Shown here: piece after piece, positions 1 through 64,000 of the stretch | How positions within the stretch are numbered: the first letter of the stretch is position 1 | Layout: the number at the start of each line of letters is the position of its first letter | DNA from: an uncultured Candidatus Saccharibacteria bacterium | Lineage (GTDB): Bacteria > Patescibacteriota > Doudnabacteria > UBA920 | Length of the DNA: 64,000 bases | Reading direction: 5' to 3' | NCBI GenBank assembly: GCA_964594755.1 | Contig: CAZQMO010000001.1 | Coordinates: forward strand, 169 to 64,168 | Made by a program: the position numbers and the translations under genes | The notes under the pieces: model-generated | What the model saw: only the letters and a program-made list of their open reading frames with translations | What the model was told of the DNA's origin: nothing | Databases searched by the model: none

Positions 1-135
1 ACCAAGCACCTCAAGTACTAGGTGAAGCGACTGAACTTCCTCGTACTGGTACTCCTTTGGCAATCGCGTTCAGCTTAGTCGGAATCTTGGCAATCATTAT
101 GATTCCACGTTACGCTAAAATAGCTGTTAAATAAC
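1..135 (+). CDS. C-terminal end of a surface protein with an LPXTG-type sorting signal (partial, 5' end outside window)
   Basis: The frame ending at the 133-135 stop translates to ...ELPRTGTPLAIAFSLVGILAIIMIPRYAKIAVK. That is an LPRTG motif, a hydrophobic TM stretch and a basic tail, the classic sortase substrate tail. Confidence 0.6.
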
Positions 136-138
136 GAT

Positions 139-200
139 TTCAAAAAGAGCCCCCGTTTTGCCCTGCGTATCTTTACGCCGAGCAGGGAGGGGCTCTTTTT
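139..200 (+). terminator. rho-independent terminator
   Basis: GC-rich inverted repeat agagcccc...ggggctct followed by a T7 run. Confidence 0.6.
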
Positions 201-240
201 TTATTGATTTCACTCTCAGGGTGTATAATAATAGCAACAA

Positions 241-852
241 ATGCATCAGATTACTGTTATAGTTAAATGGTTAATCTTACTGGCTGTAGTAGCAGCTTTG
301 GTTTTTGTTTTGTTAAACTTTAATTATTTCAGTCAACATTTAACTTATTTCTTTGATCAAACATTTGTCACTGACGCACAACGAGAATTCCGCAGAAATG
401 AGCAACGAATTCAACAAAAGCCCAACGAAATTTATATACCAGCTCTCGAGATTCGGGCGCCGATTATTTTTACATCAGATACAAATGAAGCTGGTTTTCA
501 GCAGGCGCTTCAAAAAGGAGTAGTGCTCTATCCTGGGACAGCACAGGTAGGACAGGTTGGTAATACTTATATTTTTGGCCATTCTTCTGATTTTGCTTTT
601 GCCCCTGGAGAATTCAAAACAGTGTTTGCTTTATTACCGAACTTACAAATAGGTGAACAAGTTTTAGTGAGTAATGAAAACGGAAAAATCTTTAAATATA
701 TTGTCTACGAAAAATTTGTCGCTGAAAAAACCGCAACGCATTTACTTAGTCAAGATACTGGGGGACGCAAAGTCTTAACCTTACAAACTTCCTACCCAAT
801 TGGCACCGCATTAAAGCGCTATATAGTTAGAGCTGAACTATTGCCAGAATAA
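241..852 (+). CDS. sortase-family transpeptidase-like protein with Ser at the catalytic Cys position
   Basis: N-terminal TM anchor. Conserved His in NTYIFGHSSD, a TLQTS motif where sortases have TLxTC, and Arg at +13 (YIVRAEL), matching SrtA His-Cys-Arg spacing. The codon at 790-792 is tcc (Ser). Confidence 0.6.
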   Translation: MHQITVIVKWLILLAVVAALVFVLLNFNYFSQHLTYFFDQTFVTDAQREFRRNEQRIQQKPNEIYIPALEIRAPIIFTSDTNEAGFQQALQKGVVLYPGTAQVGQVGNTYIFGHSSDFAFAPGEFKTVFALLPNLQIGEQVLVSNENGKIFKYIVYEKFVAEKTATHLLSQDTGGRKVLTLQTSYPIGTALKRYIVRAELLPE

Positions 853-854
853 AA

Positions 855-880
855 AAGAACCCTGCGGGGTTCTTTTAGGA
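855..880 (+). terminator. rho-independent terminator
   Basis: aaccctgcggggtt hairpin followed by a T-run. Confidence 0.6.
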
Positions 881-937
881 TCTGGTTAACCAAGCTCACC
901 GGTTTCAGATTAACAACTAACAGATTTAGTGTCAATC

Positions 938-1009
938 TGGTGGACCGGAGGAGAATCGAACTCCCAAAACCAAGATGGTGAGCCTAGTTTTATCAACCAG
1001 ATCCGGCCC
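938..1009 (-). tRNA. tRNA-like gene with canonical T-arm and encoded CCA but a non-canonical D/anticodon region (identity unresolved)
   Basis: The reverse complement reads GGGCCGG...GGGAGTTCGATTCTCCTCCGGTCCACCA. A 7-bp acceptor stem, a GGGAG/TTCGATT/CTCCT T-arm and CCA are clear. The middle 40 nt does not fold into standard D and anticodon arms by eye. Confidence 0.4.
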
Positions 1010-1267
1010 ACTACTTTGAGGTTATAGACCTTAGTTCAATTTTAAATCAGGCTCAAATCAAAGTTTAATAAATTGGCTTAAATAAAGGATTTTTTTGTTG
1101 AGTTCTGGAAAAACTTACAAAAAACCCAATAAACCCTTGACTAATCCCCAAAAACCCTTGTGTTTTCGGGGTTTTTTATATACGATTAATACATAAGTCC
1201 AGCTTCTGAGTTCTAGAGACCAGGGGCACAATCAATTAAGCATCTCTACGGAGATTTAAGGAAAAAA

Positions 1268-1540
1268 ATGACAAAGTCAGAAATCATGCAGCACCTTGCT
1301 GAACAAACTGGTATGACCAAGAAGCAAGTTGTTGAATTCATGGAAGCTATGGTGAACTTGGCTTACAAAGAAACCAAGTCCGCTGGTGAATTTTCAATTC
1401 CTGGTTTGGGAAAGCTTAAGAAGAAGCATCGCGACGCTCGTATGGGCCGTAATCCTGCAACCGGTGAATCTATCAAGATTCCTGCTAAGACTGTTGTTAA
1501 GTTTACAGTTGCTAAGGCAGCTAAGGACGCAATTTTATAA
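1268..1540 (+). CDS. hup: DNA-binding protein HU/IHF family
   Basis: 90 aa. MTKSEI..KKQVVEF...GEFSIPGLGKL...RMGRNPATGE.IKIPAKTVVKF is typical of HU. Confidence 0.9.
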   Translation: MTKSEIMQHLAEQTGMTKKQVVEFMEAMVNLAYKETKSAGEFSIPGLGKLKKKHRDARMGRNPATGESIKIPAKTVVKFTVAKAAKDAIL

Positions 1541-1545
1541 AATGA

Positions 1546-1588
1546 ATTAGGCCACCGTTGCACGGGCATTATTGCCCTGTGCATGGTG
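1546..1588 (+). terminator. terminator hairpin downstream of hup
   Basis: Perfect long inverted repeat ggccaccgttgcacgggca / tgccctgtgcatggtggcc followed by tttctt. Confidence 0.6.
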
Positions 1589-1607
1589 GCCTTTCTTAAT
1601 TTAGCAA

Positions 1608-1635
1608 AAGAAAACCCGCATTAGAGTGCGGGGAA
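1608..1635 (-). terminator. terminator for the convergent response-regulator gene
   Basis: cccgcattagagtgcggg hairpin with a T-run on the minus strand. Confidence 0.5.
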
Positions 1636-1645
1636 AGTAGTGAGA

Positions 1646-2125
1646 TTATTGATTGATAGGAGGGGAGCCAGCTTGGTTATTAACTGAGAGTTCAGCAAAT
1701 TTGTTTGGGTTAGCTATTACTTCGTGAACTTTCTTTAAGATTTCTTCGGTAGTGAAATATGCTTTAACCATATATGCTTGAACATGCAGGGCTTTGGTTT
1801 TAAGAATATCTTTATTGCTCCAGAGGTTAGAAAGAATGATGATTGGGGTTTTAGCTATATCTGGGTCTGAGTTCCTACGAATGGTTTCTAAAACTTTAAA
1901 ACCATCAACTTCTGGTAACATCAAATCAAGTAAAACCAAACTTGGTTTGGTTTCAATAATTAGGTCAATGCCGGCTTTGCCGTCCTCAGCCTCTTTTACA
2001 ATGTAACCACTGTTTGAGAGTTTGTGGGTGACAATTTCCCGCATCGCCACATCATCTTCCACGATCACAATTGTCTTTTTGTTATCTTCTGGCGGCATGT
2101 GTTTAGTGGGTATATTATACCACAA
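1646..2125 (-). CDS. response regulator receiver-domain protein (no recognisable DNA-binding output domain)
   Basis: IVIVEDD...LLDLMLPEVDGFKVL...TPIIILS is a CheY-like receiver with its conserved Asp residues, followed by about 40 extra C-terminal residues. Confidence 0.75.
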   Translation of the reverse strand: MWYNIPTKHMPPEDNKKTIVIVEDDVAMREIVTHKLSNSGYIVKEAEDGKAGIDLIIETKPSLVLLDLMLPEVDGFKVLETIRRNSDPDIAKTPIIILSNLWSNKDILKTKALHVQAYMVKAYFTTEEILKKVHEVIANPNKFAELSVNNQAGSPPINQ

Positions 2126-2159
2126 AAATCAAGTTGACTAATAATGAAAAAATAAATAG

Positions 2160-2558
2160 ATGAAGAAAGTTCAGCATTTTGGAGAGCACTTAACTATTGA
2201 TGGCTACGGAGGCCAATATAATAAACTTAATGATAAAAAAATCGTTGAGAAGGTGTTAATTGAACTACCCAGCCTGTTAGGCATGAACCGCTTGACTGAA
2301 CCAAATGTGATTTTGGCACCAGAAAATGATTTAAAGGACCCAGGTGGTTGGAGCGGTTTTGTTATAATCGCTGAGAGTCATATAAGTCTTCATACTTTTC
2401 CGAAAAGGGGATTTATTAGTGCAGATGTCTATACTTGTCAGAATGGTTTGGAACAAGAAAAGATTAAGCAATATTTTATTGATATGTTTGATTTAAAGGA
2501 TTTAGAAGTTAACTTTGTGATTAGGGGTACAAAATACCCTGACCATAATTTGGTATAA
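2160..2558 (+). CDS. speH: S-adenosylmethionine decarboxylase proenzyme family (class 1b, SpeH-like pyruvoyl enzyme); substrate uncertain
   Basis: 132 aa. AESHISLHTFPKRGFISADVYTC matches the ESH(I/L)S(I/L)HT(W/F)PE self-cleavage motif of small AdoMetDC proenzymes. Confidence 0.75.
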   Translation: MKKVQHFGEHLTIDGYGGQYNKLNDKKIVEKVLIELPSLLGMNRLTEPNVILAPENDLKDPGGWSGFVIIAESHISLHTFPKRGFISADVYTCQNGLEQEKIKQYFIDMFDLKDLEVNFVIRGTKYPDHNLV

Positions 2559-2581
2559 TTTTTATAGTAATTAATTTTAGA

Positions 2582-3265
2582 GTGAACATGGCTAGCAAAA
2601 CAGTAGGCAAGTATTCGAAAAAAGTAAAAGATAAGTATTTAAAAACTGTCCTAGATTTCAACCAAAAAGAATTGGTTATGCATTTTAAAAAAGGAAAGAA
2701 AGAGCTTGTCAATCAGATTATGCAGGATTGGGAAAAGCCCTACATGAAAGAGTTGGCTTCTATCGCAACTTCAAAAGGCGGAACTGTTTTAGAGGTTGGA
2801 TTTGGAATGGGGATTTCAGCTGGGTTTATTCAAAAAGTGAAAAAAATGAAATCGCACGTAGTTGTTGAATGCCATCCATTAGTAATAGCTTCAGCGAAGA
2901 AAAAATTTCCCGCAGCAATAAAAAGTGAAAGGTTAAAAATTTTAAAGGGTTTTTGGGAAGACGTTACGAAAAATATTCCAGATAAAAGTTTTGATGGCAT
3001 TCTTTTTGATTCATGTCCGCTGGATAAGGAAGTAGAATTCTTTCAATTTTTTCCATTCTTTAAGGAAGCTTATAGGTTATTGAAAGACGATGGGATATTC
3101 ACCTATTTTTCGGATGAACCTAAAACAATCTCTGTTGAGCATAGGGCGTTATTGAAGAAGGCTGGGTTTAAAGATATAAAGTATAAAGTTTGTGCAGTCA
3201 ACCCTCCTAAAGATTGTATTTACTGGAAGCATAAAACGATTGTTGCACCAATAGTGAGAAAATAA
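2582..3265 (+). CDS. SAM-dependent methyltransferase of the guanidinoacetate N-methyltransferase (GAMT/RMT2) family
   Basis: GGTVLEVGFGMGISAGF, LKGFWEDV, FDGILFDSCPLDKE, GIFTYFSDE and NPPKDCIYWKHKTIVAPIV align along the whole length with GAMT motifs as recalled. The first codon may be GTG at 2582, or the ATG at 2588. Confidence 0.6.
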   Translation: MNMASKTVGKYSKKVKDKYLKTVLDFNQKELVMHFKKGKKELVNQIMQDWEKPYMKELASIATSKGGTVLEVGFGMGISAGFIQKVKKMKSHVVVECHPLVIASAKKKFPAAIKSERLKILKGFWEDVTKNIPDKSFDGILFDSCPLDKEVEFFQFFPFFKEAYRLLKDDGIFTYFSDEPKTISVEHRALLKKAGFKDIKYKVCAVNPPKDCIYWKHKTIVAPIVRK

Positions 3266-3371
3266 TTTTTAACCAACCTTTTTGAAGTTGTTTTCAAACT
3301 ATACGGAGACTAATGTAAAATTGCACAAATGAAATTTTTATGATATTTATTAAGTTGTAAGTATGTAAATT

Positions 3372-4199
3372 ATGAAAGAATATTTTTTGGAACAATTTAG
3401 GGAAAGTAAAGGGTTTATGGTTGCAACCATCATCTTTATTGCATTAAGTGCTTGGTGGGTGTCAATCTATCTTCGTTTTCTGACTGAAGGGCTAGAGAAT
3501 GATCTGTTTACAAATCTTTTGATATTATTTCCCTTATTTGGTGGTGTCGCTGGATTGTATTACGCCAAACTTTGGGGAGGTCTCAAAAGCAGATTTGGGA
3601 TGGCTATTTTTACTTTATCTTCAGGACTGTTGGCACAGTTCATTGGTACTATCTTATATAATTATTATATTTATATTTTAGGTGTCGAAGTTCCATACCC
3701 ATCAATAGGGGATGTGTTCTTTTACATAAGTGTTTTGGCATATATCGTGGGATCATATCAGCTTGCTAGAGTCCTCGGTGTGCAATTTAGCTCCCAATCA
3801 TTTACTAATAAATTAGTTGGGATATTTATCCCACTAGTTGCATTGTTGGGTTCATATTTAATTCTCTTACGTGAATATGATTTTACTACCAGTACTCCTC
3901 TGTTAATTTTTTTGGATTTTGGATGGCAAATCGGTCAAGTAATTTACATCTCTATAGCTCTTTTTGCCTTATTTATCTCGAAGAACACTTTGGGTGGTTT
4001 AATGAGAAAACCGATTATTTTATTGATCGCAGCGCTTACAGTACAGTTTATATCAGATTTTCAGTTCTCTTACCAAGTAAATAATGATACTTGGTATGTT
4101 GGTGGTTTCAATGATTATGTTTTCATGCTTTCTTTGTATTTAATGACCTTAGCGATATTCTCAATTGGCAATATCTATTACAAGATTCAAAAATCTTAA
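3372..4199 (+). CDS. polytopic integral membrane protein, unknown function
   Basis: 275 aa with roughly 8 hydrophobic helices and no recognisable motif. Confidence 0.6.
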   Translation: MKEYFLEQFRESKGFMVATIIFIALSAWWVSIYLRFLTEGLENDLFTNLLILFPLFGGVAGLYYAKLWGGLKSRFGMAIFTLSSGLLAQFIGTILYNYYIYILGVEVPYPSIGDVFFYISVLAYIVGSYQLARVLGVQFSSQSFTNKLVGIFIPLVALLGSYLILLREYDFTTSTPLLIFLDFGWQIGQVIYISIALFALFISKNTLGGLMRKPIILLIAALTVQFISDFQFSYQVNNDTWYVGGFNDYVFMLSLYLMTLAIFSIGNIYYKIQKS

Positions 4200-4203
4200 A
4201 TAT

Positions 4204-4509
4204 ATGACAACTACTACTCAAGACGAATTAGCTGTATTCACTCAAATATCTTTGAGGATAATCAAAGAGCAGGAGCTTGTTATTGGTCCAGTTGCTTGGC
4301 AAGAAGCTAAGAAGGTTGTTGGGTTCAATATTTCTGATGCTAATAATGAGCAAGTTACCTTCGAAGGTGACCCGAAAGAAGTTCTAAACCGATTAGTTGA
4401 ACAGTATTCTCGTCTTTTCGGACAGGTTTCTAGGGAAGTATGTAAAGATGCAGTTCAAGATTTATTAGCTGAACTTCCATCAAACGATATTCCATCAAAT
4501 TTACGATAG
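4204..4509 (+). CDS. hypothetical protein
   Basis: The ORF starts at a Met just after the upstream stop. It is acidic and soluble, with no motif. Confidence 0.4.
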   Translation: MTTTTQDELAVFTQISLRIIKEQELVIGPVAWQEAKKVVGFNISDANNEQVTFEGDPKEVLNRLVEQYSRLFGQVSREVCKDAVQDLLAELPSNDIPSNLR

Positions 4510-4525
4510 TCTAAAAAAATAAAAA

Positions 4526-5911
4526 ATGTCTACCAAAGCTGCAAGTGAACCAAATTTGCAGCAGTTGAATGAGCAAATCTATAAGCATAGCTTAGAACTT
4601 GCCGTAATCAATAAAACTCTTTCACTGCTTCGTAAGCTGTATCAGATAAGCTTACTTACTTTAGACCCGGATAAACTTTCCGAAAAGATTTCGGACACAG
4701 TCCGGGTTGATTTAAATATGGAGGTGGTTGGGATATTCATTGTGCTTGGTGAGACTAAACAGATTTCACCACAACCTTTTTCAATGTCGGATCGTTTTGC
4801 TGATGTTGTTAAAGCAGAAGGAATAGCCTGGGCTGAAGCAGAATCTTTTGATGCTTCAAAGAATGTGGTGTTAAATAAAGTAATAACTAATAAAGAATGG
4901 CATACTACTAAGAGTTTTCAGGATGTGTTTGGTGAATGGGTTGATCCAGCCAAGCTAAAAAAAATAGATGTCGAAGGCCATATTGACACTGTTCTAATTT
5001 ATCCTCTTGTAACTCAGGATGAGCTCATTGGTATTTTAATGTTAGGTTTAAACCGAGGCTATGATACTCTAAGTGATTTCGAGCAAGAAGCAATAAGTAG
5101 TCTGGCCAATGTAGTAGCCGTTGCTTTGGATAAAGCTTTAGTTTATGAGAAATTGAAAATTGCAAATGAGCAACTCAAAGCTCTCGATAAGGCTCGAGCT
5201 GAGTTCATTTCCATTGCCAGTCACCAGCTGCGCACTCCTCCTGCGACCATTAAATGGTATCTTAATGCCGTACTCAATGGTGACTTTGGTAAATTATCCG
5301 ATGAGTTATATGCTGCCCTCGAGCGTACTAATGTGACTAACGAGGCGCAAATTTCGACCATTGATGATTTACTAAACGCCTCTCGTATTGAACGGGGAAA
5401 GCTGGAGTTCTTCTTTCAACCTGCAAATATGGCACCAATGGTTTCCCAGTTAGTTGAGCAGCTACAACCTTTAGTAAAAATGCATAAGCAAAACATAGTC
5501 TACAAAGGTCCGACCGAAAAAATTCCAGACATTGTGATGGACGGAGAAAAGATCCGTCAAGTGCTCAACAATATGATTGATAACGCCATCAAATATTCAA
5601 AACAGGGGGATATTGTTGTTAAGCTTGAACATGATCAGGACAACATCACTGTAAAAGTTGTTGATACAGGTAAGGGTATGGATAAAGAAACCCAAGAAGC
5701 CTTATTTAAAAAATATTCCAGAGGTAAGGATAGTGCGACTCATGCCACAGGATTGGGCCTGGGTATGTACGTTGCTAAGGTCATTGTAGAGCAACACAAT
5801 GGCCGTATATGGGCGGAAAGCCCTGGGGTAGGTAAAGGGTCTACTTTTGCATTTTCTCTGCCAATTAAGAGCAAAATTGAAGCTACAGTGGTTGATCTTG
5901 CCCAAGAATAG
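4526..5911 (+). CDS. cytoplasmic sensor histidine kinase (GAF-like N-terminus, HisKA, HATPase_c)
   Basis: H-box SIASHQLRTP. N-box QVLNNMIDNAIKYS. G-boxes DTGKGM and GLGLGM. No TM segment. Confidence 0.85.
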   Translation: MSTKAASEPNLQQLNEQIYKHSLELAVINKTLSLLRKLYQISLLTLDPDKLSEKISDTVRVDLNMEVVGIFIVLGETKQISPQPFSMSDRFADVVKAEGIAWAEAESFDASKNVVLNKVITNKEWHTTKSFQDVFGEWVDPAKLKKIDVEGHIDTVLIYPLVTQDELIGILMLGLNRGYDTLSDFEQEAISSLANVVAVALDKALVYEKLKIANEQLKALDKARAEFISIASHQLRTPPATIKWYLNAVLNGDFGKLSDELYAALERTNVTNEAQISTIDDLLNASRIERGKLEFFFQPANMAPMVSQLVEQLQPLVKMHKQNIVYKGPTEKIPDIVMDGEKIRQVLNNMIDNAIKYSKQGDIVVKLEHDQDNITVKVVDTGKGMDKETQEALFKKYSRGKDSATHATGLGLGMYVAKVIVEQHNGRIWAESPGVGKGSTFAFSLPIKSKIEATVVDLAQE

Positions 5912-5930
5912 ACCCAAAAGACTTCAAATT

Positions 5931-5938
5931 ATGGTATA
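5931..5938 (+). promoter_or_regulatory. candidate -10 element (ggTATAAT) upstream of the yjbQ-like gene
   Basis: Consensus TATAAT about 65 nt upstream of the 6003 start. Confidence 0.3.
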
Positions 5939-6002
5939 ATTGCATTAGGTCTAATTAACCCTTGGAAACAGTAGTTTCCTCGAAACAAATCTAGTTTCTT
6001 CA

Positions 6003-6446
6003 ATGGCTATCTATTCAAAATTAGTTGAAGTGACTTCCAAAAAACAATTTGAGCTCATAGACATCACTGGCCAAGTAGCTGAGGTGGTTGGTTCGAGTGG
6101 GATAAAAAACGGCATCGCCTTAGTCTATAACCCTCACACCACTGCAAGTATTCGGTTAACTCACAATGAGCCTATGTTGATGCAGGATGTTATGAAAATG
6201 TTATATCGGGTAGTGCCGCTGGAAGAAAATTATTCGCATGATGTCTTTGAGATGCGTACTGAAGTGGAAGTCAATGAGCGTAGTAATGGTCATGCTCATG
6301 TAAAATCTTTTCTGCTGGGTAGTAGTCAAACCATTCCTATCGCCGATAATAAGTTGTCACTTGGCACTGTGCAAACTCTGTTTTTTGTAGAATTGGATGG
6401 TGGGCGTAAGCGAGATTTTCATGTTGTTATTTATGGGGAGCAATAG
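6003..6446 (+). CDS. yjbQ: YjbQ/UPF0047 family protein (secondary thiamine-phosphate synthase-like)
   Basis: GIALVYNPHTTASI, NGHAHVKSFLLGSS and VELDGGRKR are characteristic of the YjbQ family. Confidence 0.7.
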   Translation: MAIYSKLVEVTSKKQFELIDITGQVAEVVGSSGIKNGIALVYNPHTTASIRLTHNEPMLMQDVMKMLYRVVPLEENYSHDVFEMRTEVEVNERSNGHAHVKSFLLGSSQTIPIADNKLSLGTVQTLFFVELDGGRKRDFHVVIYGEQ

Positions 6447-6516
6447 ATTTTCTATTGCTTTTTATAATGTCATTATTTAAATCCGGTACAGGTCGATGAC
6501 CGGAGGCTAAATCAAA

Positions 6517-6540
6517 TATCATTTGGTACCAAATGATATA
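6517..6540. promoter_or_regulatory. perfect 12+12 palindrome atatcatttggt/accaaatgatat (candidate operator)
   Basis: Exact inverted repeat 17 nt upstream of the 6557 start codon. Confidence 0.4.
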
Positions 6541-6556
6541 AAGAAAGGAATTCATC

Positions 6557-7249
6557 ATGAATTACTACAACGATTATCCTTATGTAGTACAAGACTCAGT
6601 ATATAGCTTGTATGACCGGGTAATTCAATACTTGCCAAATGTCTTAGCTGCAGTAATAGTTTTGTTGCTGGGCTGGATTATTGGTATGTTTTTGGGAAAC
6701 TTACTCAAGCGCGCATTAATGTCCGTTGGTATTGATGGTCTAGGCGACCAACTTGGCTTGAAGCGATTATCTGAACGCAGTGGCCGTACAATCCGTATTT
6801 CGCACATTGTACAGTGGGTTGTAAAATGGTTCTTTATTTTAGCAAGTATCATTGCAGCTTCAGATATTTTGGGCTTCAATAACGTAACTAACTTCTTCTA
6901 CAGCGATGTGTTAGGTTATGCCAGTCATGTGATTATCGCCATGGCCATTATTCTGCTTGGTATGTTGGCTGCGAATTTTTTGGGCGATGTTGTGCAAGGC
7001 ACAGTTAAGGCTGGTGGCTTTGGGACAGCTAATTTGCTTGGATCATTGACTCGCTGGGCAATTATGATTTTTGCTATTATCGCGGCATTATCTGAATTGC
7101 AAATTGCAGAAACCTTCTTGCAAGACTTATTCCGCGCCGTAGTCGCCATGTTGGCAGTTGCGGGTGGTTTAGCCTTCGGCTTGGGTGGTAAGGAGCACGC
7201 CAAAAAAGTACTCGATCATGTCGAGGCTGGAATTTCTTCCAAAAACTAA
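6557..7249 (+). CDS. membrane protein with two internally repeated TM-helix modules (TM_helix-like), unknown function
   Basis: Two similar segments (LGWIIGMFLGNLLKRAL... and LGMLAANFLGDVVQGTV...), each followed by an amphipathic stretch. Confidence 0.5.
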   Translation: MNYYNDYPYVVQDSVYSLYDRVIQYLPNVLAAVIVLLLGWIIGMFLGNLLKRALMSVGIDGLGDQLGLKRLSERSGRTIRISHIVQWVVKWFFILASIIAASDILGFNNVTNFFYSDVLGYASHVIIAMAIILLGMLAANFLGDVVQGTVKAGGFGTANLLGSLTRWAIMIFAIIAALSELQIAETFLQDLFRAVVAMLAVAGGLAFGLGGKEHAKKVLDHVEAGISSKN

Positions 7250-7270
7250 AATAAAACATTGAAATAACAA

Positions 7271-7302
7271 AACCGCCCCATAATAACAGGGCGGTTTTTT
7301 GT
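7271..7302 (+). terminator. rho-independent terminator
   Basis: aaaccgccc...gggcggtttttt. Confidence 0.7.
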
Positions 7303-7368
7303 TGGGTTGGCACCATTAGAACAGACTCGTCATGCACATCATACCATGCATATGAACCTCTTTCAAGG

Positions 7369-7440
7369 TGGTGGAGCAAAAGAGAATCGAACTTCCTGCC
7401 AGTCAAACGGGTCTGCTTTGGTTATAGAATCACGTCCCAC
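7369..7440 (-). tRNA. tRNA-like element (encoded CCA and a T-loop-like GTTCGATTC, but degenerate stems); possible tRNA pseudogene or fragment
   Basis: The reverse complement ends ...GGAAGTTCGATTCTCTTTTGCTCCACCA. Neither the acceptor nor the T stem pairs cleanly. It shares a 28-nt 3' block with the 938-1009 element. Confidence 0.25.
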
Positions 7441-7485
7441 GGTTTCAATTTAACTCTTAAATCCTAAAGCCCAAATTAAGTTTTT

Positions 7486-7511
7486 TGCAAGTTTCAATCA
7501 AATGCTATAAT
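7486..7511 (+). promoter_or_regulatory. sigma70-like promoter (TTGCAA ... TGcTATAAT) for mltG
   Basis: A -35-like TTGCAA and an extended -10 TGcTATAAT sit just before the 7518 ATG. Confidence 0.4.
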
Positions 7512-7517
7512 GCCTTT

Positions 7518-8393
7518 ATGTTAAGAAAATATTGGGCCTTTTTGGCTCTTATCATTATAGTTCTAGGTGCGCTTTTTGTTTATAAACAGGTTTCGGATTA
7601 CCGTGATGAGCAGCGCCGCAGGGTAGAAGCTTTACAGAAAAAAGCTGAAGAAGTTAAGGTGACCATTATCGAAGGTTGGACTCTAACTCAGATTGCAGCA
7701 AAGTTTGAAGAAGTTGAGCTGTTTAGCGCCGATGATTTTTTGGAAACCACCAAAAACTTTAATGCTTCGGCGTATCGGATGGTCAATAAGCCAAGCGATG
7801 CTAGTTTAGAGGGTTATCTATTTCCAGATACTTATCGATTCGCTAAAGGTTCTACTCCTGATGATGTAATCAATAAGATGTTGGAGAACTTTAGTGCACG
7901 GGTTTCTTCCTTGGGAGTTGATTCAGCGGGACAAGATTTTGTGATTGCAGGTTACGAGGATCTCGAGGTTGTTGGTGGAGATAATCAAGCCGGCTTATCT
8001 TTGTATGATGTTCTAACGTTGGCTTCAATAATTGAAAAAGAAGGTGGTGGAAAAGGGCCGATGAGTTTAGCAGAAGAACGAGCGTTGATTTCTGGTGTGT
8101 TTTATAATCGGTTACTAATTGGCCAAGGGTTAGAAAGTGATGCAACCGTAAATTATATTACTGGTAAAAATACTCCTGGGGTGAGCTTAAGAGATACGGA
8201 AATTAATTCACCGTATAACACCTATCGATATGCAGGCCTACCACCAGGGCCAATTGGTGTACCTTCGCTAGGTAGCATTCAAGCTGCGCTCAGACCGACA
8301 AAATCAGACTTTTATTACTTCTTGCACAGACAGCCATCCGGAGAAGTGGTGTTCAGTAAAACCTTCTCTGAACACACTCAAGCCAGACAATAA
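7518..8393 (+). CDS. mltG: endolytic murein transglycosylase MltG (YceG family)
   Basis: N-terminal TM. Hallmark EGYLFPDTYRF and SPYNTYRYAGLPPGPI motifs. The start is placed at the Met after the promoter, since the longer ORF begins inside the promoter. Confidence 0.8.
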   Translation: MLRKYWAFLALIIIVLGALFVYKQVSDYRDEQRRRVEALQKKAEEVKVTIIEGWTLTQIAAKFEEVELFSADDFLETTKNFNASAYRMVNKPSDASLEGYLFPDTYRFAKGSTPDDVINKMLENFSARVSSLGVDSAGQDFVIAGYEDLEVVGGDNQAGLSLYDVLTLASIIEKEGGGKGPMSLAEERALISGVFYNRLLIGQGLESDATVNYITGKNTPGVSLRDTEINSPYNTYRYAGLPPGPIGVPSLGSIQAALRPTKSDFYYFLHRQPSGEVVFSKTFSEHTQARQ

Positions 8394-8436
8394 AGGAAAA
8401 CCGTTCCACAAGGGACGGTTTTTTGTATTTCGATTT

Positions 8437-9333
8437 CTAGAATAGATTTAGATAGATAATCCCAAAAAGTATAATTACGGTACCGATTAGTTTTTGAGTA
8501 ATTTCTTGCTTGGTAACTTTTTCAGAAATAATTTGGGGGAACAAGAAAGTAAAGAATAACCCTAGTACTAGTACATAGAATGGCTGTACTCCACCAATAA
8601 CAGCAATTAAGCTTGCGCTTGGAGCTATTAATAGTGCGTATTGAAATAGTAGATGACCAGATAGATCAACGACATCATTGAGGAGGAAGAACTTCATTTT
8701 TTTCAAACTGGTTTCCTTAATTCCTGAGAGAATCTCTTTTCGCCATTTTGGGACAATTAAGAGAGATACTCCAGATAGAGCGAACCCAATTTCCGTATAA
8801 ATAAAAGCATCTGTAAAAGTTAGGTATTGGAGCGAGTTATGAAAAAATAGAGTATAGAAGCTCAACAGTATGATTGCAGGAATCATCCATAATGCACCTT
8901 TTCGATATTTATAAACACTTAACGATAATTTGACTTGAGATAATATTAAGGCACCGATAAATACGATCGCAAACGAAATATATTGGTGCGTGGTTATGCT
9001 ATCTCCAAACAATGGACCTAGTAACAAAACTACAACTGAATAGGTTATGTACAGAGGAATTACATAGGACGCATCTTCTTCTTCTAACGCATATGAATAG
9101 AATAGATATGAAAATTGTAGGGAAACGCCTGCTGTAATTGCCCACAAAGCAATCATTCCAATTGTTTCCAAACCAAAGATTGGAATCGTTAGAAATATAA
9201 TCAAGAAGCTTGCTAGCGATCCTAAAAAAATAAACTCGTATGCACCTCTAGAAAGTTTGCTGAGCGCATATTTGTCGAAGATGTTTGAAGCAGCCCAAAG
9301 TAATGGTGCGAGCAAGGCTAAGGCAATCCACAT
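8437..9333 (-). CDS. EamA/DMT-family permease
   Basis: 10 predicted TM helices in two 5-TM halves. Confidence 0.6.
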   Translation of the reverse strand: MWIALALLAPLLWAASNIFDKYALSKLSRGAYEFIFLGSLASFLIIFLTIPIFGLETIGMIALWAITAGVSLQFSYLFYSYALEEEDASYVIPLYITYSVVVLLLGPLFGDSITTHQYISFAIVFIGALILSQVKLSLSVYKYRKGALWMIPAIILLSFYTLFFHNSLQYLTFTDAFIYTEIGFALSGVSLLIVPKWRKEILSGIKETSLKKMKFFLLNDVVDLSGHLLFQYALLIAPSASLIAVIGGVQPFYVLVLGLFFTFLFPQIISEKVTKQEITQKLIGTVIILFGIIYLNLF

Positions 9334-9338
9334 AAGGT

Positions 9339-10253
9339 TTAGATTAATTGACTCGATTTAAAATTGGGGTAACCGTTGAGAAAGGCTCTAATGTCTGTGG
9401 GATTTTTTCCCTCTAGCTGAACTGTTAACAGTTTTAAGGCTGAACTATTACCACAGCCAACTAGGCCGTCAATAGTTAATCCTGGGGCAAGGTTAGAGTT
9501 AGCTTCAGGTTTACAAGCCAGAATTTTGAGAGTTTTCCCTTGCCAAGTCGTGTAAATACCTGGCCATGGTTGATAGGCCCGAAAGCGGTTGTAAATTTGT
9601 TGAGCTGATTCATTCCAGTTTACTATGCCATCTTCTTTGCTAATCAGTTTACTTGGAGTAGCTAAGTCGTGATTTTGCTCTGTTGGAGTAATCTGACTCG
9701 ATTCATATTTTTCTAAAACATCCACAATAATATCACAAGATAATTGAGATAATTTACTTTGAAGTGTGATGTTGGTGTCATCAGGTGCAATATCAATTTC
9801 TGCAGTTGCTAAAATCGGTCCATGATCAACTTGCTCATCTAATATAAAGATTGTGGTACCAGTTTTAGTTTCGCCATTAAGTAACGCAAATTGCACCGGC
9901 GCTGGCCCACGATAAGCAGGTAAGATTGAAAAATGTACATTCACAGTTTTGAGTTTAGGAATATCTAAAAGTTCTAAGGGCAGAATCTTGCCGTAGGAGA
10001 CTACCACAAAAATATCTGCGCCATGTTGCTTAAGTTGGCGAAGCAGTTGAGAATTATTTTTTACTTTTTCTGGTTTGTAAGTAAAAATTCCTAACCGTTC
10101 AGCTGTGTTACTAATCGGGCTAGGGGAGAGGATGTGCTTTCTGCCAACGGGCTTATCCGGGGACGTTACTACTGCAGCGACTTCAAAATGTTTTTGCAGA
10201 GTCTCTAAAATCGGTACGCCAATTTCCGATGTGCCAAAAAATACTATCTTCAT
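9339..10253 (-). CDS. fmt: methionyl-tRNA formyltransferase
   Basis: MKIVFFGTSE..VP.L; formyltransferase N-terminal and C-terminal domains; 304 aa. Confidence 0.85.
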   Translation of the reverse strand: MKIVFFGTSEIGVPILETLQKHFEVAAVVTSPDKPVGRKHILSPSPISNTAERLGIFTYKPEKVKNNSQLLRQLKQHGADIFVVVSYGKILPLELLDIPKLKTVNVHFSILPAYRGPAPVQFALLNGETKTGTTIFILDEQVDHGPILATAEIDIAPDDTNITLQSKLSQLSCDIIVDVLEKYESSQITPTEQNHDLATPSKLISKEDGIVNWNESAQQIYNRFRAYQPWPGIYTTWQGKTLKILACKPEANSNLAPGLTIDGLVGCGNSSALKLLTVQLEGKNPTDIRAFLNGYPNFKSSQLI

Positions 10254-10813
10254 ATTTTAAGTTGTTTAACTAATTTGCGGAGGATCTCCGCTTCTAATCG
10301 GCAGTCGGCTAAAGCAGTATGTCGATTCACAGGGACAGAAATTTTTAGAGTCTTTGCTAAATCTTCTAATGAAAACCCAGCAAACTTTTTAGGGTTAGTA
10401 AGTTTTTTCTTGCGGGCCATGTAGGTGTAACATAATGGCCAGATATCAAATACGTGATAATCAAAAGGGTAATCTTTATTGATCTGTTTGTAGCTTTTGC
10501 GAAGCATGGCTGTGTCTAAGATGGTGCCATAGTTAGCAATGGTCACTTTGGTGCCAAAGGTTTTTTGGAATTTGCCAAGAACAGCTTTGAGGCTGGGCGC
10601 CTTTTTTAGTTGCTCCCAAGTGATTTGGTTAACAGCCATTGCTTCCGGGTCTCGGTTAGCCCATTTGTGAGGTTTAATAAAAGCTTCAAAAGCTTTCTTT
10701 TCTTTCAAAGTTTTTTTGTCCAGTAATACAGCGCCAAGCTCGATGAGTTCGTGTTTGGTGATGTCTACGCCAGTGCTTTCTATATCAATTAGTAAAAGAT
10801 CGTGTTTAAACAT
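10250..10813 (-). CDS. DEDD-family 3'-5' exonuclease (DnaQ/RNase T-like)
   Basis: Exo I motif LIDIESTG with D and E present. Exo II- and III-like segments follow. Confidence 0.6.
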   Translation of the reverse strand: MFKHDLLLIDIESTGVDITKHELIELGAVLLDKKTLKEKKAFEAFIKPHKWANRDPEAMAVNQITWEQLKKAPSLKAVLGKFQKTFGTKVTIANYGTILDTAMLRKSYKQINKDYPFDYHVFDIWPLCYTYMARKKKLTNPKKFAGFSLEDLAKTLKISVPVNRHTALADCRLEAEILRKLVKQLKI

Positions 10814-10815
10814 AA

Positions 10816-11349
10816 TCAGCCGTTAATAATTTTTTTAAGAACCGCGGCAATGGCTCGGACTTTTTGTAAACCATCAGCGCTATTTTTGAGTTGAATATTA
10901 AAATGGTCAGCCAAAGTATTGAGAGTCGGCATTTTTTTGATACCGATGTGTAACGCATAAATATAACCTAAAGACCAAATATCCACTAAGTGCCGATCAA
11001 ATTTAAACGGAGTGAGAGTTTTTTTGAACGCTGCTCGCAAAAATAGATAATTTTGCACTGCGTTACTGGCCAGCAACGGTTCGTAACCGAATGTGTTAAC
11101 AAAGTCTTTGATTACATCGTTAATCTTTTGACTACGGCGCAGGGTGTCAAAACTGATTCCTAGTTGCTCGGAGTGTTGATGTAGAGTTCCATCAAGGAAA
11201 CTAACTTTAACGTAGGAATTAAAAAAGTTTTTTTCTAACAAACTGTCTTTGTCTAATAACACTGCAGAGAGTTGAATAATATGGTCACGATCAGCGTCAT
11301 TGCCAGTTGTTTCAAGGTGGAGAACTAATAAGTCTTTAATAAGCTTCAT
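10816..11349 (-). CDS. DEDD exonuclease-like paralog with His replacing the first catalytic Asp (possibly inactive)
   Basis: LVLHLETTGND aligns to the Exo I motif D-x-E with H in place of D. It is paralogous to the adjacent gene. Confidence 0.5.
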   Translation of the reverse strand: MKLIKDLLVLHLETTGNDADRDHIIQLSAVLLDKDSLLEKNFFNSYVKVSFLDGTLHQHSEQLGISFDTLRRSQKINDVIKDFVNTFGYEPLLASNAVQNYLFLRAAFKKTLTPFKFDRHLVDIWSLGYIYALHIGIKKMPTLNTLADHFNIQLKNSADGLQKVRAIAAVLKKIING

Positions 11350-11843
11350 AGCTTTACCCCGTATTGAGGAAGAAGTTCTTTGCCACCTGTTAGTTCTTCG
11401 AATTTGTCTGAAATCAAAATGTTGTTAAGATGATCAATTTCGTGCTGCAGTACACGTGCCAAAAAAGTATCGTCGGTGATGGTAAACTTTTCCCCAGCCA
11501 GATTGTAAGCTTCCATAGTGATTTTTTTGGGTCGCTTCACTTTCCCAAATACTCCGGGAATAGATAAACAGCCTTCTTCCATTTCCGTTTGTTCTTTAGA
11601 AGATTGAGTAATTCTTGGATTAATAATTGGGAAGGCCGGTAAACCAGCTTCTTCAAGAAAGATAATGGCCATGTTAAGATTTTTTCCAACTTGAGGTGCG
11701 GCTAAACCTACGCCGTCAGCAGCTTTACAAGTTGCGAACATATCTTTAATCAAACGAAGCAAATCTTTGTCTCCGGGTAAGTTTAAGTCTTGAACTTTGG
11801 TGCGTAACACTTTGGCTGGTAGTTTTGAGATTGGGAGGATCAT
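11346..11843 (-). CDS. def: peptide deformylase
   Basis: The three Def motifs are present: GVGLAAPQVG, EGCLSIPG and HEIDHL. Confidence 0.9.
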   Translation of the reverse strand: MILPISKLPAKVLRTKVQDLNLPGDKDLLRLIKDMFATCKAADGVGLAAPQVGKNLNMAIIFLEEAGLPAFPIINPRITQSSKEQTEMEEGCLSIPGVFGKVKRPKKITMEAYNLAGEKFTITDDTFLARVLQHEIDHLNNILISDKFEELTGGKELLPQYGVKL

Positions 11844-11894
11844 AATATTATTAACACTCTGTAATCAGATCTGAAGACATATCCTTCGACACGT

Positions 11895-11924
11895 CCCCAC
11901 ACCAATGCATTGGTGTGGGGACAG
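11895..11924. repeat. 30-nt perfect palindrome gtccccacaccaatgc/attggtgtggggac
   Basis: Exact inverted repeat between def and the next gene. No flanking T-run. Confidence 0.5.
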
Positions 11925-11944
11925 GCTCCGGATTACAGTTCGTG

Positions 11945-12214
11945 TCACTTTTGGGATTGATTATATTGTTTGATGAGGTAGGCAAAAAGTCTGCCCTTAT
12001 TTTGCACTTTAGGATTTTCTAGGACATCTCCAGCTAAGCGTTTTAATACCGGATGGGGCATGGTAGTTGCCATCTTGAGATAGAATCCAAAATGCTTGGG
12101 ATCACTTAACATGTTGGCCAATTCATCGGCGAGCACATGATTGGCGGAATGTAATTTTGGATCTTTCTTGGCGGGGAATTTCTTGTTTTTCGCCAGATTT
12201 TTTAAGGAATCCAT
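11945..12214 (-). CDS. hypothetical small basic protein
   Basis: 89 aa with no recognisable motif. Confidence 0.4.
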   Translation of the reverse strand: MDSLKNLAKNKKFPAKKDPKLHSANHVLADELANMLSDPKHFGFYLKMATTMPHPVLKRLAGDVLENPKVQNKGRLFAYLIKQYNQSQK

Positions 12215-12273
12215 AGGTTAATTATAGCTAGATAAATCGACAATTTCCAGCTATAATACTAATATTCAATAAT

Positions 12274-13128
12274 ATGAAAAATAAACTCTTTGCAGCATTA
12301 TTATTAGGTGGTTTTGTGATCGTGGCAGTTATGGAAGGATTGCCAGAGCGTGCTACTAACTGGTTAAAAAGCGAACAAAATTGGTCGCACTTTTTTGAGA
12401 AGGTTAATTTACCACAATCACTTCCTGGACCATTACTTGGACCCTTAGATTCATCACCCCGAGACCTTACTCGTGATGGCGTCATAAATGAAACCAATCA
12501 CCAACGGGAAATTAATGGTCAATTGCCATTACGGATGAATGAGAAGCTAAATTTAGCAGCAAAGGCCAAGCTGGATGACATGTTTAGACAGCAGTACTTT
12601 GAGCATGAATCTCCAGATGGTAAAAATCCAGCAGACGTAATTTCTGCAGCTGGCTATGAATTCTTAGTGGTGGGGGAGAACCTCGCATTAGGAAACTACG
12701 AAAATGATGTGGTCTTAGTTGAGGCTTGGATGAATAGTCCAGGTCACCGCGCAAATATTGTGGACGGTAAATTTAATGAAATAGGTGTTGCAGTAGGCAA
12801 GGGAATGTATGAAGGCAAAGAGGTTTGGATGGCAGTGCAAGAGTTTGGCACGCCACTTTCCAATTGTCCTTCGCCACAAGGGACTTTAAAAGCTCAGATT
12901 GATAACAATCGATTGCAAATTTCCGCTTTAGAAGCCGAACTGGCCACCAAGAAGGAAGCCTTGGATAGCAATCGGTATCAAACTAGAAGTGAGTATAACC
13001 GTGCTGTGGACGAATATAATGAATTGGCCCGCCGACTCAATAGTTTGGTTGAGCTCACAAAAGATTTAGTAAACGAATATAATCACCAAGTTAATTCCTT
13101 TAATGTTTGTTTAGAGAAGAATGCTTAA
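12274..13128 (+). CDS. secreted CAP/SCP (PR-1-like) domain protein with C-terminal coiled coil
   Basis: Signal peptide. GENLALGNYENDVVLVEAWMNSPGHRANI is the CAP-domain signature. The C-terminal 90 aa are heptad-like. Confidence 0.65.
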   Translation: MKNKLFAALLLGGFVIVAVMEGLPERATNWLKSEQNWSHFFEKVNLPQSLPGPLLGPLDSSPRDLTRDGVINETNHQREINGQLPLRMNEKLNLAAKAKLDDMFRQQYFEHESPDGKNPADVISAAGYEFLVVGENLALGNYENDVVLVEAWMNSPGHRANIVDGKFNEIGVAVGKGMYEGKEVWMAVQEFGTPLSNCPSPQGTLKAQIDNNRLQISALEAELATKKEALDSNRYQTRSEYNRAVDEYNELARRLNSLVELTKDLVNEYNHQVNSFNVCLEKNA

Positions 13129-14443
13129 ACCTGTTACAATTGGCCCTATTAAAATTTCCGCTGTCACTCGAGCGGAATTTTTAACTCAGGTTTCACTGCG
13201 TCTTGAGCAAAATCAACAAACTTGGATCACTACTCCTTACTCAGAGTTTTTGTATGCAGCACTTCGCAGTGGGGAAGTGCGAGATATGTTAGCTAAAGCC
13301 GATATCGCTATTCCTGATGGGATTGGGATTTTTTGGGCAGAACGATTTCTGAGTAAACCACTTCGCTTACAGAGTCATATTGGTAAAATCTTGGAGTCAT
13401 GGTTGTATGTCGTGGTCACTGGAGCAAAAATATTATTAACTCCTAGTTATTTGTATAGAAAGTTACCAGAGAAAATTACTGGCGCTTCAGTGTTCGTTGA
13501 AATGGTAGCAGAAGCTCATAAGTTAGATAAATCTATTTACTTGCTTGGGAACTGGGGCGATAGTGCTAAGAAAACCGCCAACATGTTAGAGGAAAAATTT
13601 TCTGGTTTGAAAGTGGTTGGTGCTTCCAATAAATCAGCAGAAGATAAAAGCGTTTTTGCAGATTTAACTTCGGTTAAACCAGATATGTTATTTGTTGGGT
13701 TTGGGCCAATCAGACAAGAACGATGGATTTACCAAAACTTGGATTCTTTACCAGCGACAGTGATTATCGGAGTGGGTGGCACGTTTGATTATTTTTCTGG
13801 GAATCAACTCAGGCCACCGATGTGGGTTCGCGAGGTTGGTTTGGAATGGTTGTTTCGGCTGATTACCCAACCAAAACGTATCGGTAGAATTTTTCGCGCC
13901 ACGATTGGGTTGATTGTTTCTTTGGTTCGTTACAAAGTTTTTTCAACTTATCCATTTCGTAATAATGCCGTAGCAATTGCCGTCAACGCCGATAACAAAA
14001 TTTTATTATGCAAAAGGATTACTGCCCCACCCAAGAATAAACAAAGCAGAGTCGAGTTACCAAACTATTGGCAGTTTCCACAAGGAGGTCTCGATGAAGA
14101 TGAAGATATTATCACTGGAGCAAAGCGTGAACTTTATGAAGAAACTGGGATTAAGTCCGCAGAATTCTTAGGCGTCGCAAACTTTACTCACAGTTATGAA
14201 TGGCTCAACGGTGGTAGGCCGGTATTATTCAGTTCTAAAAGTTACAAAGGCCAAAAACAACAAACCGTGTTTTTTCGGTTCACTGGTAAAGATGAAGAAT
14301 TGGTTATGGATGGAATTGAATTTGAGGACCATGCTTGGTTATCTCCAGAAGAGGTAGTGGAAAGAATTGCCCCAGAGCGAAAAACCCATGCTCAGGCCGC
14401 CTTGGAAGAGTTGCAACACATCTTGAGAAATCCGCTAAAATAA
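13121..14443 (+). CDS. fusion protein: WecB/TagA/CpsF-family glycosyltransferase (N-terminal ~250 aa) + NUDIX hydrolase (C-terminal)
   Basis: WecB/TagA motifs IAIPDGIGI, VGFGPIRQERWI and IGVGGTFDYFSG. Then the Nudix box GGLDEDEDIITGAKRELYEETGI. Confidence 0.65.
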   Translation: MLKPVTIGPIKISAVTRAEFLTQVSLRLEQNQQTWITTPYSEFLYAALRSGEVRDMLAKADIAIPDGIGIFWAERFLSKPLRLQSHIGKILESWLYVVVTGAKILLTPSYLYRKLPEKITGASVFVEMVAEAHKLDKSIYLLGNWGDSAKKTANMLEEKFSGLKVVGASNKSAEDKSVFADLTSVKPDMLFVGFGPIRQERWIYQNLDSLPATVIIGVGGTFDYFSGNQLRPPMWVREVGLEWLFRLITQPKRIGRIFRATIGLIVSLVRYKVFSTYPFRNNAVAIAVNADNKILLCKRITAPPKNKQSRVELPNYWQFPQGGLDEDEDIITGAKRELYEETGIKSAEFLGVANFTHSYEWLNGGRPVLFSSKSYKGQKQQTVFFRFTGKDEELVMDGIEFEDHAWLSPEEVVERIAPERKTHAQAALEELQHILRNPLK

Positions 14444-14457
14444 GGTATATTTTAACT

Positions 14458-15966
14458 ATGTCAGAAACTGGAAAAGTGAGAACTAGATTTGCACCAAGCC
14501 CGACCGGGTTTGTTCACATTGGAAATTTTCGTACCGCTTTGTTCGCGTTTTTGTTTGCTCGACATCACGGTGGAGTAAACATTTTGCGCGTGGAGGATAC
14601 CGATCAAACCCGAAAAACTGATGGTGCGATAGAGAATATGATTAGTGTGATGGAGCGTATGGGGGTTCAGTTTGACGAGGGTGTTCAAGATCAAAACGGA
14701 AAACTGGCCGAGAAAGGCGACTATGGTCCTTATACTCAATCAGAGCGTTTAGATATTTATCAATCACACGTTCAGGATTTAATTAGCAATAACAAAGCTT
14801 ATTATTGTTTTTGTACTCCAGAGCGACTGGATGAACTTCGCAAAGAACAAACAGCATTAAAGCAGCCGCCGATGTATGATCGGTTGTGCCGCAAATTAAA
14901 TGATGAGCAGGTTCAAGCCAAGCTTCAAGAGTTTCAATCACAAAATATACGCCCTGTGGTTCGACAGGCGATTCCTCAGACAGGGGAGACGGTCGTCAAG
15001 GATTTAGTGTATGGGGATATTAAGTACGATCACAATCAACTTGATGATCAGGTGTTACTAAAAAGTGATGGTTTTCCAACTTATCATTTAGCAGTAGTGG
15101 TGGATGATCATCACATGTTGATTTCTCATGTAATCAGAGGTGAAGAGTGGATTCCTTCTACCCCGAAACACATTTTACTTTATGAGGCATTTGGTTGGGA
15201 AGCCCCACAATTTGCTCACTTACCGTTGATCTTGAATCCAGACAAAACTAAGTTGTCCAAACGCCAAGGTGATGTGGCAGTGGAAGATTATTTGAGTAAA
15301 GGTTATTTAGTAGAAGCATTGGTGAACTTTGTGGCTTTGCTTGGTTGGAACCCAAAGACTGAGCAGGAAATTTTTTCTATGGCAGAGTTAATTGCGCAGT
15401 TTGATTTAGCCAAGGTTAATAAAGCTGGGGCAGTCTTTGATGTTGCTAAACTAGATTGGATGAATGGCATATATCTTCGCAATAAATCAGACGAGGAAAT
15501 TTTAAAGTTAGTATCTCCGTTATTAGAAACCTCAGGCAGAAATTTATCTGATTATTCTCAAGACTTTTTGTTGGCTATGGTGAAGATCGAAAAAGAGCGC
15601 TTAAAGACTTTAAATCAAATTACTGATCACACTGGATTTTATTTTGCTCAACCAAACTACGATGCAAAGATTTTAGTTTGGAAAAAGGCCGATAGTACCG
15701 ATACTAAAGCAAAACTCTCTGCGGTAAAAGAATTTCTAGAAACTTGGACCGATGTCCCCGATGATTTGGAAAAAATTGAAACTTCAGTAAAAAATTGGAT
15801 AGTAGAGCAAGGCTTTGATACAGGGAGTGTACTTTGGCCACTGCGGGTAGCGTTATCTGGATTAGAAAAGAGTCCAAGTCCATTCGAGTTAATCTGGGTG
15901 CTGTCAAAAAATGGCGGCGTAGCAAACGTAATTTCTCGGCTAGATACTGCAATTAATCAACTCTAA
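14458..15966 (+). CDS. gltX: glutamyl-tRNA synthetase
   Basis: HIGH motif in RFAPSPTGFVHIGN. KLSKR motif. The start is placed at MSETGKV, since the upstream extension overlaps the preceding gene. Confidence 0.9.
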   Translation: MSETGKVRTRFAPSPTGFVHIGNFRTALFAFLFARHHGGVNILRVEDTDQTRKTDGAIENMISVMERMGVQFDEGVQDQNGKLAEKGDYGPYTQSERLDIYQSHVQDLISNNKAYYCFCTPERLDELRKEQTALKQPPMYDRLCRKLNDEQVQAKLQEFQSQNIRPVVRQAIPQTGETVVKDLVYGDIKYDHNQLDDQVLLKSDGFPTYHLAVVVDDHHMLISHVIRGEEWIPSTPKHILLYEAFGWEAPQFAHLPLILNPDKTKLSKRQGDVAVEDYLSKGYLVEALVNFVALLGWNPKTEQEIFSMAELIAQFDLAKVNKAGAVFDVAKLDWMNGIYLRNKSDEEILKLVSPLLETSGRNLSDYSQDFLLAMVKIEKERLKTLNQITDHTGFYFAQPNYDAKILVWKKADSTDTKAKLSAVKEFLETWTDVPDDLEKIETSVKNWIVEQGFDTGSVLWPLRVALSGLEKSPSPFELIWVLSKNGGVANVISRLDTAINQL

Positions 15967-15967
15967 A

Positions 15968-15998
15968 ACCCGCCTAATCTGAGCGGGTTTTTTTCTTT
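15968..15998 (+). terminator. rho-independent terminator
   Basis: aacccgcctaatctgagcgggttttttt. Confidence 0.7.
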
Positions 15999-16025
15999 GG
16001 AAATCATTAATAATGTGTTATAATC

Positions 16026-17378
16026 TTGTCGATGGAAGCTCCAGATTTCGAAACTAAAATAAAGAAAAAGATTGCCTTAATTATAAGTACTTTGGGCGTC
16101 ACTATAGCAGTAGCCGGTTTCGGCTTTTTTTACCTATGGCAGACTAGTTTTCAAGATTCAGTAATCAGTCCAGCACTCGCTCAGAGCAACGCCAATGACC
16201 GAGATCGGTTGAATCTCCGGCTCCAGCAAATTAAGAGTCAAATTAACTCGTATCAACAGCAAATTGCTCAGACCAAGAATCAAGCTGCAACTTTGCAGAA
16301 TGAGATTAGTATTTATGATAATCAAATCAAGTCTCTTGAGCTACAAATTGAAGCTAATGATACTCAGCAACAAGATACAGCTTTGCAGATTAGCGAGCTA
16401 GAAATTCAAATTGAGCGACGAGAGAAGGAGATTGATGACAATAGAAAGATTTTAGCGCAACTCATTGTGGAATTATCTAAACTAGATGATAATTCATTTT
16501 TGAAAATGGGTCTTGGTACTGATGATTTTTCTAGTTTTCTGGATCAGGTCCAATACGTACGAAATATCCAAGACCAAGTTTATGGTTTAGTGTCGCGTAT
16601 TAAAGAAATTAAGGAAAAGTTAGAAACTCAGCAACAAGATTTAAAAGTACAATTAACTAAACTGGAATCATTGCGAGAAGAATTACAGATTTCTCAAGAA
16701 AGTCTTGATCAACAGCGAAAAAATAAAGAGCAATTATTGGCACAGACCAAAGGTGTAGAGCGTAATTATCAGCAATTACTTTCTGCGAGTCGAAGCGAAC
16801 AAAGTAAGATCATGGAAGAAATTAATGATCTCGATGGTGCCGCTCGTTCCCGCGCCGGTAATAAATCGATCTCGGTGAATAAAGGGGTGCTGGGTTGGCC
16901 AATGGATGGAACTCTCACGCAAGGATATGGTAATACTGGTTTTACTTCGCTGGGGTACAACTTTCACAATGGTATTGATATCGCCGCACCAGCCGGCCAA
17001 CCCATTTACGCAGCTGCTGATGGCACAGTTGCAGCCTGTGATACAGGTGAAGCGGCTTATGGGAATTGGTGCACAATCAAACATAATATTGAAGCAGCTT
17101 CAGGAAGTCGATGTGTAGTGACTCTATACGCGCACATGCGGACTATTAAAGTCTCACGTGGTCAGACAGTTAAGAGAGGGGACTTGGTTGGTTATGAAGG
17201 CAATACCGGAAATACAACTCGTTTAATTTATGGACCAGAACGCGGTTATCATCTACATTTTACGGTCTTTGATTGTGATGGTTACAGTGTGACAGCAGGG
17301 AAGTACTCGAGTGTGTACGGTGCATATTCTGTTCCGAGTGGGGTGACTTATAACCCAATGAATTTCTTAAGTAAATAA
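16026..17378 (+). CDS. M23/LytM peptidase with long N-terminal coiled coil (EnvC-like)
   Basis: N-terminal TM, about 250 aa of heptad-rich coiled coil, then HNGIDIAAPAGQPIYAAADGTV and HLHFTV (HxH) from the M23 family. Confidence 0.8.
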   Translation: MSMEAPDFETKIKKKIALIISTLGVTIAVAGFGFFYLWQTSFQDSVISPALAQSNANDRDRLNLRLQQIKSQINSYQQQIAQTKNQAATLQNEISIYDNQIKSLELQIEANDTQQQDTALQISELEIQIERREKEIDDNRKILAQLIVELSKLDDNSFLKMGLGTDDFSSFLDQVQYVRNIQDQVYGLVSRIKEIKEKLETQQQDLKVQLTKLESLREELQISQESLDQQRKNKEQLLAQTKGVERNYQQLLSASRSEQSKIMEEINDLDGAARSRAGNKSISVNKGVLGWPMDGTLTQGYGNTGFTSLGYNFHNGIDIAAPAGQPIYAAADGTVAACDTGEAAYGNWCTIKHNIEAASGSRCVVTLYAHMRTIKVSRGQTVKRGDLVGYEGNTGNTTRLIYGPERGYHLHFTVFDCDGYSVTAGKYSSVYGAYSVPSGVTYNPMNFLSK

Positions 17379-17399
17379 TTCAAATCAAAACAAAATTGA

Positions 17400-18431
17400 A
17401 TGCAAAAGATTTTGCGCCGCATTGAAATAATGTTTTTGACCGGCTTATTGTTTTTTACAGTGGCTGGTTTTTTTGTGCCGAATAATGCGGCCGCGCAATT
17501 ACGCGCAGATGATCCTTCTACTTCTAGGCCCCTGCCAGTTTATAGTGGTGTCGAAGACAGTATTAAAGAGTATTTGTGTGCGCCAGGTGATAGCCAGGAT
17601 GAACAGGCCACAGCATTGACTGATTGTATCAGTAAACTCTATCGGTTCAGTATCACCGCTGGGGGAGTAGCGTTGGTGTTTTTTATAGTAATCGCAGGTT
17701 ATATTTATATAACTTCAGGAGAAGCAGGGAAGGGGAGAGCAAAGGATATCATACTTTCAGCAGTAGTTGGGATGGGTATTTTATTGGGTAGCTATGCCTT
17801 ACTAAACTTTATTAATCCAAATTTAGTAAAAATTAGGCCAATTCAACCGCCAATCTTTACAGCCACTGGTTTACCAAGTTGTGAAGCTGTCGGTTTTGGT
17901 ACAAAATGTATTACTCGTGATGGTCAGGTTAGTAATCCAGGTGGCGGGGTTCCTGGTTCTGCGAGTGAAGCGCAGTATAAAGATTTGATCAGTAAATACG
18001 CTCAGCAAAAAGGATTATCATATTGTGCTTTGTCAGCTTTGATTCAAAAGGAGTCATCCTTTATATACAATAATGTGTCTAACCCACCACCGAGTCGTGT
18101 TGATGTAAATAGTGGCTCCCCTCCATCTTATAATGTAACCTTTACTACTGGGCATGGAATTGGGTTGACTCAGGTGTATATTTATCCAGGGCAGACTTCT
18201 CGACCAGGTGGTGAGTTTGGTTTTAGTAAAGCTTTAACAGTTCAGGATTTAATCAATCCAGACACTTCTATTAGTGCTGGGGCTCATTTTTTTGGTACGC
18301 TAGTAAGAGAGCGTAGAAATAATTTAAGAGAAGCATATGATGATTATCAAGCTGGCCGTGGCGGAAATTCTGATCCTAAAACTCTAGATAAGTATATGGA
18401 TATGTATAACGCATGTCAGTTACGTAATTAG
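17400..18431 (+). CDS. secreted protein: VirB2/TrbC-like two-TM N-terminal module fused to a lytic transglycosylase (SLT) domain
   Basis: Signal peptide, Cys pair, TM1 and TM2 separated by the short basic loop TSGEAGKGRAKD, and a P-rich linker RPIQPPIFTA. SLT motifs follow: QKESSF, GIGLTQV and AYDDYQAG. Confidence 0.6.
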   Translation: MQKILRRIEIMFLTGLLFFTVAGFFVPNNAAAQLRADDPSTSRPLPVYSGVEDSIKEYLCAPGDSQDEQATALTDCISKLYRFSITAGGVALVFFIVIAGYIYITSGEAGKGRAKDIILSAVVGMGILLGSYALLNFINPNLVKIRPIQPPIFTATGLPSCEAVGFGTKCITRDGQVSNPGGGVPGSASEAQYKDLISKYAQQKGLSYCALSALIQKESSFIYNNVSNPPPSRVDVNSGSPPSYNVTFTTGHGIGLTQVYIYPGQTSRPGGEFGFSKALTVQDLINPDTSISAGAHFFGTLVRERRNNLREAYDDYQAGRGGNSDPKTLDKYMDMYNACQLRN

Positions 18432-18439
18432 GGATAACT

Positions 18440-18964
18440 ATGAGGCAATTTTTTTCACAATATAAAGTTCAGATTGTTGTGTCCGCAGCGGTATTGGGAT
18501 TCGCTGGTGTCATTATGATAGTGGTCATATTGGTTAACAGCTCGAATGAGCCACCTACAATAATTGAGCCTACAGATCCAAATCAGCTCGATTATGGATT
18601 CGTTAATAATGACCAGCTTAGCAACGAAGATAAGTATTTGATGTTGGAAGCTAAGATTGTTGTAGAGGGTTATGGTACATATTCAGCAAATGACTTACGA
18701 GGACTTTACGATGTAAAAAATAAATCTACCAGCAGTTTTGCTGTGACAGTCGATCAGCTAATAAATTTAACGGTAATACCTAGTCTAGCAACTTCCGTGA
18801 ATCCTGACACTATCCAGATTGAAAGATCATCTAACCTGGTTACAGTAAAGCTACAGGCAAATCAAAGAAATCTAACTACAAACCAAACAACACAGATCAA
18901 TTACACAGTCGAGTTTGTAAAAAATGGTCAATTTTGGCAAGTCAATAATATTACAGAACAATGA
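18440..18964 (+). CDS. hypothetical membrane-anchored protein
   Basis: N-terminal TM and then a polar domain. No motif. Confidence 0.4.
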   Translation: MRQFFSQYKVQIVVSAAVLGFAGVIMIVVILVNSSNEPPTIIEPTDPNQLDYGFVNNDQLSNEDKYLMLEAKIVVEGYGTYSANDLRGLYDVKNKSTSSFAVTVDQLINLTVIPSLATSVNPDTIQIERSSNLVTVKLQANQRNLTTNQTTQINYTVEFVKNGQFWQVNNITEQ

Positions 18965-19899
18965 AACAAAAATTGAGTGCCATTCTTTTAATACTTTGGT
19001 TCGTACCTCAAATAGCATTTGCACAGACATCAACCATTCCATTGCCTCAGTACTCGGGTGTTCAGGAAAGTATTCAGGCTTATTTGTGCACTCCAAGCGA
19101 GTCAGCTGATGGTCAGGATTTGGTGCGTTGTATCAATCGAATGTACAGATTTGGTATCACGGCTGGTGCGATAGTTTTGGTATTAATGATTGTTGTGGCT
19201 GGTTATATATATATCACCAGTGGTGAAACTGGTAAGACCAGAGCAAAAAGTATTGTGATGAATAGCCTGGTCGGAATGGGTATCTTAATTGGCAGTTATG
19301 CCTTGCTTTATTTCATTAATCCAAACCTAACAACGTTTAGGCCAATTCAACCGCCGATATTTACTGCTGATAATCTACCAAGCTGTGCTGATTTGGGAAT
19401 AACTCAAGATAATGATTGTGCGATAACTTCGGATCCTGCAGAAGCAATTGATACGAGTCCAAGCGGGGGCGGTGGTGCATATGCTGATTGTAAAGGTGGA
19501 ATCGTTGCGATTTCGGGAATACCAAGAGCAGGCTCAGCGACTCAGATTTGTCAGGAACTACTTTCTAAAATGCAACCACTCTTAACACAGTTTAAAACTC
19601 AAGCCCCAGGGTACTACTTCGCTATCTCTTCAACTATTAGAAATGGTGGTGCGGAGAGCCGGTGTCATTATGGCGGTAACAGTAAAAGTGGTAATTGCGC
19701 TGATACTGTGCTTCGAACTAATGCTGGAGCGAAAGTGCCTGGTAGTAACGCTGCTTGGGGTACATTATGTAGGATCTTACTGGGAGCAGGGTTATCACTT
19801 GCCAATGAAACTGGTTCCGCTCACCAAGGATGCCGTAACCCAGCAAGTTATAAGTACACCAATGGAGCCCATTTCCATGTTTATGTACCTGCTAATTAA
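18961..19899 (+). CDS. paralog of 17400 gene: same VirB2/TrbC-like N-terminal module fused to a Cys-rich, M15-like (D-Ala-D-Ala carboxypeptidase/VanY-like) peptidase domain
   Basis: The N-terminal ~140 aa are about 65% identical to the 17400 protein, including YITSGE(A/T)GK.RAK and RPIQPPIFTA. The C-terminus has SRCHYGG..GNCADT and GAHFHVYV, resembling the M15 S.H..G.A.D ... H motifs. Confidence 0.5.
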   Translation: MKQKLSAILLILWFVPQIAFAQTSTIPLPQYSGVQESIQAYLCTPSESADGQDLVRCINRMYRFGITAGAIVLVLMIVVAGYIYITSGETGKTRAKSIVMNSLVGMGILIGSYALLYFINPNLTTFRPIQPPIFTADNLPSCADLGITQDNDCAITSDPAEAIDTSPSGGGGAYADCKGGIVAISGIPRAGSATQICQELLSKMQPLLTQFKTQAPGYYFAISSTIRNGGAESRCHYGGNSKSGNCADTVLRTNAGAKVPGSNAAWGTLCRILLGAGLSLANETGSAHQGCRNPASYKYTNGAHFHVYVPAN

Positions 19900-19935
19900 T
19901 TTTTCACCTCTAGTAGGGGACAGTAGCGCTCTAAA

Positions 19936-19965
19936 AATCAAAACCGCCTTAGGGCGGTTTTTGAT
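19936..19965 (+). terminator. rho-independent terminator
   Basis: aaaaccgccttagggcggtttttg. Confidence 0.7.
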
Positions 19966-20119
19966 ATTACGACTTCCCTACTGGCTCGTAGGGGAGAGGT
20001 AGGGATCTTATCTAAAAACTTTTATGAATGTTAATCAATTTGTAGTTTAAGCACAGAGCAGGTCTACATCAAGAGAAGTACAAAACTTTTTAAATTAGTC
20101 GAACGATATGTCGTAGAAA

Positions 20120-20151
20120 CTTATTTTACGACTCAAGAGTCGTAAAATAAG
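20120..20151. repeat. 32-nt palindrome cttattttacgactc-aa-gagtcgtaaaataag
   Basis: Exact 15-bp arms within a 520-bp ORF-free region. Confidence 0.5.
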
Positions 20152-20160
20152 ATAAACTTG

Positions 20161-20183
20161 ATGCGACATAATATATGTCGCAT
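20161..20183. repeat. 23-nt palindrome atgcgacat-aatat-atgtcgcat
   Basis: Exact 9-bp arms adjacent to the previous palindrome. Confidence 0.5.
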
Positions 20184-20391
20184 AAGATACATTGTGCGAC
20201 GCGGTATCACTCTCCAGAGCATATCTCCCCTGTGGCTATTATGCCCTAGCCTGTCTGACTGTATTTAATATTTGAAATTTTCTTTTTGTATTCTCTGTGT
20301 TTGATTGTATATTCTTTCTTAAATACCACTCCCTTAATCATTGTATATACTTTTGACTAGAACGGTCGTCACCAATTAAAAGTAAGTGAAA

Positions 20392-20418
20392 AAGAACTAG
20401 GGAGTAGTTCCTTTTTAG
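20392..20418 (-). terminator. bidirectional terminator hairpin gaactagggagtagttc flanked by T-runs
   Basis: Hairpin immediately after the stop of the minus-strand cysteine desulfurase gene. Confidence 0.5.
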
Positions 20419-20426
20419 TGAAGGTA

Positions 20427-21656
20427 TTAGATGTCCTGTTTAGTGTCAGCAAGCATCTTAATCGTAGATTTGAGTGCCTTGATGAATGCCTTAACCTGAG
20501 CCGGTGTTGTTGATGCATTTAAACTTAATCTGATGGTTGATTTGGCTAGATCTGGCTTAACTTCCATCGCGACTAAAACGTGTGATGGATCGGTTGAACC
20601 AGTTGTACACGCACTACCAGTTGCAACCACAAACCCGGCCGCGTCTAGGTACAACATTAGAGCTTCACCCTCAACTCCATTAACAGAAAAATTGATGGTA
20701 CCTGGCAGTTTAGTCAGCGAAAAGTTTTCTTCTTTAGAGTTGAGTTTGGGATTCTTTGGACCGTTGATGGTTACACTTTTAATTTTTCTTAATTCAGATT
20801 CTAGTTGTGATTGTAAACTGTGCAATTTTTTTACATTCGCAGATTTATGCTTCTGTGAATCTGCTAAGGCAGCAGCGAAACCAACGATGGCTGATGTGTT
20901 TTCTGTACCGCTACGCAAACCCCGTTCTTGGCCACCGCCGTAAATTATCGGTTCGAGTTTAACTCCACTGCGAACGTATAGCATCCCCGACCCTTTCGGC
21001 CCATGAATTTTGCTACCGTTCAAAGTTAGTAAATCAACTTTCAGTTTTTGCACATCCAAATCTAAGTTGCCACCAGCTTGGCACGCATCAGAATGAAACA
21101 GGATTGGCGCGAGAGTTTTTTGATTGCGTTTGCGGTTCAGTCCTGCGATTAATGAGCCGATCTGACGAATTGGTTGGATAGTCCCAACTTCATTGTTGGC
21201 GTACATTACAGACACAAGCATTGTGTTGGGCTTAACAAGCTTGATAATGTGGTTTGGATCAACTAAGCCATGTTTATCAACTGGTAGATAATCAACCTGC
21301 CAACCATAACCTTTGAGTGCTTTCACACATTCTAATACTGCTTCGTGTTCAATGGCCGAGACAATGATATGTCCAAGCTTTTGATAATTACGAGCATAGC
21401 TCTTTGCCACCCCTTGGATAGCTAAGTTAATGCTTTCTGTTCCCCCACTGGTGAAAATAATTTCAGAAGCTTTAGCTCCGATTACTTCTGCAACAGATTT
21501 TCTGGCTTGTTCAATGGCCTGACGTGATTTTTGCCCAGGTTCGTGCAAACTACTAGGATTGCCAAAAAAGCCCATCTGGAGGGGTTTTATGGCCTTTAGG
21601 ACAGCATTGCTAGGCTGTGTGGCAGCTGCATTATCAAAATATACCTTGTTTTTCAC
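20427..21656 (-). CDS. cysteine desulfurase (class V aminotransferase, NifS/IscS family)
   Basis: FTSGGTESINLAIQG, a PLP-Lys region SKIHGPKGSGMLYV, and a C-terminal active-site Cys loop GSACTTGS. Confidence 0.85.
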   Translation of the reverse strand: MKNKVYFDNAAATQPSNAVLKAIKPLQMGFFGNPSSLHEPGQKSRQAIEQARKSVAEVIGAKASEIIFTSGGTESINLAIQGVAKSYARNYQKLGHIIVSAIEHEAVLECVKALKGYGWQVDYLPVDKHGLVDPNHIIKLVKPNTMLVSVMYANNEVGTIQPIRQIGSLIAGLNRKRNQKTLAPILFHSDACQAGGNLDLDVQKLKVDLLTLNGSKIHGPKGSGMLYVRSGVKLEPIIYGGGQERGLRSGTENTSAIVGFAAALADSQKHKSANVKKLHSLQSQLESELRKIKSVTINGPKNPKLNSKEENFSLTKLPGTINFSVNGVEGEALMLYLDAAGFVVATGSACTTGSTDPSHVLVAMEVKPDLAKSTIRLSLNASTTPAQVKAFIKALKSTIKMLADTKQDI

Positions 21657-21696
21657 CTTGACAGTATATCAGAAATATTGCGTAATAATCAAGGTC

Positions 21697-22056
21697 TTAA
21701 CGACTCGATTTTACAAAGCCTGCAGCAGTAGCTTCGGCTTCAGTTTGAAAACACATTTCTTCTTGAGTTCTTTCATAAAAAGCCCCGCCTTGAATATGGT
21801 AGATTTTATTCTTTCCTGAAACATTACCTTTCACAGGACAGTTTTGATTAGTATGGGGAGTAGTGTTAGTCCCCTGCCCTCCTGTTGCTAAGTTTGTGAG
21901 TTGTGTTGATTGAGTGGTATAATTAACAGGAATTGCTTCGATTTGTTGCTTAGGCCAGTAAGTGTGACCATTGTAGAGTCCACAAGCAAAACTGATCAGC
22001 TGGAGTACAGCAGTGATTAGTATCAGCTTCCAATGTCCTAATGCAATTAAGTTCAT
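21697..22056 (-). CDS. small secreted protein with conserved C-terminal KIYH..GG.FY..T...CF.TE.EA.AAGF motif
   Basis: Signal peptide. The C-terminal ~35 aa match a motif common at the ends of small extracellular bacterial proteins. Confidence 0.45.
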   Translation of the reverse strand: MNLIALGHWKLILITAVLQLISFACGLYNGHTYWPKQQIEAIPVNYTTQSTQLTNLATGGQGTNTTPHTNQNCPVKGNVSGKNKIYHIQGGAFYERTQEEMCFQTEAEATAAGFVKSSR

Positions 22057-22124
22057 AAATTTATTGAGGGTAAATTATTAATGTCGGCCGTTTATTGATT
22101 TTTTCAGGACGGCGAAAGGATTAT

Positions 22125-23420
22125 ATGATTAACCGTTACGCTTTTGTGTTAGGTAGAGTTTATACACTCTCTTTAGCTGAGCTGTTTTTTTATTTTCGAA
22201 ATCATAATTGGCCCATAAAGATTGTGGACTTATCAAATGAAGTTTTAGTGATAGAGACTGAAGCTCCACTTGAAGTGCAAAAGATTCAGCAAGAACTCGG
22301 TGGTGTGATTAAAATCTTGAAAATTCTTGATGAGGTCACTAAGAAAGAAACTGACTATATTAACTTTGCTCTTCAACATTACTTTAAACCGAGTAAGCTC
22401 AAGCGCGATTTTTTACAGAATGCTAAAGGAAAGATTCAGTTTGGCGTGAGCGTATATTTACTCGACCCAGAAATTAAAGCCTTTAGTGAACCAAAGAGGC
22501 TCGGAATGTTTATCAAGCGAGCTATGCAAGATGGTGGCTCGAGTATTCGATTAGTTCTCCCACAATTTAACTCTTTAACTCTTGCCTCTGTGGCAGTGAA
22601 GCATAATAATCTCCTGACAAAAGGTGCGGAGATTTGTGTTATCGCCTCCCCTACCAAGCTTTATGTTGCGAAAACTCTAACTGTCCAGGATTTTGAAGAT
22701 TATGGCCGACGCGATTATCAACGTCCAGTACGAGATGATAAGCAAGGAATGATTCCGCCAAAAGTTGCCCAAATGATGATTAACTTTTCTGGAGCTGCGC
22801 CAGGTTCAACATTACTGGATCCGTTTTGTGGAATTGGCACAATCGTACAGGAAGGAGTCCTGCAGGGTTATAAGATGCTGGGTACGGACATTAATCCAAC
22901 AGCTATTGCAGGAAGTGAAAAGAATTTAGAATGGTTCAGAAATCGTTATAAAATCCCTAAGGGTAAATATCATGTTGAGGTGTCTGATGTGGCTAACGTT
23001 TCAAAGGTTGTGGCAAATTTGGCAAAAATCGGGGCTTTTAAGCAGGTTAATGGCGTAGTGACCGAAGGGTACCTTGGCCCGATGTACGGTGAATTCCCCT
23101 CTCCTGCTGAGATTAAGGCCAATTTCGCAGAACTAACCGAATTGTACACCAAGGCTTTTCAAGACTATGTAAAGTTCTTATCAACTGGCGATAAAGTCGT
23201 AATGTGCCTGCCAGCATATAAAAAAGGAGAGACTTATTCTCGCCTAGAAAACCTTGACTTTATTAAGGATATTGGTTATAATTTGGTAGATTTGATTCCA
23301 AAAGATCTGACCGAGAGTTTGCCGTTCCTGAAATTAACGGATCGGGGCACAGCAATCTATGACCGGAAAGACCAGATCGTCGCCAGGGAGATAATCATCC
23401 TTGAGCGACTCACTAATTGA
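22125..23420 (+). CDS. putative RNA (guanine-N2) methyltransferase, Trm11/RlmL-like class I SAM MTase with N-terminal THUMP-like domain
   Basis: Motif I LDPFCGIGTIV, a motif IV-like VVTEGYLGP, and an SD (AAAGGA) before the 22125 ATG. Confidence 0.5.
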   Translation: MINRYAFVLGRVYTLSLAELFFYFRNHNWPIKIVDLSNEVLVIETEAPLEVQKIQQELGGVIKILKILDEVTKKETDYINFALQHYFKPSKLKRDFLQNAKGKIQFGVSVYLLDPEIKAFSEPKRLGMFIKRAMQDGGSSIRLVLPQFNSLTLASVAVKHNNLLTKGAEICVIASPTKLYVAKTLTVQDFEDYGRRDYQRPVRDDKQGMIPPKVAQMMINFSGAAPGSTLLDPFCGIGTIVQEGVLQGYKMLGTDINPTAIAGSEKNLEWFRNRYKIPKGKYHVEVSDVANVSKVVANLAKIGAFKQVNGVVTEGYLGPMYGEFPSPAEIKANFAELTELYTKAFQDYVKFLSTGDKVVMCLPAYKKGETYSRLENLDFIKDIGYNLVDLIPKDLTESLPFLKLTDRGTAIYDRKDQIVAREIIILERLTN

Positions 23421-23439
23421 ACGACTTCTTTGTCAGAGC

Positions 23440-23520
23440 CTTCGCTCCTCGCTCTGCGTACCTGTTAGTACGCGTCGCTGCGGTGCTCGGCTCTTCCGCG
23501 AATTCGTCTAATTATCGAGC
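23440..23520. repeat. intergenic GC-rich repeat element (family R, copy 1) with internal hairpin cgtac-ctgtta-gtacg
   Basis: About 70% identical over ~70 nt to the 34905-34985 copy. Shares the gctcctcg...ggtgctc flanks with copies near 58.5-58.9 kb. Confidence 0.5.
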
Positions 23521-23605
23521 CGCTTTCATCTAATATTTAGTTTTAACCCTAGCTCATGAAGCATCGTCGCAAGTCGAAATCATCAGACTAGGATGAGAAA
23601 ATGTT

Positions 23606-23938
23606 ATGGCACATAAGAAAGCCGGTGGCTCAACCAGTTTAGGTCGAGACTCCGTATCCAAACGACTTGGTGTTAAAATTTTTGGTGATCAACGCGTGAA
23701 CAAAGGTGAAATCATTGTTCGTCAGCACGGTAACAAATTCCATGCTGGTAAAAACGTTCAAACAGCTGGTGACTCCACTCTTTACTCTTTAATCGACGGT
23801 ATCGTAAAGTTTCAAACCAAAATGGTTCGTAAATTTCACGGCAACCTTCGCAAGACACGCATTGTTAGTGTAGAACCTGTTGCTGTACAGAAAGAACAGA
23901 AACCTCCTGCTAAAGCAGCTACTCCAGTAGAAGCTTAA
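23606..23938 (+). CDS. rpmA: 50S ribosomal protein L27 with C-terminal extension
   Basis: [24 protein letters not shown]... Canonical L27 plus about 25 extra C-terminal residues. Confidence 0.9.
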
Positions 23939-23952
23939 TCCACCAATATATA

Positions 23953-23980
23953 AACCGCCCTCACTGAGGGCGGTTTTTGC
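23953..23980 (+). terminator. rho-independent terminator
   Basis: aaccgccctcactgagggcggttttt. Confidence 0.7.
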
Positions 23981-23984
23981 TCTG

Positions 23985-25679
23985 TTATTTTTTCTTAGTA
24001 ATCACGCGGATAAACTCTGAGAATAAGGGGTGTGGTGCTAATGGCCGCGATTTGAATTCGGGATGGAATTGGGTACCAATAAAAAACGGGTGATCTTTGA
24101 GTTCTATAATTTCTACCAGATTGCCATCAGGAGTTGTTCCAGCAATTACTAATCCAGCTGTCTCGAGCTTTTCTCGGTATTCATTATTAAACTCATAGCG
24201 ATGGCGATGTCGTTCCGAAATTTTGGAAGAGCCTTTGGCCTTAATCCAACCAGCTTTGAGATAGGCCTTTTCAGTTTTAGTACCACGAGTTATTGTGCAA
24301 TCCCAAGCTCCGAGCCGCATAGTTGCTCCGTACTCGCGATTGAGAAGAAGTTTTTCTTGTTCTGGCATGATGTGAATCACCGGATGACGAGCTTTGGAAT
24401 CAACCTCTGTAGTATGGGCGGTGCGCAAACGGCAAACATTGCGGGCAAATTCTATTGTCGCCAGCTGCATACCATAACATAACCCCAGGTATGGGATTTT
24501 TTGTTTGCGTGCATATTCGATGGCAGAGATAATCCCTTCAACTCCCCTACTGCCAAAACCACCTGGCACACAGATGCCTTGATACCCGGCCAATATTTTT
24601 TTGGCTCCCTGTTTTTCGATGGTGGCACTAGAAATCCAATCTAATTTAACTTTAACGTTGTTAGCCCAGCCGCCGTGTTTTAAAGCTTCGATTACTGATA
24701 CATACACATCAGATAATTTATAATCACCAGTTTCAAAATATTTTCCTACGACTGCAATGTTCACCTCACGACCCGTGTTTTCAAGTCGAACAATTTTATC
24801 GCTGAATTTTTTCCAGCTTTTTAAGTCTCGTTTTTTAGATGGTAAATCAAAGTGTTGTAGTAGCTGGTCTGTTAACCCCTCTTTTTCGAAATTTGCCGGA
24901 ACACGATAAATGCTGTCTACGTTTGGTGCTGCGATAATATGACTAGCAGGAATGTTTGTGGTCCAAGCGAGTGTTTGTTTGCGGCGGTCATCAATTTTTG
25001 ATTCGGCTCGCGCGATTAAAAAGTCAGGCTGGATTCCAGAAGAGATTAACTGCTTAACCGAGTTTTGAACTGGCTTGGATTTCATTTCACCGATACTCGG
25101 CGGTGTGGGTAAGTAACCAACGTGGACGTGCGCAGTGTCGCGGCCGTGGCGATATTTCATAATCCGGTTCGCTTCAATGAATAAAATGTTTTGGTATTCG
25201 CCCACGGTGCCGCCGACTTCACAGATTACAAAGTCAGCTTTGCGAGCTTTGGCTGCTTGTTCGAGTCGATTGATAATTTCTTCGGGAACGTGCAAGGCAA
25301 CTTCGACATCTTCGCCATCATATTCAAAATTCCGTTCGCGCTGAATAATGGTTTGGTAAAGCTGCCCATTTGTTACGTAATTAGCTTTTGTTAAATCAGT
25401 ATTGAGGAAGCGTTCGTAGTTACCGAGGTCTTGATCAGTTTCCATGCCATCGTCGGTCACAAACACCTCTCCATGTTCTTGTGGGCGGATGGTACCTGCG
25501 TCAACATTCAAGTAAGCATCGCATTTTACAGGAGCAACTACATAGCCACGAGATTGCAGCAACGTAGCAATGGTGGAGGTTGTAACACCCTTCCCTACCC
25601 CGGAGATGACACCACCGGAAACAAAAATGAATTTAGTATTGAGCTTTGATGCTTTGCGAGTTTTGATGTGATAGGACAT
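23985..25679 (-). CDS. pyrG: CTP synthase
   Basis: FVSGGVISGVGKG P-loop region. GATase domain with GLCYGMQ. 564 aa. Confidence 0.95.
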   Translation of the reverse strand: MSYHIKTRKASKLNTKFIFVSGGVISGVGKGVTTSTIATLLQSRGYVVAPVKCDAYLNVDAGTIRPQEHGEVFVTDDGMETDQDLGNYERFLNTDLTKANYVTNGQLYQTIIQRERNFEYDGEDVEVALHVPEEIINRLEQAAKARKADFVICEVGGTVGEYQNILFIEANRIMKYRHGRDTAHVHVGYLPTPPSIGEMKSKPVQNSVKQLISSGIQPDFLIARAESKIDDRRKQTLAWTTNIPASHIIAAPNVDSIYRVPANFEKEGLTDQLLQHFDLPSKKRDLKSWKKFSDKIVRLENTGREVNIAVVGKYFETGDYKLSDVYVSVIEALKHGGWANNVKVKLDWISSATIEKQGAKKILAGYQGICVPGGFGSRGVEGIISAIEYARKQKIPYLGLCYGMQLATIEFARNVCRLRTAHTTEVDSKARHPVIHIMPEQEKLLLNREYGATMRLGAWDCTITRGTKTEKAYLKAGWIKAKGSSKISERHRHRYEFNNEYREKLETAGLVIAGTTPDGNLVEIIELKDHPFFIGTQFHPEFKSRPLAPHPLFSEFIRVITKKK

Positions 25680-26125
25680 TACAGACTTTCTAAATTAATT
25701 TTGGGTTTGGCGATAACACCAGGGATTAGTTTAACATTGATGGTGTATTCCCCGAGATGTTTGATGCCATGAGGAATTTGAATTTGTAATTTTTGTAATT
25801 GAATCTTCGTTTTTTGATAAATAGCATTGGCTACATCCTGTTCTTTGACGCTACCGAACAATTGACCTTTATCACCAGTTTTTACCTTGACCGTAAAAGT
25901 TCGTTTTTCTAGTTCTGCTTTGTGGCGCTCGGCTTGTTCTTTAGCTTTGGACTTTTGCGCGTCTTTATCTCGTTTTTCTGTGGCTAGTTTATGTTGTGCT
26001 GCGGATGTGGCCGGTTGGGCTAAACCTTGCTTAATAAGGAAGTTGGTAGCGTAACCAGCATTGACTTCCTTGATCTCTCCCCTTCTGCCAACCTTTGGCA
26101 CATCTTTTAGTAAAATAACTTTCAT
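25679..26125 (-). CDS. rplI: 50S ribosomal protein L9
   Basis: [28 protein letters not shown]. Confidence 0.9.
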
Positions 26126-26216
26126 AATCTATAAAAAAGAAAAAACCCTCATACTGAGAGTTTTGGCTCTTTTTTATTATATACCAAGTTTTCTTGGGTG
26201 CAAGTGGATAACTGGC

Positions 26217-27134
26217 TTAAATTTGCAGATATTTGCGCATAGCCAGCAAACTGGAAATGGCGCTGAGTACGAAGGCTATACATAGTTGGATCAGAACCAC
26301 TAAGCCAAAAGTCTGCACGTCACCATTAAAAATGTTAGCACCTGGAGTTAAATAATTACTGATTCTTGGCAACATTTGGAAGTAAATTGGGAAAACCAAG
26401 GCACTGGTAATTGCCGAAGCGATGATGCTGTAAGCAAAAGCCTCTACTAAGAATGGTCCGCGGATGTACCAGTTAGTAGCACCAACCAGACGCATGATTT
26501 CAACTTCTTCGCGGCGATTATAAATAGTTAAGGCAATCGTGTTAAAGATCACTAAAATTGCTATCAAACAGAATACAACCATTAAGATTGAACCAAACGT
26601 TACAATGAACTTTAGTAACGAGTTGAGTCGTTCAATAATCACACGGTTATCTTCAAAGTTTACTTCGTCGATTAAGTCGCGATAAGAACTGTTCTCGAGC
26701 ATCTGGGCAATGGCAGGATAATCTTCTAGTCTAAACGCTTTAATCTGCAAGGTCGAAGGAAATGGGTTATCAGTTAATTCTTCTAATGAGTTTAGAATTT
26801 GTTCATCACCTTGATGATTTTGTTCAAAATTTCGACGAGCATCATCACTAGAGACATAATCAACTGAGCGGATACGGCTATCTGTTTGGAGTTCATCGCG
26901 GATTACTAAAATTCTAGCTTCGGAAACATCACTCTTAAAGTAAGTACTGATATCAACGCGTTCTTGAATTGACTGCACACTATAGCTAGTGATTATAAAT
27001 AACAAACTCATCACCGATAAGATTATTAGGGTGATTGTCATTATTAATGTTGAAGCAGTGGCTAACCAAAGATTGCGACGCAGATTGGTTAACCCGCTTT
27101 TGATGATGCGATAAAGCTGGATCAGAGATGGCAT
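26217..27134 (-). CDS. ftsX: cell division permease FtsX
   Basis: 4-TM FtsX topology with a large periplasmic loop. Follows ftsE. The start is chosen at the internal Met to avoid overlap with ftsE. Confidence 0.8.
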   Translation of the reverse strand: MPSLIQLYRIIKSGLTNLRRNLWLATASTLIMTITLIILSVMSLLFIITSYSVQSIQERVDISTYFKSDVSEARILVIRDELQTDSRIRSVDYVSSDDARRNFEQNHQGDEQILNSLEELTDNPFPSTLQIKAFRLEDYPAIAQMLENSSYRDLIDEVNFEDNRVIIERLNSLLKFIVTFGSILMVVFCLIAILVIFNTIALTIYNRREEVEIMRLVGATNWYIRGPFLVEAFAYSIIASAITSALVFPIYFQMLPRISNYLTPGANIFNGDVQTFGLVVLIQLCIAFVLSAISSLLAMRKYLQI

Positions 27135-27138
27135 AAGA

Positions 27139-27816
27139 TTATAATTTGTACTTTCCTTTTTCTTGTTCCATGGTAACCTGACCACCTTCAATGGTTATAA
27201 CTCGTTTTTTGATTTTATTAACTAAGTCTGACGCGTGAGTTGCGAGTAATACGGTTGTACCTAGTTTGTTGATTTTTAGGAGTAAGTCAATAACTTCCGC
27301 AGCATTGATTTCGTCTAGGTTCCCGGTCGGTTCGTCTGCTAAAAGTAAGACAGGGCGATGCGCCAAAGACCGCGCAATGGCTACGCGTTGCTTTTCACCA
27401 CCACTCATCTCATGAGGAAAATTGTGCATCTTGTGCGACAGTCCGACCAACTCCAAAATACGAGGTACGTCTTTGTTAATTTGTTCCTTACGGTGTCCGG
27501 AAACTTCCATAGCAAATGCCACGTTTTCGAAAGCCGTGCGGCGTGGCAGTAATTTGATGTCTTGAAAGACCACACCAATCTTGCGTCTTAAGTACGGCAA
27601 ATCAGCTTTGCGAATTTTACTCATATCAATATCATCAATCAGAATCTGACCATCATCGAGTTCTTCTTCGCCAACTAGCATTTTGAGCATTGTGCTCTTC
27701 CCTGCCCCACTCATTCCGACCACAGAAATAAATTCCCCCTGTTTGATATGGAGGTTGATGTTATTTAATGCTTTGTGATTTCCGTAATATTTAGTAACTT
27801 TTTTGAATTCAATCAT
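27139..27816 (-). CDS. ftsE: cell division ATP-binding protein FtsE
   Basis: Walker A GMSGAGKST, ABC signature LSGGEKQR and Walker B LLLADEPT. Confidence 0.9.
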   Translation of the reverse strand: MIEFKKVTKYYGNHKALNNINLHIKQGEFISVVGMSGAGKSTMLKMLVGEEELDDGQILIDDIDMSKIRKADLPYLRRKIGVVFQDIKLLPRRTAFENVAFAMEVSGHRKEQINKDVPRILELVGLSHKMHNFPHEMSGGEKQRVAIARSLAHRPVLLLADEPTGNLDEINAAEVIDLLLKINKLGTTVLLATHASDLVNKIKKRVITIEGGQVTMEQEKGKYKL

Positions 27817-27952
27817 GCGTGTTTATTATACCATATCTTTCTTATGTTATCCTTGCATTTCTTAAGAGAATATGGTATAGTAGAAAAAGGAAAAGCAGAT
27901 AGGCTGCAAAGCGTACCGGCGTATTCCGGTTTTTCGTTTGAGGAGGATATTG

Positions 27953-28369
27953 ATGAACCAGAAGATTGTTGCTATTGGAAGGATCAAGGGCTCAGAAAAG
28001 AGCTTGGAGATCGACAGGCTTTGGTTTTCGCAGGATGAAGACGCTCAGAAAATTCATTTGAGCGATCGTCAAATGCGGCTGCTTGTGGCGCATTTGTGCC
28101 CGGGGCCGTCGGCAGAAAAGCCGTGTAATTTTTGTGAAGAAGAGATTTACCTGCTTCATGCCCACATTGCTGACTGCCGTTTCTGCCGTTCCAAAATGCA
28201 AGCGCTTCTGTCTTCTGAGGACCCGAACGGTCCCGAAGATCGCCGCGAGGACTTGCTGCAGGAAGAAGTTGAGATGCTCCACATCTCAACACCTCCTGAG
28301 CGTGACTTCACAGGATTGTCCGGGCTTCATTTGATCGATGAGCCTGATGTTTTATTCATCGCGGATTAG
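27953..28369 (+). CDS. small Cys-rich protein with ZAS-type (H-x3-C-x2-C) anti-sigma-factor-like zinc motif, on a GC-rich islet
   Basis: Strong SD GAGGAGG 7 nt before the ATG. AHIADCRFC gives H-x3-C-x2-C, with additional Cys pairs. Local GC is clearly above the genome background. Confidence 0.45.
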   Translation: MNQKIVAIGRIKGSEKSLEIDRLWFSQDEDAQKIHLSDRQMRLLVAHLCPGPSAEKPCNFCEEEIYLLHAHIADCRFCRSKMQALLSSEDPNGPEDRREDLLQEEVEMLHISTPPERDFTGLSGLHLIDEPDVLFIAD

Positions 28370-28403
28370 CTTTAAAACACCAGCTGTAACTTAGCTGGTG
28401 CTT

Positions 28404-29495
28404 TTATTTTATTTGGCTTTCCAAATATTTTTCTACAAAATTATCGAGCTCACCATCGAGCACTTTATCGGGATCGCTTTCCTCGTAATCCGTACGGTGG
28501 TCCTTTACCATTTTGTAAGGGTGAAGCACATAAGAACGGATTTGATTCCCCCACTCCGCGGATTTAAACTCGCCGCGGAGTTCTTTTTTTTCTGCAGCTA
28601 ACTTTTCGTCCTCCAAGGCTTGTAGTTTGCCAAGCAAGATTTTCATAGCCAGCTCTTTGTTTTGATGCTGGCTACGCTCGTTCTGAATGCTGACCCGAAT
28701 GCCTGTAGGCTTATGAGTAATCCTGATCGCGCTATATGTAGTGTTAACGCTCTGTCCGCCATGACCAGATGATGTGTTGGCCTCAATTTCTAAATCTTTT
28801 GGGTCCAGCTTAACGCTTTCTTGTTCAGCTAATTCTGGAATCAGTTCTAATAATGCAAAAGAAGTTTCGCGAGTGTGTGCAGGATTGAATGGCGATAATC
28901 TCACTAAGCGGTGAACTCCAGCTTCACTTTTAAATAATCCATACGCATGTGGTCCTTTAACATGGACAGTTACAGATTTAATCCCTGCTTCACTACCTTT
29001 GCTTTGATCTAGAATTTCAGTTTTAAGATTATGCTTTTCGGCGTAACGTAAATATTGACGAAGCAAGATCTCAGTCCAGTCTTGCGCATCAGTACCACCA
29101 GCTCCGGCATGGATTGCGAAAATTGCGTTATGATCGTCGTACTTCCCAGACATCATCACCATGAGCTGGTTTTGATGGAAAGCGTCTTCTAATTCTTTTA
29201 CCTGAGCTTCTAAATACTTTTCGGTTTCTGTTGAGTGATCAGTGTTGCTTCGTATAAGTTCTTTTGTTTCGGCAATTTTATTATCAATGTTGTTCCAAAA
29301 GTCCACAAAGGTTTTGAGGTCATTATACTCTTGGGAAATTTGTTGTGCTGAATCCGAATCATTCCAAAAATCCTGAGCTTGCATCTTGTCTTCTAATTCC
29401 AGGATTTTTTGCTGCTTCTGCTCTAGGTTAAGTTTGTCTGTAAGATTTTTGGCCACGTTAGCAAGTTCTTCCAGCCGTTTGATAAGTTCATTCAT
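28404..29495 (-). CDS. prfB: peptide chain release factor 2 (single ORF, no programmed frameshift)
   Basis: SPF tripeptide (RLSPFNPAH). GGQ motif (GHGGQSVNTT). The N-terminus is in frame. Confidence 0.9.
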   Translation of the reverse strand: MNELIKRLEELANVAKNLTDKLNLEQKQQKILELEDKMQAQDFWNDSDSAQQISQEYNDLKTFVDFWNNIDNKIAETKELIRSNTDHSTETEKYLEAQVKELEDAFHQNQLMVMMSGKYDDHNAIFAIHAGAGGTDAQDWTEILLRQYLRYAEKHNLKTEILDQSKGSEAGIKSVTVHVKGPHAYGLFKSEAGVHRLVRLSPFNPAHTRETSFALLELIPELAEQESVKLDPKDLEIEANTSSGHGGQSVNTTYSAIRITHKPTGIRVSIQNERSQHQNKELAMKILLGKLQALEDEKLAAEKKELRGEFKSAEWGNQIRSYVLHPYKMVKDHRTDYEESDPDKVLDGELDNFVEKYLESQIK

Positions 29496-29541
29496 TGCTT
29501 AATTATACGCGAAATTTAGATATAAAAAAATGGCCGCAGAA

Positions 29542-30066
29542 TTAGTTTCTGCGGCGCTCGTATATCACGAAGGAAAAGGGAATCTTAGCGTCCAAGTGAT
29601 TTTCTCGCCAGGTTTCCTTCCAGATTTTCATATCCAGATCAGGGTAATACCTCACCCGGTCTTTGCCAGAGATATCAGATTCAATTCCAACTTCTGTAGC
29701 GTAGATGCGATTGGTAAATTCCAAGCCGTCGGTATAGACCCGCTGACCCCCGGTAAAGAAGATGTCACGTTTGCCCCATGCCGCGTTGTATTTGATCGCG
29801 TCAAAAGCTTCGGGAATTGAACGAGCGACGATTATGCTGTCGGGAATTTCCGTAATGCCCCCTGTTGTGGTAAGAACGACATTAAGCCTGTCGGGTAATG
29901 GTCGGTATTGGGCAGGAATAGAAGTATAGGTTTCCTTTCCCATTACACAAACATTGCCGACAGTTTTTTCCTTAAAATATCTCATGTCCTCTGGGATTCT
30001 CCAGAGGAGCTCGTTGTCTGCGCCGATAACTCGGTTTTTATCGTACGCAACAATTTGGTTAATCAT
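29542..30066 (-). CDS. folA: dihydrofolate reductase
   Basis: MINQIVAYDKNRVIGADNELLWRIPEDMRYFKEKT. Confidence 0.9.
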   Translation of the reverse strand: MINQIVAYDKNRVIGADNELLWRIPEDMRYFKEKTVGNVCVMGKETYTSIPAQYRPLPDRLNVVLTTTGGITEIPDSIIVARSIPEAFDAIKYNAAWGKRDIFFTGGQRVYTDGLEFTNRIYATEVGIESDISGKDRVRYYPDLDMKIWKETWRENHLDAKIPFSFVIYERRRN

Positions 30067-30075
30067 AATCCCCTC

Positions 30076-30939
30076 CTATACCGCCACAGGCGCTTCAATT
30101 TTTCCGTAGGGATCGTATCCGTTTAGTTGGATGTTTTCCCATTTGAACCCAAGCAGGCCCTCCAGACCTTTGCCGATTAGATGGTCAGCATTCACAAATT
30201 CTAAAGTTGGGAGTGCCCGGGGCGTTCTGGACAAGATTTCATCCACCGCTTTCATGTGGTTGCTGTAGATGTGCGCATCGCCAAAAGTGTGGATGAACTT
30301 TCTTGGTTTCATGCCCATTACATGTGCGATCATGCAAGTTAGCAGAGCATATGATGAAATGTTGAATGGCACGCCCAGAAAAAAGTCTGCACTTCTTTGA
30401 TACAACTTGCAGGATAAATGCTGCTCGGCGTCTATTTGATCAACTTTGAATTGGAATAGAGTGTGGCAAGGCGGAAGCGCGACATTGTCTGCTTCTTTGG
30501 GGTCCCATCCAGAGATGATGTGCCGCCGGGAGTTTGGGTTGTTTGCAAGATCATTCATGAGTCTTGCAATTTGGTCGAAACCATTTTTCTTGGGGTAATC
30601 TCCGCCAAAGCTTCTCCAGGTGTAGCCGTAGATTGCTCCAAGATCTCCCTCTTCTCGTCCGAATCGAGCGGTTTGTTCTGCGGTTGCCCATTCGTTCCAG
30701 ATCGTTACACCTTCCTCAAGCAGAGATTGATTGTCTGTTTTGCCTTGCAAGAACCACATCAGCTCTACAAAAATCCACCGAAGCGGAACCTTTTTGGTAG
30801 TCAGAATTGGAAAGTTTGTGCTGAGATCAAAGCTCATTTGAACCTCTCCAAACAGGGAGATTGTGCCAACCTTTGTTCTGTCGTCGTGGACGATGCCATC
30901 GCGTTTGATTTGCTTTAAAGCATCATGATATTGTTTCAT
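30076..30939 (-). CDS. thyA: thymidylate synthase (ThyA type)
   Basis: RRHIISGWDP and the active-site PPCH.LFQF.V. Confidence 0.9.
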   Translation of the reverse strand: MKQYHDALKQIKRDGIVHDDRTKVGTISLFGEVQMSFDLSTNFPILTTKKVPLRWIFVELMWFLQGKTDNQSLLEEGVTIWNEWATAEQTARFGREEGDLGAIYGYTWRSFGGDYPKKNGFDQIARLMNDLANNPNSRRHIISGWDPKEADNVALPPCHTLFQFKVDQIDAEQHLSCKLYQRSADFFLGVPFNISSYALLTCMIAHVMGMKPRKFIHTFGDAHIYSNHMKAVDEILSRTPRALPTLEFVNADHLIGKGLEGLLGFKWENIQLNGYDPYGKIEAPVAV

Positions 30940-31011
30940 ATTTTCCTCCAGTTTAAGCTTAAATTACTGAAATCAGCTTAAATGAAGTTAATGTTTGTGT
31001 CAAAATTCAGC

Positions 31012-31722
31012 TTAAAAAGAATTGTTTTTAAGGACGATTCTTCGGATTAATTCCCAGATTTTTACGTGGATTTCTTGAGGAGTTAGTAAGACACCATTTT
31101 CGGAACATTCTACTAATTTAGTATTTGGAAACAGCTCAGCGATTTCTAAATAAACTTGCTCGGCGCGTTTGAGATGGTCTAAATCAGTTTCGTGGAGATC
31201 AGGCACAGTACCCTTAGCCTTATTCCCCTGCTTCATCAGCTCTAAAGTCATTTCAACTGGGAGATGAAGAATTATGGTTAGGTCTGGTCGTGGAATATTA
31301 AAAGTGTTGTACTCCAGATGGTCTAGCCATTTAAAAAATTTGATTCGTTCTTGGGCATCAAAAATTTTTGCACCTTGGTGCCCAGCGTTGGATGTTACAT
31401 AACGGTTGGCTAAAACAATTTTCCCATCTTGTAAATGTTCACGAACAGAATAACTAGCATCAAACCGATCTACAGCGTACAAGATTGAAGCTGCTTCTGG
31501 ATTTAGTCGTCCATAAACACCTTTAAGGTAGTTGTCCAGTAGCGCACTGGAGACATTGGTGTACTGCGGGAAATCAAAAATCACGCCATCGTAATCATAA
31601 CTAGCCAGAGTCTCGGCTAATAATTTGACTTGAGTGGTTTTTCCGGTGCCGTCAGTACCTTCAATAACAATAAACTTTCCAGGTTCCACTTGTTTAGGTT
31701 GTGCTTCTTTCCAGATAGCCAT
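31012..31722 (-). CDS. tmk: thymidylate kinase-family (d)NMP kinase
   Basis: P-loop IVIEGTDGTGKTTQ and a DRY-like NRYVTSNAGHQG. Confidence 0.7.
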   Translation of the reverse strand: MAIWKEAQPKQVEPGKFIVIEGTDGTGKTTQVKLLAETLASYDYDGVIFDFPQYTNVSSALLDNYLKGVYGRLNPEAASILYAVDRFDASYSVREHLQDGKIVLANRYVTSNAGHQGAKIFDAQERIKFFKWLDHLEYNTFNIPRPDLTIILHLPVEMTLELMKQGNKAKGTVPDLHETDLDHLKRAEQVYLEIAELFPNTKLVECSENGVLLTPQEIHVKIWELIRRIVLKNNSF

Positions 31723-32312
31723 TAGCTAAATTTCATCCAAGAGTTATTGTTTTGAAAATTTTTATAATACTGTGAAGCTTGTGGCTTCATTGCACCGTAA
31801 TACTTACTACCAATTTGGTTAGCGCCATAAGGCACATCGGCTTTGCTGGAGAGCGGAGAGAATGATAACTGAGCAATTGGCATTTTGTAGTAAAGCTTAA
31901 TTGGCAATCCAGAAATGTTGTGTAGTTCCAAGGTCATTTTTAATTTATTTCCAGGATCCAAGTAACCAGCAGTGGCGTGAATAATTAATCCGATACGACC
32001 CAAGCTAGACTTTCCTTCTAAGCGGCCAACCATGGAATCGTTTACTCCCACCACCTCATAAGTTAAACCCAAAGCAAACTCACCCGGGTGAAGAATGAAT
32101 TGCTTGTCGTCATCAATTGTGACTTCGCGCATCATATCATCGATTGGCTGGGCAGGATCAATGAACGCGTGATAGGACGGATCAAAAACTAAGAAATCTG
32201 CTCCAAGGTGCAGGTCTACACTGGCCGGTTGGATAGCTCCAGGGAATAAGGGGTCCACAGTAATTGCCCCTGTGGACAGGGCTTTTTGGATATCTGCGTC
32301 TGAAAGGATCAT
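31722..32312 (-). CDS. dcd: dCTP deaminase (dUTPase superfamily)
   Basis: MILSDADIQKAL...IQPASVDLHLG at the N-terminus, as in Dcd. Confidence 0.8.
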   Translation of the reverse strand: MILSDADIQKALSTGAITVDPLFPGAIQPASVDLHLGADFLVFDPSYHAFIDPAQPIDDMMREVTIDDDKQFILHPGEFALGLTYEVVGVNDSMVGRLEGKSSLGRIGLIIHATAGYLDPGNKLKMTLELHNISGLPIKLYYKMPIAQLSFSPLSSKADVPYGANQIGSKYYGAMKPQASQYYKNFQNNNSWMKFS

Positions 32313-32403
32313 AGTTTTTTTAGTTTAATCTTTTCTATCTTACTATAATTATGGTCGCTTGCAAACTCCTTAAAAAGTGCTTATTTAAAACAAAAAACGC
32401 CAG

Positions 32404-32712
32404 CTAGCTGGCGTGTAAGGACTGTCGTTCGTAAGCTGGTTGATGCTGGGTTGAATGAGATCGTGTGTAAAAACGGTATCTGTCTAACTTGGGATAATAC
32501 GATTCCCCTAGCGCAGCTTTGCGTACGATCCGGCCAATGGTATGGCACTCAGGAGTGTCGCCAAATCTTTTGCAGTTTTTTAGGTAGTACAGCAGGTTTT
32601 TGGTGGCTAAGGCGGATGGGATGCCTCGCATACGTAGGTATTGCTTGGCGCGGCTTTTGTTATATCCCAAGACAGCTTTATAGATAATCTGTTTGCGTCG
32701 TACGTTATTCAT
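32404..32712 (-). CDS. hypothetical small basic protein (weak call)
   Basis: 102 aa, Arg/Lys/Tyr-rich. The hairpin cgccagctagctggcg overlaps its stop. Confidence 0.3.
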   Translation of the reverse strand: MNNVRRKQIIYKAVLGYNKSRAKQYLRMRGIPSALATKNLLYYLKNCKRFGDTPECHTIGRIVRKAALGESYYPKLDRYRFYTRSHSTQHQPAYERQSLHAS

Positions 32713-32778
32713 TGTCCCTCCTTACGGATACTAATTTTATCAGAAACCTGGCCGAGTTGGCAAAGAAAATCGCACCGA

Positions 32779-33435
32779 TCATGGATCGGTGCGAGTATGG
32801 TGTATCTTGGGATTGGCTTTGGATTTTATGAGCTTACGGAGCCTAAGTCTTGCTTTGTGGAGTTGGGATTTTGAAGTCCCTTCGCAGACCTTCATCAATC
32901 CTGCAACTTCAGTATGTTCAAAACCGAAGATGTCATGAAGTATAAACGTGTTTCTGTAGCCATCCGGAAGTTGCTTAATAGCACCATGCAATAATAGATG
33001 GTCTTCCACTAAGTTTCTCGTAGAATGGTGAACTTGCATTTGGATTTTCTCAGCGTAAGTGAGTTCTTCTTCAAGCTTCTCCTGTTTCACAAATCTTTTT
33101 CGAAAGTGCATCAGTACTTGATTAATGGTAACTCGATGCAGCCAGGTAGTGAAGGCTGAGTCGCCTCGGAATGACTTCAGTTTTCGATGAGCCTGAATAA
33201 AAACCTCCTGCGACAGATCTTCAGCGTCGGTTGGATCTTTCAACATGCATAAGCACAAGCCGTACACCCGCTTATGGTGGCGAAGATAGAGTTGTTCAAA
33301 TGCGTCAACATCTTCCTTCTGACCCACGAGTTTTACCAGCACTTCATCACTCAGTGTGGTATAGTCAACTGGCTCCAAAGATTCAATATTTTCAGAAATC
33401 ACCAGCTGGTTGACTGGGAAAGCAATCGTTGTCAT
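32779..33435 (-). CDS. ECF-type sigma-70 family RNA polymerase sigma factor
   Basis: Region 2 DAEDLSQEVFIQAHRKLKSFRGDSAFTTWLHRVTINQ. A region 4 HTH. The start is set at MTTIAF, preceded by AAGGAGG. The longer ORF extension is rejected. Confidence 0.8.
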   Translation of the reverse strand: MTTIAFPVNQLVISENIESLEPVDYTTLSDEVLVKLVGQKEDVDAFEQLYLRHHKRVYGLCLCMLKDPTDAEDLSQEVFIQAHRKLKSFRGDSAFTTWLHRVTINQVLMHFRKRFVKQEKLEEELTYAEKIQMQVHHSTRNLVEDHLLLHGAIKQLPDGYRNTFILHDIFGFEHTEVAGLMKVCEGTSKSQLHKARLRLRKLIKSKANPKIHHTRTDP

Positions 33436-33512
33436 GACTGTACCTCCTTTGGTTTGCCTAAGTATACCAAGACTAGAAACAAAAACAACCCCGTGGGGTT
33501 GTTTAGTTTTTA

Positions 33513-33673
33513 TTACCCCTGAGCGAACAACTCGGGCATAGCCAGAGTTGACGCGAAGCCTGGAGTCACGCAATGCGTGACGGAAGGGGTAAAAGAGATT
33601 TAACATTTTTTTGGCAATGACTGTCAAAGAAAATGTTAGTAGCCCGTCAGGGCGTACGGCGGAGCCGTAATAT
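33513..33673 (-). ncRNA. GC-rich structured untranslated region between rplA and the sigma-factor gene (candidate leader/ncRNA)
   Basis: Perfect palindrome gtcacgca-a-tgcgtgac plus further stems. The hairpin aaccccgtggggtt and a T-run sit at 33488-33512. There is no ORF. Confidence 0.3.
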
Positions 33674-34360
33674 CTACATCTTAAATTTGATTCCAGGACC
33701 CATAGTTGCATTCAAGGTCATCGTTTGAATGAACTGCTTTTTAACCGCAGCGGGTTTTGAAGCATGTAATGCTTCCATAAACTTTTTAAGGTTTTCTAGT
33801 ATTTGAGCTGAATCAAAACTGGTTTTACCGATAACTTGATGCACGTTCCCAGAGTTATCGTTCTTAAAGTTAACTTTACCACCAGCGATTTCTTTAATGG
33901 CACCACTGATGTTATCAGATACAGTACCAGTTTTTGGGTTAGGCATTAAGCCACGAGTTCCCAAAATTTTAGCAATGGTAGCCAGTTTTGGCATCAAGGC
34001 CGGTTCCGCAACAGCTACATCGAAATCAGTCTTCTCGGTTTCTTTAATCTTTTTGATTAATTCTTCACCACCAACGATTTCTGCACCAGCTGCTTTAGCT
34101 TCGGCTTCTTTGCCATCAGTTACGAACGCGGCAATCTTCTTAGTCTTACCTGTTCCGTGGGGCAACGTGACTGCACCACGAATGGCTTGATCAGTCTTCT
34201 TGGCATCAATAGCGGTATTAAGATGAACTTCTACTGAACCAACAAATTTAGTAGTAGCGGTTTTCTTAACCAATTCAATCGCCTCTTCGGCGGTGTAGAC
34301 TTTGGTTGGATCTACAACTTCGTGCGCAGCTTTTGCGCGTTTAGAAATTTTCATAAACAT
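33674..34360 (-). CDS. rplA: 50S ribosomal protein L1
   Basis: L1 family along the whole length. SD AAAGGA before the start. Confidence 0.9.
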   Translation of the reverse strand: MFMKISKRAKAAHEVVDPTKVYTAEEAIELVKKTATTKFVGSVEVHLNTAIDAKKTDQAIRGAVTLPHGTGKTKKIAAFVTDGKEAEAKAAGAEIVGGEELIKKIKETEKTDFDVAVAEPALMPKLATIAKILGTRGLMPNPKTGTVSDNISGAIKEIAGGKVNFKNDNSGNVHQVIGKTSFDSAQILENLKKFMEALHASKPAAVKKQFIQTMTLNATMGPGIKFKM

Positions 34361-34420
34361 TCCTTTAGTGGTCTGCCCCTTCGATAAACTCAGGGTCCCA
34401 CTTATTAATTATTATCCTTC

Positions 34421-34497
34421 CCCTCAGGAGGGCGAGGTTGGGTGGGGGTTTGTAAGTTATTAACCTCCCCTAGCCCCTCCTTAAAAGGAGGGGGAAA
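34421..34497 (-). promoter_or_regulatory. G/C-rich hairpin cascade element (family X, copy 1) in the rplA 5' UTR
   Basis: CCCCTCC-ttttaa-GGAGGGG hairpin, then alternating GGGGAGG and CCCCCACC tracts. Near-identical architecture to 41085-41165. Confidence 0.5.
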
Positions 34498-34836
34498 CTA
34501 AGCTTCTTTACGGGCCAACTTCCAGTGATAATAGAATACTGGAGCGGCAACAATAATCATCGCTAGAGCTTGAGCAGCATCGCGTTGCTTTTGAGCGCTA
34601 CGTTGGTCACGGGCGTATTCATCGTCAGTACATTCTCTTGGTTGTGAAATTTCTTCACCTTCAGGAGTTTTCTCTGCGATGACCGGACAGTAACCGTAGT
34701 AGTTCTGGTCAGCTTTTGGGAAGACCCAAGTCTTAAGCGCGAGGTTAATCAGGATGATGCTAGCGATTACAAGAATGACTAGTGAGATAAGTGATACTAA
34801 ATATAGATACACTTTCTTAATCCATGATAGATTCAT
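34498..34836 (-). CDS. small membrane protein inserted between rplK and rplA
   Basis: 112 aa with an N-terminal TM and a C-terminal TM. No family recognised. Confidence 0.5.
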   Translation of the reverse strand: MNLSWIKKVYLYLVSLISLVILVIASIILINLALKTWVFPKADQNYYGYCPVIAEKTPEGEEISQPRECTDDEYARDQRSAQKQRDAAQALAMIIVAAPVFYYHWKLARKEA

Positions 34837-34894
34837 GTTGAACTTTTCCTTTCGTCGTTTTTAGTCTGGAGCAAGTCCAGACTTGCAAACGACT

Positions 34895-34990
34895 GTGGCC
34901 AATTTCTTTGTCGCCAGCTGCGCTCCTCATTTTACGTACGTTTCAGTACGCTCCATTCCGGTGCTCGCTGGCTTCGCGAACTTGACCAAA
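34895..34990. repeat. intergenic repeat element (family R, copy 2) with hairpin cgtac-gtttca-gtacg
   Basis: Aligns with the 23440-23520 copy. Confidence 0.5.
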
Positions 34991-35052
34991 AGGACAAGTC
35001 CAAGATATTGATTTACTTACTTAGATTATACCTCTCTGGAAAGGAAAAGTAA

Positions 35053-35478
35053 CTAATCTTTGATTTCCACTCCCATGCTGCGCGCAGTACCGCGGATGAT
35101 TTTCTCAGCGGCGTCAATATCCACCGCGTTCAAATCTGGCATCTTAGTTTCTGCAATCTCTCTAACCTGAGCAGAGGTAATCTTCCCTACTTTGGTGGTT
35201 AACGGATTGCTAGAGCCTTTGGCTAGGCCAGCAGCTTTGCGAATTAATACAGAAGCTGGGGGAGTCTTTAAGATGAAGGTGAAAGACCGGTCTTCGTAGA
35301 TGGTCATTTCTACCGGAATAATCGTATCGCCCAACTGAGCAGTTTGATCGTTGAATGCTTTGGTAAAGTCCGCGATGTTAATACCATGCGGTCCGAGCGC
35401 TGTACCTACTGGTGGTGCTGGAGTTGCCTTACCGGCGGGAAGCTGAAGCTTCACCATTGACTTAACTTTTTTTGCCAT
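35053..35478 (-). CDS. rplK: 50S ribosomal protein L11
   Basis: [31 protein letters not shown]. Confidence 0.95.
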
Positions 35479-35554
35479 TATCTTTAGTAGTAACCGTTAT
35501 TAGCGGCGAGATTCCAAGTCTTAACCGGAACCGACTACTTATTAATTAATTGTG

Positions 35555-36100
35555 TTAAACTTTTTTAACTTGTAAGAAATCTAGTTCAACTGGAGTTTCA
35601 CGGCCAAAGATAGTAACGAAAACTTTGACTTTACCTTTAGCTTTATCGATCTCTCCAATTTTACCTTCATAGTCTTTGAATGGTCCATCAGTGATTTGAA
35701 CCAGTTCGCCAACTTCGAAATCGACTTTAAACTTCGGTTCATCTGCGCCCATACGCTTCTGCAAATAATCCCATTCTTCTTGAGCTACTGGAGTTGGGAT
35801 GGTACCAGAACCGACGAAACCAGTTACGTTAGGAGTGTTTCGCACTACGTACCAAGAGTCATCAGTTACGATCATGTTTACTAGAACATAACCTGGAAAA
35901 ATCTTTTCTTCTACAGTAGTACGTTTGCCATCGCGAATTTTGATCTTTTTTTCTTTAGGCACAATCGCATCAAAGATCGTATCTTGCATATTCAAATTTT
36001 CGATACGCTGCTTGAGGTTAAGAGCTACGCTATCTTCGTAGCCGCTATAAGTGTGAAGCACATACCAATGCTTCTCACCAGTGACTTGTTGCTTAGACAT
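35555..36100 (-). CDS. nusG: transcription antitermination factor NusG
   Basis: WYVLHTYSGYE... is the NGN domain. A C-terminal KOW follows. Confidence 0.9.
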   Translation of the reverse strand: MSKQQVTGEKHWYVLHTYSGYEDSVALNLKQRIENLNMQDTIFDAIVPKEKKIKIRDGKRTTVEEKIFPGYVLVNMIVTDDSWYVVRNTPNVTGFVGSGTIPTPVAQEEWDYLQKRMGADEPKFKVDFEVGELVQITDGPFKDYEGKIGEIDKAKGKVKVFVTIFGRETPVELDFLQVKKV

Positions 36101-36103
36101 AGA

Positions 36104-36289
36104 TTATTGCTTGATGAGGGCTTCGAACCCTTTTAATAGACCGTAGTCTGCAGCGCCAAGGATGACAGCAACTACTAATGAGAATACGATAACGGTTAAA
36201 GTGTAACGGATAGCATCACGGCGACTTGGCCAGACAACTTTCCATAATTCGCTTTTCACTTCCTTAAAAAACAGGACGATTTTGTTCAT
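36104..36289 (-). CDS. secE: preprotein translocase subunit SecE
   Basis: 61 aa, single TM, and a conserved position upstream of nusG. Confidence 0.8.
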   Translation of the reverse strand: MNKIVLFFKEVKSELWKVVWPSRRDAIRYTLTVIVFSLVVAVILGAADYGLLKGFEALIKQ

Positions 36290-36395
36290 AATTGAAATTT
36301 AAGCTTTTTTAAAACCCGCTGCGGGGCTTTGCATAAATATTAGTATTTTCTGGGTAAAAAGTCAATAGACTTGACTAATATAACAGAATATTGCC

Positions 36396-36420
36396 AAATA
36401 ATAAAACCAGAGCCTGGGCT
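36396..36420 (-). terminator. terminator hairpin
   Basis: ccagagcctgggctctgg with flanking T-run. Confidence 0.5.
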
Positions 36421-36440
36421 CTGGTTTGGCAAGATTGCGC

Positions 36441-37094
36441 TCACGGTTTTGTAGCGCGAACTGGGTCATCTGTCATCTTCCCCCAACTCCACTCCTTATT
36501 GCGTTTAAAGGTGATGGCATTACCCATTTCCAATTCTGTTTTCTGGAAGAGTTTATGTTCGAACGGCTGACCAGTGGCTTTGGGGATAACTCTCAAAAAC
36601 AACCACTGGTTAAGAGTATCAAACAATTTGATTAACTCGGTGGTTTCGATGTGGTTAAATACCCGATATTCGTCTTTAGCGCGTTTGATCACGTAAGGTT
36701 TGGCTAAGTCGGTATCTGGTGCGAGCACTATATTTAGTCCCGCTTTTTTGGATTCGTTAACCAGAGTCTCGCCTTGGCCAAAGATTTCGTAACTTCTGTC
36801 TGGGAATAGGCGGATCACATAATACACGCCGTGTTGTTCCGTGCCTCGAAACTTAATGTGGTAAACTCCGGGATCTGGATGTTGCTTATCCAATTCCCAC
36901 TTGAGTATTCCTGAATATTTGTTTGGATCCTGCTGGTCGCGGTTACCGTCCCATTCTACGTTAAACCTAAGCATCCTTAGGCGGTAGTATGGTGCATAGC
37001 TTTGCGCTTGGGCAACCAGAGAAACGTTGGTAATTACTAAAAACAACCCGAAAACACTGTAAAGCCTCCTTAGCATGATGTTTCCCTCCTTCAC
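36441..37094 (-). CDS. secreted hypothetical protein
   Basis: Signal peptide. No motif. Confidence 0.45.
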   Translation of the reverse strand: MKEGNIMLRRLYSVFGLFLVITNVSLVAQAQSYAPYYRLRMLRFNVEWDGNRDQQDPNKYSGILKWELDKQHPDPGVYHIKFRGTEQHGVYYVIRLFPDRSYEIFGQGETLVNESKKAGLNIVLAPDTDLAKPYVIKRAKDEYRVFNHIETTELIKLFDTLNQWLFLRVIPKATGQPFEHKLFQKTELEMGNAITFKRNKEWSWGKMTDDPVRATKP

Positions 37095-37214
37095 TAACTA
37101 TACTCTTGGTGTAAACAGGCGGTCAAAGCAGTTGTGCACACCCTATTGCCAGAGTTGACAATAATCTAAAAAACCATCATAGGATTCACAGTTTCTAAAA
37201 TTGGAGGAAAATCT

Positions 37215-37664
37215 ATGGATTACGGTTACTATATCGATTTGCTCAATTCTGCTGTCCCTTACCTGATTGCGATATATGTTTTTGTTGTAGTTCTCTTCTC
37301 ATGGGAACTTCACGACCCTGAGGAAGACGGGGCAGGTTTCGCAAGTAGGTTTATAGGGACTATTTTACGCACCATTGCATTTGGTTGGTTTAGTGCAATT
37401 GTTTTGGTACTGGTGATCGGGTTAATCAATTTTGCAATCTATGTTGCAGTTGTGACCGTTTCGTATTTCCCTGGACCTTCTATACTGTTTGGGTCGCTTA
37501 TTCTGAGCCTAACTATGTTTGCTATTGCTAAGAAAATTTGGCATGGTGTTAAGGGTCTACGAAAATCTAAAAATGAAAACAACCAGCTCATTGAGCCAGC
37601 CAGAGGTACTCCTCACACCGCAAGCATTACCAATCAAACCCCCCATTCCTGGATAGGTGAATAA
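37215..37664 (+). CDS. hypothetical membrane protein
   Basis: 149 aa with 3-4 TM helices. Confidence 0.45.
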   Translation: MDYGYYIDLLNSAVPYLIAIYVFVVVLFSWELHDPEEDGAGFASRFIGTILRTIAFGWFSAIVLVLVIGLINFAIYVAVVTVSYFPGPSILFGSLILSLTMFAIAKKIWHGVKGLRKSKNENNQLIEPARGTPHTASITNQTPHSWIGE

Positions 37665-37706
37665 AGTACAAGGGTAGCAGCGATTATGTCGTTGCGACCC
37701 TTGTTT

Positions 37707-39926
<2,220 letters not shown>

Positions 39927-39933
39927 CTAATTT

Positions 39934-41073
39934 TTAGCGTAACTCAGCGTTGAATTGCTCTGCTGTTTGCTTATAAACTTCGTCTTGCAGCGGGTCTACT
40001 TCGGAACTTTCTAAGGTGCGTTCTGTGGAGCGATAAGTGATGCGGTAAGTGTAGGAAACTTTATCGGCTCCAAACTTTTCTGCGTTTTCGTATTTATCTA
40101 ACAGCTGAACTTCTTCTACAAGATCACCGCCGACATCACGGATTAAATCAAAGTAGTTATTTGGTTCAAAAGATTTGTCGACAATGAAAGAGATGTCGCG
40201 AACGATTGGTGGGTACTTGGACACTTCCACAAACTTTTGACCAAGCTTGAGTTGTTTCTGCACACGTTCATCTTGGCTCCAGAGCAACCGAATGTCTGGT
40301 AGTTCCATGCTAATGATTGCTAAACGTTCTAGCCCGAAGCCGAACGCCCAGCCATTATATTGATTAGGGTCAACATCAAGTTTTTCTAACACCCCCGGCT
40401 GAACCAATCCTGCACCTAAAACTTCTACCCACTGACCATCTTTATCTACTTCCATTTCTAAGGATGAATGCGTATATGGAAAATTATCATCATTGAAGCG
40501 ATATTTAATATCTGGACCAAAGGCTGCTTTCACTACATTCGCTAGAACTTCTTTGAGATCATCTTGAGTAATAGTGCGTTCGCTGGTTGGATGTAAATAT
40601 AAACCATCAACTTGATGGAAAATATTCATGTGCCTGCGATCAATTTCGTCTTTACGGTAAACCTTACCGTAACTAAGTACACCGAGCGGTTTGTTTTCGG
40701 CAATTTTTTGCTTTACTTCGTCCTGCAAGAAATAGTAATACCACATCACCGTAGTGTGGGTGCGCAAAATATTTGCGCCATCTACATAGTAGGTGTCGCT
40801 CTTGGAGCGAGCAGGATGATCGGGAGGGAAATTGAATAGATCAAAACTTTCACTCGCCGGAACGATTTCTGGAATTTGAATAATATCAAATCCATCGAAC
40901 TGCTTTAGTTCAACAATCCGATTAATAAGCTCCCGTAGTGGCCCAGATTCTTCACGAGATAAATCTGGCATATCTAAATAGCGCTTGATGCGCATGCTTT
41001 CCGCATCAGTTCGGGTATCGAGTTGGGCTTTTAGACGGTTTTCTTCGTCTGAAGAGATAGTTAAATTAGACAT
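39934..41073 (-). CDS. pheS: phenylalanyl-tRNA synthetase alpha subunit
   Basis: FNFPPDHPARS in class II motif 2 and GWAFGFGLERLAI in motif 3. Confidence 0.9.
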   Translation of the reverse strand: MSNLTISSDEENRLKAQLDTRTDAESMRIKRYLDMPDLSREESGPLRELINRIVELKQFDGFDIIQIPEIVPASESFDLFNFPPDHPARSKSDTYYVDGANILRTHTTVMWYYYFLQDEVKQKIAENKPLGVLSYGKVYRKDEIDRRHMNIFHQVDGLYLHPTSERTITQDDLKEVLANVVKAAFGPDIKYRFNDDNFPYTHSSLEMEVDKDGQWVEVLGAGLVQPGVLEKLDVDPNQYNGWAFGFGLERLAIISMELPDIRLLWSQDERVQKQLKLGQKFVEVSKYPPIVRDISFIVDKSFEPNNYFDLIRDVGGDLVEEVQLLDKYENAEKFGADKVSYTYRITYRSTERTLESSEVDPLQDEVYKQTAEQFNAELR

Positions 41074-41084
41074 ATGTAAGTACC

Positions 41085-41165
41085 TCCCCTTTTTAAGGGG
41101 GAGGTCAGGTGGGGGTGGATTGAGCCACCTCCCCTAACCCCTCCTTGCAAGGAGGGGAAACGATA
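41085..41165 (-). promoter_or_regulatory. G/C-rich hairpin cascade element (family X, copy 2) in the pheS 5' UTR; downstream arm can sequester the SD
   Basis: CCCCTCC-ttgcaa-GGAGGGG, then GGGGAGGTGG...CCACCTgacCTCCCCC, then ttaaaaaGGGGAGGT(SD)-8nt-ATG. Confidence 0.5.
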
Positions 41166-41171
41166 TCAATT

Positions 41172-41564
41172 CTAGAATAACATTTTACCAAGCTTGGTAT
41201 TTGGAGGCAATATCAGGATTTCTGGCTTATCACCAGGTTCTTTGGTGAGACCTAGCTCAAATTCTGCGCAAATCATTCCCTGGCTTTCTATCCCCCGGAT
41301 GGTAGCTTTATCTAAAACAAACGATTCATGCTCTTTAGAATGGATATTTTGAGCAATAGTAGCCCCTGGGAGCGCTAAGGCCACTATATCCCCTTCTACG
41401 AAGTTAAAGGCCCCACAGACCACAGGTTCAATGGTATTTGTACCATCAAACAAACTGACCACGCGCAGGCGGTCAGCATTGGGATGTTTTTCGATTTTGG
41501 TAACTTTGGCAGCAATTATTTTCTTATCTGCTTTGCCAAGCAGCTTCATTAGAAATGACAACAT
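41172..41564 (-). CDS. stand-alone tRNA-binding domain protein (Trbp111/CsaA/PheT-N-terminal type, EMAP fold)
   Basis: KIEKHPNADRLRVVSLFDG...VVCGAFNFVEGDIVALALPGATI is the tRNA-binding OB domain found at the PheT N-terminus and MetG C-terminus. Confidence 0.65.
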   Translation of the reverse strand: MLSFLMKLLGKADKKIIAAKVTKIEKHPNADRLRVVSLFDGTNTIEPVVCGAFNFVEGDIVALALPGATIAQNIHSKEHESFVLDKATIRGIESQGMICAEFELGLTKEPGDKPEILILPPNTKLGKMLF

Positions 41565-41566
41565 AA

Positions 41567-42943
41567 TTAGTAGGTTTTACATTCAATTTGATTACAGAGA
41601 TATCCAGTAGTGCCTGGTTCTGGGTTTTGCAAAGCTGCTCTGATTGTAAAGCTTTCAAAATCTGGACCGACCTCGTAAAGATAATCTTGTTTACTAACAG
41701 GATCGACAGGCATGGTCACAATATATCTAGGAATGAGCGCAGTCTTGAGGTTATCAGTTGGCGGAAAAACGTACTGTTTGTCGCTGGCAGGATCAAGTTG
41801 AGTATTGGAGTAAACCAGCAAAGCCTGTTGTAAGTTTTCTAAATCTAATTTTCGTTGGTCGTCATAAACTTTGGTATTTTCTTTGGCAGCATCTTCTTCT
41901 GCTGTTTTTGCAAAATATTTAATCAGTTGATTCTGTGTTTCACTGTAATAGCTCAAAGTGAAATCAGTGTTGTTATTTGTGGACTGATAGCCGTAGACGT
42001 AAGGTTGAATATTTATAGGGTCGTTATAGTTGGTAGCCACGGTGTTGTAGGAGCGAATCATATCTGACATGGCTATAAAGTCATTTGTGGCAGGAAAACT
42101 TTTTTTATCATCGCGATATTTGAGTAAAGCAGCACCAACTTTTTTGATTGTGGCTTGACGTTGGCTATCTCGATCTAGCTTTGCTTCTGGTGACAAGTCT
42201 AAATCTGCTGGTAAGGCGGGTTGATTTGGGTCAGTAAACTCATACAATTGAAAAGCCAATGGCCCAAGTGATGATAAGGTTGGTTGGTGCAGCCCAAATT
42301 GTTTAATCTTTGACTTAATTTCAAAACTACGTTCGTTGGTGTAAGGTTGATTAGTCGAAATATCGTAACCACCTTTAACAAAATCTAAATCGGAGTAAGA
42401 ACCGTCTCGGTATGTTCTTGAGAGGAGTGGCTCGGTGTAAAAGATATTAACCTCGTCACCATCAGCAATACCATCTGAGTCAGAATCCGGATTGTTGGGG
42501 TCGGTACCTGAGTTGAACTCGGCAAGGTTATCTAAACCATCTCGGTCAGGATCTGCTTTATCACCACATAAAGATAGTTCAGTACAGGTTTCACTGCCAA
42601 AAAACTTGGCCAACCATTCCGCTGACGTGGTCACTTCTGGAGTGGCTTCTTGCACAATTTGCTCAGTTGCCGAAGCGCCATTGTTTTGTAAAACATCCTC
42701 ATCTCCGGAATTGATAAGCCACATAGCTCCATACGCAAGTCCACCCAACACAACAACTAAACTAACAATTAAGGCGATGATTTTCCATACCGACCGGTTT
42801 TTAGCTGACTTTTGCTCTGGTATTGAAATAGGCGCAGGAGGTTGAGTCGCAACTGGTTGCGGATTAGTTGTAACCTTGGGTTTGGTAACCTGCCCTCCAG
42901 TTACTTCAGGCATAACGTTGTAAAAAGTTTTATCTTGGGCCAT
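41567..42943 (-). CDS. membrane-anchored surface protein with thrombospondin-type-3-like Ca-binding Asp repeats
   Basis: TM after about 50 aa. DPDRDGLDNLAEFNSGTDPNNPDSDSDGIADGDE. C-terminal globular domain with a single Cys pair. Confidence 0.45.
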   Translation of the reverse strand: MAQDKTFYNVMPEVTGGQVTKPKVTTNPQPVATQPPAPISIPEQKSAKNRSVWKIIALIVSLVVVLGGLAYGAMWLINSGDEDVLQNNGASATEQIVQEATPEVTTSAEWLAKFFGSETCTELSLCGDKADPDRDGLDNLAEFNSGTDPNNPDSDSDGIADGDEVNIFYTEPLLSRTYRDGSYSDLDFVKGGYDISTNQPYTNERSFEIKSKIKQFGLHQPTLSSLGPLAFQLYEFTDPNQPALPADLDLSPEAKLDRDSQRQATIKKVGAALLKYRDDKKSFPATNDFIAMSDMIRSYNTVATNYNDPINIQPYVYGYQSTNNNTDFTLSYYSETQNQLIKYFAKTAEEDAAKENTKVYDDQRKLDLENLQQALLVYSNTQLDPASDKQYVFPPTDNLKTALIPRYIVTMPVDPVSKQDYLYEVGPDFESFTIRAALQNPEPGTTGYLCNQIECKTY

Positions 42944-42948
42944 TTGGT

Positions 42949-43323
42949 TTAATTAGCAGAAAAGAAAGCTTCGATCGCAATTAAAAATAACGCTAAGGTT
43001 AATCCTACCCACCAATATAGGATGTTCTGAGCTTCGAGAAAGACTAGTCCGGTAAGTAGTGTGGCTACTAAGGTCGCTTGTCTGAGGCTAACTCGAAATA
43101 GTTCTGAATAAATACCTGGAAAGAACCTTTGTCTGAATAATAATGTTGTCAGGGTGGTAATACCTACCACCGATAAAAAGAGTGTTAGATAAAAATAAGT
43201 ATGCGCTAATCTTCCACTCACATATGGGTCAATGTAAATTAGGACAAAAACGAAGCCAGTAAGAGCTACCAAACTGCCTAAGATTAAAGGGATCAAGTAT
43301 TTTTTAGTGGTACCGTGCAGCAC
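42949..43323 (-). CDS. hypothetical membrane protein
   Basis: 124 aa with 4 TM helices. Confidence 0.45.
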   Translation of the reverse strand: MLHGTTKKYLIPLILGSLVALTGFVFVLIYIDPYVSGRLAHTYFYLTLFLSVVGITTLTTLLFRQRFFPGIYSELFRVSLRQATLVATLLTGLVFLEAQNILYWWVGLTLALFLIAIEAFFSAN

Positions 43324-43359
43324 AGCTTGGTGATATATCGAATTAATTATAACATACGG

Positions 43360-43752
43360 CTAGTTATTTCGCCAATTTGAGTCTCGGTCAAAATCATCTT
43401 CCAATCGCTCATTATCATATTCGTCAAATTCGCCCGTGGTGATTTCGATTATCACCAGTGGTTCAGTCCCAGCTTGGTTGTCGATGCGATGTTTATCGCC
43501 AATTTCAATTTGGACTGACTCACCAGCTTTGAAAGGGATTTTTTTGTCATTGATGATTGCGTAGCCGCTACCAGAAATTACAAACCAATGTTCGTGCCGG
43601 AGCTTATGCTGTTGGTAGGAAATCCGCTTGCCTGGAAGTACTTCCAGTCTCTTTATGATGACATCACGATGATTACCTTGGTTTGTGAGTTCACCTAAAA
43701 CCGAAAAATTACCCCAAGGGCGTTCTTCATAATTTTTTGCGTTTTTTGCCAT
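43360..43752 (-). CDS. cupin-domain protein (mannose-6-phosphate isomerase type II C-terminal-like)
   Basis: Cupin_2 pattern VLPGKRISYQQHKLRHEHWFVISGSG...GDKHRIDN. Confidence 0.55.
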   Translation of the reverse strand: MAKNAKNYEERPWGNFSVLGELTNQGNHRDVIIKRLEVLPGKRISYQQHKLRHEHWFVISGSGYAIINDKKIPFKAGESVQIEIGDKHRIDNQAGTEPLVIIEITTGEFDEYDNERLEDDFDRDSNWRNN

Positions 43753-43753
43753 A

Positions 43754-44401
43754 CTAGCGCTTTATCCGAGCCCACATTCGGGACAAATAGTGCATCGCTT
43801 GCGCGCGCATTTCTGGACTCTTTATAAATTTACGGATATATGGAGATACCGATAGAATCACAATGATGATAACGCCTGGGATGATATATTTTTCAGCATG
43901 AGGAATTTTAAGTCCAAAGTAATAGCCAAGCATTGTAATTGAGACCACCCAAAAGATACCGCCAGTCACATTATAAAATAGAAACTTTGGGTAAGACATT
44001 TTTCCAATGCCGGCGATGGTAGGGGCAAAAGTTCTAACAAGGGGAACAAATCTGGCAATCACAATAGTGAAAGCGCCGTATTTTTCGAAATAGTCTTGAG
44101 CTTTTTGGATATGCTTTTTGTTAAAGAGGAGTGACTCTTCTTTGTTAAACACTCTCGGCCCAAGCCTACGTCCAATCGTGTAACCAACGCTATCACCGAT
44201 GATAGCCGCTGCAGTCATGACGAGTAAGGTAATCCAGATATTTAGAAAGCCTTGGCCTGCCAATATCCCTGCTGTAAACAACAAGCTGTCGCCTGGTAAG
44301 AAGAAGCCAATTAACAGGCCGGTCTCTGCAAAGACAATACCAAACAGCCCTAAGTAACCGATTGCGCGAATAAGTTCTGGTAAATCAAATCCTGGAAGCA
44401 T
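43754..44401 (-). CDS. DedA/SNARE-associated family membrane protein
   Basis: LPGDSLLFTAG motif and the DedA topology. Confidence 0.7.
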   Translation of the reverse strand: MLPGFDLPELIRAIGYLGLFGIVFAETGLLIGFFLPGDSLLFTAGILAGQGFLNIWITLLVMTAAAIIGDSVGYTIGRRLGPRVFNKEESLLFNKKHIQKAQDYFEKYGAFTIVIARFVPLVRTFAPTIAGIGKMSYPKFLFYNVTGGIFWVVSITMLGYYFGLKIPHAEKYIIPGVIIIVILSVSPYIRKFIKSPEMRAQAMHYLSRMWARIKR

Positions 44402-44505
44402 AAAGTTAGAGAATAAATTGTAAGCAAGTAAAAAGTAAAATTATAATTAGTATGGCCTTTGAGGCACTATTTACTTATTATTTTGTACTTCTTACCTGAG
44501 ATTAA

Positions 44506-47439
44506 TTATATCAAAGTTTCGTAAGCACAATCATGACGCTGGCTTTTTTTATGTAGTTCTGCGAAATAATCGTATTTTACCGCTTCACGGATTTGTTCGA
44601 TAGTTGCGGTTAAATTATTCTTTAGTTTAGTTAATTCCTCTGTGGTTCCAAGCGGTACGGCCACAACTTCGTTAGGGACCAAGTACCAGTATTGTAGTCC
44701 AGCCACTTTTTGTCCAAAGAATTCTTCCACAGCAAGTTGATAGATACGTAATTGATCAATACCTTCTTTGTCAGTTTTGCTGGGAGCTTTTTCCGAAGTC
44801 TTATAATCAATAATCATTAAGCCGTGGTCAGTTTGATCAGCTCGGTCAATTTTGCCATTAAATTGGTACTGTTGCCGATCCCCGAGCTTTAGGGTAAATG
44901 GTTGCTCGATTAATTTAGGCTGTGGGCGTGAATCTGTGGTTGCTTTGTAAAAGGTTTTTAGAATGGTTTGACCACGCGCCCGGTACTGATCCTTTTGCTC
45001 TTTACTTTTATACCAATCATCAATCCAGAGTTGGCTATATAGTTCGCTGAGGAGCTTTTCGGGTGGCAATTCAACCTTAGTTTCTGTTTGGAACAAATCT
45101 GGTTGAGGCATATTTTGAGCTTGAGTGTATGTTTCAAGGTACTTTTCTAAAACTGCGTGAATGGTAGAGCCAAAGCTCAAGTAGTGACTACCTTTGGTCG
45201 GCAAGCGCAGATAGTATAGATACTTATACTCCAACGGACATTTTTGGAAAGTTGCAATTTGACTGAAAGAAAATTTATCAGGTAGTTGCTTATAAACTTC
45301 TTGGCGCGCTTTGGCTTTTGGTTTAGTGAAGACCACCTTTCCAGTGGCTTTATAGGCTGTTTCGGTGGGTACCAGTCCGGTCTCTGATAAGAACACTGAA
45401 GGTTTCTTTTGTCTGGCTCCGCCGTAATCCGGTGCCCAAGATAAATACAATTCCGTTTTGGCACGGGTTATAGCTACATAAAACAGCCGGCGTTCTTCTT
45501 GAAGATGAAAATCACCTTCTGGTAAAATATCTTTCACTAAAGCTTCGGGGATTTCAATTGCATCTTTATGGCTACGAGACGGGAAACGTTGGTCAACTAA
45601 CCCAATAATAAAGACGTGTTCAAATTCCAAACCTTTTGCACTGTGTACAGTGAGTAATTTGAGTGACTCAGGGCCGCTATTGGGATCAAACTTAATAGCT
45701 CCTTCTTCCCCTGCTTCCTGTTCAAGCTTGAGGAATTCTATAAAACCACGCATGGTGCGGTCTTCTTCAGTCTGGGTGTAAGCTTCGATTTTTTTATAGA
45801 ATTGCTCTAGGAGTTCGCGGTTTTGGGCGTTTTCTAATGTGTCAGCTAAGAGTAATTTATTTATTTCTAAATCAGTAATCAGTTGAACAAATAATTCCAC
45901 AGCTGACTGCTCAGTAGCCAATTGGCTATGAGTCTCAAGTAGTCTCAACAGCTCAGTGAGTTTTTGTTTTGATTCCTCAGAAAGTTCCGCCAGTAATTCT
46001 GGTTCGTGCAAACTTTGAAACAGTGACAAAGTTTTTTTGGTTTTGAATTGCGTGATGTGTGCCAGTTCTAAGGCTGGGATGCGAAACTTGGGGAAATTTA
46101 ACACCCGGTACAGAGCTTTTGATTCATGGTAGTTGTCAAGTAAGTTGAGATAGTTGATTAAATCAGCAATCAATGGTTTTTTATATAATCCGCGATTGGC
46201 TACAAAGCTATACGGAATTTGTTTTTGTTCTAAAACAGGAATAATTTCTGTCGCCGTATTATTGGCGCGAATCAACACTGCAAAATCATTCCAAGAGCTT
46301 TCTGGTTTAGCTTCTTTGAGGCTGATAATTTTCTGTACTACGAGATTAAGCTCTTCGCTTTGGTCCTTGCCCTCGATAACTTGAATCGTGCTTTTAGATT
46401 TATTGTGACCTTTTAAGCGTTTATTTATCCCCAATTTGGGCTCTAGTCGATTTGGGTTATTAGCTTGAATAAAATTGTAGGCCAAATCCAAAATTGGCTG
46501 ACTACTTCGGTAGTTATCCAACAAAGTTAGTTCTTTCAGTTTTGGAAAATCTTGTTTGAGTTTTAAAATATTTGAGACCGAAGCACCACGAAATTTATAA
46601 ATTGATTGATCATCATCCCCTACTACAACCAAATTGTTGCCATCACCAGTGAGTAGTTTGATAAGTTCGTACTGGGCAATGTTGGTGTCTTGGAATTCAT
46701 CCACCATAACGAATTTAAACTGCTGCTGGTAATGCTTTAAGATATTTGGTCGGCGTTGGAACAGCTGGATGGTATAGAAAATCAAATCACCAAAGTCCAA
46801 ATAGTTGTGATCGAGCATTAGGCGTTGGTAAGTGTGATAAGCATTTGCAATTTCGCTGAGTCGGACAGTTTCTAGAATCTGGTCATCGTCACTGCCAATT
46901 AAAAGTTCGGCTGTGCCTGATTTAAGTCCTTGTTCTTCGGAGTATTTTAAATAATCTTCTGGGGTGATCAGCTCATCTTTACACTTCGAAAAATGATCTA
47001 GCATAGCATCAATAAACTTGTTTGGGCTACCCAGGGGGCGATAATAATCTAGTTCGAACTTTTCAAAGTTGTTATGCAAGAAAATCCATTGTCGAGTTTT
47101 ATCTAGCAGAGAAAAGTCATTTGGTAAGCCAATGTGAAGGCCGTGTTGTTTAAGAACGCGTTCACAAAAACTATGAAAAGTTGAAATCCATAAATCGTAA
47201 CTGCCTAAAGGAAGTAATTGATCAACGCGCTCTTCCATTTCCCCTGCTGCTTTATCGGTAAAAGTTAAAGCTAAAATTTGTTCAGGTTTGGCAGCTTGTT
47301 GTTCCAGCAAATAAGCTATCCGGCGAGTAATGACCGTGGTCTTCCCTGTCCCCGCTCCAGCCACTATTAATAAAGGACCGCTCACGTGAGTGACGGCCTC
47401 CAATTGTTGTTGATTTAAACTTTCTAATAGTTGAGACAT
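44506..47439 (-). CDS. UvrD/PcrA-type SF1 helicase fused to a C-terminal PD-(D/E)xK (RecB/AddA-like) nuclease domain
   Basis: Walker A AGAGTGKTT and the SF1 motifs. The C-terminus has QKCPLEYKY and IDRADQ...IIDYKTSEK nuclease motifs. The start is set at MSQLLESL. It overlaps the stop of the PIN gene. Confidence 0.75.
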   Translation of the reverse strand: MSQLLESLNQQQLEAVTHVSGPLLIVAGAGTGKTTVITRRIAYLLEQQAAKPEQILALTFTDKAAGEMEERVDQLLPLGSYDLWISTFHSFCERVLKQHGLHIGLPNDFSLLDKTRQWIFLHNNFEKFELDYYRPLGSPNKFIDAMLDHFSKCKDELITPEDYLKYSEEQGLKSGTAELLIGSDDDQILETVRLSEIANAYHTYQRLMLDHNYLDFGDLIFYTIQLFQRRPNILKHYQQQFKFVMVDEFQDTNIAQYELIKLLTGDGNNLVVVGDDDQSIYKFRGASVSNILKLKQDFPKLKELTLLDNYRSSQPILDLAYNFIQANNPNRLEPKLGINKRLKGHNKSKSTIQVIEGKDQSEELNLVVQKIISLKEAKPESSWNDFAVLIRANNTATEIIPVLEQKQIPYSFVANRGLYKKPLIADLINYLNLLDNYHESKALYRVLNFPKFRIPALELAHITQFKTKKTLSLFQSLHEPELLAELSEESKQKLTELLRLLETHSQLATEQSAVELFVQLITDLEINKLLLADTLENAQNRELLEQFYKKIEAYTQTEEDRTMRGFIEFLKLEQEAGEEGAIKFDPNSGPESLKLLTVHSAKGLEFEHVFIIGLVDQRFPSRSHKDAIEIPEALVKDILPEGDFHLQEERRLFYVAITRAKTELYLSWAPDYGGARQKKPSVFLSETGLVPTETAYKATGKVVFTKPKAKARQEVYKQLPDKFSFSQIATFQKCPLEYKYLYYLRLPTKGSHYLSFGSTIHAVLEKYLETYTQAQNMPQPDLFQTETKVELPPEKLLSELYSQLWIDDWYKSKEQKDQYRARGQTILKTFYKATTDSRPQPKLIEQPFTLKLGDRQQYQFNGKIDRADQTDHGLMIIDYKTSEKAPSKTDKEGIDQLRIYQLAVEEFFGQKVAGLQYWYLVPNEVVAVPLGTTEELTKLKNNLTATIEQIREAVKYDYFAELHKKSQRHDCAYETLI

Positions 47440-47440
47440 G

Positions 47441-47884
47441 TTATTTTCCTGAGAAGAACCCGGCCCATTGTTTCCAGAGCTCACTACCAGAATCTTTGTA
47501 CCGATTCCAGAATTCTGCTGGGGTGACAATTTCGATATTTTCATATTTTACTAGGGACAGCAGATCATTGTCCCGAGTGACTAAAAATTGAGCATTAGCT
47601 TCTACCGCACTCTCTAAAATTTTATTATCTTCTGGGTCTCTAACAATATTAATCTGCTTACGGTTCTGGACCAAATTAATTTGTGTGAGCAAGAGACTAA
47701 TTTGTCGCTTGTAATCTTCATCTTCGACCAGCTTGCTAGTGATCAACCTGTTTTCACTAATAGTTTGATGATTCGCAAAAGCTTCAATCTCGCCATTGAT
47801 AACTGCATCCAAAATTTGCTTTTCATAAGAATAGTCATCTTTGATTCCATCAATGATGACGTTTGTATCAATAACAATGCGCAT
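47441..47884 (-). CDS. PIN-domain nuclease-like protein
   Basis: MRIVIDTNVIID...; acidic residues at PIN positions; 147 aa. Confidence 0.55.
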   Translation of the reverse strand: MRIVIDTNVIIDGIKDDYSYEKQILDAVINGEIEAFANHQTISENRLITSKLVEDEDYKRQISLLLTQINLVQNRKQINIVRDPEDNKILESAVEANAQFLVTRDNDLLSLVKYENIEIVTPAEFWNRYKDSGSELWKQWAGFFSGK

Positions 47885-48426
47885 TATTTTTTGGCTCGGG
47901 TTCTAGAACCAGCCTTACCATTACGAATAGGACGCAAGAAAGTGCGTGGAGATTCATCTAAATCAATAAAGTGATCGGTAAGTTCTTTAATACGACTGCT
48001 GGTAGATTTCCCAAAAGCAATAGTCTCTGTAAGCTGACCCGTCATTTGTAAGTATTCTAATAGTGGAGCAAAGTCGCCGTCACCACTAGCCAAAACCACC
48101 ACATCAACTTTATTCATTTGCTTAATAATATCCATCGCAATGCCTACATCCCAATCCCCTTTTTGGTGACCGCCGGCAAAGGTTTGCAGGTCTTTAGCTT
48201 TAACTTCGAAGCCAGCTTTTTCTAAAGCTTCAAAAAATGACTGCTCTTCGGGCATATCTGCTTTGACTACGTAAGCTATAGCACGAATGAGTTTGCGACC
48301 ACCAACGGCGGCATCAAGCACAGCATTAAAATTGATACGCGCGTTGTAAATGTTGCGAGCACTATAGTAAAGGTTTTGCACATCTACGAACACGCCAATG
48401 CGCTGGTCAGGGTTTCTTATAGACAT
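47884..48426 (-). CDS. NYN/LabA-like domain protein
   Basis: IGVFVDVQNLYYS...VVVLASGDGDFAPL is characteristic of NYN ribonuclease-like domains. Confidence 0.6.
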   Translation of the reverse strand: MSIRNPDQRIGVFVDVQNLYYSARNIYNARINFNAVLDAAVGGRKLIRAIAYVVKADMPEEQSFFEALEKAGFEVKAKDLQTFAGGHQKGDWDVGIAMDIIKQMNKVDVVVLASGDGDFAPLLEYLQMTGQLTETIAFGKSTSSRIKELTDHFIDLDESPRTFLRPIRNGKAGSRTRAKK

Positions 48427-48587
48427 AGAGTAACTCGGAGGGTAAAACCCAGAAGGGGTTTTGACCGGTTAGCAGTCCAAACCTAGTTTGGACTTAACCC
48501 GGATCCCTTCCGACGACCGCTACGCGGTCTGCCTCCCCTTTCCTTTGTTGCCTCGGTCCTGGCAAAGCCAGTTACCTCGGCTCACAT
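48427..48587. ncRNA. GC-rich structured intergenic region containing family-R hairpin ctggcaaagccag (candidate small RNA/repeat)
   Basis: Hairpins gtccaaac-ctag-tttggac and ctggc-aaa-gccag. GC content is well above the surroundings. No ORF. Confidence 0.3.
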
Positions 48588-49619
48588 TTATTGGATTAAT
48601 TTATTAGTTTCTTTGGTTTGATCTTTGATGACTTCGGTCTCTTCAGCTTGTAATTCTGCAGCGATGGAGATTTTGCCGCGTAGTTTATCAAAATCTGTGG
48701 AGACTGTACCCATAGTGTTGTAAGTGTTTTTTACGTGATTACCAAGTACATCTAAAGTTCGGGAAAATTTATCGCTCTCTTGTTTAATACCTGTGACCAT
48801 CTTCAAGATTTCATGCGCAATCTTGTTAATTTCTTGGCCGCGCAAAGATAGCACAATGCTTTGTAAGTAAGTATATAAACTGTTCGGGCCAACCGGGATG
48901 ACACGCTTACCACGATAATAATCTGTAAGCTCATCATTGATAATGATTTCTTCATAAATTCCCTGGCTAGGAACATACATTAACGCAAAGTCAAAAGTAT
49001 TTTCGGTCGGCAGGATATATTTTTTATGAATTTCATCAATCCGCTTTTTAACATCTTTGAAAAAAGCTTTGTGGTAGTCATTAGCCAGCTTGTCATCTTG
49101 AGCTTCTTTATACAAACGAAAATTTTCTAAACTAAACTTACTATCGATTGAAAGAATAGTTTCGCCGATCTTAACAATCGCATCAACTGTTTCGCCATTC
49201 TTAAATCTATACTGCATCGCAAAGCTACCTTTTGGTAGAACTTGAGTCAGCATGTTTTCTAACATCTCTTCACCAAAGTTACCGCGCATTTTAGATGAAG
49301 ATAAGGTCTCGGATAATCGGCGAATATCAGGCCCAATCTGGCTCATTTCTCCAAGCTTACCTTGTAGTCCACCGATGACTCGGGCAGCTTCTGTTAAACG
49401 ATCGTTAATTTGTTTATTGGTTTCATGAATGTTTTGCTGAGTAAGTTCCCGGTCTTCTTTCATTTCAGACTTTAACTCTCGCATAAGATCTAAAACTAAC
49501 CGTTCTCGTTCGGATTGACCATTGTTAGCAGTTTGATTTTTTACTTGTATTACAAAATAAATGAGCACTAAGACGGCAACAAATAGCACTCCACTGATAA
49601 TAAATAATGCGTTTTCCAT
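48588..49619 (-). CDS. rmuC: DNA recombination protein RmuC
   Basis: N-terminal TM, coiled coil, and the RmuC C-terminal domain (YVPSQGIYEEII). Confidence 0.75.
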   Translation of the reverse strand: MENALFIISGVLFVAVLVLIYFVIQVKNQTANNGQSERERLVLDLMRELKSEMKEDRELTQQNIHETNKQINDRLTEAARVIGGLQGKLGEMSQIGPDIRRLSETLSSSKMRGNFGEEMLENMLTQVLPKGSFAMQYRFKNGETVDAIVKIGETILSIDSKFSLENFRLYKEAQDDKLANDYHKAFFKDVKKRIDEIHKKYILPTENTFDFALMYVPSQGIYEEIIINDELTDYYRGKRVIPVGPNSLYTYLQSIVLSLRGQEINKIAHEILKMVTGIKQESDKFSRTLDVLGNHVKNTYNTMGTVSTDFDKLRGKISIAAELQAEETEVIKDQTKETNKLIQ

Positions 49620-49780
49620 GACCTTAGTATATCAGACCCGACAACTCATGGCAGGTCTAAAACCAAAAGCAGACCCCTCTAGAAAGGTCTGCTTTGGAAC
49701 TTAACATGTTTGGCTTTTCAGCCTTATATATCATACCAAACCGTAAAATAGCGGGCAAGGTATGATTTGTGGATATTTAA

Positions 49781-49857
49781 TGGCGGGGACGACGGGACTC
49801 GAACCCGCGACCTTCTGCGTGACAGGCAGACGCTCTAACCAGCTGAGCTACGCCCCC
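49781..49857 (-). tRNA. tRNA-Asp (GTC), CCA encoded
   Basis: The reverse complement GGGGGCGTAGCTCAGCTGGTTAGAGCGTCTGCCTGTCACGCAGAAGGTCGCGGGTTCGAGTCCCGTCGTCCCCGCCA is a clean cloverleaf. Confidence 0.9.
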
Positions 49858-49880
49858 AGACATATGAATTTTAAAACCAG

Positions 49881-50094
49881 TGGTACCGGCGGTTGGAATT
49901 TAACCACCGACCTAAGGCTTGTTTACCCACTCACCAATACTCAAAGCTGGTAGCGGAGGGTGGGATCGAACCACCGACCTAAGGCTTATGAGTCCTTCGC
50001 TCTAACCAACTGAGCTACTCCGCCATAACATAATTAGATTAAGTATTGGTGGGTGGGTAAAGTCCTTCGCTCTAACCAACTGAGCTACGCCGGC
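49881..50094 (-). tRNA. interrupted (split) tRNA gene paralogous to tRNA-Met(CAT): 5' half and 3' half separated by a ~137-nt insert in the anticodon loop that contains a complete tRNA gene
   Basis: The 5' part GCCGGCGTAGCTCAGTTGGTTAGAGCGAAGGACT and the 3' part AAGCCTTAGGTCGGTGGTTAAATTCCAACCGCCGGTACCA have complementary acceptor strands (GCCGGCG/CGCCGGT). Both match the inner tRNA from D-arm through variable loop. The insert is bracketed by an 18-bp inverted repeat (50043-50060 vs 49923-49940, one mismatch). Confidence 0.6.
49948..50024 (-). tRNA. tRNA with CAT anticodon (elongator Met or lysidine-Ile2), nested inside the split tRNA
   Basis: GGCGGAGTAGCTCAGTTGGTTAGAGCGAAGGACTCATAAGCCTTAGGTCGGTGGTTCGATCCCACCCTCCGCTACCA. 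Fully paired acceptor, so not an initiator. Confidence 0.85.
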
Positions 50095-50242
50095 ACGTTT
50101 GAGTTTTTCTCCCAGATTGCTTGGGCCGACACTGAGCTCGTCGAAGTGGAGGTTAAGCGATTTGGGATAAGGGACAACATCCTGCAGGCTGCAGTGACTT
50201 CGAGAATTCGGAGGCACGGAAGCCGGAGGGATGATTGGCCCG

Positions 50243-50318
50243 TGGTTGCGGGGGTGGGATTCGAACCCACAACCTCAAGGTTATGAGCCTTGCGAGCTGC
50301 CAATTGCTCTACCCCGCG
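50243..50318 (-). tRNA. initiator tRNA-fMet (CAT), C1·A72 mismatch
   Basis: CGCGGGGTAGAGCAATTGGCAGCTCGCAAGGCTCATAACCTTGAGGTTGTGGGTTCGAATCCCACCCCCGCAACCA. Unpaired position 1/72 (C1·A72), typical of a bacterial initiator. Confidence 0.8.
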
Positions 50319-50377
50319 TCGTTAAGATACTTCGGAATTATATGATATTTTGCGATATTTTGCAACCCCTAACACAA

Positions 50378-50410
50378 ACACAAACCGCCCGGCCAAATTG
50401 GCGAACGGGC
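50378..50410 (-). terminator. terminator hairpin ccgcccg...cgggcgg
   Basis: Inverted repeat with a T-rich tract on the minus strand, just after the stop of the small basic protein gene. Confidence 0.6.
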
Positions 50411-50434
50411 GGTTATGTGACTAGAAGTGCAAAC

Positions 50435-50575
50435 CGATTAACGGCGGCGCTTCTTTGCAGCTTTACGCTTCTTTGCAGGGCGCTTTGCAGCTTTCTTAGC
50501 TGTGCGGCGCTTTGCAGTCTTCTTTGCTGCTTTTCGAGCAGTCTTCTTTGCTGCTTTTCTCTTTTTTGCTGCCAT
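50435..50575 (-). CDS. small highly basic Ala/Lys-rich protein (histone H1-like / AKKA-repeat nucleoid- or ribosome-associated)
   Basis: Hand translation gives MAAKKRKAAKKTARKAAKKTAKRRTAKKAAKRPAKKRKAAKKRRR*. SD GGGAGA 8 nt upstream and a terminator downstream. The annotated long ORFs here lie in other frames. Confidence 0.6.
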
Positions 50576-50759
50576 GGGTGGCTAGTCTCCCTGAAGTCAT
50601 CCACACAGATGACTTCTTAATGTTCTACTACTTAAAGCTCCGCTTTAAGGTTAGTAGTAAAAATGGTTACTCGTTTCTGTTTTCCTGATTTATTTTCGTT
50701 TCTTGTTTAACAAACTTTTCTAAGAACATTATATGTAATTTTTAAAAAGAAATCAAGAC

Positions 50760-51455
50760 TTAAACAAACTTTTTTGTTAAAAACTTTTTTACATTTTGCG
50801 ACGTGGCAAAGTTAATTTCTTTTTTGATTTTAGCTTTAGTTAATTGTTTAGTTAACTGTTCAAGTTCATTCATTGCTAACAAAGTTTGTGGTTCAATCTT
50901 GAGTTGATATGTTTTTGCAAAGCGCCACCCACGAATTATTCTTAACGGATCTTGTTGGAACTTAGTTTTTGGGTCGCCAATGCTTCGCAGAACTTTTTTG
51001 TTAAGATCATCTTTCGAGTTGAGTGGATCGAATAGTTGTAAAGTTTTTGCATTAAAATATAGGGAATTTATAGTAAAATCGCGACGTTTTACATCTAAAG
51101 CAATGCTTTGAGTGAACTTAATTTTGGGGAATCTAGAATCTGAATATTGGTCCGTGCGTAGAGTGGTAATCTGGATATCCTTGGTGCCAACTTTAACGAC
51201 AACTACTCCAAATTGTGAAGCTGATAAATCGAGTTTGAGTCCAGCCAGATTCAGGACTTTAGCAACTTGTGTTGGTGTTGCAGTGGTCACAATGTCAAAA
51301 TCCGCTATTGGTTTTCCCCAAATATAGTTGCGAACACTTCCACCAACAAAAAAACTTTTCGAAAAGTTTTCCACAAGCAAGTTGAAAACTTTTTTAGTTT
51401 GTTGGTGATATCTATTCTTTGCAACGAAGAATGGTTTGGAAGTTTTTTTTGTCAT
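50760..51455 (-). CDS. nucleotidyltransferase of the poly(A) polymerase / tRNA CCA-adding enzyme head-domain family (short form)
   Basis: FFVGGSVRNYIWGKPIADFDIVTTATP is the GG.VRD...D.D NTase motif. A neck region RIIRGWRF follows. Only 231 aa. Confidence 0.6.
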   Translation of the reverse strand: MTKKTSKPFFVAKNRYHQQTKKVFNLLVENFSKSFFVGGSVRNYIWGKPIADFDIVTTATPTQVAKVLNLAGLKLDLSASQFGVVVVKVGTKDIQITTLRTDQYSDSRFPKIKFTQSIALDVKRRDFTINSLYFNAKTLQLFDPLNSKDDLNKKVLRSIGDPKTKFQQDPLRIIRGWRFAKTYQLKIEPQTLLAMNELEQLTKQLTKAKIKKEINFATSQNVKKFLTKKFV

Positions 51456-51487
51456 AAAAATAAATCCCCGCTCACGCAGGGATAAAA

Positions 51488-51943
51488 TTATTCTTTAAAC
51501 ACACCTTCACTAGTAATGCTTCGAGTTTTGCGATGAGCATGTTTACGCGCAATGTTGATGCGAGTCAAGTTTTTACGAAGTAACCAGGCCGCGGTTGCGT
51601 ATTCTTCGTTGGCCAAGTGCTGCTTCTCCAAAAGTTTTTGGGCCGCTTCTTTAGCTTGTTCTGCTCTAGCCACATCAATCTCAAAGTAGTGCTCAGCGGC
51701 ATCCGCTAAAATGACGATTTGGTTGTCTTGTCGAACCTCAATGAACCCACCTGCCACATGGAGATAACGGTCATCTCCCCCATTTCTAGCAATTAACTCT
51801 CCTGATTCTAAAGTAGCTACCAAAGGGGCATGTCCAGGGAGAATGGTAATTTGACCCTCAGTGGTTGGACAACTTAAACTAGCGATTTCCTCAGAAATCA
51901 AGGTTCGCTCTGGAGTAATTAATTGAACTTGCAGTTTGGCCAT
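51488..51943 (-). CDS. atpC: F1 ATP synthase epsilon subunit
   Basis: Position at the operon end and beta-sandwich N-terminal sequence similarity. Confidence 0.85.
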   Translation of the reverse strand: MAKLQVQLITPERTLISEEIASLSCPTTEGQITILPGHAPLVATLESGELIARNGGDDRYLHVAGGFIEVRQDNQIVILADAAEHYFEIDVARAEQAKEAAQKLLEKQHLANEEYATAAWLLRKNLTRINIARKHAHRKTRSITSEGVFKE

Positions 51944-52021
51944 ACCTTTTTTATCCTGCTGTTAGCAAGGATTGATTATTTGTTTACAAGGTTCCCGCTT
52001 TCGCGGGGATGACTCGCTATC

Positions 52022-54287
<2,266 letters not shown>

Positions 54288-54318
54288 GTTTTATGTAATA
54301 TGTTCTTAGGAGGAATTA

Positions 54319-54485
54319 TGTCAAAACTGGACTTTATTAGTGCTGTCTGCGTTTTCATAGTAACAGCTTTAGTTATGTTGGGAATCGGTTGGTACTCAGG
54401 CCAACCAGTAGTAGGTCTGGCTGGATTATTTTTCTCTGGCTTGAGCTTGGCCTTACTCATCGTAGTTAGGCGCTCAAGTCGATGA
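54319..54485 (+). CDS. small two-TM membrane protein encoded antisense within the atpA–atpG spacer
   Basis: SD TAGGAGG 6 nt before the ATG. 55 aa with two hydrophobic helices. It lies between the atpA stop and the atpG start, on the opposite strand. Confidence 0.35.
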
Positions 54486-54499
54486 AAGGTGGTCTAAGC

Positions 54500-55999
54500 T
54501 TATCTCCAGCCTTGCTTGAATTTTTCGAGTGAGGCTTTTAATTTTGCTTCAATCTCTTCAGTTAATTCTTTTTGCTCCGCAATTCCAGAGAGAACTTCTT
54601 TACCTTGGGTGTCCATATATTCATATAAAGCCTTTTCGAATTCGCCTACTCGCTCAACTTCTACATCGTCCATATAACCATTGTTTACAGCATATAAAGC
54701 TACAACTTGCTTTTCCATAGCTACTGGGGAGTACTGTGGCTGTTTGAGCAATTGGGTTAAACGGCGACCGAGTTCTAGTTGTTGGCGAGTTGCTTCATCT
54801 AAGTCTGAACCGAATTGAGCGAAGGCTTCGAGTTCTCGGAACTGAGCCAAAGATAGCTTCAACTTTCCAGCAACCTTCTTCATCGCTTTGGTTTGAGCTG
54901 CTCCACCCACGCGAGATACAGAAGTTCCTACGTTTACCGCTGGTCGAACACCTTTGTAAAACAAATCGCTTTCAAGGAAGATTTGTCCGTCGGTAATTGA
55001 GATTACGTTTGTCGGAATGTAAGCCGAGATGTCCCCTGCTTGAGTTTCAATAATCGGTAATGCAGTAATTGAACCGCCGCCAAAATCTTTGTTGAGTTTA
55101 GCTGCGCGTTCTAGTAAGCGAGAGTGCAAGTAAAATACATCCCCAGGATAAGCTTCACGTCCTGGTGGACGACGAAGTAACAAAGAGATTTCACGATATG
55201 CTACAGCTTGTTTAGAAAGATCATCAAATACAATCAAAACATCTTTACCTTGGTCCATAAAGTATTCTGCCATGGCACAACCAGCATAAGGAGCGATGTA
55301 GGACAGTGCAGCAGGCTCACTGGCACCAGCTGAAACAATAATTGTGTAATCCATTGCGCCGCGTGCTTCTAATTCGGCCACAATTTTGGCAACTTTACTT
55401 TCCTTTTGCCCAACTGCTACATAGACACAAATCATGTCTTGGCCTTTTTGGTTGATGATAGTATCAATGGCTACCGCAGTTTTACCAGTTTGACGATCTC
55501 CAATAATAAGTTCGCGTTGTCCACGTCCCACTGGGATTAAGGCATCAATTGCTTTAATACCAGTTTGAACGGGTTGGTGAACTGACTGACGGGTGATGAC
55601 CCCTGGAGCAATTTTTTCTACGGGGTAATTAGTAGAGCTTTCAATTGCACCTTTGCCATCTTTGGCTACCCCTAGGGCACTAACCACACGGCCGATTAAC
55701 TGCTCGCCTACTGGAACAGACAGAATTTTACCAGTAGCTTTGACGATATCACCTTGTTTGATGTTTTCGAACGGACCAAGGATGATTGCACCTACACTGC
55801 GTTCTTCAAGGTTTAGAGCTACACCAAAAGTGCCGTGTCCGAAATCAAGCATTTCCATAGACTTCACTTCGGATAACCCAGAAATTTTGGCAATACCGTC
55901 CCCTACTTCAGTAACAGTACCAACGTGGCTAACAGAAGCTGCTGCATCAAAGCCCTCAATTTGACTTTTAAGTTTTTGAATAATTGTTTCAGTGTTCAT
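54500..55999 (-). CDS. atpA: F1 ATP synthase alpha subunit
   Basis: GDRQTGKT P-loop. 499 aa. Confidence 0.95.
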
Positions 56000-56000
56000 A

Positions 56001-56393
56001 TTAGTTCTTTAAATCTTCTTCTAAATTCTCCAATTGCGTTTTGAGACTGGCATCAATTAAGGTGTCGTCTACGCGGATGACCACTCCGCCTATAATCTCA
56101 TCGTCTTTCACTTTGGTAACCTCAGTTTTAGTCTTGCTGAATTTATTTAGCTCTTTGAGTAAACTCGGAGCAACATTGGTATCACCTGCTGTGGTAACCG
56201 TTACTTGGCTGGTTTCATTTTTACTTCCGAAAATCTTTTCTACTTCTCCAACAATTTTTTCGTACGCAGCCAGATCGCCATTGTCAGTTAGCACTCTGAT
56301 GAAGTTATCGATCACTAAGTCCTGTTGTTTAGGTGCGGTTTTTTCCAACACACTCACCAAGCTTTCGGCGTATTGTTTGATAGTAAATTTCAT
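56001..56393 (-). CDS. atpH: F1 ATP synthase delta (OSCP) subunit, short
   Basis: Position between atpF and atpA. The C-terminal OSCP fold is similar. Confidence 0.7.
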
Positions 56394-57034
56394 TAGATAT
56401 CCTTTAACGCCTGGTTAATTAGTTTTTGATCAGCTTTAGAATCGAGTTTTGATCTAAGCAGTTTTTCACTAGCTGCCACTACAATTTCAGCCAACTCACC
56501 TTGAGCTTCTTGTAACATCTTAGTTTTTTGCTGGGCTAATTCCAGCTGGGCTCGGTCGATAATGTCTTGTTGCTCAGCTTTGGTCTGTTCAATTACTTCT
56601 GCTTTAACAGCTTCTGCTTGGGTCTTAGCGGAACTAATTATTTCTGTAGCTTCTTGGCGAGCTTTAGTCATTTCGGTGTTACGCCAGGAATCAAACTCTT
56701 CCTTATCTTTAGTAATTTGATCAGCGTTAAGTAATGAGTCTTCAATCTTTTTGGTTCGAGCTTCCATGTTGCTAGTGACTGGTTTCCAAACCCATTTCCA
56801 AAGGACGAATAAGACAATCCCGAAGTTGATGAGTTGAGCGATAAACAGTTTCCAGTTAATTCCGAACATACCAACGATGCTATCGTCAACAACTTCTTTA
56901 GAATGGTCTTCTGACTCAGAGGTTGCTTCCGTAGTCGCTGCATCAGTAGGAGTTGCCGCAAAACTAATTTGAGCTGGAATCAATAATACACTAAAAGCAA
57001 TAAATAGAGATGTAAGGAGTTTCTTCATAAACAA
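56393..57034 (-). CDS. atpF: Fo ATP synthase subunit b
   Basis: N-terminal hydrophobic segment plus a long charged helix. Confidence 0.75.
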   Translation of the reverse strand: MFMKKLLTSLFIAFSVLLIPAQISFAATPTDAATTEATSESEDHSKEVVDDSIVGMFGINWKLFIAQLINFGIVLFVLWKWVWKPVTSNMEARTKKIEDSLLNADQITKDKEEFDSWRNTEMTKARQEATEIISSAKTQAEAVKAEVIEQTKAEQQDIIDRAQLELAQQKTKMLQEAQGELAEIVVAASEKLLRSKLDSKADQKLINQALKDI

Positions 57035-57085
57035 ACAATAATTTTCAAAGCCCAGGCCCGCAAGCTGCGGGACTGAATCTAAAAA

Positions 57086-57340
<255 letters not shown>

Positions 57341-57406
57341 TTAAAGTCCGTCGTACTTTAAGTATTAATCATCAGGCTGCAAGATTTACAGACTGATGAA
57401 AGACAC

Positions 57407-58261
57407 TTAAACAGTTGGGGTCGGTTCCAGATCTTCTTTGTGATCGCTGTGGTGACTTGCAACTTCAGTGGTTGCGACAGTTAGGTAAACCAAAGTAAGC
57501 ATAGCAAAGACTGTTGCTTGCACAACACCAACTAAAATTTCCAAGCCAATAAATGGAAGAGGTAAAATGAATGGCAGGATACCTGCTAACACTGTCAACA
57601 GCACTTCACCGGCAAAGACATTACCAAACAAACGCAATGACAGGGAGAGTAACTTTGCGACTTCGGAAACAATTTCGAGCATGCCTACAAAAAATTCGAT
57701 GATAGCAGTAAGAATCGCCATAGGTTGCATACTTTTCACCGCGTGCCATAAATCCCCTACTTTCACGAACTTGTTGAAATATTTAAAGAAACCGATCACG
57801 GCGATGCCGAGGAAATGAGAAACACTCACTGCAATGATTGCCATGGCTAATGTCATGTTTAAATCAGTAGTGGCTGGACGGAATAATGGTACTAATAGAA
57901 CTTCACCATGATGAACTAAGTAACGTCCAATACTGCCAATTCCTGGAAATAATCCAAGCCAATTGGAAACTAGAATAAAAAAGAATAAGGTTCCAACTAA
58001 CGGGAGGAATTGAATGGTTTTCTTGCGGCTTTGGGTGACGGTATCAAAATATTGGTAGAGTGTTTCCAGAATACTTTCAAAGAAGTTTAAGATACCGCGA
58101 GGAGCCTTACCCTCGCTTTTTTTATATGAGCGATATAACACAAACGCAAAGATAACGAAACCAACCATGGTAATGGTTGAGTTGATATGTGAATTTGTTA
58201 CCGCGAATTCTCCGATGTGAAAAATTGGTTCAGCAGCTAAAGGTGGTAATGATGCAGCCAT
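57407..58261 (-). CDS. atpB: Fo ATP synthase subunit a
   Basis: Polytopic. Conserved Arg in the penultimate helix (LSLRLFGN). Confidence 0.85.
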   Translation of the reverse strand: MAASLPPLAAEPIFHIGEFAVTNSHINSTITMVGFVIFAFVLYRSYKKSEGKAPRGILNFFESILETLYQYFDTVTQSRKKTIQFLPLVGTLFFFILVSNWLGLFPGIGSIGRYLVHHGEVLLVPLFRPATTDLNMTLAMAIIAVSVSHFLGIAVIGFFKYFNKFVKVGDLWHAVKSMQPMAILTAIIEFFVGMLEIVSEVAKLLSLSLRLFGNVFAGEVLLTVLAGILPFILPLPFIGLEILVGVVQATVFAMLTLVYLTVATTEVASHHSDHKEDLEPTPTV

Positions 58262-58262
58262 G

Positions 58263-58535
58263 TTAATCTATGAAGTCCTTGTATAAATCTGTTATTCTTT
58301 TATAAAACCAGAGTGTTGTAGCTGTTAAAGCTACGATCAACCCGCCAATCAACCAGAGTCTGTTGTTATATTTGTCTGCTAACCATCGGCCTAAAAAGCC
58401 AAATGTTAACAATGGTAGGAGAACTATAAAGGCAAACTGTAGAGCTATTGATAGCGATTTAGCAAAGGTAATTTGCTTTTGGTTTGCTTTAGATTGCTCC
58501 CCTGCTGACTGAGATTTGATTTCTAGTTTTTCCAT
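58263..58535 (-). CDS. AtpZ/AtpI-like small membrane protein at head of atp operon
   Basis: 90 aa with 2 TM helices and a conserved operon position. Confidence 0.6.
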   Translation of the reverse strand: MEKLEIKSQSAGEQSKANQKQITFAKSLSIALQFAFIVLLPLLTFGFLGRWLADKYNNRLWLIGGLIVALTATTLWFYKRITDLYKDFID

Positions 58536-58559
58536 TTATAATTGGTCGCGGATGCAGTA

Positions 58560-58625
58560 GACTGTCCCGCTTTTCGTTCGCTCTGGCAAAGCCAGGAGCT
58601 CATTCACCAAAGGAAGATGTCATCC
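58560..58625. repeat. family-R intergenic repeat (copy 4) cgttcgctctggcaaagccaggagctcattcac
   Basis: Near-identical 35-nt core to the 58805-58860 copy. Hairpin ctggc-aaa-gccag. Confidence 0.55.
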
Positions 58626-58705
58626 TTACGGATGTCTTTATAACGCAAAAATTCTAACAAAAAAAGCCTAATTTGGCAAGGCAGACGTTTTTTGGCAGGG
58701 TTGAC

Positions 58706-58757
58706 AATTTGTTGTGGAGCCGGCTGCCGGACTTGAACCGGCCACCTACGGTTTACG
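58706..58757 (-). pseudogene. 3' fragment (~50 nt, anticodon stem to CCA) of tRNA-Thr(CGT), duplicate of the full gene 190 bp upstream
   Basis: ACGGTATCGTAAACCGTAGGTGGCCGGTTCAAGTCCGGCAGCCGGCTCCA is identical to the 3' part of the 58897-58972 tRNA. The 5' sequence is unrelated. Confidence 0.6.
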
Positions 58758-58804
58758 ATACCGTTGTCGCTATATCATGGTCGCTGAGCGTCCGCCAACT
58801 GGCG

Positions 58805-58860
58805 GACTGCCCAGCTCCTCGTTCGCACTGGCAAAGCCAGGTGCTCACTCACTAAAGTAG
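58805..58860. repeat. family-R intergenic repeat (copy 5)
   Basis: gctcctcgttcgcactggcaaagccaggtgctcactcac. Shares its flanks with the 23.4-kb and 34.9-kb copies and its core with copy 4. Confidence 0.55.
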
Positions 58861-58896
58861 AAAGTGCAGCGGTAATGGTTTATAGTAATTATCAAA

Positions 58897-58972
58897 TGGA
58901 GCCGGCTGCCGGACTTGAACCGGCCACCTACGGTTTACGATACCGTTGCTCTACCAGATGAGCTAAGCCGGC
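58897..58972 (-). tRNA. tRNA-Thr (CGT), CCA encoded
   Basis: GCCGGCTTAGCTCATCTGGTAGAGCAACGGTATCGTAAACCGTAGGTGGCCGGTTCAAGTCCGGCAGCCGGCTCCA. Confidence 0.9.
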
Positions 58973-59010
58973 TAGTTACCAATTTGGTGGTAAAAAAGAA
59001 TTCTTGATTA

Positions 59011-59190
59011 TGGAGCGGAGTACGAGAATCTTCACCCTGTCACCTCTGGAGCGAGATACCGGAATCGAACCGGCGCTAGTTGCTTGGGAAGCAACCGTAC
59101 TACCATTATACGAATCTCGCTCAAAGGTGACAGGGCGGGCTCGCGTCTCATGCTTGGGAAGCACGCATACTACCACTGTACTAACTCCGC
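59011..59190 (-). tRNA. interrupted (split) tRNA-Gly(CCC)-like gene: intact acceptor/D/anticodon arms, T-loop interrupted by an insert carrying a complete tRNA-Gly(CCC)
   Basis: 5' part GCGGAGTTAGTACAGTGGTAGTATGCGTGCTTCCCAAGCATGAGACGCGAG. Then a 10-bp inverted repeat CCCTGTCACC/GGTGACAGGG (59126-59135 vs 59035-59044) flanking the inner tRNA. Then ..AAGATTCTCGTACTCCGCTCCA, which completes the T-stem (GCGAG/CTCGT) and acceptor (GCGGAGT/ACTCCGC). Confidence 0.55.
59047..59120 (-). tRNA. tRNA-Gly (CCC), nested inside the split tRNA-Gly
   Basis: GCGAGATTCGTATAATGGTAGTACGGTTGCTTCCCAAGCAACTAGCGCCGGTTCGATTCCGGTATCTCGCTCCA. Confidence 0.85.
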
Positions 59191-59241
59191 CTAACTTAAC
59201 TATTCTAGCAAAAGCCCTGCTCAGAAGAACAGGGCTGAAGT

Positions 59242-60156
59242 TTACAATAGTTTCAAACTAGATATCTTATTGAATTCATTCTCAAGCCAAGTACTAAAGT
59301 CGCTAGGTTCTAAAAAGATTTGTTGAATGTTATAACTTTTATCTGCGTCGTTTCCAGAGTTTTCCGTGATGGCATTAATGCGTAAAACGTGGATTCCATA
59401 TCTACTGGCAACAATTTTATTATCATTGATAGCTAAATCTTTGACCGCTTCTTGGAATTCAGGTAAAAGCTCGCTATACGGAACGAAACCACTATCTCCA
59501 GCAAACGCGTTACTAGCTAAATCATCGTTATTCGATTGCGCTACTGAATCAAATTCAGCACCGCTATCTAATTGTGCTAGTAAATCGCGGGCTTGTTCAT
59601 AGGCTTCAGGGTTTAATGATTCTTGTCGATTATGCCATAAGGAAAGATTTTCTTGAATGACAGTTTCCTTTAGTACCTCGTTTTTAAAAGTGGTGATATC
59701 AATTCCATAAGTTTTCTTAAGCTCGGCTTCCAAATCCTGTTCGCTCTGATTCGGGAACTGTTTTACAATTCCACTAAACGCGCTATTGAGATCTTCTGCA
59801 GTTGGAGTGACGTTATACCGAGCTGCGAGGGCTTCGGTCTTTTTTGTATTGATAAGTTGTTCAAGAATAGTATCTGTAAGATTGTCGATTTTTGAATCAG
59901 TACCTTCGAGTAAATCCTGAGCCAACGAAACACGGTTATACAATTCGGTACCAGTGATTACTCTAGCGTTAACTAAAGCCACTGGTAATGGAATAGTTTG
60001 AAAAACCTTTTCTTTTGTAGCATTGACTTGGCCAGTATAGAGCCAAGTTAAGAGTGCAACAAGAATAATGGTTATTACTCCGACAATGATTAGTAAGGAT
60101 TTCTTTGGCATCTTGTTGGGAGCTTGCTCAGTCATAGTTGTTTCGGCTTTTGTCAT
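59242..60156 (-). CDS. membrane-anchored peptidyl-prolyl isomerase (SurA/PrsA-like N-domain + parvulin domain)
   Basis: N-terminal TM. The C-terminal DSGFVPYSELLPEFQEAVKDL...SRYGIHVLRI resembles the parvulin G.H.I core. Confidence 0.5.
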   Translation of the reverse strand: MTKAETTMTEQAPNKMPKKSLLIIVGVITIILVALLTWLYTGQVNATKEKVFQTIPLPVALVNARVITGTELYNRVSLAQDLLEGTDSKIDNLTDTILEQLINTKKTEALAARYNVTPTAEDLNSAFSGIVKQFPNQSEQDLEAELKKTYGIDITTFKNEVLKETVIQENLSLWHNRQESLNPEAYEQARDLLAQLDSGAEFDSVAQSNNDDLASNAFAGDSGFVPYSELLPEFQEAVKDLAINDNKIVASRYGIHVLRINAITENSGNDADKSYNIQQIFLEPSDFSTWLENEFNKISSLKLL

Positions 60157-60160
60157 AAGT

Positions 60161-60526
60161 TTAGTTTATAAAAATGTATTCCCACCATTTAAGAAGATTT
60201 GATTGTTCTTGCGTTTGAGGTTGAACTTGACCAATCACCTGGTTTTCTGCTGGAAAGTTTACAACAATCTCTCCTTCTTTCTTTAAATTGAGCTGCATTC
60301 TAGCCAATTTTTCCTGGTATTCTGGAGAAGACAAGAAACTAATTGACTGTTGTAAGCGTTGGTTATTTTCTAGCAATTTTTGTTCTTCTGCTCGGAGTTC
60401 TGCTATTTCCTTATCGATTGCTTTTCTATCAGCATACTGTTTATATTCTAAACCTAAGGCACCACTTAGCGCAATAACCACAAGCCCAAGAAATAATTTT
60501 GAATGAAAGATCTTTGGTATTTTCAT
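60161..60526 (-). CDS. septum formation initiator family protein (FtsB/DivIC-like)
   Basis: N-terminal TM followed by a leucine-zipper-like coiled coil (EIAELRAEEQKLLENNQRLQQ). Confidence 0.6.
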   Translation of the reverse strand: MKIPKIFHSKLFLGLVVIALSGALGLEYKQYADRKAIDKEIAELRAEEQKLLENNQRLQQSISFLSSPEYQEKLARMQLNLKKEGEIVVNFPAENQVIGQVQPQTQEQSNLLKWWEYIFIN

Positions 60527-61087
60527 CTACATTATTCTTTGATTTTTTTTGGTGTAGCCTACCCGTTCTTGGATATGCTCGATATCTTCGCTATCAAAAG
60601 AGTTTTTACCATTGGTTACTCGACTATGCATTTGCCACAAATAATCTTTAATACTTTGAGGATCTGTTACATTTTTCATAATCATTGGTTCCATCAAGCC
60701 CACTACTTGGACCTCCACATTACCATAGCCAAAGATTGAGGAGATCATCCCTTCGGTTTTATAGCTCACATTTAGGATGCGTTCATGTGGGGTTTCTATG
60801 ACTGTACGTTTAAATAAACCGGTTTGGTCCCAATGTAATAATCTGAGATTAGTCACGACATAGGTGTTCATATACCAAAGAAAGAGTTCTCGGGCTAAAT
60901 GTAATCCAACTAAAATAGTCCATAAAATTAATAGTTTAGGAATTATGCCACTGATTTCGTATCGCCAAATAAAATACCAAGGTAGTGCAACTGTAAAGAG
61001 ATTGGCTAAAATCGGATGGATTAATACCCATTTGCTCTGTCGGAACACAGCTTTAATATGTTCCATTTCTTTTAATTTAATGGCCAT
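60527..61087 (-). CDS. bacterial PH-domain (bPH_2/YdbS-like) membrane protein
   Basis: Two TM helices, then VVTNLRLLHW...ETPHERILNVSYKTEGMISSIFGYGNVEVQ, typical of DUF304/bPH_2. Confidence 0.55.
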   Translation of the reverse strand: MAIKLKEMEHIKAVFRQSKWVLIHPILANLFTVALPWYFIWRYEISGIIPKLLILWTILVGLHLARELFLWYMNTYVVTNLRLLHWDQTGLFKRTVIETPHERILNVSYKTEGMISSIFGYGNVEVQVVGLMEPMIMKNVTDPQSIKDYLWQMHSRVTNGKNSFDSEDIEHIQERVGYTKKNQRIM

Positions 61088-61190
61088 ACTTAGTACGCTA
61101 AATACATAAACACTGAGCCAATCATTGAGGCAATAATCAGTGTTGAAAGTACAATCATGATGATGTTGAGAGTTTTTCGGTTGCGCATAA

Positions 61191-62984
61191 CTATTTTCTA
61201 AGAACGGCTAAGAAGGCTTCCTGTGGGATATCTACCTTTCCTATTTTCTTCATGCGCTTCTTTCCTTTCTTCTGTTTGTTTAGAACTTTCATTTTACGAG
61301 TCACATCACCCCCGTATAAACCAGTGGTGACATCTTTTCGTAAGGCAGAGATAGTTTCCCGGGCGATGACCTTACTGCCGATTGCTGCTTGAATAGCAAT
61401 TTCAAATTGTTGTCTTGGGATAAGATCCTTTAATTTACTAACTAAATCCCGTCCTTCTGATTCTGCGGTGGAGCGATGCGCAATTGCTGCTAACGCTTCT
61501 ATGGGCTCCCCTGCTACTAAAATATCAAGCTTCACTAAATTTCCAGGACGCATATCAGTAACATCATAATTTAGCGAGGCATATCCTGATGAAACACTTT
61601 TAAGTTTATCATAAAAGTCTGTAATAATTGTGGCTAACGGCATTTCGAAACGCATTTCGACACGATCTGTTCCGACATAATCCATGCCTGAATTAACTCC
61701 TCGGCGCTGGGTGACTATTTCCATAATTGAGCCAATATAAGCGCTCGGGGTTAAAATGGCGACATTGGCCCAAGGTTCACGCACTTCTTTGATATTGGAT
61801 GGGTCAGGCCACCCTGCTGGATTGTAAATAGTGTCAACTGTATCGTTAGTTTTATGAATTTCATAAACTACACTTGGAGCGGTTAAAACTAAATCCAAAT
61901 CATATTCACGACTCAGGCGCTCTTGGACAATATCCATGTGTAGTAGCCCTAAGAATCCAGTACGAAAACCAAAACCTATGCTAGGGATGTTTTCAGCTTC
62001 AAAAGTTAATGCAGCATCGTTCAGCTTCAGTTTTTCCATAGCGTCCCGAAGCATTGGATAATCATCCCCAGATACTGGGAAGATGCTTGCGTAAACCATT
62101 GGTCGAACTTGTTTGTAGCCTGGTAAAGGAGCTTTACTCCCGCCTTTTTGTAAAGTAATAGTGTCACCTACGCTAGCTTTAGCTACTTCGCGGAGCCCAG
62201 TAACAATGTAACCCACGCTACCAGTTTCTAAGCCAGTAGTTTTGGTCATCATTGGTTTAAAAACCCCAACCTCTAAACTATCAGATTCAGTGTTACTGCC
62301 GAGCATCAGAATTTTTTGTTTGGGAGCTAAAGTTCCGTTCATAATTCGAACATAAGTAATTACTCCCCGATGTGGATCATAACTTGAGTCAAAAATTAAT
62401 GCTTGTAATGGCGCATCACTGTTACCGCTTGGTGCTGGTACACGATTGGCAACTGCGGTTAAGATGTCAGGTACTCCTTGTCCAGTTTTCCCTGAAGCGT
62501 ATAAAAATTCTTCATCTTTAAAACCAAATACGGATTTCATTTCTTCCGCAACTTTTTGAGGGTCGCTATTCGGTAAGTCAATTTTATTAATGACAGGAAT
62601 TAAAGTTAGGTTATGTTCAATGGCTAAGTAAGCGTTAGCAAGAGTTTGCGCTTCGATTCCTTGCGTTGAATCAACCACTAAAAGAGCCCCTTCACAGGCT
62701 GCTAAACTTCGAGAGACTTCATAGCTAAAGTCCACGTGTCCAGGAGTGTCGATTAAGTTAAAAATATAGTCTTTGCCTTCGTGAACATAGTTCATTTGAA
62801 CAGGTTGAAGTTTGATGGTAATACCTCGTTCACGTTCTAGGTCCATTTGGTCCAATAACTGGGCTTTCATTTCGCGACTACTGACAGTCTGGGTAACTTC
62901 TAAAAGACGATCCGCTAAAGTGGATTTTCCATGATCAATATGGGCAATAATACAGAAATTTCTAATCTGTTCGAGTTTTGACAT
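61191..62984 (-). CDS. lepA: elongation factor 4 (LepA)
   Basis: IRNFCIIAHIDHGKSTLADRLL G-domain and the LepA-specific C-terminal domain. 597 aa. Confidence 0.95.
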   Translation of the reverse strand: MSKLEQIRNFCIIAHIDHGKSTLADRLLEVTQTVSSREMKAQLLDQMDLERERGITIKLQPVQMNYVHEGKDYIFNLIDTPGHVDFSYEVSRSLAACEGALLVVDSTQGIEAQTLANAYLAIEHNLTLIPVINKIDLPNSDPQKVAEEMKSVFGFKDEEFLYASGKTGQGVPDILTAVANRVPAPSGNSDAPLQALIFDSSYDPHRGVITYVRIMNGTLAPKQKILMLGSNTESDSLEVGVFKPMMTKTTGLETGSVGYIVTGLREVAKASVGDTITLQKGGSKAPLPGYKQVRPMVYASIFPVSGDDYPMLRDAMEKLKLNDAALTFEAENIPSIGFGFRTGFLGLLHMDIVQERLSREYDLDLVLTAPSVVYEIHKTNDTVDTIYNPAGWPDPSNIKEVREPWANVAILTPSAYIGSIMEIVTQRRGVNSGMDYVGTDRVEMRFEMPLATIITDFYDKLKSVSSGYASLNYDVTDMRPGNLVKLDILVAGEPIEALAAIAHRSTAESEGRDLVSKLKDLIPRQQFEIAIQAAIGSKVIARETISALRKDVTTGLYGGDVTRKMKVLNKQKKGKKRMKKIGKVDIPQEAFLAVLRK

Positions 62985-63031
62985 GCGATAAGTTTACCAG
63001 TGAAAACCGGTTTGGGCAATGATTATAGTAG

Positions 63032-64000
63032 TCAACTAGATACGTTCACAAATTTGGCGGTTTTAGATATCGCTTCCTGAATACTAACGGCTTCTGGGAT
63101 ACGATAGTAAATCGTGATTCCTAAATATGCGCCTATCGCAGCAAGTCCAGAAAGACCAGCTTGAAGCAATATCCCTAGAACGGTATGAGTGTCTACTACA
63201 ACTGCGATAATGTATAGCGCAACATAAGCAACTATTCCTGCTGCGAGAGTGGCGATAATCACTTTGGTAGTACTGGAAACTATGTAGTAATCACTTTCAT
63301 GCACTATTGCGTTATTCTTTAGATCTTGTTGAATATGTTTGTGGAGATACATCATTAACAAGGCTAATTGTAACCCTGAGGCAATGACAAACCCTAACGC
63401 GATACCAATAATACCTAAACCAATTGATAGATAATATGACAATCCTGCATTAACAACCATGGCTAGTAAGCCGACTACTAGAGGAAGTATAGTGTTTTGT
63501 CTAGCATAAAATGCTCTTGATAACAACGGTACCAAGCTCTGAGCGATTAGGCTGATACTGAGTAATCCTAGTGCGTCAAAAGTAGTAATCGTGCAAGTCC
63601 AGTCGCATTCACCGTAGCCGAGTAATAAGCGAACGATGTGAGCTCGGAACAACAGCATAAGCATTGCGAGTGGTAATATAAAGAACAGGATTCGAACAAA
63701 AGCTCGGTTAAATGTATGGATAAATTGGCTGTATTGCTTTTTTGCAAATTGTTCTGATAACACTGGGAATACAGCTAGAGTGGTTGAAATCGCAAAAATC
63801 CCCAGCGGCACACTCTGAATGTTATTTGCAAAATTGAACGCAGATATTGTTCCTGTAACTAGAGTGGAACCAACAATAGATACAATCAGTAAGTTTACGT
63901 AGGAAATATCCAAGCCTAGGACTCGAGGTAAAAACAGTTTACCAATTTTTTGGACATTAGGATTTTTCCATAGGATGACCGGTTGCCAAGTAAACCCTAG
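63032..64000 (-). CDS. murJ: lipid II flippase MurJ (MviN) family, partial; start beyond window end
   Basis: Polytopic C-terminal half with the MurJ-like segment LSRAFYARQNTILP. The ORF is open to the window edge. Confidence 0.6.
   Translation of the reverse strand, partial: LGFTWQPVILWKNPNVQKIGKLFLPRVLGLDISYVNLLIVSIVGSTLVTGTISAFNFANNIQSVPLGIFAISTTLAVFPVLSEQFAKKQYSQFIHTFNRAFVRILFFILPLAMLMLLFRAHIVRLLLGYGECDWTCTITTFDALGLLSISLIAQSLVPLLSRAFYARQNTILPLVVGLLAMVVNAGLSYYLSIGLGIIGIALGFVIASGLQLALLMMYLHKHIQQDLKNNAIVHESDYYIVSSTTKVIIATLAAGIVAYVALYIIAVVVDTHTVLGILLQAGLSGLAAIGAYLGITIYYRIPEAVSIQEAISKTAKFVNVSS

Follow-up and report, generated by a model that had tools for sequence, protein, structure and literature searches.

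A decarboxylase and methyltransferase gene pair in Patescibacteria and a possible route from arginine to N-methylagmatine

Related enzymes and pathways

In guanidinoacetate N-methyltransferase (GAMT, EC 2.1.1.2; PDB 3orh, 1xcj, 1khh) the residue Asp134 is the catalytic base (PMC12842229). For the rat enzyme Komoto et al. 2004 reportedly assigned the binding of the guanidino group to E45, and the loop after a 'TY' dipeptide (CNLTSW...) is reported there to contact the carboxylate of guanidinoacetate. The GAMT family also includes yeast RMT2, which methylates the delta-nitrogen of arginine in ribosomal protein L12. N-methylated guanidino building blocks are further known from the SznE and saskemycin clusters. 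SznE, from the streptozotocin cluster, is a PRMT-like enzyme acting on free arginine, and the N-methylagmatine units of saskemycin were proposed to derive from omega-N-methylarginine via an arginine methyltransferase (PMC12637814).

Among the pyruvoyl enzymes of the S-adenosylmethionine decarboxylase (AdoMetDC) fold, the T. maritima protein has S63 as the self-processing serine and H68 and C83 as the catalytic histidine and cysteine (PMC10407285). In human AdoMetDC F223 stacks against the adenine and E247 takes part in SAM binding (PMC3686867). In the SpeD/SpeE pair the gene of such a small pyruvoyl decarboxylase is followed by that of a class I Rossmann-fold transferase, the spermidine synthase. 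SpeDA, of the class 1b AdoMetDC fold, is an arginine decarboxylase without a spermidine synthase partner, typically encoded in clusters with speY or in the context of other agmatine-using enzymes (speB, aguA) (Li et al., J Biol Chem 2023, PMC10407285; Sulfolobus ArgDC), and one proline which is conserved in true AdoMetDC is not conserved in SpeDA (Fig. 8 of the same study). The unrelated pyruvoyl enzyme PvlArgDC is an L-arginine decarboxylase by family definition. SpeY condenses two agmatines, leading to N1,N9-bis(guanidino)homospermidine. Pathways with SpeY need agmatine and thus an arginine decarboxylase, for which several folds are in use, including the SpeDA and PvlArgDC types; guanidino methylation is not mentioned in that work (PMC13625781).

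Here we analyse a gene pair from a stretch of 64,000 nucleotides (the window) of an uncultured Candidatus Saccharibacteria bacterium (contig CAZQMO010000001.1). At present the two genes carry labels of ordinary polyamine and creatine enzymes; according to our analysis they would encode a new variant of enzyme kinds already known. Unlike the SznE and saskemycin enzymes, which are PRMT-like arginine methyltransferases from secondary-metabolite clusters of actinomycetes, the enzyme of the window belongs to the GAMT family and sits in a minimal two-gene unit of a reduced-genome bacterium. In the literature searched for methylagmatine, for agmatine N-methyltransferase and for GAMT in Patescibacteria, we found no description of such a pathway.

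The gene pair and its surroundings

The first gene (positions 2160 to 2558, + strand) encodes a pyruvoyl proenzyme of the AdoMetDC fold with 132 amino acids, for which we propose the function of a SpeDA-type L-arginine decarboxylase. The second (2588 to 3265, + strand) encodes a SAM-dependent N-methyltransferase of the GAMT family with 225 amino acids, a putative agmatine guanidino N-methyltransferase; both functions are inferred. The spacer on the + strand (2559 to 2587) measures 29 nt if translation starts at the ATG 2588, as called in public assemblies, and 23 nt if it starts at the GTG 2582. The two genes are probably co-transcribed, since they share the + strand and no sequence resembling a terminator was detected on it from 2558 to 3372. 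An earlier note, made from the sequence alone, had described an AdoMetDC-fold gene with an ESHIS motif followed after 24 nt by a GAMT-family methyltransferase gene. Both genes were confirmed at their positions on the + strand, and the distance is essentially correct.

Immediately 3' of the methyltransferase gene a multi-pass membrane protein of 275 amino acids and unknown family is encoded (3372 to 4199, + strand). This arrangement is conserved: the protein is found downstream of the methyltransferase in 18 of 60 loci, and also beside the PRMT-like variant described below. It has neither a Pfam nor a PDB match. That it might be a split-off HisKA_7TM sensor domain is not supported (hhalign probability 1%, no PDB match). 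It is followed by a conserved protein of 101 amino acids and unknown function (4204 to 4509, + strand), which comes after the membrane protein in 13 loci and gave no match in a Pfam search, and by a GAF/HisKA/HATPase sensor histidine kinase of 461 amino acids according to Pfam annotation (4526 to 5911, + strand). On the other side of the pair, a response regulator receiver protein of 150 amino acids (Pfam Response_reg; 1646 to 2098, - strand) is transcribed divergently from the decarboxylase gene. It could be a further member of this module, which is however an inference.

Searching the window with HMMs for PvlArgDC, amidinotransferase, SpeY, NNMT-like, PRMT-like, SWEET-like and FeeM-like genes revealed nothing new; an EamA gene (8437 to 9333) was the only addition, besides a weak match of the PRMT profile (8.8e-05) to the GAMT-like gene itself. 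Riboswitches, for example a guanidine riboswitch, and other RNA elements around the pair gave only sub-threshold matches, none of them in the intergenic regions of the pair.

The decarboxylase

The 132-aa protein matches the Pfam profile AdoMet_dc (PF02675) with an E-value of 2.6e-23 (82.9 bits), and its best PDB sequence matches are AdoMetDCs. With 76.5 bits it also passes the cutoff of the AdoMetDC equivalog TIGR03330 (75.65 bits), the margin being less than 1 bit. The distances between Ser73, His78 and Cys93 equal those between S63, H68 and C83 of T. maritima, and these three residues are kept in all 120 closest relatives. Self-cleavage between Glu72 and Ser73 is predicted from the sequence and has not been observed; the codon of Ser73 (2376 to 2378, + strand), the predicted pyruvoyl precursor, lies in an AESHIS motif which aligns with S63.

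The residues which hold the adenosine in AdoMetDC are not conserved. At the positions of human F223 and E247 the window protein has K59 and K82. Throughout the 120 closest relatives the first position is occupied by K, R or N and never by an aromatic residue, and the second by K, R, A, L, G or N and never by E or D, whereas four bona fide or presumed AdoMetDCs retain F-x-P and P-E at these positions. As the adenosine-holding residues are lost in 120/120 relatives, the protein is probably not an AdoMetDC; we regard this as likely, but it rests on sequence and no activity was assayed.

The family differs from the known SpeDA proteins in several respects. It is not among the proteins tested by Li et al. 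(PMC10407285), it has signature motifs of its own (HLTIDGYGG, KDPGGWSG, HTFPxR and YTC(K/Q/R)NG), and its downstream partner in the window is a guanidino methyltransferase and not an agmatinase or SpeY. In addition both P61 and P81, the candidates for the proline of Fig. 8 in that study, are retained. The TIGR03330 cutoff, though passed by less than 1 bit, speaks against an arginine/agmatine reading, and so may the two prolines. Shared with SpeDA are the class 1b fold, the conserved Ser/His/Cys and the missing spermidine synthase partner. An orthologue with 67% identity (locus L134) is moreover located directly upstream of a speY-type gene, the typical context of SpeDA, but this concerns only the orthologue.

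An assignment as a SpeDC-type ornithine decarboxylase was rejected, as the window protein contains AESH and not the Q..ETS..HF..Y signature (PMC10407285 Fig. S5). The divergent decarboxylase homologue of locus L010 has a SpeDC-like look. An exchange of E to D at the position of T. maritima Glu11 was considered as a marker and dropped, because the SpeD of cyanophage Syn1 has Asn there. A tblastn search of phages with the decarboxylase found only SpeD homologues of cyanophages and jumbo phages with 26-36% identity, which do not discriminate.

No aminopropyltransferase was found next to the decarboxylase in about 10 contexts of this gene. Within the window none was detected among the ORFs by BLAST with an unverified E. 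coli SpeE query, nor in a Pfam scan of 20 ORFs of suitable size.

The methyltransferase

The second protein is a GAMT homologue and not a spermidine synthase. Residues 42-225 align with residues 39-235 of human and rat GAMT at E-values of 1.7e-32 to 3.4e-31; for the methyltransferase as for the decarboxylase, the E-values of the family assignment are far past chance. Identity over the catalytic core is about 34-40%, and the precomputed Pfam family is PF27704 (GuanidinoAc_N-MeTrfase). An AlphaFold model (pLDDT 89.8) reaches TM scores of 0.77-0.78 to GAMT structures over ~224 columns in Foldseek, with 0.78 for 3orh and 1xcj, and the common fold includes the N-terminal strands. Motif I (VLEVGFGMGISAG) is identical to that of GAMT. 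Also shared are the WE motif, the catalytic Asp (D134 in GAMT, D141 here) and the C-terminal PPxDC..W. Motif I, the WE motif, E49 (E45 in GAMT), D141 and a sequence FTYFSDE are invariant in 28 diverse homologues of the methyltransferase. The earlier alignment with GAMT "end to end" holds for the fold; for the sequence it says a little too much, as residues 1-41 remain unaligned. The motifs listed there, such as LKG(L/F)WEDV and G(V/I)(L/F)TY, are all present in the alignment with human and rat GAMT.

In the structural comparison of the model, spermidine synthases come next after GAMT (TM 0.60-0.65), and there is a partial match to the Pfam profile Spermine_synth (28.9 bits). A divergent spermidine synthase can nevertheless be excluded: the GGGDGG motif is absent, motif I has a hydrophobic Met in place of the Asp by which spermidine synthases bind dcSAM, and the aminopropyltransferase equivalogs of NCBIfam score roughly a tenth of their cutoffs or less (PRK04457 36.5 vs 304, PRK00811 31.5 vs 260, TIGR00417 21.6 vs 249.55). 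Against the methyltransferase spermidine synthases give E-values of 0.009 or worse, compared with 1e-32 for GAMT. The locus resembles the SpeD/SpeE pair in gene order and in the spermidine-synthase-related fold of the transferase, and differs from it by the absent GGGDGG, the failed equivalogs and the lost adenosyl-binding residues of the decarboxylase.

Other features distinguish the protein from GAMT. The 13-residue insertion of GAMT in the loop after 'TY' is missing and replaced by the invariant Ser-Asp-Glu of FTYFSDE, and the window contains no amidinotransferase (AGAT) as a partner. Amidinotransferases were found near the gene only in cyanobacterial, Bacteroidota and eukaryote-like relatives (L014, L016, L030, L108, L109, L114, L119), and the methyltransferases linked to them have SRV or SGE in place of Ser-Asp-Glu. 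FSDE is however no specific marker of agmatine use, because it also occurs in homologues without a nearby decarboxylase.

Gene neighbourhoods in other genomes

The neighbourhoods reported here are observed directly in the genomes. The pair recurs in loci L003, L005, L048 and L084, and with the divergent decarboxylase in L010. In total, a pyruvoyl decarboxylase gene lies within 3.5 kb of the methyltransferase gene in 12 out of 57 distinct CPR-type loci, plus L106, which has a PvlArgDC and a second, different AdoMet_dc. Six of the twelve are AdoMetDC-like and six are PvlArgDC, confirmed by Pfam; the latter is found just upstream of the same methyltransferase family in other lineages. The loci with a nearby decarboxylase span Saccharibacteria, Kerfeldbacteria, Gottesmanbacteria, Staskawiczbacteria and high-GC non-CPR contigs. 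Where enough upstream sequence is available, only ~27% of the methyltransferase loci show a decarboxylase nearby, so the methyltransferase often works without an adjacent one.

The second position of the pair is variable as well. In L126 the decarboxylase (79% identical) and the synteny are the same, but a PRMT-like arginine methyltransferase takes the place of the GAMT-like enzyme. The profile of this family has PRMTs as its top 60 PDB matches (best 4e-23), and the double-E loop is invariant. Both types occur together in L099 (PvlArgDC, PRMT-like, GAMT-like), and in L070 an NNMT-like gene lies between PvlArgDC and the GAMT-like gene. In L134 the above-mentioned orthologue is followed by a DS/SpeY gene for a deoxyhypusine synthase homologue (E 4e-95), a PRMT-like gene and a kinase gene. 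A SpeY-type gene is thus present in L134, while no SpeY, ureohydrolase or iminohydrolase gene was detected in the window by HMM and Pfam searches.

The most constant neighbour of the methyltransferase family is a histidine kinase. Of the 28 loci with sufficient flanking sequence, 13 have one up to 3.5 kb downstream (24 of 60 loci overall), either split as in the window or as a HisKA_7TM kinase directly 3' of the methyltransferase; this association is missing from the earlier note. Other neighbours are methyltransferases of the NNMT/PNMT type acting on amines, SpeY, EamA, SWEET-like membrane proteins and FeeM-like N-acyl amino acid synthases.

Proposed pathway and alternatives

We propose that the pair encodes a two-step small-molecule pathway from arginine via agmatine to N-methylagmatine, placed in a conserved module with transporters and a sensor histidine kinase. 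Without biochemical data this remains an inference, which in our judgement has as much in its favour as against it. The 132-aa protein would cleave itself at Glu72-Ser73 to form the pyruvoyl cofactor and, as an AdoMetDC-derived arginine decarboxylase akin to SpeDA, convert L-arginine to agmatine. Using ordinary SAM, the methyltransferase would then add a methyl group to the guanidino function of agmatine, or to that of a closely related guanidino-amine derived from it. If the enzyme behaves like GAMT, the methylated atom would probably be the alkyl-substituted nitrogen, giving N-methylagmatine. As its partners are arginine decarboxylases, the substrate of the methyltransferase is probably a guanidino-amine and not guanidinoacetate. 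Both substrates, the order of the steps, the regiochemistry and the link to the kinase are inferred. We regard the pair as one form of a modular locus which is common in Patescibacteria and in some DPANN archaea. Its decarboxylase can be of either pyruvoyl fold and its guanidino methyltransferase GAMT-like or PRMT-like. Additional amine N-methyltransferases, DMT/SWEET-like transporters and N-acyltransferases are variable, and a sensor histidine kinase is usually adjacent.

The earlier suggestion that the decarboxylase acts on arginine is strengthened, again by inference, by the lost adenosyl residues, the substitution by PvlArgDC, the PRMT-like occupant of the second position in a close relative and the adjacency of an orthologue to SpeY. 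Likewise the idea of an uncharacterised route to an N-methylated guanidino-amine instead of classical spermidine synthesis is supported by inference, without any assay. Two outcomes had been named as refuting it, a methyltransferase which on profile comparison proves to be a spermidine synthase with a GGGDGG-type site, and a pair which is not conserved as neighbours in any other genome; neither was met.

Several other explanations have to be considered. The methyltransferase might modify protein arginine like yeast RMT2, with a target among the membrane protein, small protein and kinase of the module or a ribosomal protein, and the decarboxylase would merely supply agmatine or polyamine in the same regulon. 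Such a substrate is possible. Enzymes which methylate arginine in proteins are known from the GAMT/RMT2 as well as the PRMT family; the kinase as the most constant neighbour, the PRMT-like alternative, whose family is best known for protein substrates, and the majority of loci without a nearby decarboxylase speak for it. However, the gene recurs beside small-molecule enzymes and carriers, among them arginine decarboxylases of two unrelated folds. Free arginine is a known substrate of PRMT-like enzymes (SznE, PMC12637814), and no protein with a conserved arginine emerged as a candidate target. We consider this explanation unlikely. The same holds for a reversed order, in which free L-arginine or another guanidino acid is first methylated by the methyltransferase and the AdoMetDC-fold enzyme then decarboxylates it to the same product. 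The saskemycin proposal and the resemblance of the PRMT-like partner family to enzymes acting on arginine itself would agree with this, and gene order does not fix reaction order. On the other hand, the methyltransferase lacks the loop reported to contact the carboxylate in GAMT and has the invariant Asp-Glu there, which suits an amine better than an amino acid, and the alternative partner PvlArgDC is known to decarboxylate L-arginine.

We regard two further explanations as very unlikely. The decarboxylase could be a genuine AdoMetDC, and the GAMT-like enzyme would then aminopropylate a guanidino compound with dcSAM or be functionally unrelated. In favour are the TIGR03330 score and the best PDB matches of the decarboxylase, together with the structural proximity of the methyltransferase to spermidine synthases and its Spermine_synth match. 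Against it stand the replaced adenosyl-binding Phe and Glu in all of the 120 relatives, the GAMT-type motif I without GGGDGG, the aminopropyltransferase equivalogs far below cutoff, the substitution by the non-homologous PvlArgDC in other lineages and the orthologue adjoining agmatine-dependent SpeY; in addition, GAMT-like, PRMT-like and NNMT-like families would all need to use dcSAM. Finally, the adjacency could be meaningless and only reflect inherited synteny within one group of Patescibacteria. Indeed the closest examples, L003 and L126, are closely related to the window locus and share its downstream genes, and many loci of the methyltransferase lack a decarboxylase. But a decarboxylase of either unrelated fold lies within 3.5 kb in 12-13 distinct loci from several lineages, where we estimate roughly 1% by chance for a single-copy gene in a ~1 Mb genome.

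A bolder version of the N-methylagmatine reading assumes a so far unrecognised small-molecule module in Patescibacteria and some DPANN archaea. Arginine would be decarboxylated by one or the other pyruvoyl fold, and GAMT-, PRMT- or NNMT-like enzymes would N-methylate the guanidino and/or amino groups of the agmatine formed. Some lineages would in addition dimerise it through SpeY or N-acylate it with FeeM-like enzymes. SWEET-like or EamA carriers would export the product, which would be sensed by, or would control, the adjacent 7TM/GAF kinase. This is compatible with our data, but we think it improbable. If true, the product would be a new class of signalling molecule in ultra-small symbiotic microbes, or would serve them as a polyamine surrogate that resists hydrolysis.

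Significance

If the two-step pathway is correct, the N-methylation of the guanidino group of agmatine by a GAMT-family enzyme would be a new reaction, and the decarboxylases would form a new clade of AdoMetDC-derived arginine decarboxylases. Hundreds, probably thousands, of patescibacterial genes would then be mislabelled as 'S-adenosylmethionine decarboxylase', 'guanidinoacetate N-methyltransferase' or 'ribosomal protein L11 methyltransferase'. The locus would also be a clean example of non-orthologous replacement at both steps of a two-step pathway. Because ultra-small bacteria have very few biosynthetic pathways, a conserved, modular agmatine pathway which spends SAM likely matters for their physiology or for the interaction with a host, and its constant association with a sensor kinase gives a way to test signalling in organisms of which almost none are in culture.

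The gene pair

The pair lies on the forward strand. At 2160-2558 (+) a gene encodes a 132-aa pyruvoyl decarboxylase, which matches Pfam AdoMet_dc (E 2.6e-23) and scores narrowly above the cutoff of the NCBI AdoMetDC equivalog TIGR03330 (76.5 vs 75.65 bits). After a spacer of 23-29 nt, in which no terminator-like site was found, the same strand carries the gene of a 225-aa class I methyltransferase with GAMT (guanidinoacetate N-methyltransferase) matches, running from ATG 2588, the start in public gene calls, or alternatively from GTG 2582, to 3265 (+). An earlier note had claimed an AdoMetDC-fold gene followed by a GAMT-family methyltransferase gene. This held, both genes being confirmed by profile, structure and motif matches, and all GAMT motifs listed there are present in the alignment with human and rat GAMT.

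Together with the following gene for a 275-aa membrane protein the pair forms the lowest-GC part of the 64-kb window (2100-4500), with sliding windows of 0.318-0.35 vs a mean of 0.409 (sd 0.032) and just 1.4% of windows so low. This might hint at a horizontally exchanged cassette, which would fit the swap of GAMT-like and PRMT-like (protein arginine methyltransferase-like) genes in near relatives. Upstream, a 415-nt gap without ORF (853-1267) contains a sub-threshold Rfam tmRNA match at 938-1009 (-) (26.3 bits vs a gathering score of 47, E 1.2e-7); ARAGORN found neither tmRNA nor tRNA in this gap.

The methyltransferase

Of the solved structures, only those of human and rat GAMT match the methyltransferase strongly (E 1.7e-32 to 3.4e-31), residues 42-225 aligning with GAMT 39-235, while the runners-up, O-methyltransferases and spermidine synthases, have E >= 1e-3. 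Its precomputed Pfam family is PF27704 (GuanidinoAc_N-MeTrfase), and its motif I, VLEVGFGMGISAG, is like the GAMT counterpart VLEVGFGMAIAAS. An AlphaFold2 model built from 28 homologues (pLDDT 89.8) superposes on GAMT with a TM of 0.77-0.78, spermidine synthases coming second (TM 0.60-0.65, 16-17% identity). The protein is thus a GAMT-family enzyme and not an aminopropyltransferase.

The latter function was ruled out because a GGGDGG motif is absent, the Asp with which spermidine synthases bind dcSAM is replaced by Met, and the NCBIfam aminopropyltransferase equivalogs reach only 21-37 bits vs cutoffs of 250-304. A partial match to Pfam Spermine_synth (28.9 bits) is due to the related folds of the two families. 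The possibility that profile comparison would reveal a divergent spermidine synthase with a GGGDGG site, which would have refuted the earlier note, was therefore not borne out.

D141 and E49, the equivalents of GAMT Asp134, the catalytic base (PMC12842229), and of Glu45, reported to bind the guanidino group (Komoto et al. 2004), are invariant in 28 diverse homologues. Animal GAMT carries a 13-residue insertion, CNLTSWGELMKSKY, in the loop after the 'TY' motif, the backbone amides of which are reported to hold the guanidinoacetate carboxylate (structural details from Komoto et al. 2004). This insertion is deleted in the methyltransferase and an invariant FTYFSDE stands in its place, so that the enzyme resembles a guanidino N-methyltransferase for a carboxylate-free substrate; we consider this likely, as an inference from sequence alone. 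FSDE is also found in homologues without a decarboxylase nearby. Where the neighbour is an amidinotransferase and the methyltransferase hence presumably acts on guanidino acids, the spot reads SRV (L014, L016) or SGE (L030, L108).

Three marine contigs (L109, L114, L119) contain single ORFs fusing an amidinotransferase to a GAMT domain, and Moorena producens 3L and further genomes of Cyanobacteria and Bacteroidota (L014, L016, L030) encode a separate amidinotransferase upstream of the methyltransferase. These could indicate that genuine methylation of guanidino acids (creatine-like chemistry) also exists outside animals. In three loci of DPANN archaea (L015, L028, L037) the GAMT-like gene is broken into two consecutive ORFs, which frameshifts, pseudogenes or assembly errors could explain.

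The decarboxylase

Ser73 (self-processing), His78 and Cys93 (both catalytic) are spaced exactly as S63/H68/C83 of T. maritima, whose roles are known (PMC10407285), and are kept in 120 of the 120 closest relatives. In human AdoMetDC, SAM is positioned by Phe7, Leu65, Glu67, Phe223 and Glu247 (PMC3686867). The motifs around two of these residues, verified on PDB sequences as F223-N-P-C-G-Y-S229 and H243-I-T-P-E247, align directly with F-x-P-x-G-x-S and H-x-x-P-E of class 1b enzymes, and both are kept in a cyanophage SpeD, in SpeD of T. maritima and B. subtilis, and in a validated fusion protein, within its AdoMetDC half (Fig. S5, PMC10407285). At the two positions the window decarboxylase has Lys59 and Lys82; among the 120 relatives the first is K/R/N, never aromatic, and the second K/R/A/L/G/N, never acidic.

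A neofunctionalised amino-acid decarboxylase would be expected to show just such a combination of kept catalytic and replaced adenosyl-binding residues. The catalytic machinery thus appears intact and adenosine recognition lost, again as read from sequence alone, and the protein is probably not an AdoMetDC, although it passes the equivalog cutoff and retains prolines which Li et al. associated with true AdoMetDCs (PMC10407285), and although biochemical data are lacking. The family has a 7-residue insertion before the site of the F-x-P motif, as has the ornithine-decarboxylase type (SpeDC). Assignment to SpeDC itself was rejected, its signature Q..ETS..HF not being matched.

Decarboxylases beside the methyltransferase in other genomes

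Collecting 43 methyltransferase loci from species-representative genomes and 80 from metagenomes gave 104 distinct loci, 57 of them of the 'CPR type' (Patescibacteria, DPANN archaea and a few others). Twelve of these 57, plus L106, encode a pyruvoyl decarboxylase no more than 3.5 kb from the methyltransferase. It is AdoMetDC-like in six loci (the window locus L001, L003, L005/L056, L048, L084 and the SpeDC-like L010) and the pyruvoyl arginine decarboxylase of unrelated fold, PvlArgDC, in six others (L008, L009, L070, L075, L082, L099), L026/L106 being a seventh; Pfam confirmed these neighbours with E 1e-23 to 5e-29. PvlArgDC ends only 11-17 nt upstream of the methyltransferase start in L009 and L026. 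With at least 1 kb of upstream sequence, 9-10 of 37 loci have a decarboxylase neighbour; by our own estimate, chance might give roughly 1% for a single-copy gene. The majority of methyltransferase loci have no adjacent decarboxylase. The earlier note would also have been refuted by a pair not neighbouring in any other genome, which is not the case (e.g. L003, L005, L048, L084).

In the Kerfeldbacteria locus L026/L106 (2209-3803), with PvlArgDC upstream, the GAMT-like gene breaks off after about residue 166. The next ORF resembles an IS200/IS605-type transposase (by eye, without Pfam scan) and is followed by a second, non-canonical AdoMet_dc homologue (ESG for ESH). Genes for LOG-like (LDcluster4), GCS2-like carboxylate-amine ligase and Peptidase_C26 (gamma-glutamyl hydrolase type) proteins lie directly upstream of the decarboxylase in the close relatives L003 (3000-5500) and L126 (1445-3923); they are missing from the window, which has sortase, HU and response regulator genes instead.

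Replacement by a PRMT-like family

The orthologous decarboxylase P0124 of the close relative L126 is 79% identical, and its gene lies in a matching gene order (Peptidase_C26, decarboxylase, methyltransferase, 275-aa membrane protein, 101-aa protein, histidine kinase, YjbQ), except that a 290-aa enzyme of another family occupies the methyltransferase slot. The 60 best PDB matches of its family profile are all protein arginine methyltransferases (best PRMT7, 4e-23), and both glutamates of the PRMT 'double-E loop' are invariant in the family. Its members also follow the decarboxylase in L134 and L138, and in L099 one lies between PvlArgDC and the GAMT-like gene. From these and the PvlArgDC loci it follows that two unrelated arginine-decarboxylase folds and two guanidino-N-methyltransferase families substitute for one another, their substrates being inferred.

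In L134 the gene after the decarboxylase (67% identical to that of the window) encodes a deoxyhypusine-synthase homologue (PF01916, E 4e-95). Bacterial SpeY, which belongs to this family, condenses two agmatines to N1,N9-bis(guanidino)homospermidine in strictly agmatine-dependent pathways (PMC13625781). Most validated AdoMetDC-derived arginine decarboxylases (SpeDA) were found clustered with speY, and the L134 orthologue likewise stands beside a SpeY-family gene.

The PRMT-like family (280-310 aa) is widespread in Patescibacteria (e.g. L126 4402-5274, L134, L136, L138, L099 3230-4228), adjoins arginine decarboxylases and histidine kinases, and is labelled 'ribosomal protein L11 methyltransferase' or 'predicted RNA methylase' in the sources. 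The Magasanikbacteria locus L136 (1199-4843) has a module of PRMT-like methyltransferase, membrane protein and kinase and lacks a decarboxylase within 4 kb; two genes upstream of the module stands a gene for arginyl-tRNA synthetase, a placement that may be coincidence.

Other neighbours

The commonest neighbour of the methyltransferase is a sensor histidine kinase (13 of the 28 loci that extend 2.5 kb or more downstream). Either a HisKA_7TM kinase follows directly or, as in the window, the 275-aa membrane protein (3372-4199, +), a 101-aa protein (4204-4509, +) and a GAF histidine kinase (4526-5911, +) do. The first two have no Pfam or PDB match, and all three are conserved together downstream of the methyltransferase in many Patescibacteria. 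No homology was detectable between the 275-aa protein and the HisKA_7TM sensor domain, its replacement in other lineages. Where the methyltransferase is missing (L129, L131, L132), the decarboxylase keeps these downstream genes.

In 11 of 37 loci, EamA-type carriers and a ~200-aa membrane protein with SWEET/PQ-loop-like N-terminus are encoded directly upstream. Nine loci contain FeeM-like N-acyl amino acid synthases, and in six loci (e.g. L005, L070) an NNMT/PNMT/TEMT-type amine N-methyltransferase directly adjoins the GAMT-like gene. With such recurrent neighbours, the pair represents one configuration of a conserved, modular locus.

No aminopropyltransferase was found beside the decarboxylase in about 10 contexts examined, and a Pfam scan of 20 suitably sized window ORFs gave no aminopropyltransferase, arginase-family protein, agmatine deiminase or SpeY. 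BLAST of the window with E. coli SpeE gave no match either, both window searches being limited to 64 kb of the genome.

Proposed pathway and alternatives

Family assignments, residue patterns and gene neighbourhoods are shown. The pathway itself is inferred: the pyruvoyl enzyme would decarboxylate arginine to agmatine, and the GAMT-like enzyme would use SAM to methylate agmatine on its guanidino group. GAMT deprotonates the alkyl-substituted nitrogen (PMC12842229), and by analogy the same nitrogen would be methylated to give N-methylagmatine. This is the best-supported reading, which could as well prove wrong as right, since no biochemical evidence exists and substrates, step order, regiochemistry and any role of the kinase rest on inference.

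As main alternative, the methyltransferase may modify a protein arginine, as RMT2 and PRMTs do. Its constant histidine kinase neighbour is in favour of this possibility; the many small-molecule enzymes and carriers in the locus argue against it without excluding it. A genuine AdoMetDC/dcSAM system is supported by the score above the AdoMetDC equivalog cutoff. However, we regard it as unlikely in view of the replaced adenosyl-binding residues, the methyltransferase without GGGDGG and the lack of aminopropyltransferase neighbours in the contexts examined.

The origin of certain arginine and ornithine decarboxylases from AdoMetDC is established (PMC9992855, PMC10407285) and the role of agmatine in bacterial polyamine synthesis is growing (PMC13625781); none of these three papers mentions methyltransferases in this context. 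N-methylagmatine is a plant metabolite and a unit of the antibiotic saskemycin, where it is thought to come from methylarginine made by a PRMT-like enzyme (PMC12637814). In that route methylation comes first, whereas the pair is proposed to methylate agmatine with a GAMT-like enzyme. The full-text literature searched yielded neither an agmatine N-methyltransferase nor GAMT homologues in Patescibacteria. Therefore the novelty of the pair would lie, by inference and without biochemistry, in its substrate specificity and in the pathway, and not in fold or mechanism.

Follow-up and report, generated by a model that had tools for sequence, protein, structure and literature searches.

Locus and operon organization

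The window analyzed here, a stretch of 64,000 nt, comes from an uncultured Candidatus Saccharibacteria bacterium (GCA_964594755.1, CAZQMO010000001.1, positions 169 to 64,168, forward strand). Gene A (17400-18431, 343 aa) and gene B (18961-19899, 312 aa), each encoding a C-terminal enzyme domain, are both present as open reading frames at the coordinates given in a first-pass annotation of this DNA. They belong to an operon of four genes, in the order coiled-coil M23 gene, A, a small VirB8-like gene and B, which are co-transcribed and chromosomally fixed in a Doudnabacteria-class Patescibacterium. The M23 gene and A are spaced by 21 nt and A and the small gene by 8 nt, the start of B and the stop of the small gene share 4 nt, and a terminator lies past B. 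The following features were assigned.

15997..16024, plus strand: promoter-like site TTGGAA-16-TATAAT with TG, just 5' of the M23 gene (consensus scan, 10/12 matches)
16026..17378, plus strand: membrane-anchored coiled-coil M23 endopeptidase of EnvC/PcsB-like architecture (Pfam, TM, catalytic motifs)
17400..17495, plus strand: protein A signal peptide, predicted cleavage AAA/Q after residue 32 (from sequence; cleavage site inferred)
17496..17915, plus strand: protein A N-module, VirB2/T4SS_pilin-like hairpin (PF18895, 25.0 bits; likeness to the B module)
17964..18431, plus strand: protein A C-domain, predicted SLT-type lytic transglycosylase (PF01464, invariant motifs)
18440..18964, plus strand: small bitopic protein, N-terminal TM helix and VirB8-like NTF2 domain
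18961..19023, plus strand: protein B signal peptide, predicted cleavage AFA/Q after residue 21 (read from sequence)
19024..19419, plus strand: protein B N-module, VirB2/T4SS_pilin-like hairpin (PF18895, 20.7 bits; faint TrbC match)
19471..19899, plus strand: protein B C-domain, Cys-rich LAS-fold (Hedgehog/DD-peptidase, M15-like) putative zinc peptidase
19940..19961, unstranded: G+C-rich hairpin between A and T runs, likely bidirectional terminator at the operon end (terminator scan)

The promoter-like site at 15997..16024 is a pattern match only, and sites of this kind are no more numerous in the region than expected from shuffled sequence. The terminator scan called the hairpin at 19940..19961 on the minus strand, while the plus strand reads the same stem followed by TTTTTGAT. 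An Rfam scan of the window returned five tRNAs and nothing else.

The upstream M23 endopeptidase

The first gene encodes a protein with a TM helix (residues 14-38), coiled-coil-type matches across residues 54-270 (~220 aa) and a Pfam Peptidase_M23 domain (E=3.4e-24, residues 313-415) with intact catalytic motifs (HNGID at 314 and HLH at 409), which bears out the M23 endopeptidase with a long coiled coil that had been described ahead of A. In related loci, this gene is invariably located immediately 5' of the pilin-fusion genes. The same layout, in which a TM or signal segment leads into an extended coiled coil and then a hydrolase domain at the C-terminus, is found in FtsEX-controlled coiled-coil hydrolases and activators, which include EnvC, PcsB, CwlO and RipC. 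However, the M23 catalytic residues of E. coli EnvC are not intact, unlike those of the window protein, and the window protein scores a weak 26.7 bits against the NCBIfam EnvC model, whose cut-off is 270 bits. The genes ftsX/ftsE are found at 26217-27816, 6-8 kb from the locus and 9 kb from the M23 gene but within the same conserved synteny block, and the M23 protein may be partnered with FtsEX.

A pilin-like module shared by proteins A and B

The N-termini of A and B are identical at 88 of 151 positions (58%, E=3e-55, BLASTP), with no significant BLASTP similarity past residue ~174 of A and ~150 of B. Identity rises to 65% across the mature core (the stretch between 'PxYxGV' and the linker), in agreement with the roughly 140 shared residues at about 65% noted at first pass. 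The module consists of a signal peptide with AxA sites (AAA/Q in A, AFA/Q in B), a Cys pair preceding TM1 (C43/C57 in B), two hydrophobic helices (residues 60-90 and 97-120 of B) separated by the basic loop YITSGE(A/T)GK(G/T)RAK (TSGETGKTRAK in the B stretch), the linker RPIQPPIFTA, and a second conserved Cys pair beyond the linker (C142/C153 in B). Every motif listed previously (signal peptide, Cys pair, TM1, basic loop, TM2 and proline-rich linker) is present, and the second Cys pair is an addition to that list. In the alignment of the module, the invariant columns, numbered as in B, are Y31, C43, C57, G81, Y82, Y84, G88, K92, K96, Q130, P131, P132, F134, C142 and C153, and the most conserved segment is the loop GYxYITxGExGKxKAK, which is read as cytoplasmic.

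PF18895 (T4SS_pilin) scores 25.0 bits on the A module (residues 73-130) and 20.7 bits on the B module, both slightly below the cut-off of 26.6 bits. The same model matches all 31 aligned relatives at E<=0.01 (best 8.4e-9), and TrbC/VirB2 (PF04956) matches 6 of the 31 (best 7.8e-7). A Pfam scan of wider relatives covered 125 sequences, 80 of which match PF18895 (best 9.8e-28). Judged by these family-level matches, the N-module is best placed in the T4SS_pilin/TrbC-VirB2 superfamily, and the VirB2/TrbC-like topology proposed earlier is upheld by the hairpin with its charged loop as well as by these matches. PDB sequence searches with protein B and with the N-module profile gave chance-level matches only. 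By tblastn, A and B hold the only copies of the module in the 64-kb window; a candidate third copy at 35.9-36.1 kb (E=0.17) was rejected, as the region is NusG.

Predicted VirB2-like pilins and pilin arrays have been described in Patescibacteria (PMC12102498, Microb Genom 2025; PMC10633639, Cell 2023). T4SS pilins share with the N-module the signal peptide, the two hydrophobic helices with a short basic loop, and the PF18895/PF04956 matches. However, they are small stand-alone subunits (~70-120 aa when mature), whereas the N-module is the N-terminal part of hydrolase fusions of 310-540 aa, carries extra conserved Cys pairs and the PIQPPIF linker, and is encoded by genes that are not near virB4. 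Lengths of 280 aa or more are seen in 125 of 137 representative relatives (median 359). The first-pass label of secreted effectors is not borne out; from their topology, the enzymes are predicted to be tethered to the membrane.

Class II holins, too, are two-TM hairpins with a charged turn, and endolysins often contain SLT, M15 or M23 domains; many PHROG endolysin families are matched by the M23 protein. The operon might thus be read as a remnant phage lysis cassette, in which a holin or signal-anchor is fused to endolysins. We consider this origin highly improbable and disfavour it: the N-module has no PHROG holin match and a tblastn search against 50,697 phage records was empty, so that the ordinary holin considered at first pass finds no counterpart; its cleavable signal peptide would give an N-out/C-out arrangement, unlike that of class II holins; and no phage genes are nearby, while the clade has kept the locus by vertical descent.

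Enzyme domains of proteins A and B

Protein A matches SLT (PF01464) over residues 196-327 with E=2.9e-7 and 30.5 bits, above the cut-off of 21.3 bits. Its catalytic motifs read QKESS, GIGLTQ and AYDDYQAG, and K-E-S, H-x-I-G-L-x-Q and A-Y are invariant across six A orthologues. As the first-pass annotation had proposed from the E-S, GLTQ and AYxxYQAG motifs, the C-domain of A is by sequence an SLT lytic transglycosylase (GH23), a predicted glycan cutter. A PDB sequence search with this domain returned no matches.

The C-domain of B is predicted by structure modelling to take the LAS (Hedgehog/MepA/VanX/VanY) fold. H236, D248, H306 and E283 are invariant and H304 occurs in at least 90% of sequences; the model places D248 within a strand and HxH in the final one. 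The Cys-rich domain with M15-like His/Asp motifs recognized at first pass is therefore retained as a modelled LAS/M15-type fold with invariant H/D/HxH residues, and it has no Pfam (including M15/M74), NCBIfam or PDB sequence match, a profile search of PDB giving chance-level matches only. The nearest group is that of the LAS metallopeptidases, comprising MepA (M74), VanX/VanY (M15), phage L-Ala-D-Glu peptidases, the Streptomyces DD-carboxypeptidase and the Hedgehog N-domain. In common with MepA/M15A, B has H...D...HxH with HxH on the last strand; unlike LAS enzymes, it combines the absence of a Pfam M15 match with six conserved cysteines and a His-to-Asp spacer of 11 residues, against the usual 3-6. 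The domain is best described as a putative LAS-fold zinc peptidase, a predicted peptide cutter.

In other genomes, a bona fide Peptidase_M15_4 domain occupies the locus position of B. Common ancestry of the B-type and M15_4 domains was also considered, and the hhalign profile comparison aligned only the shared linker; their relationship is therefore supported no further than the fold.

The small VirB8-like protein

The gene between A and B encodes 174 aa with a single N-terminal TM helix, as the small TM protein separating the two fusions had been described. Its extracytoplasmic domain is predicted to be NTF2-like and, in the model, is structurally most similar to VirB8 structures, which points to a VirB8-like protein. 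It has no VirB8 Pfam match at E<=1, and the search for sequence relatives yielded only 11. The NTF2 fold is widespread and is present as well in wall enzymes, for example PBP2a and Bd1075. A weak match to the IseA inhibitor (E=0.049) was dropped because the VirB8/NTF2 structural result is much stronger.

Like members of the VirB8 family (VirB8, TrwG, TraE, DotI, PrgL, TraM and TcpC), the small protein is bitopic, with a TM helix and a predicted extracytoplasmic NTF2-like domain, and like VirB8 genes its gene adjoins VirB1-like and VirB2-like genes. It differs from that family in being fast-evolving, in being exchanged together with the glycosidase domain, in lacking a sequence-model match, and in having no VirB4, VirB6 or VirB10 gene nearby. 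The small gene is always located 3' of the glycosidase-type fusion, including in loci with reversed gene order, and is absent from loci holding a peptidase fusion only; B and other peptidase fusions have no co-varying partner gene. In some genomes, a small TM protein without detectable homology occupies the place of the VirB8-like gene. Homology of the two types was not accepted, as their comparison aligned the TM helix only.

Genomic context

The operon is found at the same housekeeping site, from gltX to iscS, in ~35 Doudnabacteria-class genomes, and the order gltX - M23 coiled-coil gene - one to three fusion genes - iscS holds in all loci with sufficient flank. No VirB4, VirB6 or VirD4 gene was found among the large ORFs of the 64-kb window or within 10 kb at the ~35 related loci. 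One clade genome carrying the locus, GCA_003446815.1 (class Doudnabacteria), is listed as VirB4-positive, with the gene located elsewhere. In many relatives, where the glycosidase is Cys-rich, a DsbA gene is present within the locus. The related locus L010 has an extra 210-aa gene 3' of B, of which the window holds no remnant.

The fixed core position between gltX and iscS, with ftsX/ftsE in the same synteny block, would be expected if the fusions were housekeeping autolysins for growth and daughter-cell separation, with the M23 protein driven by FtsEX. Under such an explanation, the hairpin would be a mere anchor of T4SS ancestry, unconnected at present with any secretion system, while the small NTF2 protein would act as a generic regulator, as the NTF2 domains of PBP2a and Bd1075 might suggest. 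The M23 protein has changed little (93% identical to its nearest relative), and tethering would confine the reach of the enzymes to the cell's own wall. However, the enzyme type is replaced amid 90-98% identical flanks, which would be out of the ordinary for autolysins that are essential; parts resembling VirB2, VirB8 and VirB1 occur together in one operon; and the hairpin loop is conserved beyond the needs of anchoring. We therefore regard a purely housekeeping role as unlikely.

Exchange of enzyme cassettes

The same N-module carries eight or more types of wall-active domain, which confirms the polymorphic family anticipated at first pass; the domains found are SLT, SLT_3, LAS, M15_4, VanY, VanX-M15, M23, Amidase_2, CHAP, GDSL and C39-like. 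Between near-identical genomes, SLT variants, LAS, M15_4, Amidase_2, CHAP and M23+VanX domains are swapped. For instance, loci L001 and L004 share 90-98% DNA identity except in the C-domain of A with the small gene, and in the C-domain of B, with breakpoints at residues ~179 and ~138, the ends of the pilin modules. The glycosidase domain and its 3' small gene are exchanged as a pair, and in the window both are 58-59% identical to their nearest relative, compared with 78-98% for neighbouring genes. The VirB8-like small protein, the fixed core-genome locus and the cassette swapping all lie beyond the first-pass annotation.

Polymorphic toxin/immunity loci (CDI, Rhs, T6SS and T7SS effectors) likewise have a conserved N-terminal part, a variable enzymatic C-terminal part and breakpoints at the junction. 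The likeness extends to a co-varying 3' small gene for the glycosidase only, the peptidase fusions having no partner; moreover, the locus described here is core and single-copy, not accessory, and toxicity and immunity are only candidate roles. Rapid cassette turnover is a better fit to inter-organism conflict than to a purely housekeeping role. Swappable surface-protein cassettes also exist elsewhere, such as the Clostridioides S-layer cassette.

A contact-dependent attack apparatus was considered on these grounds. The N-modules would be true pilins, drawn out of the membrane by a VirB4 encoded elsewhere and polymerised into a VirB2-type filament or channel tip, an armed pilus whose interchangeable hydrolases open the wall of a host or prey bacterium. 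The loci would then act as polymorphic effector loci, with the small protein serving as immunity protein or inhibitor of the glycosidase. The pilin homology, with the cytoplasmic loop as the most conserved segment, the hypervariable C-terminus behind a conserved N-terminus, the breakpoints at their junction and the joint replacement of glycosidase domain and small gene are in keeping with this explanation. So are the VirB4 of one clade genome and the report that predicted pilins and a T4SS are essential for epibiotic growth of another Patescibacterium (PMC10633639, PMC12857230). Against it, the locus never adjoins T4SS genes, is universal and syntenic as a core function would be, and includes peptidase fusions without a co-varying immunity-like gene; a globular domain of 170-200 aa per subunit would be hard to fit into tight pilus packing; and phage pressure also drives turnover of surface-protein cassettes that are not effectors. 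Such an attack pilus, in all its parts, is a tentative alternative, less probable than the own-wall function set out below. An enzymatically armed pilus or channel tip, with VirB4 elsewhere, by which an epibiont would cut the wall of its host, with the VirB8-like protein as cognate adaptor or immunity factor for the glycosidase and with cassettes that follow the wall chemistry of the host, is doubtful.

Proposed function of the operon

We propose, with a probability of about 50%, that the operon is a T4SS-derived, membrane-tethered toolkit for opening the cell wall, with the producer's own wall as default target and with exchangeable enzyme cassettes. Parts of type IV secretion would here be reused as carriers of peptidoglycan hydrolases. 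Once the protein has been exported by Sec and its signal peptide removed, the hairpin may sit in the membrane as VirB2 does, its two ends facing outward and its basic loop on the cytoplasmic side. Both ends being outside, the Cys-rich enzyme domains would be held at the external surface of the membrane by a short stiff linker. They are probably stabilised by disulfides; a DsbA gene is present inside the loci of many relatives. The three enzymes could jointly open a local hole in the sacculus, and the VirB8-like protein may pair specifically with the glycosidase and position or restrain it, by analogy with the reported VirB1-VirB8 contact. Opening the producer's own wall would create space for machines that span the envelope (T4SS, pili) or, alternatively, could serve cell separation alongside FtsEX. 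Recombination between cassettes presumably takes place where the conserved pilin module ends.

Relation to known systems and significance

According to PMC12102498, VirB1-like hydrolases of monoderm conjugation (PrgK/pCF10, TraG/pIP501, CwlT and TcpG) open the wall for the T4SS. They are membrane-anchored, multi-domain proteins combining a glycosidase (SLT) with peptidase domains (CHAP, LytM/M23), and in this they resemble the hydrolases of the operon. However, they have a single N-terminal TM anchor rather than a pilin-type hairpin, lie inside the transfer operon, and hold their activities on one polypeptide, whereas the fusions distribute them over separate carrier modules. We know of no domain swapping at a fixed chromosomal locus among VirB1-like hydrolases.

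Term searches of two Patescibacterial T4SS papers (PMC12102498, PMC10633639) and of a T4SS nomenclature review (PMC12857230) turned up no pilin-hydrolase fusions, and we found no published description of such a pilin-module/hydrolase arrangement beside a VirB8-like partner.

Patescibacteria make up a large share of bacterial diversity, and cultivated members live attached to other bacteria. The operon may reveal the means by which these bacteria open a wall. A T4SS and its predicted pilins are essential in the only genetically tractable member, and the finding bears on how the wall of either partner is breached. It also offers candidates for VirB1 and VirB8 functions, which sequence surveys of these genomes have largely missed. 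As well, cassette exchange at a fixed locus provides a natural experiment relating enzyme type to host or habitat. Finally, surveys that score PF18895 matches as pilins may be counting hydrolase fusions.

Operon organization and the shared N-terminal module

The two pilin-hydrolase fusion proteins, designated A and B, are encoded in a four-gene operon, in which successive genes are separated by 21 nt and 8 nt and then overlap by 4 nt.

16026-17378, + strand: 450-aa ORF preceding A, coiled-coil M23 endopeptidase (M23cc)
17400-18431, + strand: 343-aa ORF, protein A
18440-18964, + strand: 174-aa ORF separating A and B, small transmembrane (TM) protein
18961-19899, + strand: 312-aa ORF, protein B
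19940-19961: G+C-rich hairpin with flanking T runs, 3' of B

The hairpin, a likely terminator, is located in a non-coding gap of ~530 nt between B and iscS (19900-20427), which also holds additional inverted repeats (~20090-20190) and has no match in Rfam. In the nearest relative, locus L010, an unrelated 210-aa cytoplasmic gene (11080-11712) is inserted in the equivalent gap, and no remnant of it was found in the window.

BLASTP aligned A with B at 58% identity over 151 residues (E=3e-55), with the similarity restricted to the N-terminal halves, and the mature core of this module is 65% identical, the same figure that the first-pass annotation had put at approximately 65%. All the motifs that it listed were recovered in both proteins, namely a signal peptide (AxA sites), a pair of Cys residues, two hydrophobic helices joined by the loop YITSGE(A/T)GK.RAK, and the RPIQPPIF linker, while the module extends beyond the limit set there, through a second Cys pair, LPSCxxxGxxxxC. 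No third copy is present in the window, where the next-best match is NusG.

The two window proteins scored 25.0 and 20.7 bits against the Pfam family T4SS_pilin (PF18895), just under the cut-off of 26.6. PF18895 was matched by 31/31 aligned relatives of the module (best E=8.4e-9) and by 80 of 125 more distant representatives (best 9.8e-28), and TrbC/VirB2 by 6/31 aligned relatives (best 7.8e-7), which supports the VirB2/TrbC-type pilin module proposed earlier. A weak match to a Mycoplasma ICE pilin-like protein was also obtained in NCBIfam. Once the signal peptide is cleaved, the topology of VirB2 would be expected, in which the hairpin is N-out/C-out and its K/R-rich loop lies on the inside. 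A holin, named earlier as an identity that would overturn the pilin assignment, was also looked for, and the module matched neither holin families nor phage records; a phage lysis remnant, which was rejected on this ground, is hardly credible.

In B, residues ~25-45 (19033-19095), which carry 'LPxYxGVxxSIxxYLC' before TM1, resemble the beginning of the Atl amidase domain from S. aureus (PDB 4knk), at chance level only (E ~1-2).

Enzyme domains

The C-terminal domain of A scored over the Pfam cut-off for SLT, and its motifs K-E-S, H-x-I-G-L-x-Q and A-Y are unchanged across six orthologues, in agreement with the lytic transglycosylase claimed before. The C-terminal domain of B has no match by sequence in Pfam, NCBIfam or PDB, and an AlphaFold2 model built from 24 homologues reached a core pLDDT >90. 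Residues H236, D248, H306 and E283 are invariant and H304 nearly so, and in the model D248 and the H-x-H motif are located on strands, as in MepA-type enzymes. The 'M15-like' description is thus borne out for the fold and for a candidate zinc site, with an unusually long His-Asp spacer of 11 residues.

In M23cc, a TM helix and a coiled coil of ~220 residues precede an M23 domain (E=3.4e-24). The EnvC-like M23 peptidase recognized in the first-pass annotation stands in its domain and its EnvC/PcsB-like architecture. HNGID and HLH are intact, and the protein should, as judged from its residues, be catalytically competent.

A fixed locus with exchanged cassettes

Scanning one genome per GTDB species yielded 29 loci, labelled Candidatus Doudnabacteria, Patescibacteria group or 'uncultured Candidatus Saccharibacteria'. 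All loci with sufficient flank possess gltX - M23cc - 1 to 3 fusion genes - iscS, with module identity down to 33-40%, and every relative with readable context shares the order CAP - wecG/NUDIX - gltX - M23cc - fusion 1 - small gene - (DsbA) - fusion 2 (- fusion 3) - iscS ... L27 - pyrG - L9 - ftsX - ftsE. The remaining genes of the window are housekeeping genes, including fmt, def, gltX, iscS, pyrG, ftsEX, a prfA-like gene, gyrB, pheS, ATP synthase genes, lepA and others.

Within this block, 6-8 kb downstream of the operon, are ftsX (with an FtsX_ECD domain in orthologues) and ftsE (26217-27816, - strand), and M23cc may be an EnvC/PcsB-like partner of FtsX/FtsE, though its catalytic residues are intact. 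A and B could be plain autolysins on a pilin-derived anchor, cooperating with FtsEX and M23cc, which we consider unlikely.

Also kept in the block, upstream of gltX, is a gene for a secreted protein that combines a CAP/SCP domain with a C-terminal coiled coil (12274-13128, + strand). The gltX ORF (14335-15966, + strand) is listed with a TTG start and a ~100-nt overlap with the upstream gene; since its orthologues are 495-505 aa, a true start near 14458 is suggested. One relative, L009, carries a reverse-transcriptase (RVT_1) gene (17422-18474) inserted between L27 and pyrG. Neither of two sizeable window ORFs, 41567-42943 (- strand, 457 aa) and 3372-4199 (+ strand, 275 aa), matched any Pfam family at E<=1e-3.

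Loci L001 and L004 are 90-98% identical in DNA across 20 kb and yet cannot be aligned over the C-terminal domain of fusion 1 together with the small gene, or over that of fusion 2. The breakpoints, at residues ~179 and ~138, are the ends of the pilin modules. Fusion 1 carries two differing lysozyme-like domains in the two genomes, and in fusion 2 the B-type LAS domain of one genome is replaced by Peptidase_M15_4 in the other. Between the window and L010, neighbouring proteins are 78-98% identical (M23cc 93%), compared with 58% for the C-terminal domain of A and 59% for the small protein, and DNA identity falls to 0.44-0.57 exactly over these two segments. Modules of within-genome paralogues (62-76% identity) are as alike as those of between-genome orthologues (56-87%), suggesting gene conversion among modules.

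The small protein and its co-varying glycosidase fusion

In all loci compared, inverted gene order included, the small TM gene is located directly 3' of the glycosidase-type fusion, and it is absent from loci with only a peptidase-type fusion. The small proteins are of two kinds with no detectable homology past the TM helix. A model from 11 sequences (pLDDT 83.5) places an alpha+beta NTF2-type domain after a TM helix. TcpC, TraH, TrwG and TraE were among its top Foldseek matches, intermixed with other NTF2 domains, and the protein is VirB8-like in this structural sense; VirB8 sequence models gave no match. According to a survey of Patescibacterial T4SSs, few VirB8 homologues occur, nearly all in class ABY1 (PMC12102498).

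A DsbA-like gene is present in loci whose glycosidase domain is very Cys-rich. This membrane-anchored DsbA/thioredoxin-like gene was located in L001 (9219-9965), L003 (7610-8362) and L004 (9258-10004), as well as in L018-L021 and L026, and the glycosidase fusions of such genomes have 14-16 cysteines. The window locus has no such gene; there, A contains 6 cysteines, and none occur in the small protein.

Proposed function

Both the turnover of cassettes and the co-varying partner gene would suit an 'armed pilus' or polymorphic effector aimed at a host wall, in which the small protein would provide immunity, and predicted pilins are described as essential in Ca. Southlakia epibionticum (PMC10633639; PMC12857230). 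However, the peptidases occur without partner genes and the locus has no T4SS linkage, so that we hold this explanation doubtful. None of VirB4, VirB6 and VirD4 was found among the large ORFs of the 64-kb window. GCA_003446815.1, which carries locus L006 and belongs to GTDB class Doudnabacteria, is VirB4-positive in a published table, and therefore a T4SS ATPase encoded elsewhere can coexist with the locus.

The domain identities, predicted topology elements, operon structure, fixed locus, and cassette exchange with breakpoints at the junctions are directly supported. We prefer to read the locus as a T4SS-derived, membrane-tethered toolkit for opening the wall at the producer's own envelope, with a probability of about one half. 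After Sec export and signal-peptide cleavage, the VirB2-like hairpin would sit in the membrane, a short Pro-rich linker would keep the enzyme domain on the outside, and disulfides may stabilise the exposed parts. A, as glycan cutter, and B, as peptide cutter, might open the sacculus locally together with the M23 endopeptidase, and the VirB8-like small protein would pair with the glycosidase. Monoderm conjugation systems are known to include VirB1-like hydrolases that have several domains and a single TM anchor, and in the survey of Patescibacterial T4SSs VirB1 homologues were mostly unassociated with virB4 (PMC12102498).

Family size and domain repertoire

With B as query, 65 proteins were recovered, in which the module is joined to the B-type domain (including long forms of ~510 aa), Peptidase_M15_4, M23 + VanX-type M15, CHAP, Amidase_2 or SLT, and further scans added GDSL/SGNH, glucosaminidase (a weak match), VanY, SLT_3 and C39-like domains. 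The same module is thus carried on many C-terminal domain types among relatives, as anticipated for a polymorphic family. Against 1.84 billion representative proteins, the module profile gave 21,926 matches at E<=1e-3, 1,056 at E<=1e-10 and 121 at E<=1e-30. Since 125 of the 137 top representatives are at least 280 aa long (median 359), this subfamily is almost always a fusion. Nothing in the open-access full texts searched describes the pilin-hydrolase fusion, which had also been annotated as no described family, the fixed locus between gltX and iscS, or cassette exchange; domain-architecture databases may already show such fusions.

Several enzymes are stacked on one pilin module in the long forms (P0074, P0077, P0078, P0082, L003 8346-9977 and L007 10001-11560), comprising M23 + VanX-type M15, with a C39-like peptidase domain added in forms of 620-800 aa. 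P0077 has an additional N-terminal domain ahead of the module, and B-type and further M15-like domains behind it. Concatenated 'poly-pilins' were also observed among distant relatives: in P0139 (618 aa) and P0142 (612 aa) a single SLT domain comes after four tandem pilin-type hairpins, and in P0172 (891 aa) three hairpins alternate with large Cys-rich domains.

Follow-up and report, generated by a model that had tools for sequence, protein, structure and literature searches.

What is a complete tRNA gene doing within the anticodon loop of another tRNA gene, and which of the two genes still serves the cell? This question is raised by a cluster of tRNA genes on the minus strand of a 64,000-nucleotide stretch of DNA, referred to here as the window, which is part of the chromosome of a small uncultured bacterium (CPR/Patescibacteria) and has ~40% G+C. 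The window carries the F1Fo ATP synthase operon, genes for a short CCA-type nucleotidyltransferase, RmuC, NYN and PIN proteins, and a PcrA/AddA-like helicase, as well as gyrB, pheS, lepA, nusG, and the genes of the ribosomal proteins L11 and L1. The nearest genomes in a species-level collection are metagenome assembled, several of them with CPR/Patescibacteria names (Falkowbacteria, Berkelbacteria, Minisyncoccia), and their AtpD proteins are at most 82% identical to that of the window.

The outer tRNA gene consists of a 5′ part (50094-50061, GCCGGCGTAGCTCAGTTGGTTAGAGCGAAGGACT, i.e., GCCGGCG...GGACT with U33 as the last base) and a 3′ part (49920-49881, AAGCCTTAGG...CGCCGGTACCA, reading AAGCC...CGCCGGTACCA with A37 as the first base), which flank a complete tRNA(CAU) gene (50024-49948). 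An earlier, sequence-only reading had described two outer tRNA parts around a complete tRNA(CAT) gene, and its statements on the sequence hold. The outer acceptor strands pair as GCCGGCG/CGCCGGT, with six Watson-Crick pairs and G1·U72. The reported near-identity of the outer halves to the inner gene amounts to full identity at positions 7-33 and 37-55, and the partial tRNA copies form direct repeats of 28 nt and 19 nt. CAT is absent at both junctions, as had been stated. The distance of 137 nt given there for the two halves has to be corrected, as U33 and A37 are separated by 140 nt (36-nt leader, 77-nt tRNA, and 27-nt trailer); 137 nt is the net gain at the locus once the lost CAT is subtracted. 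ARAGORN and Rfam called only fMet, the inner gene (49948-50024), and Asp at the cluster. The outer gene was not called by ARAGORN with intron mode and lowered thresholds, which gave spurious calls only, and an Rfam search around the locus at E ≤ 10 returned nothing but noise besides the three tRNAs; a YrlA match (E = 1.2) was dismissed as such. The features of the cluster are listed below, where R1 is a covariance model that we built from 39 members of the tRNA family to which the inner gene belongs.

50337..50365, minus strand: sigma-70-like promoter TTGCAA-17-TATAAT upstream of tRNA-fMet, likely start of the operon transcript
50243..50318, minus strand: initiator tRNA-fMet(CAU) with a C1·A72 mismatch (ARAGORN; Rfam, 66.6 bits)
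50095..50242, minus strand: "Spacer B," 148 nt, conserved, from fMet to the outer tRNA (89% identity to L097 1292-1424, at the same position)
50061..50094, minus strand: outer tRNA 5′ part, positions 1-33, comprising the acceptor strand, the D arm, the 5′ strand of the anticodon stem, C32, and U33 (partial match to R1, 21.9 bits)
50039..50061, minus strand: 5′ arm of the inverted repeat, TTTACCCACCCACCAATACTTAA, whose first base is U33 of the outer tRNA
50025..50038, minus strand: 14-nt AT-rich linker from the 5′ arm to the inner tRNA, predicted to be single-stranded
49948..50024, minus strand: inner complete tRNA(CAU) with encoded CCA (ARAGORN; Rfam, 66.9 bits; R1, 101.8 bits)
49922..49944, minus strand: 3′ arm of the inverted repeat, TTGAGTATTGGTGAGTGGGTAAA, beginning 3 nt past the inner CCA
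49921..49921, minus strand: one unpaired C separating the 3′ arm from A37 of the outer tRNA
49881..49920, minus strand: outer tRNA 3′ part, positions 37-76, with private G50 and A56 (partial match to R1, 24.7 bits)
49781..49857, minus strand: tRNA-Asp(GUC), last gene of the cluster (ARAGORN, Rfam)
49666..49695, minus strand: terminator-like hairpin with T run, located after tRNA-Asp and before RmuC and conserved in L088 and L099

The ends of the insert are complementary to each other. An 18-nt repeat pairing at 17 of 18 positions had been described before; this was confirmed, and the repeat was found to extend to 23 positions (50061-50039 with 49922-49944) with 91% complementarity, comprising 21 Watson-Crick pairs, one G·U, and one C·A. 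The helix starts at U33 itself and is continuous with the outer anticodon stem, beside which a 1x3 internal loop is the only irregularity, and the inner tRNA is placed at the tip of the stem by linkers of 14 nt and 3 nt. Folding of the precursor had been proposed as a check, and the 214-nt precursor indeed forms the predicted stem, with a minimum free energy of −81.2 kcal/mol versus −61.9 ± 4.8 kcal/mol for shuffled sequences (z = −4.05). Within the window the arm sequence occurs at these two sites only, with 0.01 occurrences expected by chance. The inverted repeat by far exceeds chance expectation. Comparable leader-trailer pairing was absent in ~75 other family genes with usable flanks (at best 13 bp, versus more than 20 here), and the stem is therefore a property of this insert rather than of the tRNA.

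Neither the leader nor the trailer had a homolog in any of the ~230 loci that we fetched, and no second copy of the repeat arms and no donor locus were found in these loci or in the window. An 18-mer match to a repeat arm in a viral contig lies in a coding region with neither partner arm nor tRNA and was judged a chance match; a 14-mer arm match in L177 is isolated. The resemblance of the arms to transition-mutated acceptor strands or a tRNA 3′ end is by our estimate within chance and was left unused. A scan of viral contigs for the 3′ end of the inner tRNA found nothing, and a search of a phage collection with the 1-kb region gave generic tRNA matches only.

The same locus of relatives was fetched via the flanking proteins, and it shares the order atp operon, CCA-like nucleotidyltransferase, small basic ORF, fMet, X, Asp, and RmuC, where X denotes the tRNA(CAU) gene between tRNA-fMet and tRNA-Asp. 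In seven contigs (L088, L092, L093, L099, and L100-L102) X is uninterrupted and contains CAT; its sequence is GCCGGCGTAGCTCAGTTGGTTAGAGCG[A/G]AGGACTCATAAGCCT[T/C]AGGTCGTTGGTTCAATTCCAACCGCCGGTACCA. In two further contigs, L086 and L097, X is intact through the anticodon to the point where the contig stops. The closest relative is L097, whose neighboring protein is 87% identical and which has the same spacer at 89%. Conservation of the nested arrangement, which the sequence-only reading had suggested looking for, was thus not seen, all seven full-length and both partial orthologs being uninterrupted. Among the relatives X varies by one compensatory pair only (27-43), while the neighboring proteins are 50 to 88% identical. 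Since X is intact in the relatives and otherwise frozen, the interruption is lineage specific and recent. One of three possibilities considered earlier, the insertion of a tRNA-bearing element bounded by inverted repeats into a tRNA gene, is supported by these uninterrupted, CAT-containing orthologs. In L002, synteny is lost at this locus.

Other parts of the cluster are shared as well. The segment from the gene of the CCA-type enzyme to the tRNA promoter holds a 45-aa Lys/Ala/Arg-rich ORF (50438-50575, minus strand; MAAKKRKAAKK...), which is conserved and present in all relatives examined. Spacer B (50095-50242) has a homolog in L092 and L093, located there behind the X tRNA, and could represent a small RNA or a module that has been relocated. 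Between tRNA-Asp and RmuC, at 49666-49758, a promoter-like TTGCCC-17-TATGAT with TG is followed by a strong terminator hairpin; the arrangement is conserved in L088 as well as L099 and could correspond to a leader or a small transcript.

The outer halves carry the exact acceptor strands of X, and the outer 5′ part matches the orthologs of L088, L100, and L097 without exception at positions 1-33. Compared to X, the window differs by the exchange of CAT for the 140-nt insert and by two substitutions in the 3′ half, T50 to G, resulting in a G50·A64 mismatch, and C56 to A. The T arm accordingly reads GGTGG TTAAATT CCAAC in the outer gene versus GTTGG TTCAATT CCAAC in the orthologs; C56 is invariant in 39 aligned family members. 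The outer acceptor, D, and anticodon stems still pair, but the T stem is no longer fully paired, and the C56 that serves the G19-C56 tertiary pair is gone. There is no anticodon at either junction, U33 running directly into the insert. When the halves were joined in silico with any triplet, ARAGORN accepted the product; the damage to the cloverleaf is therefore slight, in keeping with a young pseudogene. Such changes as those of the outer copy would not be tolerated in a working tRNA. The private substitutions are, at two, small in number, and G50 equals the base of the inner gene and could reflect gene conversion instead of decay.

The inner gene encodes a canonical cloverleaf and has an R1 score of 101.8 bits, versus 22 to 25 bits reached by either outer half. 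Three compensatory stem pairs (2-71, 6-67, and 50-64) and two T-loop bases set the inner gene apart from X; all other positions are identical. These compensatory differences argue for evolution of the inner gene as a functional tRNA outside this locus, either in another lineage or in the form of an old paralog. At positions 8-65 it is identical to tRNAs on the distant metagenome contigs L161 and L171. The family, recognizable by GGACUCAUAAGCC and an A31·G39 pair, is widespread and occurs on at least 120 metagenome contigs. Its best matches in Escherichia coli are annotated tRNA-Ile genes (81% over positions 7-65), and contig L227 has a single family member in addition to the initiator and one further CAU tRNA; most likely, the family therefore represents tRNA-Ile2. 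The label "tRNA-Met(CAT)" that had been given to the inner gene is the caller's default for a CAT anticodon, and both the inner gene and X probably belong to tRNA-Ile2 rather than tRNA-Met. The earlier suggestion that the outer gene might be the third CAU tRNA and still functional does not agree with this assignment, as inner and outer gene are of one family, of which L227 has a single member. One family copy per genome is sufficient, and with the inner gene present the outer copy is therefore redundant. By its sequence the inner gene is the working copy. Most likely, the outer gene has become a pseudogene that is replaced by the inner gene.

Introns in tRNA genes abound in Patescibacteria, and 33/34 is the reported site of group I introns in their Met(CAU) tRNAs (PMC13011429). 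An example was seen in L001, where a group I intron (4656-4872; Rfam, 60.3 bits) interrupts the initiator tRNA-fMet; as the 3′ exon starts with CATAACC..., the insertion site is 33/34. The same Rfam scan that detected this intron found no group I core (Intron_gpI, RF00028) near our locus at E ≤ 10 and none in the entire window at the gathering score. The insert ends with ...GGGTAAAC and hence not in G, and the outer 5′ part does end in U33, but no cut restores CAT. A bulge-helix-bulge motif (3-nt bulge, 4-bp helix, and 3-nt bulge) was absent at the junctions, and neither a splicing endonuclease nor an RNA ligase was seen among the 28 window proteins scanned. A tRNA intron of a new type, which had been put forward as one interpretation of the locus, is not supported in view of these results, the two damaging private substitutions, and the lack of conservation even in the closest relative. 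The locus looks like the disruption of a tRNA gene with compensation, not like a new kind of intron.

With respect to mobile elements, terminal inverted repeats as in a MITE or TIR transposon are present (23 nt), and the 140-bp segment between the partial tRNA direct repeats contains no ORF. Comparison with the intact orthologs revealed no target-site duplication, CAT being lost and no bases duplicated. No transposase, integrase, or homing endonuclease was found within ~15 kb, where the neighbors are housekeeping genes. Integron attC sites, IS200/IS605 ends, and invertible switches were considered and rejected, since none of them predicts the nested order with the exact loss of CAT, and models of homologous or ends-in recombination fail in the same respect.

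Taken together, we consider it probable that a lineage-specific insertion brought in a compensating tRNA gene, that the outer gene is a young pseudogene, and that the inner tRNA is released from an fMet-Asp transcript. The anatomy of the locus, the intact state of the orthologs, the two private substitutions, and the membership in one family are observed and form the basis of this explanation. In this genome alone, the CAT triplet of the resident X would have been replaced by a 140-bp segment with 23-bp inverted-repeat ends, in which a 36-nt leader and a 27-nt trailer enclose a complete tRNA(CAU) gene from the same family. The destruction of X would have been without cost and the loss tolerated because the insert supplied its own functional copy, and decay of the outer gene would since have begun. 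For transcription, processing, and the route of DNA entry we infer the following course. The whole cluster would be transcribed from the promoter upstream of fMet, which is the only promoter-like site upstream of the cluster and is conserved upstream of fMet in L088, L097, and L098; a terminator-like hairpin follows Asp, and no promoter was found inside the insert. The inner tRNA would be freed by RNase P and 3′ trimming, possibly aided by RNase III, for which the 23-bp stem around it is a potential substrate, and the two outer pieces, lacking an anticodon, would be discarded as by-products. The segment may have entered as a TIR micro-element or as a foreign fragment captured at a break at the 33/34 site; as the 5′ boundary after U33 coincides with the group I intron site, capture at a break there is a reasonable guess.

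A second nested arrangement was found in L168, an unrelated metagenome contig. Here (833-1085, minus strand), the D loop of one family tRNA is interrupted between positions 21 and 22 by another, complete tRNA(CAU) of the family. The leader of this inner gene has 43 nt and its trailer 56 nt, and the ends of the insert pair imperfectly. The outer gene is otherwise intact, the pair of tRNAs is located downstream of tRNA-fMet, and the outer copy is redundant. The 492-nt intergenic region with the nested genes is identical in the ENA assembly L233 (762-1254); L232, a relative of L168, has different neighbors. Searches with R1 among 100 loci (L111-L210) and an orphan tRNA-motif scan of all fetched loci flagged no further nested case.

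Fragments of tRNA genes were observed at a number of loci. In L088 (3818-3935), L092 (4068-4185), and L100-L102 (2110-2225), a 19-nt orphan fragment from the 5′ side of tRNA-Asp (GGACTGGTAGCTCAGTTGG) precedes a ~95-nt conserved hairpin-rich segment, after which the intact tRNA-Asp comes; in L100 the 18-nt leader is repeated too, giving a direct repeat of 37 nt. The window has no such fragment, and the acceptor stem of its tRNA-Asp is different. Orphan 5′ fragments of the tRNA(CAU) family in L118 (~6000-6120), L165, L211 (~430-540), L226 (~5465-5600), and L213 end in the D loop ~100 nt upstream of a full gene, in several cases with a stretch complementary to the D arm coming next. In L171 (8183-8381), L138 (~200-350), and L205 (797-931), the full tRNA(CAU) is directly followed by two extra tandem 3′ partial copies, units of ~70 to 100 nt with an anticodon-arm-like hairpin, a T arm, and the acceptor 3′ strand. 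Evidently, these tRNA loci are hot spots of small insertions and duplications. In addition, a T loop TGCAATT (G55) occurs in some CPR tRNAs (L147 3045-3116, L129 2843-2911, L153 1886-1953, L001 5069-5145, and L003 10252-10328), one of which is initiator-like with an aberrant D arm and was missed by ARAGORN.

Four other explanations of the locus have to be weighed against an insertion with compensation. As the sequence-only reading had also considered, the inverted repeat might be a selected RNase III stalk, comparable to the stems around rRNAs or 23S intervening sequences, that releases the inner tRNA, the outer halves being kept to extend and anchor the helix. The 23-bp stem is continuous with the outer anticodon stem, carries the inner tRNA at its tip on the 14-nt and 3-nt linkers, and should be long enough for cleavage, and the insert ends in L168 pair too. 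Against this, the ~75 family genes with usable flanks do without comparable pairing (best 13 bp) and relatives make the same tRNA without any stalk; moreover, a stalk accounts for the release of the inner tRNA but not for its position inside another tRNA gene, and we regard this explanation as unlikely. Even less likely in our view is a functional interrupted outer tRNA, in which splicing or cutting and ligation would create the anticodon UAC, AAC, or UUA, or which would act as a two-piece tRNA. Intact acceptor, D, and anticodon stems, the acceptance of the joined halves by ARAGORN with any triplet, and the frequency of tRNA introns in Patescibacteria (PMC13011429) would be in line with it, as would the nested case of L168, in which the outer gene has an intact anticodon loop and T arm. 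However, the arrangement is absent from every relative examined, there is neither a group I core nor a bulge-helix-bulge, the insert does not end in G, CAT is not restorable, and the T arm has a mismatched stem and no C56. Nor is there a need for a UAA suppressor, because the housekeeping genes of the window have normal length under the standard code.

A purely local origin, by deletion within decaying tandem family copies or by duplication and rearrangement of X, without foreign DNA, would be suggested by the orphan 5′ and 3′ tRNA fragments that are common beside full genes in these loci and by a weak likeness of the 5′ arm to a tRNA 3′ end (family D4, 80% over 15 nt). Yet the likeness of the arm to tRNA ends is within chance, the two outer parts rebuild exactly one X ortholog with only CAT missing, the relatives have a single X here, and the inner gene is three compensatory pairs away from an X that is otherwise frozen in the clade, all of which makes such an origin highly improbable. 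Finally, the 28-nt and 19-nt repeats common to both tRNA copies might have caused an assembly artefact. Short-read contigs of other runs break in or near the cluster, and the 5′ junction comes from the window's own assembly. Around the cluster, Logan short-read contigs of several runs share their break points, which is consistent with graph branching at shared tRNA sequence or with strain variation; L081-L083 end at about window position 50592, and L086 and L097 end within the X tRNA. In contrast, the 3′ junction is exactly reproduced in an independent run: Logan contig L084 (run ERR2586217) is base for base the same over the inner 3′ part, the trailer, the 3′ arm, the outer 3′ half, and tRNA-Asp. 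If each of the four junction sequences is to be used once, the nested order appears to be the only possible linear path, and the analogous structure of L168 is identical in JGI and ENA assemblies. An artefact is thus the least probable of the four, with hardly any weight left to it.

An insertion with compensation shares features with several known systems but coincides with none of those compared here. Williams reportedly described in 2002 that integrative elements target tRNA genes and carry a replacement segment, which leads to an att-site duplication. Our locus is alike in the insertion into a tRNA gene (here in the anticodon loop), in the tRNA sequence of the incoming DNA that preserves function, and in the displaced partial tRNA copies that remain as direct repeats (here 28 nt and 19 nt). 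It is unlike them in the small size of the insert (140 bp), the lack of an integrase, the inverted-repeat ends, the supply of a whole tRNA gene instead of a 3′ segment re-completing the host gene, and the host gene left as two halves facing each other. Intervening sequences of bacterial 23S rRNA are excised by RNase III without religation. Here, too, an extended stem of ~100 to 200 nt replaces the loop of a structural RNA and removal by RNase III is plausible; however, a tRNA cut at the anticodon with the triplet missing cannot decode, and this insert carries a gene. MITEs resemble the insert in being small, with terminal inverted repeats and without coding capacity for a transposase, but in our case there is no target-site duplication (3 bp were lost instead), no other copies were found, and the cargo is a complete tRNA gene. 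The group I introns of Patescibacteria occur in the same phylum, target the anticodon loop, have their 5′ boundary after U33, and leave the host unharmed (PMC13011429). The present insert differs in having no ribozyme core, with 77 of its 140 nt being tRNA, in not ending in G, and in that excision cannot restore CAT; its harmlessness comes from a spare gene, not from splicing. Archaeal-type split, permuted, and intron-containing tRNA genes have been described in Nanoarchaeum, Thermoproteales, and Cyanidioschyzon, and complementary sequences adjoining the break likewise form a helix there that unites the tRNA halves (PMC3978253, PMC4033280). Our case concerns a bacterium, has no bulge-helix-bulge, no anticodon, and no conservation of the split state, and the intervening sequence is itself a tRNA gene.

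For annotation, the results mean that the "tRNA-Met(CAT)" at this locus is probably tRNA-Ile2, that this gene is frequently accompanied by nested and fragmentary tRNA copies in CPR genomes, and that short-read assemblies tend to break at such loci. A more far-reaching idea, which we consider rather unlikely at present, is that Patescibacteria contain undescribed self-compensating tRNA cassettes with complementary ends, or that the interrupted host tRNA still matures. Such cassettes would enter a homologous tRNA gene, in the anticodon loop here and in the D loop in L168, and supply a spare copy; a maturing host tRNA might be, e.g., a two-piece tRNA formed once RNase P, RNase Z, or RNase III has cut out the nested tRNA. 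If true, either version would add a third way, next to self-splicing and att-site restoration, by which an insertion into an essential tRNA gene is harmless. Should there be further nested cases, as L168 hints, a small tRNA-targeting element could be defined, and such loci would provide a natural system for the excision of tRNAs from long helices. The locus described here would be an in-place replacement of an essential single-copy tRNA gene, in which the incoming DNA wrecks the resident gene and brings a working homolog.

Follow-up and report, generated by a model that had tools for sequence, protein, structure and literature searches.

Genomic islands and prophages that rely on tyrosine integrases are known to target tRNA genes (Islander database, PMC4383910), and an attB within a T-loop has been described for Ms6 (PMC1762012). 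In archaea, split tRNA genes and non-canonical bulge-helix-bulge introns occur in Nanoarchaeum and the Thermoproteales (reviewed in PMC4090602), the bulge-helix-bulge being a helix of 4 bp with a 3-nt bulge on either side, located at exon–intron junctions (PMC4090602), and insertion of mobile elements has been proposed as the origin of these interruptions (PMC3293823). Group I introns, in turn, occur in tRNA genes of Patescibacteria (PMC13011429). Here we describe a locus at which a complete tRNA-Gly gene, enclosed by an inverted repeat, lies within the T-loop of a second tRNA-Gly gene. Each of the systems above, as well as the short MITE-like elements considered below, shares traits with this nest yet fails at least one defining test, and a full-text literature search found no account of a tRNA gene nested within a tRNA gene. 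The best reading of the feature is a gene-replacing insertion, not a working tRNA-in-tRNA. We hold, with slightly better than even confidence, that the resident tRNA-Gly(CCC) has been interrupted by a small, non-autonomous, repeat-ended cassette carrying a foreign cognate tRNA, which replaces it.

The window, by which we mean the whole 64-kb stretch of DNA that was analysed, represents an unremarkable part of the core chromosome of a Patescibacteria (CPR) bacterium, with genes for LepA, DivIC, a parvulin-type PPIase, the F-type ATP synthase operon, a CCA-adding-type enzyme and RmuC. The tRNA genes of the part considered here are on the minus strand throughout. At the Gly locus, a complete tRNA-Gly(CCC) (59120-59047) with an inverted repeat around it is placed within the T-loop of the second tRNA-Gly(CCC), and the features read as follows.

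59202-59210, minus strand: extended −10 element TGCTAGAAT, about 12 nt upstream of the 5′ end of the outer tRNA
59140-59190, minus strand: outer tRNA-Gly(CCC), allele B, 5′ part (positions 1–53), from the acceptor 5′ strand to the T-stem 5′ strand
59121-59139, minus strand: left flank of the cassette, consisting of CCCG, the arm CCCTGTCACC (59135-59126) and the leader TTTGA
59047-59120, minus strand: inner (cargo) tRNA-Gly(CCC), allele C, complete with encoded CCA (ARAGORN; Rfam 62.3 bits)
59027-59046, minus strand: right flank of the cassette, consisting of the trailer GA, the arm GGTGACAGGG (59044-59035), TGAA and GATT
59011-59026, minus strand: outer tRNA-Gly allele B, 3′ part, with CTCGT, ACTCCGC, discriminator T and CCA
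58715-58766, minus strand: 3′ fragment of tRNA-Thr(CGT), an exact 52-nt copy, 130 nt downstream of the gene at 58972-58897

The cassette comprises 106 nt (16 nt of left flank, the 74-nt tRNA gene and 16 nt of right flank) and contains neither a promoter nor a protein gene or ORF. It enters the outer T-loop around positions 53–57, and the GATT of the right flank represents retained T-loop positions 57–60. The 5′ part of the outer gene consists of the acceptor strand GCGGAGT, the D arm, the anticodon loop TTCCCAA and the T-stem strand GCGAG; in the 3′ part, CTCGT is the T-stem 3′ strand and ACTCCGC the acceptor 3′ strand. All stems of the outer gene are paired (acceptor 7/7, D 4/4, anticodon 5/5 and T 5/5, three G-U pairs among them), and its 5′ half by itself gives a partial match to the Rfam tRNA family at 25.3 bits. 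The inverted repeat is perfect over 10 bp and extends to 14 nt at 93% complementarity, with no further occurrence of its arms within the 64-kb window. ARAGORN and Rfam both call the inner gene only and miss the outer one. At Rfam gathering thresholds the window yields five tRNAs and nothing else, and an Rfam search of five related loci returned no families besides tRNAs. The core of the initial annotation, which was made from the sequence alone, is thus borne out: the tRNA-Gly nested in a tRNA-Gly T-loop within a perfect 10-bp inverted repeat is real by ARAGORN, by Rfam and by the match to an intact gene in the relative L073 (below), and the outer halves do pair, in all four stems and with the Rfam score just given.

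Two tRNA-Gly alleles of mixed strains, collapsed during assembly or binning, might also produce such an arrangement, given that these MAGs derive from metagenomes and that Logan contigs often break at the nest loci. Against this, the whole Gly nest is base-for-base identical in Logan contig L001 (SRR35430749), which ends in tRNA-Thr, and the right half of a second nest in the window, in tRNA-Met, is reproduced in L070, a contig from another run (ERR2586217). A diverged copy of the same flanks is present in L003, and the repeat-arm junctions occur in no simple allele, so that allele collapse cannot make them. We consider an artefact to be exceedingly improbable, and the judgement of the initial annotation that assembly error was unlikely holds.

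Comparison with relatives separates the two genes of the nest. The order PPIase, tRNA-Gly(CCC), tRNA-Thr(CGT) is kept among these relatives, which are deposited as Doudnabacteria or ‘Saccharibacteria’ MAGs, and 21 further loci could be read through the Gly gene (one extra contig was too short to read). A simple tRNA-Gly gene stands at this place in about 18 of the 21, including the closest relative, L062, whose adjacent PPIase protein is 75% identical. Simple orthologous loci had been offered as grounds for refuting the nest; they are what an insertion predicts. The outer halves are identical (51/51 and 16/16) to the intact syntenic tRNA-Gly(CCC) of L073, and equally so to the inner gene of L003. 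Because of the match to the intact gene, and because the flank upstream of the nest, on its promoter-proximal side, is also of the L073 type, the outer gene (allele B) is the lineage’s own resident gene. The inner allele C, by contrast with the genes of 18 relatives, is an outlier, identical at 48–57 of 74 positions, which marks it as a foreign allele rather than a recent local duplicate. The idea that the inner gene is a local paralogue whose duplication could be dated is accordingly replaced by that of a foreign allele within a resident orthologue.

Two of the related loci carry a cassette of the same type. In L003, whose PPIase is 69% identical, the 14-nt left arm (CCCGCCCTGTCACC), the 10-nt right arm (GGTGACAGGG) and the left junction GCGAG/CCCGCCC are those of the window, while the right junction is one base apart (TGAATATT vs TGAAGATT in the window). 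The repeat occupies the same T-loop position, but the resident is a different allele (A), which agrees with the intact L062 and L066 genes at 51/51 and 15/16 positions and has its CCA changed to TCA. The cargo of L003 is allele B, identical (74/74) both to the L073 gene and to the outer gene of the window, and this nest is also predicted to fold as a nested cloverleaf. In L007, an intact tRNA is followed by GAA GTGGGCGGG TGAA/GATT and then by the 3′ remnant TCCAT-CGTCCGC-TCCA, which belongs to a third resident allele, of the L008 type; the 5′ half is absent. L007 shows a later stage of the same process, with the right end and the 3′ remnant kept. The shared repeat ends of L003 and the remnant in L007 agree with the lineage-specific process that had been suggested for the locus.

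The cassette type has hit different resident genes, a pattern that repeated insertion would fit better than homologous exchange, since the exchange of one ancestral nest would need crossovers within 5–10 nt of the junction. A single nest might nonetheless have arisen by local duplication or template switching and been inherited vertically, with the apparent differences in resident and cargo between L003 and the window supplied by homologous recombination and gene conversion between lineages. These bacteria are generally regarded as taking up DNA with ease, and alleles A and B are distinguished by no more than two compensatory acceptor pairs, so that B may have been derived locally from A. The odd left junction common to L003 and the window could mean one ancestral junction copied by recombination rather than two independent insertions, and the lack of a mobility gene among the scanned window ORFs (below) also favours vertical descent. 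Yet in each nest both outer acceptor strands are purely of the resident type, which would require a crossover no more than about 10 nt from the right junction, and the T-arm that holds the L007 remnant has another stem (CCCAT vs CTCGT), leaving only about 5 nt of homology. Allele C is distant from all relatives, most of which, the closest included, have simple genes, and the tRNA-Met cassette has related ends but another gene in another loop. Vertical descent of one nest therefore seems to us unlikely.

The tRNA-Met nest (50094-49881) has the same build as the Gly nest, and with it the recurrence at a second tRNA locus claimed by the initial annotation is upheld. Its parts are these.

49881-50094, minus strand: second nest, tRNA-Met, with repeat arms around an inner tRNA-Met
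50094-50061, minus strand: resident tRNA-Met(CAT) 5′ part, with an intact orthologue in L027 and L075
50059-50043, minus strand: left repeat arm TACCCACCCACCAATAC
50042-50025, minus strand: spacer
50024-49948, minus strand: inner tRNA-Met(CAT)
49947-49941, minus strand: GCTTTGA following the inner tRNA-Met
49940-49924, minus strand: right repeat arm GTATTGGTGAGTGGGTA
49919-49881, minus strand: resident tRNA-Met 3′ part, the right junction being confirmed by L070

Here the insertion lies in the anticodon loop of an elongator-type tRNA-Met(CAT), after position 33. The inverted repeat measures 17–20 bp, and cassette sizes across the two loci range from 106 to 137 nt. Relative to L027 and L075, the outer Met gene carries a C56 to A change and a G-A mismatch in the T-stem, both structure-damaging. 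When cassette ends were compared, aligned from their border with the loop bases that had been kept, the Met right end GGTGAGTGGGTAAA and the Gly right end GGTGACAGGGTGAA were identical at 11/14 positions at zero offset, a score reached by 24 of 20000 shuffles (p about 0.001). The motif GGTGANNGGGTRAA occurs in the window at cassette ends only, and the family consensus is TTyACCCnnTCACC for left ends and GGTGAnnGGGTrAA for right ends. The related right ends, together with the confinement of the motif to cassette ends, argue for a single putative element family able to enter different loops. Its known members are two full Gly nests, one remnant (L007) and one Met nest.

Whether the outer gene is still usable was approached by a deletion scan, in which the inner tRNA and 0–44 nt on each side were removed (2025 variants) and the products rescanned with ARAGORN. 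For the Gly nest 14 calls were obtained among the 2025 variants. The cleanest product, after removal of 16 + 74 + 16 nt, has 74 nt, is called as tRNA-Gly and has the T-loop CCCGATT; no excision among the 2025 variants restores the normal loop TTCGATT, and the best spliced loop, CCCGAUU, is without U54 and U55. At the Met locus no CAT is present near the junctions and the anticodon is not regained in any deletion, the only call for the outer gene after deletion being an unusual, intron-containing ‘tRNA-Lys(ttt)’. The outer gene had been described as resuming beyond the insert; its T-loop is not restored by removal, with CCCGATT as the best outcome, and the Met outer gene stays without CAT. Because no loop is restored and because the outer genes of L003, L007 and the Met nest have decayed, the outer halves are most probably relics. 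Those of the Gly nest in the window show no decay, with zero substitutions, which fits a recent event; selection on the halves would also fit.

A functional tRNA-in-tRNA would require the insert to serve as an intron or a split-tRNA linker, with both the inner and the outer tRNA-Gly active and the outer one either ligated (junction GCGAGCCC^GATTCTCGT) or used as two pieces held by the repeat helix. The undamaged halves are what this reading expects, as are the four intact stems and the intact GlyRS identity positions, which we take to be G1-C72, C2-G71, G3-C70, U73, C35 and C36. The symmetry of 16 + 74 + 16 nt, the exact deletion of which leaves the 74-nt product called as tRNA-Gly, also speaks for it. 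Several relatives have a sole tRNA-Gly(CCC) with the T-loop TCCGATT, which indicates that some T-loop variation is tolerated in the clade. Set against these points are the missing U54 and U55 of the best spliced loop, the Met outer gene that cannot regain CAT and carries damaging changes, the CCA lost from the outer gene of L003 and the entire 5′ half lost from L007. Moreover, RNase P and exonucleases leave product ends unsuited to RtcB ligation.

Archaeal precedents lend the functional reading some further support, as introns at position 56/57 and complementary flanks in split tRNAs are both documented (PMC4090602). The nests resemble the archaeal split and intron-bearing tRNAs in that loops are interrupted, including at position 56/57, and in that complementary sequences by the break zip the halves together; as in archaeal tRNA-Trp introns, which contain a nested box C/D RNA, another RNA gene lies within. 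They differ in occurring in a bacterium, in lacking a bulge-helix-bulge, in yielding no canonical loop after removal, in having as the nested RNA a full tRNA of the same isoacceptor, and in the decay of the outer halves. The bulge-helix-bulge type of intron or split tRNA was rejected on structure, as the T-stem and the repeat helix are separated by an internal loop of 2 nt (5′) and 6 nt (3′), on which the MFE and centroid folds agree, and GCCC cannot pair with GAUU. No EndA or ligase was matched among the window ORFs scanned against Pfam. With the Patescibacteria group I introns the nests share the phylum, the interruption of an anticodon loop and the failure of standard annotation to find the interrupted gene. 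Unlike them, they have no catalytic core (no Rfam match), consist mostly of tRNA, include an insertion in a T-loop and leave exons that cannot be rejoined to a normal tRNA. A group I core was excluded both at Rfam gathering thresholds across the window and in a search of 58500-59300 at E<=5. Activity of both genes is, in our view, quite improbable.

How the inner gene may be expressed is suggested by the upstream region. An element of the form TGnTA(A/G)AAT lies ahead of the first tRNA-Gly in the window and in L003, L073, L062, L066, L004, L067, L068 and L083, with a looser −10 form, TGGTAATAT, in L072, and its distance to the outer 5′ end is about 12–14 nt in nearly all relatives. No comparable promoter-like element precedes the inner Gly gene. 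A promoter-like CTGTCA-17-TATAAT within the cassette (59133-59105) was dismissed as a chance match, since its start would fall inside the inner tRNA. As the conserved −10 element is found only upstream of the outer gene, we infer that the cargo depends on the resident promoter.

The 186-nt Gly transcript is predicted to fold as a nested double cloverleaf at −84.9 kcal/mol (z = −6.7; 0/200 shuffles as stable). In silico, the probability of the inner cloverleaf within its native flanks equals that of the isolated tRNA (0.968 in the window, 0.776 in L003), and with shuffled flanks it is 0.84 +/- 0.19 in the window and 0.31 +/- 0.29 in L003, whose nearly identical outer and inner genes can mispair. 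Because native flanks preserve the cloverleaf probability in these models and shuffled flanks lower it, the inverted repeat plausibly acts as an RNA clamp insulating the cargo.

We also searched for the means of mobilisation. A Pfam scan of the approximately 67 window ORFs revealed no recombinase, transposase, integrase or homing endonuclease, so that mobilisation must be in trans. An autonomous element with the same ends was found neither in the window nor in the 84 collected loci. The motif GCTCCAN{1,4}GTGN{2,5}GGGTGAAKATT, run against JGI metagenomes, gave 31 matches, none adjoining a recognisable tRNA and nearly all unrelated and mostly coding-looking; one of them, L058, lies where its contig is cut off, which allowed no verdict. 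Among IMG/VR viral contigs there were 0 matches to the same junction motif, 0 to the core of allele C and 0 to the permuted hairpin of the Met repeat, and the permuted hairpin of the Gly repeat retrieved 6 unrelated hairpins with no tRNA nearby. Comparison of the nest with phage records by blastn returned ordinary tRNA-Gly similarity only. Neither a free nor an autonomous copy of the cassette emerged from these searches.

The junctions themselves are unclean, which weakens the case for a simple cut-and-paste insertion. No direct repeat indicative of a target-site duplication is present at either junction of the Gly or the Met nest. Target bases have been lost or altered: at the Gly locus TTC is gone, with CCCG in its place on the left, and at the Met locus CATAA is down to CAA. 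The Gly junctions have no common core (CCCG on the left, TGAAGATT on the right). The lack of both a target-site duplication and a common core argues against a textbook transposon as well as a textbook integrase event. The cassettes resemble MITE-like elements in being short and non-coding, in having terminal inverted repeats and in the motif common to two copies in the genome. They depart from them in the absence of a visible target-site duplication, in numbering two copies only in 64 kb, in carrying an essential tRNA cargo matched to the target, in targeting tRNA-gene loops and in having no known cognate transposase.

Genomic islands come close in other respects. They share with the nests a tRNA gene as target, entry at the anticodon loop or T-loop, a function-preserving sequence that is brought in, and displaced fragments at the ends. 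The nests could accordingly be remnants of integrase islands that were deleted almost entirely, leaving a regenerated gene and displaced fragments. Both insertions lie precisely where islands enter, in the anticodon loop and in the T-loop; when islands split a tRNA gene, the target is regenerated and a fragment stays behind, displaced (PMC4383910), and a T-loop attB is on record (PMC1762012). Next to the nest, tRNA-Thr has a displaced 3′ fragment of the classic kind, and in L075 a fragment of tRNA-Asp extends from the T-loop as far as the 3′ end. An island, however, would be expected to bring a partial 3′ copy and to leave one fragment, whereas here a whole tRNA gene is carried, both the 5′ and 3′ parts of the old gene remain, and the layout is nested instead of tandem. 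The elements are 106–137 nt long and without an integrase gene, and their flanks are inverted repeats of each other, unlike the att sites of a deleted island, with no overlap sequence common to the junctions. With no common core and both halves displaced, an att-site origin was ruled out as the main explanation, and we regard island remnants as improbable.

The tRNA-Thr fragment is a neighbouring feature that lies outside the cassette. The initial annotation was right that it exists; the fragment is nevertheless 52 nt long and spans 58766-58715, instead of 50 nt at 58706-58757. Nor is it a sign of recent rearrangement, as had been supposed: L066 and L068 have decayed copies in the corresponding place, which makes it an old feature, common to these relatives.

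Taken as a gene-replacing insertion, the Gly locus would have developed as follows. The resident would be a single-copy tRNA-Gly(CCC) gene, broken in its T-loop by the 106-nt cassette. Transcription would start at the resident extended −10 promoter, pass the outer 5′ half and continue into the cargo. Once transcribed, the repeat arms would pair with each other, stack on the acceptor stem of the cargo and hold the resident halves, so that the cargo may fold undisturbed. As general tRNA biology suggests, RNase P and 3′ trimming would then free the cargo tRNA, which takes over the job, and the two resident halves would be by-products that decay or are deleted over time. Of this scheme, the anatomy, the pattern among relatives and the folding prediction were obtained directly; the RNA processing steps we infer.

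On the scale of the family, entries into allele A (L003), allele B (the window), a third allele (L007) and the anticodon loop of tRNA-Met (the genome of the window) would all belong to the same process. The cargo always matches the target, which selection would explain most simply: as these genomes appear to have one copy per tRNA gene, the only survivors would be those insertions whose cargo is of the same isoacceptor as the broken gene. Mobilisation in trans might involve a loop-targeting recombinase or transposase, or a homing-type gene conversion. We suggest tentatively, at somewhat less than even confidence, that Patescibacteria have, in these cassettes, a distinct and hitherto undescribed class of selfish or replacement elements, each about 110–140 nt long and made up of one complete tRNA gene between clamp-forming terminal inverted repeats. 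Such elements would enter the single-stranded loops of tRNA genes, use the host promoter and survive only where the cargo complements the gene that was broken.

Some consequences are practical. Standard tRNA finders report the inner gene only, short-read assemblies break at the nests, and vertical inheritance of tRNA alleles in these genomes cannot be assumed. If the gene-replacing insertion is correct, an essential single-copy tRNA gene can be swapped without a gap, the new copy arriving first and the old one decaying later. This would be a new survival strategy, in which an insertion element brings a rescue copy of the very gene that it breaks, and it would offer a bacterial counterpart to the debate on the late origin of split and intron-bearing tRNA genes through mobile DNA. 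Should the cassettes prove to be an undescribed class, they would provide for serial replacement of tRNA alleles between lineages and would generate loop-split bacterial tRNA genes with complementary flanks, a living model for the origin of the split and intron-bearing tRNA genes of archaea.

The core of the inverted repeat that bounds the inner tRNA-Gly(CCC) (GCCCTGT/ACAGGG; window 59126-59135 and 59035-59044) is similar to the stem of the PPIase terminator (59214-59235), a conserved hairpin lying immediately upstream, which takes the form GCCCTGTTC...GAGCAGGGC in the window and GAACAGGG in most relatives. This likeness may reflect chance, or may be a clue to the origin of the repeat. The cassette also carries a promoter-like match, CTGTCA-17-TATAAT (10/12), running on the minus strand from the left repeat arm to the D-loop of the inner tRNA (59105-59133). 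This match would place the start of transcription within the inner tRNA, and is therefore probably a chance occurrence.

In the relatives L006, L009, L010, L013, L014 and L015, the sole tRNA-Gly(CCC) at this locus carries the T-loop TCCGATT, with C at position 55 versus the near-universal U (pseudouridine). Short-read (Logan) contigs recurrently stop within the tRNA loci described here (L002, L063, L064, L068-L072 and L074). One of them, L002, terminates at ...GAGACGCG, in the outer T-stem immediately 5' of the insertion point; this end would fit the coexistence of filled and empty alleles in sample ERR2586217, or a mere coverage gap.

At the Met locus, a non-coding segment of ~130 nt containing …GATGTTGTCCCTTATCCCAAATCGCTTAACCTCC…GGCCCAAGCAAT… is conserved between the window and the related contig L027, and is without a match in Rfam:

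Window 50095-50242, minus strand: conserved segment, with the initiator tRNA-Met on one side and the nested Met on the other.
L027 19710-19840: the same segment, 3' of the elongator tRNA-Met.

Partial copies generally flank the tRNA genes of this clade. Two 117-nt units stand in tandem ahead of tRNA-Asp in L027 (19946-20256), each unit starting with nt 1-19 of that gene. In the related contig L075 (19500-19910) a 5' fragment lies upstream of tRNA-Asp and a second fragment, spanning the T-loop to the 3' end, lies ~190 nt downstream. In the window, tRNA-Thr(CGT) has a partial copy downstream, and a conserved motif of ~75 nt (CTTTAGTGAGTGAGCACCTGGCTTTGCCAGTGCGAACGAGGAGC...GCGACCA) occurs twice:

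Window 58897-58972, minus strand: tRNA-Thr(CGT) gene.
Window about 58785-58862, minus strand: motif copy 1, between tRNA-Thr and its fragment.
Window 58715-58766, minus strand: exact 3' partial copy of tRNA-Thr(CGT), 52 nt, anticodon arm to CCA.
Window about 58545-58619, minus strand: motif copy 2, within the ATP synthase operon leader.
L027 19866-19945, and also L066 and L068: the motif in relatives.

In these relatives the motif again adjoins tRNA fragments. It has no match in Rfam, and is a candidate for an undescribed structured RNA, or for a small repeat element.

The tRNA-Thr fragment lies 130 nt downstream of the gene. Decayed tRNA-Thr copies occupy the equivalent site in L066 (about 1250-1300) and L068 (about 11235-11290), and the gene-plus-fragment arrangement is therefore old. 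The window fragment is nevertheless 100% identical to its gene, which is of the type found in the distant relatives L013-L015, a pattern that suggests gene conversion or re-invasion.
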